Notes under the pieces: generated by a model | Database searches by the model: none | What the model saw: the letters and a program-made list of their open reading frames with translations, nothing else | Told to the model about the DNA's origin: nothing | Source: Candidatus Geocrenenecus dongiae | Lineage (GTDB): Archaea > Thermoproteota > Nitrososphaeria_A > Caldarchaeales > Wolframiiraptoraceae | NCBI GenBank assembly: GCA_023267855.1 | Contig: JALNLN010000019.1 | Coordinates: 5,546 to 29,545 of the forward strand | Direction: 5' to 3' | DNA length: 24,000 nucleotides | Position numbers and translations under genes: made by a program | In this document: positions 1-24,000 of the stretch, one piece after another | Position numbering within the stretch: position 1 is the first letter of the stretch | Layout of the letters: the number at the start of each line of letters is the position of its first letter

Positions 1-2
1 GT

Positions 3-164
3 GACTTCGCTCTAGAAGTTAGTGATAGAGTTATAGTAATGGCGGATGGTGTGATCGTTGCCGACGGTTCACCAAAAGAGATACTGTTTAATAATAAACT
101 CTTGGAAGAATATGGGCTTGAACCTCCCAGCATACTTCTCTCGAAAACTTTAGAGGTGGGATGA
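3..164 (+). CDS. ABC-type ATPase of an ECF/cobalt-type transporter (EcfA/CbiO-like), C-terminal fragment cut by the window edge
   Basis: Frame 3 is open from the window edge: DFALEVSDRVIVMADGVIVADGSPKEILFNNKLLEEYGLEPPSILLSKTLEVG. Stop TGA 162-164 abuts ATG 165 of a CbiQ/EcfT-like gene. The tail resembles the C-terminus of CbiO/EcfA ATPases. Confidence 0.65.
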   Translation, partial: DFALEVSDRVIVMADGVIVADGSPKEILFNNKLLEEYGLEPPSILLSKTLEVG

Positions 165-878
165 ATGAAGCTTGAGATAAGTTGTGTTACGAAGATTCTC
201 CTCCTCCTATCCATAATAATTCTCGCTTTTATCTGTAGAGATCTACTACACCTACTCATTTTATCGTTAACAGCGTTCAGTATAATGGCTCTACTTAATA
301 GAGGGATGCTGTTTAACTGTGTGAAGATTGTTATACCTATGTTGATTGTCGCATTTATAACCTGGACTTTGTTTAGAAGTTACTCCATATTCTATGCGGG
401 GGGTGGAGACGTAGATTGGTATTTTGGTTCATTCATGACCGTTAGACTTTCAGCCGTACTGGCAACATCTTTTATACTTGTCTCTACAGTAAAACCTCTC
501 GACCTCATTAAAGCTCTCTTATTCTTCAAACTTCCCCGGAAAGCTGTGTTAGTAGCAGGATTAACATTCAGACACATACATACCGTTGCAAACGATTATC
601 GTACAATTAAAGAAGCATTAACATCTAAAGGCTTCGAGTTAGATAAAGGCTCACTAATAAAGAGAATCAAGAATTATTCTCTAGTAATAGTACCTCTCTT
701 GGTGCGTTGTATTGAGAATGCTGAAAAACTATCTCTAGCATTAGAGTTGAGAGGAATAAAAATAGAGAACTATGGAAGATTTTCAGAAAAGCTTAGTGGA
801 CTCGATATATTGGTAATGACTATTTGCGTCATATGTATAGTCTTCGCAATCTTATATTACTGGATAGGTGTCTTTTAA
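165..878 (+). CDS. ecfT: ECF transporter transmembrane (T) component, CbiQ/EcfT family
   Basis: 237 aa with multiple hydrophobic helices. It has the family-typical cytoplasmic Ala-Arg-Gly region (AEKLSLALELRG). It starts immediately after the ATPase stop codon. Confidence 0.75.
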   Translation: MKLEISCVTKILLLLSIIILAFICRDLLHLLILSLTAFSIMALLNRGMLFNCVKIVIPMLIVAFITWTLFRSYSIFYAGGGDVDWYFGSFMTVRLSAVLATSFILVSTVKPLDLIKALLFFKLPRKAVLVAGLTFRHIHTVANDYRTIKEALTSKGFELDKGSLIKRIKNYSLVIVPLLVRCIENAEKLSLALELRGIKIENYGRFSEKLSGLDILVMTICVICIVFAILYYWIGVF

Positions 879-879
879 A

Positions 880-1494
880 ATGTTGGAGAGAGTTCTACTA
901 TACCGTGGTCAGAAAACTTATGAAACAATAGTTAAGAACATTCGAAGAGTTCTCCCAGTAGTTAAAGTAGATGAAGGATTATGGATAGCTTCTAACGCAG
1001 ATGTAATTCTTGGAGATGTAGAGTTCATATCTAACGTAGCTAAACTTATCTCTGACATGATTGTAGAGTTTAGACCTGACCTGATAGTTACTCCTGAAGC
1101 TAAATCTATAGCATTCGCATACCAGGTAGCCAGAGAACTAGGCCACAGTAGAATAGTTGTAGCACGGAAGAGTGTAAAATCATACATGGAGAGCTATGTA
1201 GTAGAGAATGTTAAATCCATAACTACGAACAGTGTTCAAACACTTGTGCTCACAGCAGAAGATGTTAATAGAGTTAGAGATAGGAAGATATGTATTCTAG
1301 ATGATGTTGTATCAACGGGAAGTACACTAACAGCGTTAGAGAATTTAGTGGATAGAGCTGGCGGCCGAACAGTTTGTAGAGCATCAATATGGTTAGAGGG
1401 GCCATGGTATAAGAGAGAATTACTATACCTTAGTGAACTACCTATATTTGTAGGTGAAGAGAAGTTTAAAGAACTTAACAAACAGTTTAAGTAA
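880..1494 (+). CDS. Purine (adenine/6-oxopurine-type) phosphoribosyltransferase
   Basis: PRPP-binding motif ICILDDVVSTGSTL lies in a type-I PRTase-sized protein. The ORF track starts at GTG 868. ATG 880 is preferred because GGTG (867-870) sits about 9 nt upstream. The gene overlaps the end of ecfT. Confidence 0.75.
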   Translation: MLERVLLYRGQKTYETIVKNIRRVLPVVKVDEGLWIASNADVILGDVEFISNVAKLISDMIVEFRPDLIVTPEAKSIAFAYQVARELGHSRIVVARKSVKSYMESYVVENVKSITTNSVQTLVLTAEDVNRVRDRKICILDDVVSTGSTLTALENLVDRAGGRTVCRASIWLEGPWYKRELLYLSELPIFVGEEKFKELNKQFK

Positions 1495-1527
1495 GATCAT
1501 GAAATAGGCTAATCTTAAGTGATATTC

Positions 1528-2667
1528 ATGATCGAGAGGAAAGAAATACTGGAGATCATAGATGGCTACGATTTAGATAATCTCTGTATTGCTGTTCTCG
1601 GCAGTCACTCTGCTCTGGAGATCTGTAGAGGAGCGAAAGATGAAGATTTTAAAACGTTAGTGATATGTCAGCGTGGTAGAGAGAAAACCTATGAAAAATA
1701 TTATCGTTCAAGATTGAAGTTTGGTAAGAAGGTTGGATGCGTAGACGATGTAATAATTCTAGATAAGTTTAAAGATATTGTTAAGAATGAAGTCCAGAAA
1801 GAAATTAGGGATAGAAATGCCGTAATCGTACCACATAGATCCTTCTGCGTATACGTTGGTTACGATTCTATTGAAAATAATGTAAAGATACCATTATTTG
1901 GTAATAGGTTTCTCTTGAAGATAGAAGAGAGGGATGTAGAGAAGAACCAGTACTATTTACTAGAGAAATCCGGCATACCTCACCCAAGAATAATTCGTGA
2001 CCCATCTGAGATAGATTGTTTAGTGATGATTAAAGTTTCAGAAGAAGCTAGAAGTTTTGAGAGAGCGTTCTTCATAGTTTCTAGTAGGGAAGAGTACTAT
2101 AAAGTGTCAGAAGAACTGGTTAGGAAAGGTATTACGACAAGAGAAAAATTGGAGAAAGCTGTGATTGAAGAGTTTATTGTAGGTTCTCCTTTTAATTTCA
2201 ATTTCTTTTATTCCCCACTGGACGATGAGATTGAGCTTCTAGGGATAGACTTGAGAAGACAAACAAACATAGAAGGTATAACGAGACTACCAGCACCACT
2301 ACAATCAGAATTATTAAAATACCTAGATATTAGAAACATAGAAGTAGGTCACATAGCATGTACACTAAGAGAATCACTACTTGAGAGAGTTTTCGAACTT
2401 GCAGAAAAATTTGTTAAAACTGTAAGAGAAGAGTATCCTCCAGGTGTTATAGGACCGTTTGCTCTTCAATCTATAGTAACTCCTGGACCACCACGTGAAG
2501 AAGTATTTGTCTATGATGTGAGCGTTAGAGTACCCGGATCTCCTGGAACAAAGTTTACTCCATACTCTGAATACCTCTGGGGCCATGGGTTAAGTGTTGG
2601 TAGAAGGATCGCTATGGAGATACGTGAAGCAGTAAGACTTGGAAAACTAGGTGAACTGGTTACATGA
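1528..2667 (+). CDS. PurP-family ATP-grasp protein, divergent paralog (FAICAR synthetase-like)
   Basis: N-terminus MIERKEILEIIDGY...AVLGSHSALEI plus PH.SF, LFGNR, FFYSPLDDEIELLGID and PPGVIGPFALQS match the PurP family as I recall it. The glycine-rich loop is replaced by SEEARSFERAFF. The track start GTG 1519 is less likely than ATG 1528. Confidence 0.75.
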   Translation: MIERKEILEIIDGYDLDNLCIAVLGSHSALEICRGAKDEDFKTLVICQRGREKTYEKYYRSRLKFGKKVGCVDDVIILDKFKDIVKNEVQKEIRDRNAVIVPHRSFCVYVGYDSIENNVKIPLFGNRFLLKIEERDVEKNQYYLLEKSGIPHPRIIRDPSEIDCLVMIKVSEEARSFERAFFIVSSREEYYKVSEELVRKGITTREKLEKAVIEEFIVGSPFNFNFFYSPLDDEIELLGIDLRRQTNIEGITRLPAPLQSELLKYLDIRNIEVGHIACTLRESLLERVFELAEKFVKTVREEYPPGVIGPFALQSIVTPGPPREEVFVYDVSVRVPGSPGTKFTPYSEYLWGHGLSVGRRIAMEIREAVRLGKLGELVT

Positions 2668-3764
2668 TCTCTAGAGATGAAATACTTAAAATACTCTCAA
2701 AATATGATGAACATGGTCTAAAAATAGCTACTATCTGTTCTCATTCAGCTCTACAAATATTTCACGGTGCTAGAATGGAAGGATTGGAAACATTAGGTAT
2801 AGCTTTACCCAGCACTAAACCATACTATGAAAGCTTCAGTCTCGCAAAACCAGATGACTTCATTATAGTTGAAGATTACCGTAAGATCTTAAGAGAAGAT
2901 TTGCAGAAGAGATTGATAGAAGAGAATGCATTGATAATACCGCACGGGTCTTTTGTAGAATATGTTGGAGCTGGAAATATACTAGAAAAATTCTATGTGC
3001 CAATGTTTGGGAATAGGCTAACACTATACTGGGAAAGTGATCGAGAAAGACAATACGAATGGATCATGGAAGCAGGTTTACCTCACCCAAAAAGATACTA
3101 TTCACCAGAAGAAATTGACAAGCTAGTTATAGTTAAACTATGTGGAGCTAAGGGAGGATCAGGATACTTTAAAACTTCTAGCACTTCTGAATTCTACTCT
3201 AAGATTGCAGAGTTAAGAAGGAAAAAGATCATTGGAGAAGATTCAGGATACATTATTGAAGAATTTATTCCAGGTGTCAGGCTTTATCCACATTTCTTCT
3301 TTAGCCCTATTAGGGAACCAAACCTAATCTCTCTTCCCTACGGATCATTAGAGATTCTAGGTATGGATCGTAGACTTGAAGTTATAGATGAAATCCATAG
3401 AGGATTGCCTGAGACAATTGAAGATTTCCTAGATTTCACAGTTGTCGGGAACACGCCAGTAGTAGTAAGAGAAAAATTAATCATAGATATCTTAGAAATG
3501 TCTTCGAAGATAATTCAAGCATCTAGAAAACTTTTTCATCCAGGTTTAATAGGACCTTTCTGCATAGAAGTAATGTATCATCCAGAGAAGGGTTTCAAGA
3601 TATTTGAAATTTCTACACGTATAGTTGCTGGAACAAACCTGTATCCATATGGATCACCATACTCTTACTATTACTATAATGAACCAATGTCAATGGGTAG
3701 AAGAATAGCTAGAGAAATAAAAGAAGCAATAAAGATAGGTAAACTAGGAGAATTAGTATACTAA
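2664..3764 (+). CDS. purP: 5-formaminoimidazole-4-carboxamide ribonucleotide (FAICAR) synthetase PurP
   Basis: MISRDEILKIL...IATICSHSALQI, IPHGSFVEYVG, MFGNR, CGAKGGSGYF, GLIGPFCIE and MSMGRRIAREIKEA closely track archaeal PurP. Its ATG overlaps the upstream stop (ATGA at 2664-2667). Confidence 0.88.
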   Translation: MISRDEILKILSKYDEHGLKIATICSHSALQIFHGARMEGLETLGIALPSTKPYYESFSLAKPDDFIIVEDYRKILREDLQKRLIEENALIIPHGSFVEYVGAGNILEKFYVPMFGNRLTLYWESDRERQYEWIMEAGLPHPKRYYSPEEIDKLVIVKLCGAKGGSGYFKTSSTSEFYSKIAELRRKKIIGEDSGYIIEEFIPGVRLYPHFFFSPIREPNLISLPYGSLEILGMDRRLEVIDEIHRGLPETIEDFLDFTVVGNTPVVVREKLIIDILEMSSKIIQASRKLFHPGLIGPFCIEVMYHPEKGFKIFEISTRIVAGTNLYPYGSPYSYYYYNEPMSMGRRIAREIKEAIKIGKLGELVY

Positions 3765-3778
3765 GACCACCTATAGAA

Positions 3779-3799
3779 AAGTTTTATTCAATAAAACTT
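3779..3799. promoter_or_regulatory. Perfect 21-bp palindrome (10-bp arms, 1-nt centre): candidate operator for the operon-encoded DtxR-like repressor
   Basis: AAGTTTTATT c AATAAAACTT lies 34-54 nt upstream of ATG 3833. It abuts or overlaps the TATA-like TTATATT (3799-3805). Confidence 0.45.
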
Positions 3800-3832
3800 A
3801 TATTCATCATCACATAGTTGTTTACTTAGACT

Positions 3833-4852
3833 ATGAATAAGATCGCACTTATGCTTTTCTCAACAATGCTTCTATTTTCTGCATTTGTTTTTAGTGTAGG
3901 TTTTTCTTTTAGTGATGATAAGATAGTTGTGGTAACTGTTACTGAGTATCTCGCATCTATAGTGGAGAATGTTGGAGGAGACCGTGTAGAAGTTTCCTAC
4001 ATTATACCACCAAACGTGGACCCTCACCATTATGATCCACCATTAGCTGAGATCATTCAATCTTTATCAAAAGCTAGATTAGTTGTAACTACTGCTAGAA
4101 CACATCTACCTATTGAAGAGAAAATATACAAGGTTGTAGAAGAAGGTTTATTGAAAACAGAAGTGGTTGGGCTGGAAGATTACCTTGAAAATGGGTTAGA
4201 ATTATTGGAGAATCCGAGAACAGGTCAGAGAAATCTTCATGGATACTTCTACTCTATAACAGGAATCAAAGCCATTTCTAAAACCATTGCGGAAAAACTT
4301 TCAGAAATAGACACAGCGTATAGAGAATACTATCAAGAAGAACTTAGATCCTATCTGAAAATGTTAGAGAAACTTTACGATACATCTAAATCTTTGATAT
4401 ATGGAGGCCGTAAAAATGTTGCTCTGTTTTCCCCGATACTGCAATATGTTGTAAAAGATCTAGGATTGAATGTTGAGTATGTGGTTGTTGCGGAGCATGG
4501 TGCTGAGCCTTCGGAAAATGATTTGAGAACACTCCTAGATATGCTTCAAACAGGTAAAATCGATGTCTTTATCTTAACAGATGAAGAAGCTAGCCATAAT
4601 GAAGATCTATTAAAAATACTTGATGAGAAGAATTCCCCCTACATCGTTATTCCACTCAGCATACTTTCAAGAAACCCTGAAACAATCCAGTTCTCGGTAA
4701 CCAATTCCATAAATCTTCTACATTATCAATCTACTAAGAATATTGAAGCTGGATCCCAAACAATCTTGCTCATAGCTTCTATCATAGTTAATATAATCCT
4801 GTTGTCGTTAATAATTATGTTCCTGGTTAAAGTGAGGAGGGTTGGTGGCTGA
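3833..4852 (+). CDS. Metal ABC transporter substrate-binding protein (ZnuA/TroA family) with N-terminal signal helix and C-terminal membrane anchor
   Basis: Size and layout fit cluster-9 metal-binding proteins. It has a DPHHYD motif (family D/NPH.W/Y metal ligand region). It has a hydrophobic N-terminus and a C-terminal helix ILLIASIIVNIILLSLIIMFLV followed by KVRR. ABC ATPase and permease genes follow. Confidence 0.75.
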   Translation: MNKIALMLFSTMLLFSAFVFSVGFSFSDDKIVVVTVTEYLASIVENVGGDRVEVSYIIPPNVDPHHYDPPLAEIIQSLSKARLVVTTARTHLPIEEKIYKVVEEGLLKTEVVGLEDYLENGLELLENPRTGQRNLHGYFYSITGIKAISKTIAEKLSEIDTAYREYYQEELRSYLKMLEKLYDTSKSLIYGGRKNVALFSPILQYVVKDLGLNVEYVVVAEHGAEPSENDLRTLLDMLQTGKIDVFILTDEEASHNEDLLKILDEKNSPYIVIPLSILSRNPETIQFSVTNSINLLHYQSTKNIEAGSQTILLIASIIVNIILLSLIIMFLVKVRRVGG

Positions 4853-5609
4853 ACTAGTAGTAAAAAATCTTACAGTAGAATTTGATAAAGTGAAAGCATT
4901 AGATAATGTTTCATTCAATTTAGATTCTCCTTTCTTCGCAGTTATTATGGGGCCTAATGGTGCAGGTAAGACAACTTTACTTAAATCTATAATTGGGTTG
5001 GTGAAACCTTCTTCTGGGAGGATAAGTGTTTATGGTTTAAATCCATTTAGAGAAACTGGTAAAGTTAGGCAGATTATCGGTTATGCTCCTCAAATAGTAC
5101 ACATAAACATTCACGTCCCGATGATGGTTAAAGAAGTTGTAGCTATGGGTTTACTGAGCTCTCATTTACCACCTAGAATAATTGAACGTAAAGTTTGGAG
5201 TAAGGTTGATGAAGCTTTAAGGATGGTTGAGCTGGAGGGCTACTCTGAAAAATGGTTTACTGAGTTGAGTGGAGGTGAGAGGCAGAGAGTACTGATAGCC
5301 AGAGCTTTGATAAAGAATGCTAGACTTTTAATACTTGATGAACCTTTCTCCATGCTGGATTTTGAAGCAAAATGTGAGATTGCTAAACTTATACAGAGAC
5401 TTCACTTTAAGATGGGTGTGGATGTATTGATGGTTGCACATGAAGTTAGTCCATGCATAGCTTACGATCCATTAATAATTCTTCTCAATAAGAAGATATA
5501 CGCTATAGGTAAATCTACAGATGTTTTAAGATTCGAGATATTGAAGAAAGCTTACCCAGGTGTGACAGAGTTCCCGCAGGGATTCATTATCGGTGAAGAT
5601 CATGCTTGA
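4845..5609 (+). CDS. Metal ABC transporter ATP-binding protein (ZnuC-like)
   Basis: Walker A GPNGAGKTT, signature LSGGERQR, Walker B LLILDEP and H-loop VAHE are present. A strong SD GTGAGGAGG (4832-4840) precedes TTG 4842 / GTG 4845, so the exact start is ambiguous. Confidence 0.9.
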   Translation: MAELVVKNLTVEFDKVKALDNVSFNLDSPFFAVIMGPNGAGKTTLLKSIIGLVKPSSGRISVYGLNPFRETGKVRQIIGYAPQIVHINIHVPMMVKEVVAMGLLSSHLPPRIIERKVWSKVDEALRMVELEGYSEKWFTELSGGERQRVLIARALIKNARLLILDEPFSMLDFEAKCEIAKLIQRLHFKMGVDVLMVAHEVSPCIAYDPLIILLNKKIYAIGKSTDVLRFEILKKAYPGVTEFPQGFIIGEDHA

Positions 5610-6405
5610 CATAGTGGTAATGATGTACATTGCTTCTGTTCTAAGCGGTTTGATAATAGGTTCAGTTGGAGTAGTTATTGCAACTTCTAGAATCATTACC
5701 TTAACCTTAACCATACTTCACTCAGTGCTCGGTGGAGGATTACTAGCAATATATTTAAACAGCGTATTGAACTTAAATCTTCCCGTACCGTTAATCTCAA
5801 CTTTATTTGCTATCGCTCTCTCGATACTTGTAGGAGAACTTGTAGAGAAGGGTCTACATGAAGATTCTTCCATAGCTTTAGCCATCTCGATCGCAACCAC
5901 TACAACAATATTCTTCGGATATTTGGCCAGCCGTACTTCAAGCATGGCTTTATCTAAAGCCTGGGCACTTATTGCAGGCTCTTCAGCACTCGTAACAATA
6001 GAAGACTTGGTAAAGCTTTCACTAACCTTCTCCATAACTCTACCAGTGATTTACGTATTCTTCGGAGAATTCAAGTATATAGCATTTGATGAAGATGGTG
6101 CTAAAGCTATGGGCTTGAACGTAAGATTATATAGATACTTATTGTATTCTCTAGCAGCTTTATCTGCCTCCATACTTTCTTCTACAATTGGTATTCTAGC
6201 AACACATGTAGTCTTAGCTGTTCCAGGAGTACTCATAATGAAAATCTTTAAAAAACTAAGTATCTTCTATTCATGTATTATGACAGTGCTTGTCATGGTT
6301 GTAGGTTACATTCTTGCAGGTATATTTAACCTACCGCCCAGTGGAGGTGTGGGTATCATGTCCCTTATAGCTATAGCTGTGGGGGCTTTCTATGGTAGAT
6401 CTTAG
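5593..6405 (+). CDS. Metal ABC transporter permease (ABC-3/ZnuB family)
   Basis: 270 aa and almost entirely hydrophobic (about 8 helices). It overlaps the ATPase stop. Alternative start ATG 5602. Confidence 0.85.
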   Translation: MKIMLDIVVMMYIASVLSGLIIGSVGVVIATSRIITLTLTILHSVLGGGLLAIYLNSVLNLNLPVPLISTLFAIALSILVGELVEKGLHEDSSIALAISIATTTTIFFGYLASRTSSMALSKAWALIAGSSALVTIEDLVKLSLTFSITLPVIYVFFGEFKYIAFDEDGAKAMGLNVRLYRYLLYSLAALSASILSSTIGILATHVVLAVPGVLIMKIFKKLSIFYSCIMTVLVMVVGYILAGIFNLPPSGGVGIMSLIAIAVGAFYGRS

Positions 6406-6835
6406 TCAGAGAGAGATAGATTACCTAATCGTAGTCTTCAAGAAATGTAGAGAAGTAGGATACGCTAGAAATAAAGAGATAGTTAAAGAACTAAATGTAT
6501 CGAAATCCACTGCTTCTCTAATGTTAAAGAAATTATCTAAAATGGGGTTAATTAAAAGATCTAGAAGAAGGATAGAGCTAACCAGTAGAGGTAAGAAGAC
6601 TTTAACAGAATTATCTTGGAGACACTGTGTAGTTGAGTGTGCTCTATCTTCGCTGGGAGTATCTCCAAAAGATTCATGTAGAGCTGGATGGAAGATAGGT
6701 ACCCTCCTTTCTAAAGAGATGATTGAAGAACTTTGGGAGAAGCTTGGTAGACCAGAAATATGTCCATGCGGACTCAAGATTCCAGACATACCTCAATACA
6801 AAGAGATAACAAACTATCATATCTGTAGAATCTAG
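6392..6835 (+). CDS. DtxR/MntR-family metal-dependent transcriptional repressor, Cys-rich variant
   Basis: An N-terminal winged HTH (NKEIVKELNVSKSTASLMLKKLSKMGLIKR) is followed by a dimerisation/metal region WRHCVVECAL...CPCGLKIP. It is the last gene of the transporter operon and overlaps the permease stop. Confidence 0.7.
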   Translation: MVDLSQREIDYLIVVFKKCREVGYARNKEIVKELNVSKSTASLMLKKLSKMGLIKRSRRRIELTSRGKKTLTELSWRHCVVECALSSLGVSPKDSCRAGWKIGTLLSKEMIEELWEKLGRPEICPCGLKIPDIPQYKEITNYHICRI

Positions 6836-7119
6836 AACCGTTTTTCATCAACAATCTTAACGGTCTTCAAAGATAGAATCATCATAGAAATTATATCATC
6901 GAGTGTGTAGAGGAGAGAGAGAAGAGTTCTACATGATTCTACAAGTATCTTGACAACATTATCTTCTACTTTAAGAGAGATTAACAATCCATGTGGAAGA
7001 GGAAAATTATCTGGATTAATAGATCCAGAGATTATTCTGGCCTCCTCAGAACTACTGAATACTAGTTCTAGGAAAGCTTTAGCCTCAACTACAAGATCTT
7101 CTCTTCCAGAATCACACAT
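6832..7119 (-). CDS. pcc1: KEOPS complex subunit Pcc1-like
   Basis: 95 aa. The pattern AKAFLELVFSSSEEARIISGSINPD...LISLKVEDNVVKILVES...LLSLLYTLDDIISMM aligns by eye with archaeal Pcc1 (beta-beta-beta-alpha layout). Confidence 0.5.
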   Translation of the reverse strand: MCDSGREDLVVEAKAFLELVFSSSEEARIISGSINPDNFPLPHGLLISLKVEDNVVKILVESCRTLLSLLYTLDDIISMMILSLKTVKIVDEKRF

Positions 7120-7173
7120 CTCGAGAATATCTTAATTTGTCTAATTTGATAAATCTTACTCTTAAATGTATTT

Positions 7174-8604
7174 CTACTTTGATTTGAGGAGTTCTCCAAC
7201 AATATTGTCTACCTCAGCTAAGAACATAGTCTTTTTTGCTAGCGGAATTTCTGCCCCCGCTGCTACATCATGCCCACCGCCAACTCCGCCAACGTTCTCA
7301 GCTGCCTTCCTCATCACATAGCCGAGGTTCAATCCTCTACTTACAAGTTTATTTGAAGCTCTGGCTGATATCTTGACTTTATCTCCTACTGTGGCCAACA
7401 TTATGAGGGGTTTATCTTCTGGGAGGAGTTCTGAAGATGAGAGTATGGAGGATGCTGAACTAACCATCCTATCATCTATAAACGTTCCACCATCTATGGC
7501 TACTATATATTTTAGTTCTTGCCAATTCTCTCTCTTAACAACATAGTCTAATACTTCCGAAAGCTTCTTCCTATATTCTTCTAGAATCTTTTGAGCCTGC
7601 ATTAGTAGTTCTCCTCTAGACCCCATAGCTATAGCTATACCTACCCATTCATTTCCAGTTTTTGCACAAGCATTAAGTAGAGAAGCAAATTCTCTAGCAT
7701 CTTTAAGAGGTGTCCAATCTTCTTCTCTAGTAAGTTCATATACTTTTCCAACAAGCTGTTTTACTATACTCGGTGGATAGTTAAGAGAAGATAGATACTT
7801 CATTAATCCATTGTATATCGTCTTCTTTTCTTCTTCTGTAAGTTCTGCGAAAACTCTCCACCTATCGTCTTCTTTCAATTTTATCTTTAATGAGCTTAGA
7901 AAGCTTACAGCATGTGCTTCACTTCCAGTAATGGTCGGTATGTATGGGCTTGTCGTCATCGCTAGAGCTAGATGGAGCGGTCTATAGGTTCTTCCATAGA
8001 ATAGTAAATCATCCACAACCTTAAGGAGACCAAGTTTTACAGAATCTTCAACAATCATTTTATTTAATCCTGTAAGTTCTCTTCCTTCAGAAGATTTATC
8101 TTGTAGATCTCCTAGAGCTCCTACAACAGCTACTGTGGAGAGTGTAGTATTTTCTTCATTTATCTCTCTAGCTAAGAAGTATACGATACCAGCACTACTT
8201 ATTTCTCTCGCTCCATCTACATTACAGATATGCGGGTTTACGTGTACCCAGTCTCTAGGTACATCAGCTTCAGATTCAAATTGATGGTGATCTAGGATTA
8301 CTGTAACCCTATCTCCAATTCTTTCTTTCAGAATCTCTAAGTAACCACTACCTATATCTGTCAATACTGCAACCATGTCTCTTGGCATATTCTGGACAGA
8401 TGTTAAGACTTCATCTATACTTCTAACAGCTCTAGTTATGAATTTAGCATTAGACCTTAAGAATAACATAGAAGCGATTGCTCCAGCAGATAGCCCATCA
8501 GCATCTGTATGACATAAGATCATAAATGATTTACCCTGTTCGATAAGTCCACTTAATTTATCCGCAGACTCATTAACCAAGTTCAAAAACTCTCTATAAC
8601 CCAT
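7174..8604 (-). CDS. RecJ-like DHH/DHHA1 phosphoesterase (archaeal Cdc45/GAN homolog)
   Basis: DHH motifs are present: ILCHTDADGLSAG (I), VLTDIG (II), ILDHHQ (III), GALGD (IV). The DHHA1 motif GGGHDVAAGA is also present. The gene sits directly downstream of rps15, a neighbourhood known for archaeal RecJ/Cdc45 homologs. Confidence 0.85.
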   Translation of the reverse strand: MGYREFLNLVNESADKLSGLIEQGKSFMILCHTDADGLSAGAIASMLFLRSNAKFITRAVRSIDEVLTSVQNMPRDMVAVLTDIGSGYLEILKERIGDRVTVILDHHQFESEADVPRDWVHVNPHICNVDGAREISSAGIVYFLAREINEENTTLSTVAVVGALGDLQDKSSEGRELTGLNKMIVEDSVKLGLLKVVDDLLFYGRTYRPLHLALAMTTSPYIPTITGSEAHAVSFLSSLKIKLKEDDRWRVFAELTEEEKKTIYNGLMKYLSSLNYPPSIVKQLVGKVYELTREEDWTPLKDAREFASLLNACAKTGNEWVGIAIAMGSRGELLMQAQKILEEYRKKLSEVLDYVVKRENWQELKYIVAIDGGTFIDDRMVSSASSILSSSELLPEDKPLIMLATVGDKVKISARASNKLVSRGLNLGYVMRKAAENVGGVGGGHDVAAGAEIPLAKKTMFLAEVDNIVGELLKSK

Positions 8605-8650
8605 TCTACAAATAAAAGATGTTTAAGCTGAATTAAAGAATTTACAGTAT

Positions 8651-9097
8651 CTACTTATACGTGTATACAAGTTTTGGTTCCCAGTCTTGTGGGAGTTCTC
8701 CAATTCTCTTATAGTATTTGACAAGTCTGTGGATTTTTGCTTCAACAAGCTGTAATCTATGTCTATTGTATCTATCTGATCTATTTTTCTCTAAATGTAC
8801 CCTCATTCTTCTAGCTCTTTCGAGAAGATTCATAAGATCTTCTGGAATTTGAGGCTTTAACCCATTTTCTTCAAGAATTTGTTTAATAGATTTCCCTGTA
8901 ACTTGTTTTACTAACGGTATCCCATGCCGATCTCTAAGTATGACGCCGATAAGACTTGGAGGATATCCTTCTCTCGCATACTTAACTACTAATGCTTCTA
9001 CTTCTTCTGGAGTAACTTTCAGCCAAGAAGGTGGAAGCTTACTTATAGGTCTCTTAGACCCAGACTTCCCCCTCCTCCTAGCATGCATCCTAGCCAT
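8651..9097 (-). CDS. rps15: 30S ribosomal protein S15 (uS15, S13e type)
   Basis: [17 protein letters not shown]...PSWLK...[14 protein letters not shown] is typical archaeal S15. Confidence 0.95.
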
Positions 9098-9223
9098 TCA
9101 ATCCTACCCAAGATAAGCTCTCAAGAACTTCTATTTAACAATAAACTTCTAAATGTTCTAGAAGAGATATCGTGAATCTGCTTACACTCTTAAATGTTGG
9201 GATTGTCTTATCAGAATATTATG

Positions 9224-9736
9224 TTAGGAAGTTTGTTTTTTCTTTTCTGTTTTCTTCTTTTCTCTTCTAGCTATATGTTTTAAGAGTGTGTTCGGTAACT
9301 GTATTTCTTTATCTTTTCTTATTGATGGATGGTGGGGATCGACCATTATTACTTCAAACCATTTATACATTCCATCTTCTGCTACCCAGTATGCTCCTAG
9401 AGGATAGAGGTTTGGGAACTTCTTCTTAGCATGCTGTATCGCTTCTTCCTTCATCGAGACATTTACTTTATGTTTAACGACTCCGATAGCTTTCGGTCTT
9501 CTACCAGCTCTAGGTCTAGGTTTCTGGAATCCTCCCCTCCTAACCCTAACCCTAACAACGGCAAATCCCTGTTTAGCTTTATATCCAAGTTGTCTCGCTC
9601 TATCAAGTCTAAGAGGTTTATCAACTCTAACAACCGCGGGCTGTCTTCTCCACTTAATCAACCTCTCCTTCATCAATGCTCTAAGTTCTTCAGGCTTCTC
9701 TCTCCACAATTCGTTAAGCTTACTGTAAAGCGACAT
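9224..9736 (-). CDS. rpl15e: 50S ribosomal protein L15e
   Basis: MSLYSKLNELWREKPEE...RVRVRRGG...GYKAKQG is typical L15e. The ORF track uses TTG 9751. ATG 9736 fits family N-termini and a TATA box about 35 nt upstream. Confidence 0.93.
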   Translation of the reverse strand: MSLYSKLNELWREKPEELRALMKERLIKWRRQPAVVRVDKPLRLDRARQLGYKAKQGFAVVRVRVRRGGFQKPRPRAGRRPKAIGVVKHKVNVSMKEEAIQHAKKKFPNLYPLGAYWVAEDGMYKWFEVIMVDPHHPSIRKDKEIQLPNTLLKHIARREKKKTEKKKQTS

Positions 9737-9767
9737 CCCTATTCTCTTCAATCAAGTATACAGCATC

Positions 9768-9775
9768 TATATAAT
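9768..9775 (-). promoter_or_regulatory. TATA box for rpl15e
   Basis: The minus strand reads ATTATATA, centred about 35 nt upstream of ATG 9736. This implies a very short leader. Confidence 0.4.
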
Positions 9776-9903
9776 GTTTACGGTTTTTTCCTAAAAATAC
9801 GATAACAACTCAGTCATGAGCAAATGCTTTAAAGATTTAGTGTGACCATGGTTAACTATATTTTTGAATTTTGTTGATTAAAAATCGTAGAAGATGTTTA
9901 TGT

Positions 9904-11301
9904 TTATTTTTGTTTTTTCAAATGTTTCTTTTTAGTCTTTCTTCTTATTCTTATTGCTAGGATTGCGATTATTATCGGTATGAGTAGGAGTAGTGAGCTG
10001 GCTATCATGTATATATCTGTAAGCTCTATTGCTGGCTGTTCCTCAGTTTTCGTAACATTAGCTGTCTTCGTCTTTTCTTCTTTATAGACTAACGGAATTT
10101 TTTCACTAACACCCATATTCTCAGCTAAATCGTACGCTACTACATTTACTTCTACTTCTTCATTACTTTTAAGGTTAAAGCTAGCTGCATATAGATTCTC
10201 TTCTCCGAGTTTATCCATTGGGTAGTATCTTTCATCTCCAGGTAGGCCGGGGATTTTACTCTTAACCGTTACGATTAGTGTAACGTTTTTGAGATCATTA
10301 TCTGGATCGAATACTCTAGCTAATGCTTTGAATGATCCTTCTCCAGCTGGTTTTATTTCGAATTCTGTTATTCTTGGAGGTCTAGATAACCAAACCCATC
10401 CAATTCTCATATTGGTCGTATCTATAAACCATAGTCTATCACTACTTAGAACGTCTCCGAAAATCCTTCCATTCACATACACTTCATATACTTCTTCTTC
10501 TATCTCACCTATAACCCATCTGGATCTGGCGGTGTAGATGATTCTTCTCCCATCTTCAATTACATATAGACCTATGTCTATCGTGCTTCCATTTCTCAGC
10601 TGCCACTTCTTTTCAATAATCATGTTGCTGGATATCTTTTGGATCTTATCTTTTTCGGTAGCTACGATTACGCCTTCTTTGAATGCTTTGATAACCATTA
10701 CTCTTTCATCTAACTTTATGCTAGACCGAGCACCACTTTCTAAATCTATCTTGATCAATGTGTATCCATCTGAAGAAACCGCCCAGAAGTTTCTACCATA
10801 TATTGAAATCTTTCCTAAACCATAAGCTAAGTCAACCTCAAAAAAATACTTCTTCTCTAAAGTTTCTACATCATAAATTTCTATAACATCTAAGTCTGGT
10901 AGAGATACTGCTAGCAATCCATCATACACTTCTATATCATTTGGGTTGCTGGCCAGCCCAATCTCGATGAGCTTCCCATGGAAATACATGTATAGCTTAC
11001 TTGACGTATGTGAGATAAAGAACATTCTATCTTCTGATACAGCTACTTTTACTGGTTCTATACTTATCCCAAGAGATTTAACTAATCCTGAAGAGATATC
11101 CACAGAAACAAAATCTCTAACTGATAAATCGTAAACTATTAAATCTCCTTTGTAAATAGTTATTAAGCTTGGTTTTAAATGTATGTATTCTAAGTATCTT
11201 GGCTGAGAGATAGCATAGACAGAGCCTACACAAAATACGCTTAAAATTACGATTAACATCAAAGCTACCGTAAAGATTAAGGTTTCCCTCAAGACCTCCA
11301 T
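9904..11301 (-). CDS. Hypothetical extracellular beta-rich protein with N-terminal signal/anchor helix and C-terminal transmembrane anchor
   Basis: N-terminal helix IFTVALMLIVILSVFCVGSVYA. A long beta-strand-rich middle has repeated hydrophobic-x-hydrophobic-D/Y patterns and looks propeller-like. An Ig-like C-terminal module follows. The end is IYMIASSLLLLIPIIIAILAI plus the basic tail RIRRKTKKKHLKKQK. Confidence 0.6.
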   Translation of the reverse strand: MEVLRETLIFTVALMLIVILSVFCVGSVYAISQPRYLEYIHLKPSLITIYKGDLIVYDLSVRDFVSVDISSGLVKSLGISIEPVKVAVSEDRMFFISHTSSKLYMYFHGKLIEIGLASNPNDIEVYDGLLAVSLPDLDVIEIYDVETLEKKYFFEVDLAYGLGKISIYGRNFWAVSSDGYTLIKIDLESGARSSIKLDERVMVIKAFKEGVIVATEKDKIQKISSNMIIEKKWQLRNGSTIDIGLYVIEDGRRIIYTARSRWVIGEIEEEVYEVYVNGRIFGDVLSSDRLWFIDTTNMRIGWVWLSRPPRITEFEIKPAGEGSFKALARVFDPDNDLKNVTLIVTVKSKIPGLPGDERYYPMDKLGEENLYAASFNLKSNEEVEVNVVAYDLAENMGVSEKIPLVYKEEKTKTANVTKTEEQPAIELTDIYMIASSLLLLIPIIIAILAIRIRRKTKKKHLKKQK

Positions 11302-11365
11302 TTTCCTGCCTCTAACTACGACATAAGCACGTAATTTTTAAAGCTATCTTTACTATAATTTTATC

Positions 11366-12910
11366 GTGGAAAGCAGATATAAGAAAGTACTAGTTGTAGA
11401 TTTCGGTGGACAGTACACTCACCAGATTGCACGTAGAGTTAGAGAACTCAAAGTGTATTCAGAGATTATCTCGCCAGAAGATTTTGAGAAAGAGTTAAAG
11501 AAAATGGATATTGCTGGAGCGATCTTATCAGGTGGCCCAAAGAGTGTTTTAGATGAAGATTTAGAGAATGTTAAAAAAGTTTTAGAGAGTACTGAGAAGC
11601 CTGTTCTCGGAATATGTTATGGGCATCAGCTTTTAGCGAAAGCTTTCGGCGGACTGGTGGAGAAGAATGTTGTTCGAGAGTACGGTAGAACGAGAATCAA
11701 GATAGTCTACAGAGATAAACTCTTAACAGATCTTCCAGAAGAATTCTGGGCTTGGATGAGCCACTGGGATACCGTTACAAAACCCCCAAAAAGTTGGATA
11801 GTTACAAGTATCAGTGAAAGTGGAGCTATAGCATCTATGACAGACAATCACAGAATATATTCAACACAATTCCATCCAGAAGTTACTCACACAGAACATG
11901 GTTTAAAGATCTTAGAAAACTTCCTTAGAAAAATATGTTACGTAGAACCATGGTGGGATCCAGGGGATGTAGTTGAGAAGATTGTAGAAGATATTAGAAA
12001 CATGGTTGGACCTGGTGAGAATGTTGTTTGTGCTGTAAGTGGTGGAGTAGATTCAACGACAACAGCCGTTATAACGCATAAAGCTATTGGAGATAGACTA
12101 TACTGTATATTCATAGATACTGGGTTAATGAGGAAAGATGAGAGAGAAGAAGTAGTGGAAACACTAAAACATGTAGGAATAAAGAATCTAATAGTTATAG
12201 ATGCATCTAAGAGATTTCTAGAAAAACTTAGAAGAATAACAGATCCAGAAATAAAGAGGAGGATAATTGGAGAAGAGTTTATAAGGATTTTTGAAGAAGA
12301 AGCCTTAAAGATACCTAATGTTAAATGGCTTGCACAGGGGACAATCTACCCTGACAGGATAGAGAGTGGAAGAGTTGGAGCAAAATCAAGCCTCATTAAA
12401 TCTCACCACAATGTAGGGGGTCTACCAGATAAGATGAATTTAAAACTTATCGAACCTTTAAAAGACTTCTACAAAGATGAAGTTAGAATGATAGCTAGGA
12501 AGCTAGGTCTACCTAAGAATATATGGACTAGACACCCATTCCCAGGACCTGGTCTAGCAGTAAGAATAATTGGAGAAATAAATGAAGAGAAACTTAGAAT
12601 ATGTAGAGAAGCGTCGGCAATAATTGAAGAAGAACTTAAGAGAGCAGGTTTATATGAAGAAGTTTGGCAAGCATTCGCAGTCGTTGGAGATGATAAATGG
12701 GTTGGAGTAATGGGAGATACTAGAAAAGAAGGCTACATAGTAACAGTTAGAATAGTCCAAAGTATAGACGGTATGACAGCAGACTGGTACAAAATAAACT
12801 ACGAACTACTCGACAAGATCTCTAGAAGAATAATAAACGAAGTCGAGAACGTAACAATGGTAACATACGCAGTGACATCTAAACCTCCCTCAACAATAGA
12901 GCCATGCTAA
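11366..12910 (+). CDS. guaA: GMP synthase (glutamine-hydrolysing), fused GATase + ATP-pyrophosphatase
   Basis: GATase residues GICYGHQ and FHPEV are present, as is the PP-loop SGGVDST and the C-terminal dimerisation domain ending PPSTIEPC. GTG 11366 is the only start upstream of the conserved VLVVDFGGQY. Confidence 0.95.
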   Translation: MESRYKKVLVVDFGGQYTHQIARRVRELKVYSEIISPEDFEKELKKMDIAGAILSGGPKSVLDEDLENVKKVLESTEKPVLGICYGHQLLAKAFGGLVEKNVVREYGRTRIKIVYRDKLLTDLPEEFWAWMSHWDTVTKPPKSWIVTSISESGAIASMTDNHRIYSTQFHPEVTHTEHGLKILENFLRKICYVEPWWDPGDVVEKIVEDIRNMVGPGENVVCAVSGGVDSTTTAVITHKAIGDRLYCIFIDTGLMRKDEREEVVETLKHVGIKNLIVIDASKRFLEKLRRITDPEIKRRIIGEEFIRIFEEEALKIPNVKWLAQGTIYPDRIESGRVGAKSSLIKSHHNVGGLPDKMNLKLIEPLKDFYKDEVRMIARKLGLPKNIWTRHPFPGPGLAVRIIGEINEEKLRICREASAIIEEELKRAGLYEEVWQAFAVVGDDKWVGVMGDTRKEGYIVTVRIVQSIDGMTADWYKINYELLDKISRRIINEVENVTMVTYAVTSKPPSTIEPC

Positions 12911-12920
12911 AACAAAGTAA

Positions 12921-12930
12921 AAAATATATA
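12921..12930 (+). promoter_or_regulatory. TATA box for tRNA-Val(UAC)
   Basis: AAAATATATA is centred about 30 nt upstream of the mature tRNA 5' end. Confidence 0.45.
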
Positions 12931-12957
12931 GAGAACTATTCACATAATCTCTAACCG

Positions 12958-13030
12958 GGGCCGGTAGTCTAGAGGCTATGACGCCGCCCTTACGAGGCGG
13001 AGGACGTGGGTTCGAATCCCACCCGGCCCA
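12958..13030 (+). tRNA. tRNA-Val (anticodon UAC), no intron, CCA not encoded
   Basis: Hand-folded cloverleaf. Acceptor GGGCCGG/CCGGCCC. Anticodon stem CCGCC/GGCGG with loop CTTACGA. T-arm GTGGG-TTCGAAT-CCCAC. Discriminator A. The gene is GC-rich against AT-rich flanks. Confidence 0.92.
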
Positions 13031-13132
13031 TTATTCATCTTGTTATTTTCACACTTCTTTAGGATTAAAAATATTTTGATAGTGGGTTGCTGAGAAATGA
13101 TCTAAGTCAAGGTAGAAGATAAGATGTTCTTT

Positions 13133-13507
13133 TTATTCTGTTTGCATGGTTTTTAAGATTTCTCTACCTTCTTCTTCTTCAAGTTTTAGAGTTTTCTTTT
13201 CTAGGAACGGGAATTTCTTAGAAGCTTCTGTGATTTTCGTGAGGTTGGTCCATGTGATCTTTACTTGAGAAGGGTTCTTCCTGCCTAATGCGTATGGGTC
13301 TATGTTCATTATACCTTCACTATCAGCTATGAGCGGTCCATAGAGGATATCTTTATCAACGATGTGGAGAAATATTATGTCTCCTTTCTTAACATCTTTA
13401 ACTTCTTTCCACATTCTTCCAGGTGCTCCAACAAGCTTTTTCTCCAAACATTCCTCCTCCATACCTCCACTACAAGTAAACTTCCAGTACCTTACTTCCT
13501 CACTCAT
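13133..13507 (-). CDS. Small stand-alone PUA-fold protein, DCD/EVE-like (predicted modified-nucleic-acid reader)
   Basis: 124 aa. The order and spacing of YWKFTC..EEECLEKKLVGAP, GDIIFLH, LYGPLIA.SEG..NIDPYA and PSQVKITW mirror the DCD-domain motifs (FGLP, LFL, PAQV). SD AAGGAGAG lies just upstream of the ATG, and a TATA-like TTTTATATG sits about 35 nt upstream. Confidence 0.55.
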   Translation of the reverse strand: MSEEVRYWKFTCSGGMEEECLEKKLVGAPGRMWKEVKDVKKGDIIFLHIVDKDILYGPLIADSEGIMNIDPYALGRKNPSQVKITWTNLTKITEASKKFPFLEKKTLKLEEEEGREILKTMQTE

Positions 13508-13674
13508 AATCTCTCCTTAAGAAGATTAGAATATCCATAAACATATAAAAATTAACTTTTAAAAATTCTTTTTAGAAATTACTTTAACATTTTCACATCA
13601 TATAGCTGAAGCTCGGTCTGTATTTCTTTCTCATAATTAACATACTCAGACTAATTCTGTAGTTAATTTGCATG

Positions 13675-14409
13675 TTAAAGATCTTTAGGGTGGAATATTT
13701 TTTCAAGGCTTAGCCATTTTAAGGATTTCAAGATATATTTTTCTCTATGTGATTGCAGTTTTTTCTCTAATTTTTCTAGGGCCGTGTCAAGTTTTACGCC
13801 AATCTTTACTGAGATTATATGTGTAGTTAGTGTAAGATGCTGGCAATCTACAAACAATTCTCTTAGATCTTCTTCATCTAGTAGATTTTCACATTTATGG
13901 GGTGAGAGACCTCTCAGCAAGATCACGTCCAGTCCGTTCAATACTAATTTCTCAACAATCTTCCTAAATAATATTGAAGGTTTCTTTAATGTTAAATTGA
14001 TAGGATAACCTACATCTATCCATAAAGTATTTACTAGGTCTTGGTAATCTAATTCTACATACATGTCTAGGTACTCCATCCACTCATCTATATAGGCATC
14101 TTCAGTGATCGTTGAGCCGTCTAGAGAAGGATAAGAATAGGATATCTTTCCATGTTTAATTTCTTCTATCCAGCATGTTCTAAGAACCGGTTTTAGAGAA
14201 GACTGTAACGGGTATAGTGTATACATACTGGTAATAGATGTGAGGAGCGCTGGATTCTCTGTTTCCAAGATCAGCCACTTCTCTTTAACCTCCAATCTTA
14301 CATCAATCTCAACATTCTTCAAAATACTCCTAAACCATTCTTCTAAACTAGGTAAATCTACATACTCATCAATCATCTCATGTAAAACTAGTTTAACCAT
14401 TCCTTCCAT
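13675..14409 (-). CDS. Hypothetical protein, 244 aa, acidic, no family recognised
   Basis: Long uninterrupted ORF with coding-like composition. I can see no motif. Its ATG lies within 15 nt of the GC-rich structured element. Confidence 0.6.
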   Translation of the reverse strand: MEGMVKLVLHEMIDEYVDLPSLEEWFRSILKNVEIDVRLEVKEKWLILETENPALLTSITSMYTLYPLQSSLKPVLRTCWIEEIKHGKISYSYPSLDGSTITEDAYIDEWMEYLDMYVELDYQDLVNTLWIDVGYPINLTLKKPSILFRKIVEKLVLNGLDVILLRGLSPHKCENLLDEEDLRELFVDCQHLTLTTHIISVKIGVKLDTALEKLEKKLQSHREKYILKSLKWLSLEKIFHPKDL

Positions 14410-14571
14410 AGAAGATTCCAGTCTATGGTTTAGTGGGGTGCCCTCGATTTTTCGAGGGCTTCCCAGCGTTCAGAGTAGGCTTTACGCCTATCTCCTCATC
14501 TGCTGGTACGGGGGCCCCACAGCTCCCCCCACCCATAGAGGTTTACCCTATGGGTTAGGCATCAATAAAAA
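14410..14571 (-). ncRNA. GC-rich structured element: candidate TnpB omega-RNA (reRNA) scaffold / IS200-IS605 right end
   Basis: I count 76/130 G+C over 14431-14560, against 28-37% in sampled flanks. There are three local hairpins plus a long-range helix. It begins right after the tnpB-remnant stop. Strand is assigned from tnpB context only. Confidence 0.45.
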
Positions 14572-15168
14572 TTAATATTTACTAGTATAAGTATTTTCTG
14601 CAATCATTGTTAATGCTTTCTTCGCGATGTTTGCTGCAGCATTCACATCTCTATTATACTCTGCTCCACATATACTACATCTAAACTCTCTCGAATTGGA
14701 TGGTTCATTTATATGACCACATCTATGACATGTCCTCGAACTATTGTTCGGATCAACATATACTACTTCTACCCCATTTATTAATGCTTTATACTCAATA
14801 AACTTCTGCAATTTCCTATATGGTAGATTGTGTAATCTTCTATTGAGCTCTCTACTGTAATCTATTTTCTCTCTTAAGCCTTCTAGCTCTTCCATTACTA
14901 TCATAGGTTTAGGAAACTGTTTGACAAACTCCACTATCTCCTTCGATATAATATGTAATTGTTCTTTTACTTTCCTTCTTTCTCTATCTTTAAATTCTGG
15001 GGAGCTGATTACTATTCTTGACGAGAAGAATAGTTTTGAAATAGGAGAAGCTCCATTAACAGAGCTGGAGAGAAAAGCGGTTGAATGGTTTAGTAAAGTT
15101 TTCCTTCTCCATGAGGGTATATAATATTGGGGGGTGAAGCGCTTATCAAGATAATAGATATTAACTTC
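14572..15168 (-). pseudogene. tnpB: 5'-truncated tnpB (IS200/IS605-family, IS1341-type RNA-guided nuclease), C-terminal half only
   Basis: The frame is open for 198 codons from the in-frame TAA at 15169-15171, and the first start codon is GTG 14934. The sequence reads ...KDRERRKVKEQLHIISKEIVEFVKQFPKPMIVMEELEGL (RuvC-II Glu), NRRLHNLPYRKLQKFIEYKA, zinc finger CHRCGH...CSICG, and RDVNAAANI (RuvC-III Asp). The WED/REC and RuvC-I parts are missing. Confidence 0.8.
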
Positions 15169-15194
15169 TTATAGAGAGTATTTACTTGAGAGTT

Positions 15195-15821
15195 ATGCTT
15201 CTTCACATTGATGAAGAAACGATATTAGATCTAGTTACTTTGATAAGTGGGGAGAATGGAGAGAAGATTGTAAGATTCCTCTTGAAGAAGCCTGGGATAA
15301 CAGATGAAGAACTTTCTCAGCTTACGCATCTAGATATTAAAGAAGTTAGAAAAATTCTCCATAAACTCAATGAGAGCGGGATACTTTACTACGATCTAGC
15401 TAGAGAGAAAGATACTGGACACAGGATATTCAAATGGTATATTAGTCAGGAACAAGCGATAGGATTTATCTTAACTAATATGAGGAAGATTCTCGATAGA
15501 CTTGAAGAGAGATTAGAGTATGAGAAAAATCATCAATTCTACTGGTGTGGAACACAGGGATGTAGAAAACTGCCTTTTGAGGAAGCCATGGACCACCTAT
15601 TCAAATGTCCAACATGTAGAAAACCACTCCAACTAATAGACAATGAACAAACAATCAGAGCACTTGAAGAAAAGATCAACGAGGTCAAGAGACATTTAGA
15701 ACAACTATCTAAAGTGAAGAAGATAGAAGAGACTGAGAAACCAGAAGCTAAAGCTCCATCGAAACAGAAAGAATCTTCAAAGACAACTAAAACAAAGACA
15801 GCTACTACTGTGAAGAAATAA
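15195..15821 (+). CDS. tfe: Transcription factor E alpha subunit (TFE, TFIIE-alpha homolog)
   Basis: A winged-helix N-terminus ([49 protein letters not shown]) is followed by a zinc ribbon (CGTQGC...CPTCRKPL) and a Lys/Thr-rich tail. The track start TTG 15186 is an alternative. Confidence 0.85.
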
Positions 15822-15823
15822 TC

Positions 15824-16363
15824 ATGAGCAGGATAGTAGTTCTCAGATTGGGACACAGAATTCACAGAGATATAAGAATTACAACACACGTGGCTCTTAC
15901 AGCTAGAGCATTCGGAGCAGACAAAATCATCATATCTGGAGATAGAGATGAAAGATTAATAGAAAGATTAAAGAAGATTGTTGAGAAATGGGGTGGAGAT
16001 TTCAACGTAGAGTATGAGGAAGACTGGAGGAGATCGATAAGAAGCTGGAAGGAGGGTGGAGGAAAAATAATACATCTAACGATGTATGGTGTTAATCTTC
16101 CAGATATTATTGAAGAGTTGAGAAGATGCTGGGAGGAGAACGATGTAATGATTGTTGTAGGGTCGGAGAAAGTTCCAAGAGAAGTCTACGTATTAGCAGA
16201 CTACAACGTAGCAATATCAAACCAGCCTCATAGTGAAGTTGCAGCAATAGCAGTACTATTAGATTGGCTCTTTCAAGGAAAAGAATTATCTAGAGAATTT
16301 CCTAACGCTAAACTGAAAATAATACCTCAACCATGTGGAAAGAAAGTTGTTAGACTAGACTAG
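15824..16363 (+). CDS. trm56: tRNA (cytidine56-2'-O)-methyltransferase aTrm56 (SPOUT)
   Basis: [36 protein letters not shown] matches the aTrm56 N-terminal signature. Size (179 aa) fits. Confidence 0.88.
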
Positions 16364-16548
16364 CTTTCAATCCTTTCTTCAAGATTCAGACTTCCACATA
16401 CAGTGGACAAGCCTATATGCGTACCAGTACAACAACGAAAACTATCAAAATAAAGAATCCGCGGAAAAGAGGGGGAAATATTCAAAACAAATAAAAGTAC
16501 TCTCATCATTTTTTAATCTTCGAATCAAACCAAACATAATGTTAAAAT

Positions 16549-16558
16549 TTTAAATATA
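16549..16558 (+). promoter_or_regulatory. TATA box for tRNA-Val(GAC)
   Basis: TTTAAATATA is centred 27 nt upstream of tRNA position 1. Confidence 0.5.
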
Positions 16559-16579
16559 GGATAGCGGGAGAGAGATAGT

Positions 16580-16670
16580 GGGCCGGTAGTCTAGAGGCTA
16601 TGACGCCGCCCTGACAGAGATAAACTCCAGAATGCGGCGGAGGACGTGGGTTCGAATCCCACCCGGCCCA
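16580..16670 (+). tRNA. tRNA-Val (anticodon GAC) with an 18-nt intron in the anticodon loop
   Basis: Exons are identical to the 12958-13030 gene except for the anticodon loop. The loop CTGAC(A) is followed by an 18-nt insert (about 16617-16634, GAGATAAACTCCAGAATG if spliced 37/38) before C-GGCGG. Junctions one nt either way give the same length. Confidence 0.9.
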
Positions 16671-16680
16671 TCTTAATAGA

Positions 16681-16686
16681 TTTTTT
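16681..16686 (+). terminator. Oligo-T termination signal after tRNA-Val(GAC)
   Basis: A T6 run lies 11 nt past the tRNA 3' end. Archaeal RNA polymerase terminates at oligo-T. Confidence 0.4.
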
Positions 16687-16944
16687 ATTTATTCTATGCT
16701 GAATTATTTCTGGTTAATATAATTGTTATCGTGGTATTGTTAGGAGTGGGTGTGGTGACTGCAATTACTTCACTGCCCACATAGTACAGTCTCGTCGATA
16801 TTGTTACATCGTGTCACGTGAATAATCATCTTTTAATTCTTAATGTCTTGGAGGGGTTATGTTATGGAATCTTAAAGGATCGTAATTGTTGATCTTTATG
16901 TATTGAGTGTTGTCTAGAAGATGTTTGGATTTTATTTTGTATTT

Positions 16945-18078
16945 TTAAATTGTTCCTCCTAATATTAAGCTCCAGTAAAGTTTGTTCACCATCTTTTTTC
17001 CTAGATACCATAGATAGCTGAATCTAGGCTTCTTGGGAGGGTTCTCGTAATTGAAATCCATGTATATTGCTTTTCTGAATCCTGCGTCGCAGAAGCATAC
17101 TACTCTCCCGTCATACACTAGTTTACTCTTCTGTCCAGTAATATCTGCATATATTCTTTTGCCAACTACTTTTGCTTCAAAATGTGCAGCTGCTCCAGAC
17201 TTAGATACAGGTAGGTTTGTAGCATCTCCAATAACATATACTTCACTGTACTCTTTATACTGGAGGGTATGTTTATCTACTGGTATCCATCCACTGTCAA
17301 CCCCGAGTCCAGACTCCTCGACTACTTTTGCACCTCTATGAGGTGGAACCATAACTAGTAGATCGAATTTCAGAGATTCTCCTTCTAGAGAATAAACTAT
17401 CTTTTTCTCAGGATCTACTGACTCTATATTGAACATTGGATGCCAGTATATGTTCTTCTTTTCCATCATTTCTGTTATTGCTTCTGCTACAGCTTCGTGA
17501 GGAAATGTTCTGGGTAGAGGTGATAGGTAGTGTATCTCAACTTTATCTCTCATCTTCTTTCTCGTGAAGTAGTAGTCTAGTAAACAGCAGAACTCTGCAG
17601 GTGCTGGTGGACACTTGTAGGGTATCCCACCTATACCAACCGCTATGACTCCTCCAGTAAATTCTTCTAAAACTTTACTTAATCTTCTAGCTTCTTCTAA
17701 ACTGTAAAAGTGATATGCGATCTGGTATCCAGGTACTTCTTCTGGAACTATCCGAGAACCCGTAGCTATAACTAGATAGTCATAATCTAGTTTACCTGTT
17801 CTCTCTAGAGCTACGTACCTATTCTCTACATCAATTCCAACAGCATTATCTATAATTAATTTAACATTTTTGTTTAATAGTTCTTTTTCTTCTCTTGCGA
17901 TGTCTCTTTCTTTAAGATTGTATCCTAGAGCTGTATATATGAAAGCTGGCTGGTAGATGTGTTTAGAGGAGTCGTTTACAACGATTATTTCAGCTTCTTT
18001 TCTTGAGAGTTTCCTAGCTAGAACATTTGCTACTATTGTTCCACCTGTTCCTCCACCAACTACTAGGATCCTCTTCAT
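16945..18078 (-). CDS. FAD-dependent pyridine nucleotide-disulfide oxidoreductase, sulfide:quinone oxidoreductase (SQR)-like
   Basis: N-terminal Rossmann motif ILVVGGGTGGT. Candidate redox cysteines lie in YKCPPAPAEFCC and VVCFCDAG. Size is 377 aa. It is the last gene of a dsrE-tusA operon. Confidence 0.75.
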   Translation of the reverse strand: MKRILVVGGGTGGTIVANVLARKLSRKEAEIIVVNDSSKHIYQPAFIYTALGYNLKERDIAREEKELLNKNVKLIIDNAVGIDVENRYVALERTGKLDYDYLVIATGSRIVPEEVPGYQIAYHFYSLEEARRLSKVLEEFTGGVIAVGIGGIPYKCPPAPAEFCCLLDYYFTRKKMRDKVEIHYLSPLPRTFPHEAVAEAITEMMEKKNIYWHPMFNIESVDPEKKIVYSLEGESLKFDLLVMVPPHRGAKVVEESGLGVDSGWIPVDKHTLQYKEYSEVYVIGDATNLPVSKSGAAAHFEAKVVGKRIYADITGQKSKLVYDGRVVCFCDAGFRKAIYMDFNYENPPKKPRFSYLWYLGKKMVNKLYWSLILGGTI

Positions 18079-18090
18079 ACTTCTACGTCT

Positions 18091-18330
18091 TCACTTAACT
18101 TTCTTGACAATAAATTCTGTGTATCCTTCTCTCTCATAGACACCTATTAACTGATGTCCAGCTTTCTCAACCCATCTAGGTATATCCGTCTTTGAACCAC
18201 TATCAGTAGAATAGACAGCAATAACTTCACCGATTTTTGCATTTCTAATAGTTTTTATCAACTCCATAAGTGGGCCGGGGCAGTGACTGCCCCTAGCATC
18301 CACAACCCTATCCACTTTAATCTCACTCAT
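18091..18330 (-). CDS. tusA: TusA/SirA-family sulfur carrier protein
   Basis: 79 aa with the [18 protein letters not shown] motif (Cys-Pro-x-Pro active site). Confidence 0.88.
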
Positions 18331-18359
18331 TACACTTACCCTCCAGATTCAGCTATCCC

Positions 18360-18791
18360 TTAGATAAATAAAGTTATACTGCTTTCTTTAGCTTTTTCTA
18401 AGAATTCTCCTACCCCAACTACACCGTCTATCAGTTCTGATAATTCTTCTTTCTTCATCTGGAATAAATCGTAAGTCATAGCACATGCATATATTTTCAC
18501 GTTCCCAAGTTCTTTAGCTTGTCTAAGCATCTCTATCCAATGGGGTACATTCTTTGCCTTGAATACGTTCATCACGAGCGGGGCCATTTCTTCAAAGTCT
18601 TTAGAGATCTTTCCAGGCTTATTGAGCTGGTCTTTTCTAAATGCGTTGAGACCCCAGAATGTGAGAAATATCTCTACATCCATACCCATGGCCGTAGCTC
18701 CAGATGCTAGTATCGCTACTGGGTAAAGCTTATCCACAGTTCCTGAAAAAGCTATAATTGAAAGCTTCTCTTTCTTAACCTGACCATTCAT
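18360..18791 (-). CDS. DsrE/DsrF-like sulfur-relay family protein
   Basis: 143 aa. It has IIAFSGT...AILASGA, FLTFWGL and a single Cys in KIYACAMTYDLF. This is typical of the DsrE-like proteins found next to tusA. Confidence 0.75.
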   Translation of the reverse strand: MNGQVKKEKLSIIAFSGTVDKLYPVAILASGATAMGMDVEIFLTFWGLNAFRKDQLNKPGKISKDFEEMAPLVMNVFKAKNVPHWIEMLRQAKELGNVKIYACAMTYDLFQMKKEELSELIDGVVGVGEFLEKAKESSITLFI

Positions 18792-19034
18792 AATAAGAAA
18801 TATCTTGTAAGAACGTAATAAGTCTTCTTGAGTAACAACTTTATGGAATGAAGCGGTTATTCGAAATCAACACAAGAAAATGTTTTCTCACTACATTTCA
18901 GCCTCATGAAATAAATAGACCTTTAAGCAAAAACTGTACATAACCTTCCCAATATTAGATGTCCCAGAAGTTTTTGAAGATTTCTTTAATTTTAAACTTG
19001 ACCAGATAAACTATAGTAGATGAGGTGGTGTGTA

Positions 19035-19073
19035 ATGTTTTTTACTAGACTCTACTCTTATCTTACTGGATGA
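19035..19073 (+). CDS. 12-codon leader ORF (MFFTRLYSYLTG), putative
   Basis: TGAGGTG (19021-19027) matches the anti-SD of archaeal 16S 3' ends and lies 7 nt before ATG 19035. Its stop TGA 19071-19073 overlaps ATG 19070 of the zinc-ribbon ORF (ATGA). Confidence 0.3.
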   Translation: MFFTRLYSYLTG

Positions 19074-19228
19074 GTAGTAAAAGTAGGAGGAATATTGTTA
19101 AGTGTCCTAACTGTGGACATGTTTTCGAGGTTAGTTATTCTAGAGTCTTTTCATGTGGTGGATGCCCATCTGTTATCTCATGTAAATACGTTAAGTGTCC
19201 AGAATGTGGTTACGAATTCCAAAAATAA
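19070..19228 (+). CDS. Small CPxCG-type zinc-ribbon protein, 52 aa (below the ORF-track size cut-off)
   Basis: My translation is MSSKSRRNIVKCPNCGHVFEVSYSRVFSCGGCPSVISCKYVKCPECGYEFQK*. It has seven Cys arranged CxxC-x13-CxxC-x5-C-x4-CxxC. An in-frame TAG at 19046-19048 makes ATG 19070 the only start. Confidence 0.55.
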   Translation: MSSKSRRNIVKCPNCGHVFEVSYSRVFSCGGCPSVISCKYVKCPECGYEFQK

Positions 19229-19417
19229 TTACATAGCTACATGGAAATTAACGTATCTGAAATCTAAACTTCATCCTCTATTCAAGATTACACTAAAAAT
19301 ATACCACACTATCAGATTAACTGGTTTTCTCTTTCTCTTAACTGAAAAATGACTATTTTAGAGAAATAACTCGTGGAGCAGAAAAATGTAAATGAAAAAA
19401 TTTGGAGAAGTGAGGCA

Positions 19418-19774
19418 TTACTTTTTCTTTTTAGCTTTCTTAGCTGGCTTTACTACCGGCTTCTTTAAAGCTTTCTCTTTAAGATATAGAAATACGCTTT
19501 TCTCAACATAGTTATTGAGTTCTTCTAAGATTTTCTTAGCGTCTTCACTTTCAAAAGCTTTCTTGAATGTTTCTTCATTTCTGAAATCCATTTCCACGCA
19601 ACAATCAATAGGGGTTTCTGTTATCTGGTAGCCTCCTTGAACAAATTTTACTGATGCTGATCTGAGACCTGGAAGGGTTTTCAAGAACTTGCCGTACTTC
19701 TTCACAACGTATTGTTGGAAATCTTCAACAGAGATATCTGCTTTCTTCTTTAACTCTTGAATAACTTTCAGCAT
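19418..19774 (-). CDS. EthD-family (TIGR02118-like) ferredoxin-fold protein with poly-lysine tail
   Basis: LKVIQELKKKADISVEDFQQY...LPGLRSASV...CCVEMDFRNEETFKKAFESEDAKK fits the EthD/Dabb-like pattern. The C-terminus is KKPVVKPAKKAKKKK. Confidence 0.6.
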   Translation of the reverse strand: MLKVIQELKKKADISVEDFQQYVVKKYGKFLKTLPGLRSASVKFVQGGYQITETPIDCCVEMDFRNEETFKKAFESEDAKKILEELNNYVEKSVFLYLKEKALKKPVVKPAKKAKKKK

Positions 19775-20053
19775 ATTAATAACATTATAAAACCTGCTTT
19801 TAAGATTTACTCTTTATTTTTAGAATGACGTTCTACAATATCAAATTCGGATCTTCTAATTATTTCCTCACGATGGTAGCTTATTTTGACAATTTTATGA
19901 TGAATTTCGATTATCATAGTAATGTAGTTTGGGGATTAGGTAGAGGCGTTCCACACGCCCCTATAGTCTACTTTCTTCTTAATATTATTGAAGAAGTGTT
20001 CCTTTTTTATAAATCTTAAAAAGGTTGTTTGATTATGATGTTTTGAGGAATTG

Positions 20054-20746
20054 GTGACAGAGATAGTATTTGAACCAGGTGCTGAAAGGCTACATGTTAG
20101 AGATAGTGTATTTATAGAAGGTCTTCCAGGTGTAGGATTGGTTGCGAAAACCGCTGTCGCTTACTTGTTGAGTAAACTAGAAGCTAGGAAAGTTTGCCGA
20201 TTCTATTCAGCACATTTTCCGAATCTTGTTTATGTTAGAGATGGTAGATTTATACCGAATTTCGCTGATTTATACGTTGTAGAGAAGCCTAGACCACTAC
20301 TACTACTCTACGGGAACGCTCAGCCAACTTCAAGTTATGGACAACACGATTTCTGCGAGAAAGTACTAGATGTTGTTATAAATCTTGGAGCAAACTTCAT
20401 AATAACTCTTGGAGGATATGGTAAAGAAGAAGTCTCAGAGATAAGAGAAGTCTATGTTTCTTCAACTAGACATGAAACTATACTGAGAGTACTAAGAAAG
20501 ATTCCTGCTAAGACTTATGCTGGACAGATAGTTGGAGCTGCAGGATTACTAATAACACTTGCTGAAGAACGTGGGCTTGATAATCTCTCGATGCTCGTTG
20601 AATCTTCAGAGATGGTTCCAGATTACTATGCAGCTAAGAGAGCAATAGATTCTGTAAACGACTTACTTGACCTCGAACTTCAAGTTGGAGATGTAGATGA
20701 GGTATCTAGAGTCTACAGCTCAATACTCTACAAGTTAGAGTACTGA
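20054..20746 (+). CDS. PAC2-family protein (proteasome assembly chaperone-like, COG1938)
   Basis: FIEGLPGVGLVAKTAVAYLL is followed by a PAC2-like core. GAGG at 20045-20048 favours GTG 20054 over TTG 20051. Confidence 0.7.
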   Translation: MTEIVFEPGAERLHVRDSVFIEGLPGVGLVAKTAVAYLLSKLEARKVCRFYSAHFPNLVYVRDGRFIPNFADLYVVEKPRPLLLLYGNAQPTSSYGQHDFCEKVLDVVINLGANFIITLGGYGKEEVSEIREVYVSSTRHETILRVLRKIPAKTYAGQIVGAAGLLITLAEERGLDNLSMLVESSEMVPDYYAAKRAIDSVNDLLDLELQVGDVDEVSRVYSSILYKLEY

Positions 20747-20755
20747 GGTATCTTT

Positions 20756-21454
20756 ATGAGGGCTGGAAGACAAGAAGTAATGGGTAAAGGAATTTATGTT
20801 GAAGAATTCTTCGGGACACCCGAGGTGGGGCTGTTCGCAGTAGTTACAGAGAATATTTGTATAGTTCCACCACAACTTAAACCTAGACAAGAGAAGCTTA
20901 TATCTACAGTCTTTGAGGTAGAGGTGGTGAAGACAACTATAGCTGGATCCTACTTGATAGGGCCTCTCGTAGCTGGGAATAGTTATGGGCTCGTTATATC
21001 AAAGTTAGCTTTAGAAGAGGAGGTAGAGAAGATAAGAAGTATTGTAAGAGATCTAAACATTCTTCTACTTGAAAGCGTATACACTGCCGCAGGCAACCTA
21101 ATACTTACAAATGATAGAGCCGCACTCGTAAGTACATACTTCAGTAAGAAAGAGGTCAAGATGATAGAAGACACTCTTAATGTAGAAATTGTGCAGGGAA
21201 TGATTGCTCAAAGACCTTACGTCGGATCAATCTCAGTAGTAACTAATAATGGTGGACTGATACATGTAGAATCAACTGAAGAAGAAGTGAAATCTCTTTC
21301 AAAATATTTTAAAGTAGAATTTTTTCCTGGCACAGTTAATGATGGGGTTAAGTTTGTTAGAAGTGGAATTATAGCAAATAGTAGAGGAGCTGTAGTTGGT
21401 GCAAGAACAACAGGCCCTGAGTTAATGGTTATATCCAGAGCGTTGGGCGTGTAG
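20756..21454 (+). CDS. eif6: Translation initiation factor 6 (aIF6/eIF6)
   Basis: The pentein repeat pattern is present, with AAGNLILTNDRAALVS, VGSISVVTNNGGLIH and IIANSRGAVVGARTTGPEL. GAGGT lies 7-8 nt before ATG 20756. ATG 20780 is an alternative start. Confidence 0.92.
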   Translation: MRAGRQEVMGKGIYVEEFFGTPEVGLFAVVTENICIVPPQLKPRQEKLISTVFEVEVVKTTIAGSYLIGPLVAGNSYGLVISKLALEEEVEKIRSIVRDLNILLLESVYTAAGNLILTNDRAALVSTYFSKKEVKMIEDTLNVEIVQGMIAQRPYVGSISVVTNNGGLIHVESTEEEVKSLSKYFKVEFFPGTVNDGVKFVRSGIIANSRGAVVGARTTGPELMVISRALGV

Positions 21455-21455
21455 T

Positions 21456-21767
21456 TTAACGGTATATCTGGACGTGGGGTATACCGCCAACCTTAATTAC
21501 AGCTCCTTCATCTATCATTCCACGTTTCAATGCATAACCTACAATTCTATCTCCAAGTAAGTTTATTATTGTAGCTTCTTTGAAAGATTTATCGAGTTCT
21601 TCTTCTCCAACAATATATCCTCCATAAAACGCTCTACTAATTTCTATCGAAAATCCTTTACGAATTTCTATACTCTTCTCAAGAAGTTCCTCATCACATA
21701 CAGCTACGACAACTTCTCCAGTCTTAGAATGATGTATCTTTACCCAGAATCTACCACCCATCTCCAA
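21456..21767 (-). CDS. DUF424-family protein (COG2412)
   Basis: FWVKIHHSKTGEVVVAVCDEELLEK...FYGGYIVGEEEL is the characteristic DUF424 pattern. Confidence 0.75.
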   Translation of the reverse strand: MEMGGRFWVKIHHSKTGEVVVAVCDEELLEKSIEIRKGFSIEISRAFYGGYIVGEEELDKSFKEATIINLLGDRIVGYALKRGMIDEGAVIKVGGIPHVQIYR

Positions 21768-22000
21768 CTCTTCTCCAATACTCTAACCTAAACTAAAAAT
21801 GTAATCCATAATCTTAAGTCTTCTCTTTCAAATAATGGGATAAGACTCTAAAACATAAATCCCCTTATTCAGTTTTTAGATAAGATTTTTAATATCCTTT
21901 TCTCATGTACTTTAATAATCTAAACGTTTTATGTAAGGTTTTTCAAAAACTTTTAACCGTTACTTCCTTAGTTATTAAAGAAGGGAGAGTGTAGTTACTT

Positions 22001-22729
22001 ATGTTTGAGAAGGAACCTGATAAAACTACTAAAGAAGTCTTGATGGCTAGGATAGCTGGCGAGATAATCTTATCGGAATCTCCGGGTAATGTTATGAGGA
22101 AGTGGAGACAGCTTTTCGAATTAAATCAGAGTGAACTTGCAAAATACATGAATATATCTCCATCTGTTCTAAGTGATTACGAAAATAATAGGAGGAAGTC
22201 TCCCGGAGCATCATTCATCAGGAAGTTTGTTAAAGCATTGATAGAAGCTGATCTTCAGAGAGGTGGTGTGCATTTTAGACGTTACTCGATGCTTCATAGA
22301 GATCTAAGCGTAGCCATACTAGATATGGGAGAATTTAATGTGCCTAGAACAATTAAAGAAATTTCTGAAGCTTTAGAAGGAGTTCTATTTGTAGGCAAAG
22401 ATTGGGATAATGAGTTAGTCTATGGATACACTATAGTAGATAGTCTTGCAGCAATAAAAAACTTGGAAGCACTTGATTTTCTATATCTCTTTGGAAAGAA
22501 CCCTACCAGGGTAATAGTTTTCACAAAAGTAAGTAGAGGTAGATCTCCAATGGTTGCTGTCCGCCTATACCCAATAAAACCTAAAATGATAGTTATACAT
22601 GGACCTAGAATTCCAGAAGAAGTTGATAGTTTCGCTATAGAGTTAGCTGAACTTGAAGGTGTATCTTTCTGCTTATCATTACTAAAAACCTTAGATGAGT
22701 TAATGGATCGTTTGAGAAAACTCATCTAG
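22001..22729 (+). CDS. XRE-type HTH transcriptional regulator with an archaeal C-terminal domain (COG1395-like)
   Basis: HTH_3 region RKWRQLFELNQSELAKYMNISPSVLSDYENNRR, followed by about 150 aa of an uncharacterised domain. Confidence 0.7.
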   Translation: MFEKEPDKTTKEVLMARIAGEIILSESPGNVMRKWRQLFELNQSELAKYMNISPSVLSDYENNRRKSPGASFIRKFVKALIEADLQRGGVHFRRYSMLHRDLSVAILDMGEFNVPRTIKEISEALEGVLFVGKDWDNELVYGYTIVDSLAAIKNLEALDFLYLFGKNPTRVIVFTKVSRGRSPMVAVRLYPIKPKMIVIHGPRIPEEVDSFAIELAELEGVSFCLSLLKTLDELMDRLRKLI

Positions 22730-22829
22730 AATTTAGTCAGTATGCTACCAACTTTCCATCTTCCATTAGTTTTATTTCCTTCCATACTATCTTACTGGAT
22801 ATTTCCTCAACTATTCTTTATCTTCCTTT

Positions 22830-23768
22830 CTATCTAGATTCTATTCCAGCTATTAGTATTGGAAGGATTAGTGTTGCATCTCCATATACTGTTACATATT
22901 CTGCGTTTTCTTTTAATTTTCCCCATGTAATTGCTTCTGAGAGACGTGCACCACTTAGGCTTCCATCATATTCTACTGCCGTAGTTATCTGTACAGCGTA
23001 GTCTAAACCACCGCTAAACTGGTTCCACCAGAGGAGGAAATGTTTACTTATTCCTCCGCCGATTATCAATGCTCCAGAACATTTTGATTTAAAGGTTATT
23101 TCTGCAAGCTTATCTAGATCTCTGAAGAGGTTTAGTTTGAAGTCTCTATGTTTTTGGTGAAATAGCCAGATACAGGTTCCAATAGCTCCATCCACTATCC
23201 CTGGGACAAATATCTCGATTTCTCTCTTGTAAGCTGTTCTAAGTATCGTGTCTTCATCTTCAATATACTCTCCGAGAAGTCTACATAACTCGAAGCTACC
23301 TATCTCTCTAATTCCTTGGTCGTAAACATATTCTAGAAATTTATCCATAAACTTCTCTAGAGTTTCTCCATAGGATTTAGATGGTATGTAGATTGAGCCG
23401 AGTCTATGTATCCTTGATCTAGAAAGTTCTACATCATCTGATTCGAACTCTCCTGAATAGTATCCTGAAATACTTCTAGCTATATCATGATCCAACATAC
23501 CGCAGGTAGTAACAACTTTATGGAAATATCTTTCTCTCAAAGATTTAACTATGACTCCACGTGTACCTGTAGCTATGGGTGCAGCTGGAAATGAAATCCA
23601 CCTAACACAATCATCTTTACTCACCATCTTACGTAAAATGTCTACAGCTTTGGAAACATAGTAACATACGAATCCACCACTTTTCTGGAACTGTTTGATG
23701 AGCTCGGAGATAGATGTCTCTCCAGATACTTCTAGATCCCGTACACTCTCAAAACTCTTCTTCAACAT
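22830..23768 (-). CDS. dys: Deoxyhypusine synthase
   Basis: 312 aa. It has ...TTCGMLDHD..., the IIGGGISKHF (GGGxxKH) active-site region, and TTAVEYDGSLSGARLSEAITWGK. Confidence 0.88.
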   Translation of the reverse strand: MLKKSFESVRDLEVSGETSISELIKQFQKSGGFVCYYVSKAVDILRKMVSKDDCVRWISFPAAPIATGTRGVIVKSLRERYFHKVVTTCGMLDHDIARSISGYYSGEFESDDVELSRSRIHRLGSIYIPSKSYGETLEKFMDKFLEYVYDQGIREIGSFELCRLLGEYIEDEDTILRTAYKREIEIFVPGIVDGAIGTCIWLFHQKHRDFKLNLFRDLDKLAEITFKSKCSGALIIGGGISKHFLLWWNQFSGGLDYAVQITTAVEYDGSLSGARLSEAITWGKLKENAEYVTVYGDATLILPILIAGIESR

Positions 23769-23906
23769 TCACCAGCATTCCAGAAATGTAAAATTCTCTA
23801 TATAAGAATCTAGCGTGGGAATTTAGACTTGTTGGAGAATATTTCCTTAATGTTCTCACATACGCATAAAATTTTTATATTGCATGAAGACATAACTCTG
23901 GTTGTC

Positions 23907-24000
23907 TTGAAAAAGTTGGAGAGATCTGTAAAGAATAGAGTTATAGCTGGAGTTATTGGAGGACTAGCAGAGTATTTGGGAGTAGATGCTAATTTACTTA
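23907..24000 (+). CDS. PspC-domain membrane protein, N-terminal fragment (runs off the window)
   Basis: (L)KKLERSVKNRVIAGVIGGLAEYLGVDANLL matches the PspC-domain signature. The start is TTG 23907 or TTG 23916. Confidence 0.55.
   Translation, partial: MKKLERSVKNRVIAGVIGGLAEYLGVDANLL

Follow-up and report, generated by a model that had tools for sequence, protein, structure and literature searches.

What is the GC-rich island that lies between a tnpB fragment and a gene for a 244-aa hypothetical protein in the archaeon Candidatus Geocrenenecus dongiae? GC islands in AT-rich thermophiles are markers of structured RNAs. A preliminary description of this locus had read the island as a retained omega-RNA, or right-end, module on the minus strand, belonging to a tnpB gene that had lost its N-terminal part, and had left two readings open, an orphan guide RNA and a cis-regulatory leader. 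We analyzed the island within a stretch of 24,000 nucleotides, here called the window, in whose coordinates all positions are given.

Nucleotides 14431-14560 contain 76 G or C in 130 (58.5%, identical to the earlier count), compared with a window average of 36.8%, and have the highest G+C content of any 130-nt stretch in the 24 kb (mean for such stretches, 36.8%; standard deviation, 4.6%). Every string listed in the preliminary description was found at its position: CCCTCGA (14441-14447) and TCGAGGG (14452-14458), TAGGC (14476-14480) and GCCTA (14486-14490), CCCATAG (14532-14538) and CTATGGG (14548-14554), GGGGCCCC (14511-14518), GTGGGG (14433-14438), CCCCAC (14527-14532), and CTATGG (14423-14428). 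Relative to dinucleotide shuffles, the island folded with z = -4.1 and -4.2 on the two strands, and 0 of 200 shuffles folded as well; folding energy by itself is uninformative on which strand matters. Since G+C content, strings, and folding compared with shuffles all hold, the observation of a GC-rich structured island is real and not the product of chance.

An Rfam scan of the whole window at the gathering threshold detected two tRNAs and nothing at the island, and the only tRNAs found by ARAGORN were likewise two, away from the island. At E <= 10, no family was matched in 14250-14750, the best hit being a sub-threshold, chance-level resemblance to the C/D sRNA sR43 (12.5 bits, E = 1.3). The preliminary description had suggested a search with HgcC-type covariance models; the HgcC model (RF00062) found no match in 14250-14750, even at E <= 10, or in relatives of the island, and no omega-RNA-type family in Rfam matched those relatives. 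Without a match to any curated RNA family, assignment of the island to a family depends on its context and architecture. The features that make up the context are as follows.

14572 to 14997, minus strand: 5'-truncated tnpB, comprising the last 141 codons and the stop codon at 14572-14574, identified by translation and Pfam PF07282
14433 to 14560, minus strand: scaffold of the omega-RNA (reRNA), doubling as the transposon right end, identified by its covariance model (R1) match, the other copies, and covariation
14413 to 14432, minus strand: flank UAAACCAUAGACUGGAAUCU, directly 3' of the scaffold, the putative guide equivalent
13675 to 14409, minus strand: conserved hypothetical gene of 244 aa, a neighbor outside the element

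The minus-strand open reading frame (ORF) ending at 14572-14574 encodes a TnpB C terminus (Pfam PF07282, Cas12f1-like_TNB, E = 2.2e-24), and its translation reads ...KDRERRKVKEQLHIISKEIVEF...VMEELEGL...RTCHRCGH...CSICGAEYNRDVNAAANIA...TSKY followed by the stop. The RuvC-II Glu (VMEELEGL), the CxxC...CxxC zinc finger, and the RuvC-III Asp (YNRDVNAAANIA) are kept; the WED domain, the REC domain, and the RuvC-I Asp are absent. Homology of the window to two other copies of the element begins at 14997 (L001, positions 132-696; L093, positions 43-612), so the IS-derived DNA is 14433-14997. Everything that lay upstream of 14997 has been lost, the IS left end as well as some 255 codons, or the first two thirds of the nuclease gene. 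The claim that this gene had lost its N-terminal part was thus borne out, the IS-derived DNA being confined to 14433-14997. The DNA between 14998 and the TFE gene (whose ORF starts at 15186, with a likely ATG at 15195) is not IS derived; a TATA-like element is present at 15118-15128. A protein search with the N terminus of a relative gave 540 close relatives of that query, and none of the 120 matches listed of the 540 was a fragment from the window's lineage. Because only the C-terminal 141 codons are left, the locus cannot make its own nuclease, and because there is no left end within the window, its excision should not be possible. The window locus is thus a relic of an omega-RNA system and not a working system.

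Other copies of the element were found by a protein search with the TnpB fragment, which returned near-identical fragments in other metagenome-assembled genomes (MAGs), and by a DNA-pattern scan of metagenomes. Eight further copies come from the same lineage (L001, L002, L004, L005, L006, L087, L088, and L092), together with a full-length one, L093; most of the other copies are located at contig ends. An exact 24-mer across the loop of the terminal hairpin P5 had no match in genome or metagenome contigs, and this loop was later seen to vary among copies. A contig scan with a 36-mer from P4-P3 found L092 and L093.

The 139 to 141 nt 3' of the tnpB stop were 97 to 100% identical to the window in the seven other copies compared. 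Identity in the adjoining tnpB coding DNA of the same copies was 78 to 99%, below that of the scaffold. Copies of the same tnpB and element occur at six different genomic sites, and homology among them stops exactly after ...GGGCACCCCAC, which corresponds to window position 14433. The following right flanks begin directly after ...GGGCACCCCAC.

TAAACC...: window, L087, and L088
ATATCC...: L001
ACATTT...: L002 and L005
TCATAC...: L004
TTGAAA...: L006 and L092
TGAATC...: L093

A sharp end of homology followed by six unrelated flanks is the behavior expected of a transposon right end, and a conserved scaffold with a copy-specific flank in the guide position is the pattern expected of an omega-RNA. 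The search for full-length tnpB copies with the same 3' flank, proposed in the preliminary description, was successful: L093 was found and the boundary was fixed at 14433/14432. This metagenomic copy encodes a full-length TnpB of 396 aa with the motifs GIDIGE, VMEELEG, and NRDVN and a zinc finger, and it matches solved TnpB and Cas12f chains with E values down to 3e-21. A full-length TnpB with the RuvC D-E-D triad and zinc finger is therefore present in L093 and absent from the window copy. As the L093 TnpB is intact, the lineage possesses nucleases of working length. No ORF of at least 60 aa (tnpA sized) is found in the 416 nt upstream of L093 tnpB, and an nhmmer search for the left end with these 416 nt gave no match among all collected loci. 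With regard to the features of the IS1341 group of the IS200/IS605 family, the right end and the terminal hairpin P5 are defined, and the window has no left end. In some relatives, such as L010 of Metallosphaera, an upstream ORF reads as a putative IS607-type serine-recombinase fragment.

We then considered the wider family. A one-genome-per-species scan with an alignment of TnpB C termini yielded 80 loci, mostly from thermophilic archaea, with TnpBs 33 to 59% identical. Using the window element, nhmmer matched the tnpB 3' end in about 45 of the 80 loci, and every one of these matches was on the tnpB strand. Five helices and a pseudoknot were read off a MAFFT alignment of 33 sequences to which no structure had been fitted. 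In this alignment, 92.4% of cells pair, compared with 78% for column shuffles and 34 to 49% for slid partners, and both sides change in 29 of 41 pairs. A covariance model, R1, built without the pseudoknot, matches 63 of the 80 loci at E < 1e-13, and all strong matches are at the tnpB 3' end and on the tnpB strand. The loci without a strong match are 11 bacterial ones, 1 from Woesearchaeota, 2 cut at contig ends, 2 partial ones, and L086 (weak, 30.5 bits). Within the window, R1 has exactly one match, at 14427-14560 on the minus strand (121.7 bits, E = 2.7e-35). When 64 sequences were aligned with R1, 94.6% of cells paired (38 to 50% in slid controls) and 36 of 41 pairs changed on both sides. 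The preliminary description had called for a covariation test of its helices on homologous loci, and this analysis supports five helices and a pseudoknot.

These loci also bear on the possibility that the island is an independent small RNA gene (a C/D or H/ACA sRNA or an HgcC-type RNA) that stands beside a tnpB fragment by chance. Such a gene would agree with the role of GC islands as marks of structured RNAs in AT-rich thermophiles and with the weak likeness to sR43 (12.5 bits, E = 1.3, sub-threshold). However, no Rfam family matches at threshold, the element is linked to the tnpB 3' end in every case, on the tnpB strand (63 related loci and eight copies of the window's own lineage), and in relatives it is located inside the tnpB ORF. 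Given this invariable linkage, we regard an independent sRNA gene as excluded.

In the R1-aligned set, G-U cells exceed A-C cells by 204 to 48, so the strand that folds is the tnpB-sense strand. Covariation and strand asymmetry would also be expected if it were the top strand of the transposon that folds as single-stranded DNA. The conservation could accordingly reflect a function of the transposon end at the DNA level only, with single-stranded hairpins recognized by a transposase and no RNA role. IS200/IS605 ends do bear subterminal hairpins that are used in single-stranded DNA, and P5 lies 7 nt from the element end. Against this stand about 128 nt of covarying sequence, with five helices and a pseudoknot beside the guide, which is far beyond a subterminal hairpin; a layout that matches the ISDra2 omega-RNA (PMC10097598); the frequency of G-U pairs; and the lack of an ORF of at least 60 aa in the 416 nt upstream of tnpB in L093. 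We consider a purely DNA-level function highly improbable.

The family is widespread, with members in Metallosphaera, Archaeoglobi, Bathyarchaeia, Methanomethylicia, Korarchaeia, Caldarchaeales, and Asgard MAGs. It is a well-conserved omega-RNA family of hot-spring archaea that has no model in Rfam 15, although its kind is already known. In the window's lineage, no part of the scaffold precedes the tnpB stop, and it starts 12 to 18 nt past that codon on the minus strand. Its helices and pseudoknot, in window coordinates, are listed below.

14546-14554 with 14532-14540, minus strand: P1 hairpin, 9 bp, loop UAAAC; 98.4% of cells paired, 8 of 9 pairs change both sides
14525-14528 with 14510-14513, minus strand: P2 hairpin; 98.0% of cells paired, 3 of 4 pairs change both sides
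14502-14506 with 14463-14467, minus strand: P3 long-range stem, which encloses P4; 98.1% of cells paired, 4 of 5 pairs change both sides
14486-14495 with 14472-14480, minus strand: P4 hairpin, 9 bp, bulged A at 14491, loop GUAAA; 85 to 86% paired
14440 to 14459 (14452-14459 with 14440-14447), minus strand: P5 terminal hairpin, 8 bp, tetraloop; 95.8% of cells paired, 8 of 8 pairs change both sides
14515 to 14520, minus strand: pseudoknot 5' strand, GUGGGG, partner of 14433-14438
14433 to 14438, minus strand: pseudoknot 3' strand, CCCCAC, the last six nt of the element; the right-end boundary is between 14433 and 14432

The bulge of P4 shifts its position between sequences. The P5 tetraloop is AAAA in the window (-19 to -16) and UUCA, UUUA, or GAAA in relatives (-20 to -17). 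The P2 loop, AGCUGUGGGGC, holds the 5' strand of the pseudoknot. Because the pseudoknot columns were left unpaired in R1, the alignment was not fitted to the pseudoknot; nonetheless, 95.7% of its cells are paired, 5 of its 6 pairs change on both sides, and 0 of 500 shuffles reach this value. Its variants include GUGAGC/GCUCAC, GUGAAC/GUUCAC, GUAAAC/GUUUAC, GCGGGU/ACCCGC, GUGACA/UGUCAC, and GUGGGG/CCCCAC. The minimum free energy structure of the minus strand likewise pairs the 14515-14520 region with the 3' tail. A conserved secondary structure with a pseudoknot abutting the guide is what an omega-RNA should display.

This structure modifies the pairings drawn earlier. The three local hairpins of the preliminary description are real and lie within conserved helices that covary in 64 homologues; they had been drawn too short, P5 having 8 bp, P4 9 bp with a bulge, and P1 9 bp. 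The tail at 14433-14438 does pair over a long range, as had been proposed, but its partner is 14515-14520 (the other CCCCAC) rather than 14527-14532; the helix with 14527-14532 was rejected, as its pairing is at the level of shuffles (56%, 235 of 500 shuffles). The palindrome GGGGCCCC at 14511-14518 is not a unit; it spans the point where the P2 loop meets the 3' strand of P2. An alternative conformer had been built on pairing of 14423-14428 with 14533-14538. The former segment lies outside the element, in copy-specific flanking DNA that differs in every copy, and this conformer is therefore accidental.

The best-described counterpart is ISDra2 of Deinococcus radiodurans (Karvelis 2021, PMC8612924; Nakagawa 2023, PMC10097598). 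Its omega-RNA has a 116-nt scaffold with four stems, a pseudoknot formed by nt -5 to -3 beside the guide, and a UUUA tetraloop at -20 to -17 that joins tracrRNA-like and crRNA-like parts (PMC10097598). A pseudoknot abutting the guide is shared by the ISDra2 omega-RNA and Cas12 guide RNAs (PMC10097598). As in ISDra2, the window element lies at the tnpB 3' end, or right end, in the sense orientation; a flank-derived guide would follow immediately 3' of a multistem scaffold of about 116 to 130 nt; the pseudoknot uses the nt just before the guide (-6 to -1 in the window family); and the terminal hairpin has its tetraloop at about -20 to -17. The two differ in that there is no detectable sequence similarity between them and the TnpBs are distant (E = 2.4e-5 to 8h1j). 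Further differences are that the pseudoknot partner in the window family is a hairpin loop (P2), that the scaffold in the window's lineage is wholly past the stop codon, and that the window copy is without most of the nuclease gene. The architecture is that of the ISDra2 omega-RNA, in an unrelated sequence.

Among archaea, the TnpB-omega-RNA systems of Sulfolobus islandicus (PMC10640517; PMC11043419) are also tnpB elements of a thermophile, some of them solo. In SisTnpB1, conservation of the right end breaks off at its 3' end, where the guide is (PMC10640517); the same conservation logic set our boundary at 14433, and the systems are likened here by description. The TAM in S. islandicus is TTTAA or TTTAT (PMC10640517; PMC11043419). 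In Halobacterium salinarum, sotRNAs are sense transcripts over the 3' ends of IS1341-type tnpB genes, and one such RNA is retained at a truncated tnpB pseudogene (PMC4615843). Haloarchaeal sotRNAs and HgcC (RF00062) have in common the "RE-like tetraloop," an 8-bp UUCA-type hairpin near the RNA end (PMC4615843). In the window family, P5 is this "RE-like tetraloop" hairpin, with 8 bp near the end and UUCA or UUUA as the loop in relatives. The family differs from the sotRNAs and HgcC in the AAAA loop of the window copy and in the lack of a match to the Rfam HgcC model at E <= 10.

TldRs are full-length, TnpB-like repressors with an inactivated RuvC domain, whose conserved guides target promoters. 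The window resembles these in being a TnpB-derived locus that is no longer a transposon nuclease, with a guide-RNA module beside a host gene, and differs from them in that it keeps only 141 C-terminal codons and its "guide" is the adjacent flank. Membership among the TldRs was rejected: the 141-codon fragment varies at its 3' end and stop among orthologous relics, with a frameshift in L088 and a lost stop in L087.

Together, these results indicate that the island is very probably the omega-RNA scaffold, and hence right end, of a tnpB-only insertion sequence of the IS200/IS605 type (IS1341-like), on the minus strand and surviving as a relic. The copies, the boundary, and the covariation establish the identity, limits, structure, strand, and truncation of the element. 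The core of the preliminary description, in which a tnpB without its N-terminal part retains an omega-RNA or right-end module and the module is read on the minus strand, agrees with the TnpB ORF, the sister copies, the boundary, and the covariation. By homology with characterized TnpB systems (PMC8612924, PMC10097598, PMC10640517), the element would be transcribed, would bind TnpB, and would take part in cleavage. In intact copies, a transcript would start in the 3' region of tnpB, cross the right end, and extend into the flank; it would fold into P1 to P5, with the pseudoknot joining the P2 loop to the last six nt of the scaffold. TnpB would bind the scaffold, the next 16 to 20 flank-derived nt acting as the guide. 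The complex would then cut guide-matching DNA adjacent to a TAM, that is, the empty donor site, which would favor retention of the transposon. What persists at the window relic is an intact scaffold; a nuclease gene in cis and a left end are both lacking.

The guide length of 16 to 20 nt is assumed from other TnpB systems. With this length, the guide equivalent would extend from 14432 to about 14413, ending 3 nt before ATG 14409. The preliminary description had placed the end of the module no more than 15 nt from this ATG and had the guide equivalent cover the start of the 244-aa gene. The last scaffold nucleotide, however, is 14433, which is 23 nt away, and a 16- to 20-nt segment falls just short of the start codon. 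A second target of the guide equivalent with <= 3 mismatches was not found in the window, where its 12-nt seed matches are at chance level. A 25-nt match of 80% at 2813-2837 was considered as a guide target and judged to be chance. What occupies the guide position simply reflects where the element sits.

The neighboring 244-aa protein had no match in Pfam or NCBIfam, and its AlphaFold2 model, from a three-sequence alignment, had a mean pLDDT of 59, too low for a fold search. Its gene could have recruited the relic as a promoter or structured 5' leader, with read-through supplying the transcript. In favor of this, the right end is 23 nt from ATG 14409, where the promoter of a leaderless or short-leader mRNA would sit, no oligo-T tract is present between 14433 and the ATG, and the gene is intact and identical, in the same arrangement, in at least two other assemblies. 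However, the argument is one of position alone: the right end is mobile and found at six unrelated flanks, no conserved feature of it depends on the 244-aa gene, in one assembly the gene joined to this relic is another one, in convergent orientation, and homologues of the 244-aa gene (38 to 44% identity) in another lineage follow ABC-permease genes and lack the element. We give exaptation little credence. Of the two readings left open earlier, the data fit that of an orphan guide RNA belonging to a relic, whereas the cis-regulatory leader found no positive evidence, the element not being gene specific.

Orthologous relics provide a view of the fate of the locus. Compared with the window, L006, L087, and L088 carry few substitutions; those in the scaffold are in loops and junctions, and no stem is disrupted in any of the four relics. 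The tnpB 3' end of the relics is unstable, the stop being lost in L087 and a 2-nt deletion causing a frameshift in L088. The 3' allele of L088 is that of the other IS subfamily, which suggests gene conversion between IS copies. From 18009 down to 14432, L006 and the window share 99.7% identity; beyond this point L006 has a different flank, the ilvC flank, which also borders the shorter relic L092. This arrangement may reflect either recombination between sister copies or a contig that is chimeric across the repeat.

A present-day function may be added to the relic omega-RNA without replacing the reading preferred here: the RNA could still be transcribed and loaded in trans by an intact sister TnpB of the L093 type, as an orphan guide RNP. 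The 97 to 100% identity of the scaffold to other copies, the undisrupted stems of the four orthologous relics, whose differences are in loops and junctions, the existence of a full-length TnpB of the same lineage in a metagenome, and the Halobacterium sotRNA at a truncated tnpB (PMC4615843) are all consistent with such use. Nevertheless, the intact copy is known from a metagenome and not from the window's own genome. The relics are young (96 to 99% identical), so that an intact scaffold may reflect only a lack of time or gene conversion, as the L088 allele illustrates. Furthermore, the window contains no second target for the guide, and with no left end there would be no empty donor site to police. 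We judge use in trans to be unlikely, though not far-fetched.

The more specific scenario of an active relic, in which a transcript from or above the tnpB fragment would pass through the scaffold into the 244-aa gene and be bound and processed by the TnpB of a sister copy, has in our opinion only a slight chance of being correct. If true, it would couple the expression of a host gene to transposon nuclease activity or, alternatively, would yield an orphan guide RNP whose spacer matches the -23 to -4 region of that gene.

For the lineage, the omega-RNA relic identified here means that the annotation of a 120- to 145-aa "TnpB family protein" can be corrected to that of a gene fragment, and that such relics mark breakpoints where sister IS copies recombine or assemblies go wrong. 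For the family, a usable covariance model and a covariation-supported structure are now available for an omega-RNA family of thermophilic archaea, whose scaffolds are of practical interest for thermostable, compact genome editors.

In relatives, the entire omega-RNA scaffold lies within the tnpB ORF, as seen by comparing window positions 14433-14640 with 2985-3139 of L018, a locus with a related tnpB. There, the scaffold hairpin P1 (14532-14554 in the window) codes for ...NIAHALTRGMGWG... and the tail. In the lineage of the window, the tnpB ORF ends 12 to 18 nt ahead of P1, and one frame of the non-coding scaffold still gives SMGGGSCGAPVPADEEIGVKPTLNAGKPS, which is similar to the L018 tail SMGWGSCEPPEPADEGIGAKPTPNAGSP. 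The coding 3' end of this lineage, NIAKKALTM, resembles a decayed duplicate of the P1 region. This arrangement suggests that protein and RNA became uncoupled through a short duplication.

We compared the window with L006, which carries another copy of the same IS. Between 18009 and 14432 the L006 assembly matched the window at 99.7% identity; it departed from the window precisely at the right-end boundary (14432/14433), continuing into another flank, TTGAAATAAC... (L006 3577-3672), which runs on to an ilvC-type gene. The same flank adjoins a shorter relic of this IS in L092 (528-910). Either sister IS copies have recombined, or the L006 contig is a chimera assembled across the repeat.

At the other end of the relic, a plus-strand frame, ...GELITILDEKNSFEIGEAPLTELERKAVEWFSKVFLLHEGI* (14998-15124), was uninterrupted across the IS truncation point (14997/14998) and reached its stop at 15124. 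This frame may be what is left of the 3' part of a host gene that was destroyed when the left part of the IS was removed. Two TATA-like elements were found in this region:

15118-15128, TATA-like element TATATAATATT, in the interval that separates the TFE gene from the tnpB relic
15169-15174, second TATA-like element, TTATAG, located some 24 nt upstream of ATG 15195, the likely start codon of TFE

The former could direct minus-strand transcription into the relic and then on to the 244-aa gene (13675-14409, minus strand). This ORF was without a Pfam or NCBIfam match. In a related lineage, homologues (38 to 44% identity) follow an ABC-transporter permease gene at a distance of 6 nt, and the product is a conserved hypothetical protein. 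AlphaFold2 modeling from a three-sequence alignment gave a mean pLDDT of 59, inadequate for a structure search. Other genes of the window include:

13133-13507, minus strand, 124-aa protein matching the "Development and cell death" (DCD) domain (PF10539, E = 6.5e-15)
12958-13030, tRNA gene
16580-16670, tRNA gene

In their 3' halves the two tRNA genes are identical; a single base, within the anticodon, distinguishes the 5' halves. One is Val(UAC). The other has an intron of about 20 nt and, since GAC occupies the same anticodon position, looks like Val(GAC); ARAGORN labeled it Ser(tga).

A candidate match of the guide-equivalent flank, CACTAAACCATACTATGAAAGCTTC at 2813-2837 (plus strand), agreed with the right-end tip plus flank (CAC|TAAACCATAGACTGGAATCTTC) at 20 of 25 positions, including guide nucleotides 1 to 9. 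The repeat listing contained many matches of equal quality, and 12-nt seeds matched at the chance rate, so we judged it coincidental. The second-highest G+C peak of the window (53%, 7206-7369) falls within a gene for a 476-aa archaeal RecJ/GAN-type nuclease (7174-8604, minus strand), and a comparison of the peak with RNA families returned no match.

The same omega-RNA family accompanies a related tnpB in Metallosphaera yellowstonensis (L010), where an upstream ORF (1321-1641) has an HTH. We read its N terminus as serine-recombinase-like, which would make the ORF a putative fragment of an IS607-type TnpA. If this is true, the omega-RNA family covers both tnpB-only and IS607-like elements.

Follow-up and report, generated by a model that had tools for sequence, protein, structure and literature searches.

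A seven-cysteine C(P)XCG micro-protein gene of Candidatus Geocrenenecus and its probably incidental upstream ORF

In a Candidatus Geocrenenecus genome (Caldarchaeales), a window of 24,000 nucleotides, by which we mean the whole stretch of DNA that was analysed, contains a frame for a cysteine-rich protein of only 52 residues, whose start codon is overlapped by the stop of a 12-codon upstream ORF (uORF). This raises the questions of whether the frame is a gene, to which family its product would belong and whether its translation depends on the uORF. A sequence-only reading of the window had proposed an unlisted zinc-ribbon micro-protein whose synthesis is tied to that of a leader peptide by termination-reinitiation, with a conceivable link to neighbouring sulfur-relay genes. 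The joint explanation that we consider best, and hold to be probable rather than secure, is that the gene is genuine, that its product acts as a zinc-ribbon adaptor and that it is expressed without a leader from a T-rich element. The two frames that share the DNA in question are:

19070..19228, forward strand: CDS of the 52-aa seven-Cys micro-protein, from ATG 19070 to TAA 19228, stop included
19095..19352, forward strand: 85-aa alternative-frame ORF with a TTG start, not coding, as judged from stops in congeners

The frame opening at ATG 19070 does encode 52 aa, with the CPNCG, CGGCP and CPECG motifs and the seven Cys that had been described; these form the knuckles C12/C15, C29/C32 and C43/C46, with C38 single. 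The 85-aa ORF is, as the sequence-only reading said, a different frame across the same DNA, and in three of three congeners it meets stops past the end of the micro-protein. The description of the protein as unlisted holds for the ORF track that accompanied that reading, from which it is absent, but not for the public protein collection, where the exact 52-aa protein is already present (P0001, on 30 contigs). Many homologues have been deposited as hypothetical proteins and nearly all source names read ‘hypothetical’. Among these homologues all seven Cys are invariant in both an 80- and a 150-sequence set, which confirms the Cys spacing proposed as a check, and exactly seven Cys with fixed spacings were found in 147 of 150 sequences. 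The Cys pattern of the family is C-x2-C-x13-C-x2-C-x5-8-C-x4-C-x2-C and its fuller signature is C-P-x-C-G, 13 residues, C-x2-C, 5-8 residues, C-x-Y-[VI]-[KR]-C-P-x-C-G-x-E-F. P13, F19, Y23, R25, P44 and E49 are also invariant in both sets, making 13 invariant columns in total (150 sequences), and G16 and G47 are conserved at 90% or more. The median length of the family is 55 aa and its median net charge is +5, with +3 in the N-terminal tail, which in the micro-protein is K/R-rich. The comparison of synonymous and non-synonymous change with congeners, at which a spurious frame might have failed, gave a dN/dS of 0.075-0.11 and so does not refute the gene, with dS above 1 and synonymous sites near saturation. 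Conservation and codon change point to a frame that is clearly more than chance; the C(P)XCG-type cysteine-rich micro-protein gene is real and under purifying selection, and 19070-19228 is a genuine gene, free-standing and present as a single copy, whose family is unnamed and widespread among archaea.

Homologues were found in 135 GTDB species loci. Homologous proteins form 246 clusters when grouped at 90% identity, and 71 representatives match with E 1e-10 or better when the grouping is at 50%. Homologues in relatives have E values of 1e-13 to 1e-28, and six-frame matches without stops were obtained in 16 relatives. Of 301 sampled genomes of the phylum 99 carry the micro-protein, including the closed 1.5-Mb genomes G067 and G074, and carriage is consistent by family, at 22/23, 6/6 and 4/4 in some and 0/45 and 0/20 in others; in its own order the family was found in 17 of 61 genomes, and its distribution is thus patchy. 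Homologue titles also name Asgard, Hadarchaeales and Thermoplasmata, and identity to homologues titled as other archaeal phyla is about 50-65%. A search of IMG/VR for a viral origin gave just partial matches at 38-41%. We also considered a family restricted to hyperthermophiles and rejected it, as many carriers (e.g., family f11) match the reverse gyrase model only at topoisomerase level.

The arrangement upstream of the gene, from which coupling to a leader peptide had been proposed, comprises the following:

18966..18977, forward strand: AGAAGTTTTTGA, best match to the BRE/TATA model, 9.1 bits, at -104, not conserved
18985..18994, forward strand: TATA-like TTTAATTTTA, noted in the sequence-only reading
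19020..19030, forward strand: ATGAGGTGGTG, SD-like TGAGGTG (19021-19027) plus in-frame ATG (19020), conserved only with the nearest congener
19031..19048, forward strand: T-rich upstream element TGTAATGTTTTTTACTAG, read as a putative BRE/TATA core promoter
19035..19073, forward strand: 12-codon upstream ORF (MFFTRLYSYLTG, stop TGA), with ATGA overlap with the main start

ATG 19035 indeed opens 12 codons that end in TGA at 19071-19073, giving the ATGA overlap (19070-19073); TGAGGTG lies 7 nt ahead of it, an in-frame ATG at 19020 would lengthen the uORF to 17 codons, and ATG 19070 has no SD of its own, with no SD-like match in the preceding 18 nt. A stop overlapping the main start and a ribosome-binding site of the uORF's own, the structural marks of uORF coupling, are found together in this genome only, and the arrangement is not conserved in orthologous loci. 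The ATGA overlap and the SD before the upstream frame are also those of termination-reinitiation in prokaryotic operons, where, however, the upstream frame is a gene and not a non-conserved mini-ORF. A 1-nt deletion relative to three congeners creates the uORF frame. In the nearest congener the corresponding ORF is 4 codons long and stops 22 nt short of the start, in the next it is reduced to ATG-TAA, and the fourth lacks an ATG at this place. Neither the mini-ORF nor the ATGA overlap, the conservation of which had been suggested as a test, is therefore kept in the congeners, and this speaks against the proposed coupling. Of 73 loci scanned, 7 have an ATG-initiated upstream ORF of at least 3 codons whose end lies no more than 4 nt from the start (a short ORF in five cases); these loci are scattered across lineages and include no congener. 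In 25 of the 73 the gene has its own SD of at least 5 nt. The genome contains 108 copies of TGAGGTG, the same number as base composition predicts (108), and 17 of the copies precede the start codon of an ORF shorter than 30 aa; the uORF/SD pair is not clearly more than chance. By manual count the block from -50 to -22 is identical to that of G. huangii at 22 of 23 positions, compared with 14 of 21 for -21 to -1, and the ATGAGGTGGTG block is not conserved in the other two congeners; judged by alignment, the block with TGAGGTG is under some constraint in this species and its nearest congener. The 12-codon uORF is probably not a functional peptide, and the coupling is probably incidental. The uORF overlaps the conserved promoter-like element, and we propose that it would have arisen as a side effect of an ATG falling within the BRE together with the 1-nt deletion, and would not be a coupled leader peptide.

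We hypothesise instead that the gene forms a transcription unit by itself, driven by the conserved T-rich BRE/TATA-like element some 25-38 nt upstream of the ATG, and that its mRNA would be leaderless or nearly so, which would explain why ATG 19070 lacks an SD. By definition (PMC11698992), an mRNA counts as leaderless when its mapped 5' end is no more than about 5 nt away from the start codon. Upstream of the start, TTTTT(C)TACTA is the one island whose conservation spans all four congeners. Its equivalent in Wolframiiraptor loci, AATCTTTTTC at -39 to -45, is the top match of a genome-derived BRE/TATA model, and in 8 of 12 relatives the top match of this genome's model within 160 nt falls at -36 to -45. 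Across the genome, first genes have their maximum of TATA-like hexamers and of the BRE/TATA motif between -45 and -31 relative to the ATG. The hexamers start mostly at -42 to -25, and in 76 of 224 such genes an unbiased BRE/TATA motif starts at -45 to -36; upstream of the micro-protein gene TTTTTA starts at -31, inside the genome-wide TATA peak. Because the conserved element sits where BRE/TATA motifs peak genome-wide, about 30-45 nt upstream of the start, its position suggests a leaderless or short-leader mRNA. An SD match is lacking in 58% of first genes with reliable starts, compared with 24% of operon-internal genes. The BRE/TATA model evidence for the gene is nevertheless split between -104 and -37. 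The T-rich element scores low with the genome's own model (1.9 bits), and the hexamer kept in relatives, TTTTTC, is not among the TATA forms enriched here. The -104 site is within the top 9% of real promoters, with a chance of about 0.06 among 100 positions, and if active would give a leader of about 60 nt holding the SD-like heptamer and the uORF, so that a leadered transcript is possible in this genome via this stronger, non-conserved match. The TATA-like TTTAATTTTA exists as reported, but one base away from the position it had been given, and a 12-mer at 18986 that overlaps it scores 5.0 bits with the genome model. As a side result, the analysis indicates that Geocrenenecus first genes mostly start without an SD and have BRE/TATA about 30-45 nt upstream of the ATG, like those of Saccharolobus.

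Two other readings of this region need to be weighed. One is that a leadered mRNA starts at about 19005-19020 and that TGAGGTG directs translation of the 12- or 17-codon uORF, followed by termination at ATGA and reinitiation on ATG 19070, in which case synthesis of the micro-protein would depend on uORF translation. The 7-nt SD-like match with its ideal 7-nt spacing, the ATGA overlap, the main ATG without an SD, the BRE/TATA matches (strongest at -104, others at -95 and -84) and the retention of TGAGGTA in the nearest congener are all consistent with this, but the uORF has 12 (or 17), 4, 1 and 0 codons in the four congeners with the overlap here only, its peptide sequence is not conserved and the -104 site lies in sequence that aligns poorly with congeners. 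Moreover, no such uORF exists in Wolframiiraptor and other lineages, 25 of the 73 loci have an SD of their own, the frequency of TGAGGTG does not exceed what base composition predicts and the structure of the putative leader RNA is not unusual (z = -0.9), such that we regard this reading as quite unlikely. It is also unlikely in our view, if less so, that the block 19020-19048 is instead a transcription-factor operator or a 5'-UTR RNA element and the true promoter is further upstream. In favour of this reading, the conserved TTTTTCTACTAG departs from a canonical TATA, TTTTTC shows no positional enrichment across the genome, the block scores low with the genome model both here and in G. huangii, and in the two closest species conservation extends past a normal BRE on its upstream side. 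What argues for a core promoter over an operator is that no other gene in the genome has this element as a promoter-proximal motif, which gives no hint of a regulon; as regards an RNA element, there was no Rfam match and no significant RNA structure (fold z = -0.9). In addition, the Wolframiiraptor equivalent is the best BRE/TATA match and is at the modal promoter distance.

Turning to the protein itself, its sequence places it in the C(P)XCG zinc-finger micro-protein class and in no named family inside that class. At 52 aa it is within the class length of at most 70 aa (class definition, PMC11241148), and it has CPNCG and CPECG plus CGGCP, with C12, P13, C15, C43, P44 and C46 invariant. Pfam, NCBIfam and PADLOC scans gave nothing at cut-off and only generic zinc-ribbon knuckles, all named-family models of Pfam and NCBIfam being below cut-off with single-knuckle matches: UPF0547 (PF10571), the best Pfam row, with 25.8 bits over residues 10-20 (gathering cut-off 29), and CPxCG_zf (PF19769) with 15.3 bits (E 0.018) over residues 4-24 only (gathering cut-off 27.2). 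A profile search of all PDB chains gave knuckle-level matches only. AlphaFold2, run twice with 80 and 150 sequences, returned pLDDT values of 62 and 61, lowest over knuckle 2, and the same strands in both low-confidence models (8-11, 18-21, 40-42 and 49-51), which flank knuckles 1 and 3. AlphaFold2 reportedly mispredicts whether the four cysteines of C(P)XCG proteins take tetrahedral metal-binding geometry, and several Haloferax C(P)XCG proteins bind no zinc (PMC11241148). Foldseek found no match in the PDB at E 0.001 or better, VIA-align against 48,161 chains reached a best Z of 2.9 (ZitP, RBR IBR/RING2, NZF, LysW), which is not informative, and the ESM Atlas contained unnamed clusters only, at 0.90-0.92. 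We propose that the N- and C-terminal CPxCG knuckles, each in a predicted β-hairpin, would form a zinc ribbon, and that the middle C-x2-C and the lone Cys may form a second three-Cys metal site or one completed by a partner; with its K/R-rich tail the protein could act as a small adaptor with a structural role, seated on nucleic acid or on some conserved protein machine.

Among described proteins, the C(P)XCG micro-proteins of Haloferax volcanii (HVO_2753, HVO_0758, HVO_0416; PMC11241148, PMC10716476, PMC6562870) are likewise shorter than 70 aa with at least two C(P)XCG knuckles and, like the present family, free-standing and largely uncharacterised, and HVO_2753 (PDB 6ydh) is among the best, non-significant, fold matches. 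The present family differs from them in its seven invariant Cys (three knuckles plus one), its SY-x-R motif with invariant Y23 and R25, and its range, which takes in Thermoproteota, Asgard and others as against haloarchaea. Nor does the micro-protein belong by sequence to the H. volcanii families, as its scores with the NCBIfam models HVO_0416 (12.7 bits, E 0.088, cut-off 80) and HVO_0758 (9.7 bits, E 0.78, cut-off 70) are far below cut-off.

What the gene has as neighbours bears on a possible function in sulfur metabolism, and the relevant features are:

16579..16672, forward strand: intron-containing tRNA-Val(GAC), from alignment with other tRNAs
16945..18791, reverse strand: cassette of SQR-like flavoprotein, TusA and DsrE, from Pfam matches, divergent from the micro-protein gene

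ARAGORN labels the first of these tRNA-Ser(tga); outside an 18-nt insert it is identical to an intron-less tRNA-Val(GAC) and to the upstream tRNAs of loci L022, L026 and L031. This tRNA lies about 80-130 nt upstream of the gene (up to about 230 nt at one locus) in G. arthurdayi and most Wolframiiraptor-group loci examined, and at L022 the order is aTrm56, the tRNA and then, immediately, the micro-protein gene, whereas dsrE-tusA-SQR stands between the two here and, as far as checked, in G. huangii. Comparison of these loci suggests that tRNA-Val(GAC) is the ancestral upstream neighbour and identifies the cassette as a lineage-specific insertion between it and the gene. Neighbour Pfam scans covered 77 upstream and 76 downstream neighbours, and clustering of 632 flanking ORFs gave no conserved gene partner, with no family in more than 6 loci.

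Two alternative identities for the protein can be assessed on this basis. A redox or metal-handling protein, namely a rubredoxin-like iron or persulfide carrier working with DsrE, TusA and SQR, would fit the divergent placement beside the cassette here and in G. huangii, an odd seventh Cys that could be reactive, and knuckles of the rubredoxin type, rubredoxin also having CxxCG and CPxCG and about 52 aa. However, DsrE occupies the upstream position in only 2 of 77 loci and no neighbour family exceeds 6 of about 77, the cassette is itself an insertion, and rubredoxin has four Cys against seven, with a non-significant fold match and weak matches to one knuckle only (E 0.033); the sulfur-relay link that had been thought conceivable loses its footing with the inserted cassette, and we judge such a role very unlikely. 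It is more improbable still, to the point of hardly being credible, that the protein is a mis-named known zinc-ribbon subunit such as Rpo12/RpoP, LysW or a ribosomal protein. Rpo12/RpoP (PF03604, COG1996) is, like it, a small zinc-ribbon protein of about 50 aa, and JGI names the homologues P0003 and P0083 ‘RPC12/RpoP’, but the genome has a typical four-Cys Rpo12 candidate elsewhere, on contig C4, which is its best PF03604 match (16.8 bits, cut-off 24), and that search did not report the micro-protein locus at E 0.1 or better. The PDB profile search, which included archaeal ribosomes and RNA polymerases, gave nothing better than E 0.004 for such subunits, and E 0.17-0.6 for Rpo12 chains; a family found in just 17 of 61 genomes of its own order also sits poorly with such a subunit. 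LysW carries its substrate on an acidic C-terminal EDWGE tail and has four Cys. The C-terminal tails of the present family, unlike that of LysW, are variable and often basic. LysW/ArgW (PF21344, TIGR01206; PDB 3wwl, 5k2m) are similar in size and rank first in the Foldseek comparison (TM about 0.48, E 0.6-0.8), and Pfam Zn_ribbon_LysW comes just under its cut-off (PF21344, 24 against 27 bits), but that match is confined to residues 8-21, the first knuckle, and the other models are well below theirs (TIGR01206, 16.3 against 53.2; NF041070, 19.4 against 75 bits), each named model covering one knuckle.

This is thus a tiny and extremely constrained family, present in about a third of sampled Thermoproteota and in Asgard and others, for which there is no Pfam or NCBIfam model, and being constrained yet without model, structure or function it is a well-defined target for small-protein biochemistry, for example the metal stoichiometry of the seven Cys, an NMR structure and binding partners. 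The negative result on uORF coupling also matters, since an SD, a mini-ORF and an ATGA overlap can mimic designed coupling in one genome and vanish on aligning three congeners.

Unlikely, but of wider consequence, is the idea that these seven-Cys proteins have gone unnoticed as a small subunit or cofactor of a core nucleic-acid machine, be it for transcription, translation, replication or tRNA processing; if true, this component would be at work in about a third of Thermoproteota as well as in several lineages of Asgard and other archaea. The idea is hinted at by the tight constraint (13 invariant columns) together with cross-phylum identity, by the basic N-terminal tail, by the anchoring of the gene by tRNA-Val(GAC) and aTrm56 in Caldarchaeales, and by one homologue that bears a LAGLIDADG intein. 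This homologue and one URO-D fusion are the unusual forms found, too few for clues to function in themselves. Inteins are mostly located in conserved sites of information-processing proteins, and the one found here sits within the first CPxC knuckle.

The frame from ATG 19070 to TAA 19228 (+), encoding a 52-amino acid micro-protein with the motifs CPNCG, CGGCP and CPECG and seven cysteines, is present as the sequence-only reading had described it, as is the 85-amino acid ORF at 19095-19352, which begins at TTG and occupies a different frame on the same DNA. A six-frame search found uninterrupted matches to the micro-protein in 16 of 61 related genomes (one per genome, E 1e-13 to 1e-28), and since the closest loci by title belong to Candidatus Geocrenenecus huangii (85% identity) and G. 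arthurdayi (79%), the window can be assigned to that genus (Wolframiiraptoraceae, Caldarchaeales). Comparison with relatives, proposed earlier as a check for purifying selection, gave a dN/dS of 0.075-0.11 against three congeners where dS was estimable (1.06-1.17), synonymous sites being saturated elsewhere. The alternative 85-amino acid frame has stops in all three congeners beyond the micro-protein. It had also been said that gene callers miss such micro-proteins; however, the exact protein has already been deposited in a public collection (P0001, 30 contigs), so gene callers do detect it. We are almost certain that a real micro-protein gene runs from ATG 19070 to TAA 19228, and its conservation is unusually high.

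A pattern scan in which each GTDB species was represented by one genome led to 135 confirmed loci; the 80 that were kept carry titles from Caldarchaeales, Bathyarchaeia, Thermofilaceae, Desulfurococcales, Nezhaarchaeales, Odin- and Baldrarchaeota, Hadarchaeales and Methanobacteriota. Profile searches returned 246 homologue clusters at 90% identity, among whose names are also Methanomethylicia, Korarchaeia, Jord- and Freyarchaeota and Thermoplasmata; nearly all are called hypothetical protein, and a few bear generic or misleading names (RPC12/RpoP, C2H2 Zn-finger protein, DNA helicase PriA). At 50% identity there are 71 family representatives with E 1e-10 or better, almost all of 47-128 amino acids. 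Alignments of 80 and of 150 sequences show that C12, P13, C15, F19, Y23, R25, C29, C32, C38, C43, P44, C46 and E49 are invariant, bearing out the expected conservation of all seven cysteines. Exactly seven cysteines occur in 147 of the 150 sequences, with the spacing C-x2-C-x13-C-x2-C-x5-8-C-x4-C-x2-C, and the family has a median net charge of +5 and an N-terminal tail rich in K/R. Among 301 sampled genomes of the phylum 99 are carriers (59 of 130 genera), usually with a single copy, and presence tracks families, with 22/23, 6/6 and 4/4 in some and 0/45 and 0/20 in others. Within its own order the micro-protein was found in 17 of 61 genomes; a search of two 95%-complete congeners did not recover it.

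Several public homologues depart from this simple form. An intein inside a host protein of about 50 amino acids is unusual, and P0167, a metagenome protein of 409 amino acids, carries one of about 364 amino acids with a LAGLIDADG domain, splitting the first CPxC knuckle between K and C (N-extein ending ..CPK, intein from C.. to ..VHN, C-extein beginning CGFRF...); its middle part matches the intein portions of intein-bearing RpoA'', PolD, Tes and RNR models. P0125, P0142, P0164 and P0165 (105-128 amino acids) form a sub-family in which the seven-cysteine domain is followed by a tail of about 35-45 amino acids that ends in a conserved ...GE(S/R)P.(R/Q) motif and gave no match in Pfam. In a single case, P0184 (437 amino acids), a divergent seven-cysteine domain lies at the C-terminus of a URO-D family (uroporphyrinogen decarboxylase/methyltransferase-like) protein.

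Scans of the micro-protein with Pfam, NCBIfam and PADLOC gave no model at cut-off, all matches being to single knuckles, and a PDB profile search gave E 0.0004 to 0.6 against Rpo12, ribosomal proteins, LysW and rubredoxin, the likeness again being confined to the knuckles. Two AlphaFold2 runs returned the same low-confidence model (pLDDT 62 and 61), with two beta-hairpins around knuckles 1 (C12/C15) and 3 (C43/C46) and a poorly defined middle segment containing C29, C32 and C38; in fold searches with this model no score was significant, and the only hits were generic zinc ribbons. On our reading, a zinc ribbon would be built from knuckles 1 and 3, and the three middle cysteines may provide a second site to which a partner or another ligand perhaps contributes. 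We place the family in the known C(P)XCG zinc-finger micro-protein class, as a new member without a name of its own; metal content is not predictable in this class (PMC11241148). As its most likely role we tentatively propose a structural adaptor with two metals, working on nucleic acid or a conserved protein complex. The RpoP label that JGI gives two homologues is unsupported; a typical four-cysteine Rpo12-like ORF is found on contig C4 of the same genome. This 71-amino acid open frame (G000:C4:43026-43127, minus strand; locus L101 1432-1647), with CxxC...CPYCG, is likely the Rpo12/RpoP of the genome; it scores 16.8 bits, below the Pfam cut-off of 24, and its true start is probably internal.

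Synthesis of the micro-protein had been proposed to be coupled, by termination and reinitiation, to a 12-codon leader ORF (uORF). The elements of that proposal are all in place: the frame from ATG 19035 with its stop TGA at 19071-19073 and ATGA overlap, TGAGGTG at 19021-19027, 7 nt ahead of ATG 19035, and no SD-like match before ATG 19070. A further in-frame ATG at 19020 would lengthen the uORF to 17 codons. Comparison, however, does not support coupling. In the upstream alignment of four congeners one base is missing in this genome within TTTTT(C)TACTAG; the nearest congener, which retains it, reads ATG TTT TTC TAC TAG, four codons ending 22 nt before the start, while the next has ATG TAA at this position and the fourth has no ATG. 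ATG-initiated upstream ORFs of at least 3 codons ending no more than 4 nt from the micro-protein start occur in only 7 of 73 loci; two are long (51 codons, and 495 in what is certainly a real gene), and the other five are short and scattered, none in a congener, so the anticipated conservation of a mini-ORF with ATGA overlap did not emerge. An SD of at least 5 nt stands directly ahead of the start in 25 of the 73 loci, and TGAGGTG occurs 108 times in the genome against 108 expected from base composition, 17 copies preceding ORFs of under 30 amino acids. Coupling therefore characterises neither the family nor even the genus, and the uORF, judged from these alignments, is very probably not a conserved coupling device. 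Functional reinitiation in this genome alone is formally possible and, we think, improbable.

The TATA-like TTTAATTTTA noted earlier is present, at 18985-18994. The four congeners share a single island, TTTTT(C)TACTA, with (T)GTAA ahead of it; a similar distance upstream, Wolframiiraptor loci show (A)TAATCTTTTTCA. We derived promoter geometry from the genome's own ORFs of at least 120 amino acids whose ATG start was unambiguous. An SD match of at least 5 nt precedes 47% of operon-internal genes versus 15% of first genes; TATA-like hexamers start mainly at -42 to -25, with 13 of 50 TTTTTA starts in the -36 to -31 bin; and unbiased motif discovery placed the start of a BRE/TATA motif, AAAAGATTTATA, at -45 to -36 in 76 of 224 first genes. 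The SD split and motif position suggest that first cistrons of Geocrenenecus are mostly leaderless. This geometry is that of leaderless or very short-leader mRNAs, known from Saccharolobus, where 73% are leaderless (PMC11698992). At the micro-protein gene TTTTTA starts at -31, and 8 of 12 related loci have their best match to the genome-derived model, over the 160 nt upstream, at -36 to -45, although six of these are Wolframiiraptor-group and hence not independent.

In this genome itself, however, the element at the conserved position scores only 1.9 bits, whereas a non-conserved site at 18966-18977 (-104) scores 9.1 bits, level with the top 9% of real promoters, a match expected by chance in about 6% of cases over 100 positions. 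A transcript from the -104 site would carry TGAGGTG and the uORF, and block 19020-19048 is identical to G. huangii at 22 of 23 positions (manual count from the alignment) despite a dS of 1.17 at neutral sites. In view of the low score, the strong -104 site and the conserved block we lean slightly towards a leaderless or short-leader mRNA, regard a leadered transcript in this genome as possible but doubtful, and give functional reinitiation coupling the low weight stated above. The combined statement, that a genuine gene for an inferred zinc-ribbon protein is expressed from a leaderless or short-leader mRNA with an incidental uORF, is reasonably probable.

Flanking ORFs at 81 loci revealed no conserved partner gene, the most frequent Pfam family accounting for at most 6 of about 77 immediate neighbours. 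The features that bear on the local gene order are:

16579-16672, plus strand, tRNA-Val(GAC), identified by alignment with a relative's intron-less tRNA-Val(GAC)
16945-18791, minus strand, SQR-like/TusA/DsrE cassette, between tRNA-Val(GAC) and the micro-protein gene

The distance from tRNA-Val(GAC) to the gene downstream is about 80-140 nt (about 230 nt in one locus) in G. arthurdayi and most of the Wolframiiraptor-group loci examined, and the older order in Caldarchaeales appears to have been tfe, aTrm56, tRNA-Val(GAC), micro-protein. In G. arthurdayi (L022 3193-4156) the micro-protein gene comes straight after aTrm56 and the tRNA, and in G. huangii DsrE likewise adjoins the gene upstream. 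The cassette, lacking between tRNA and gene in G. arthurdayi, was thus recently gained or lost within the genus. The divergent placement with dsrE is a recent insertion, not evidence for the regulatory link to sulfur relay that had been entertained. ARAGORN called 16579-16672 as tRNA-Ser(tga), which we reject because the alignment shows a tRNA-Val(GAC) in which 18 nt are inserted after the anticodon region; comparable inserts occur in the tRNAs of loci L022 and L026, which ARAGORN likewise overlooks or mis-calls. Between tRNA-Val(TAC) and tfe the window further contains a Cas12f1-like TNB domain fragment (TnpB remnant; 14575-14934, minus strand) and a stand-alone DCD (development and cell death) domain protein (13136-13507, minus strand).
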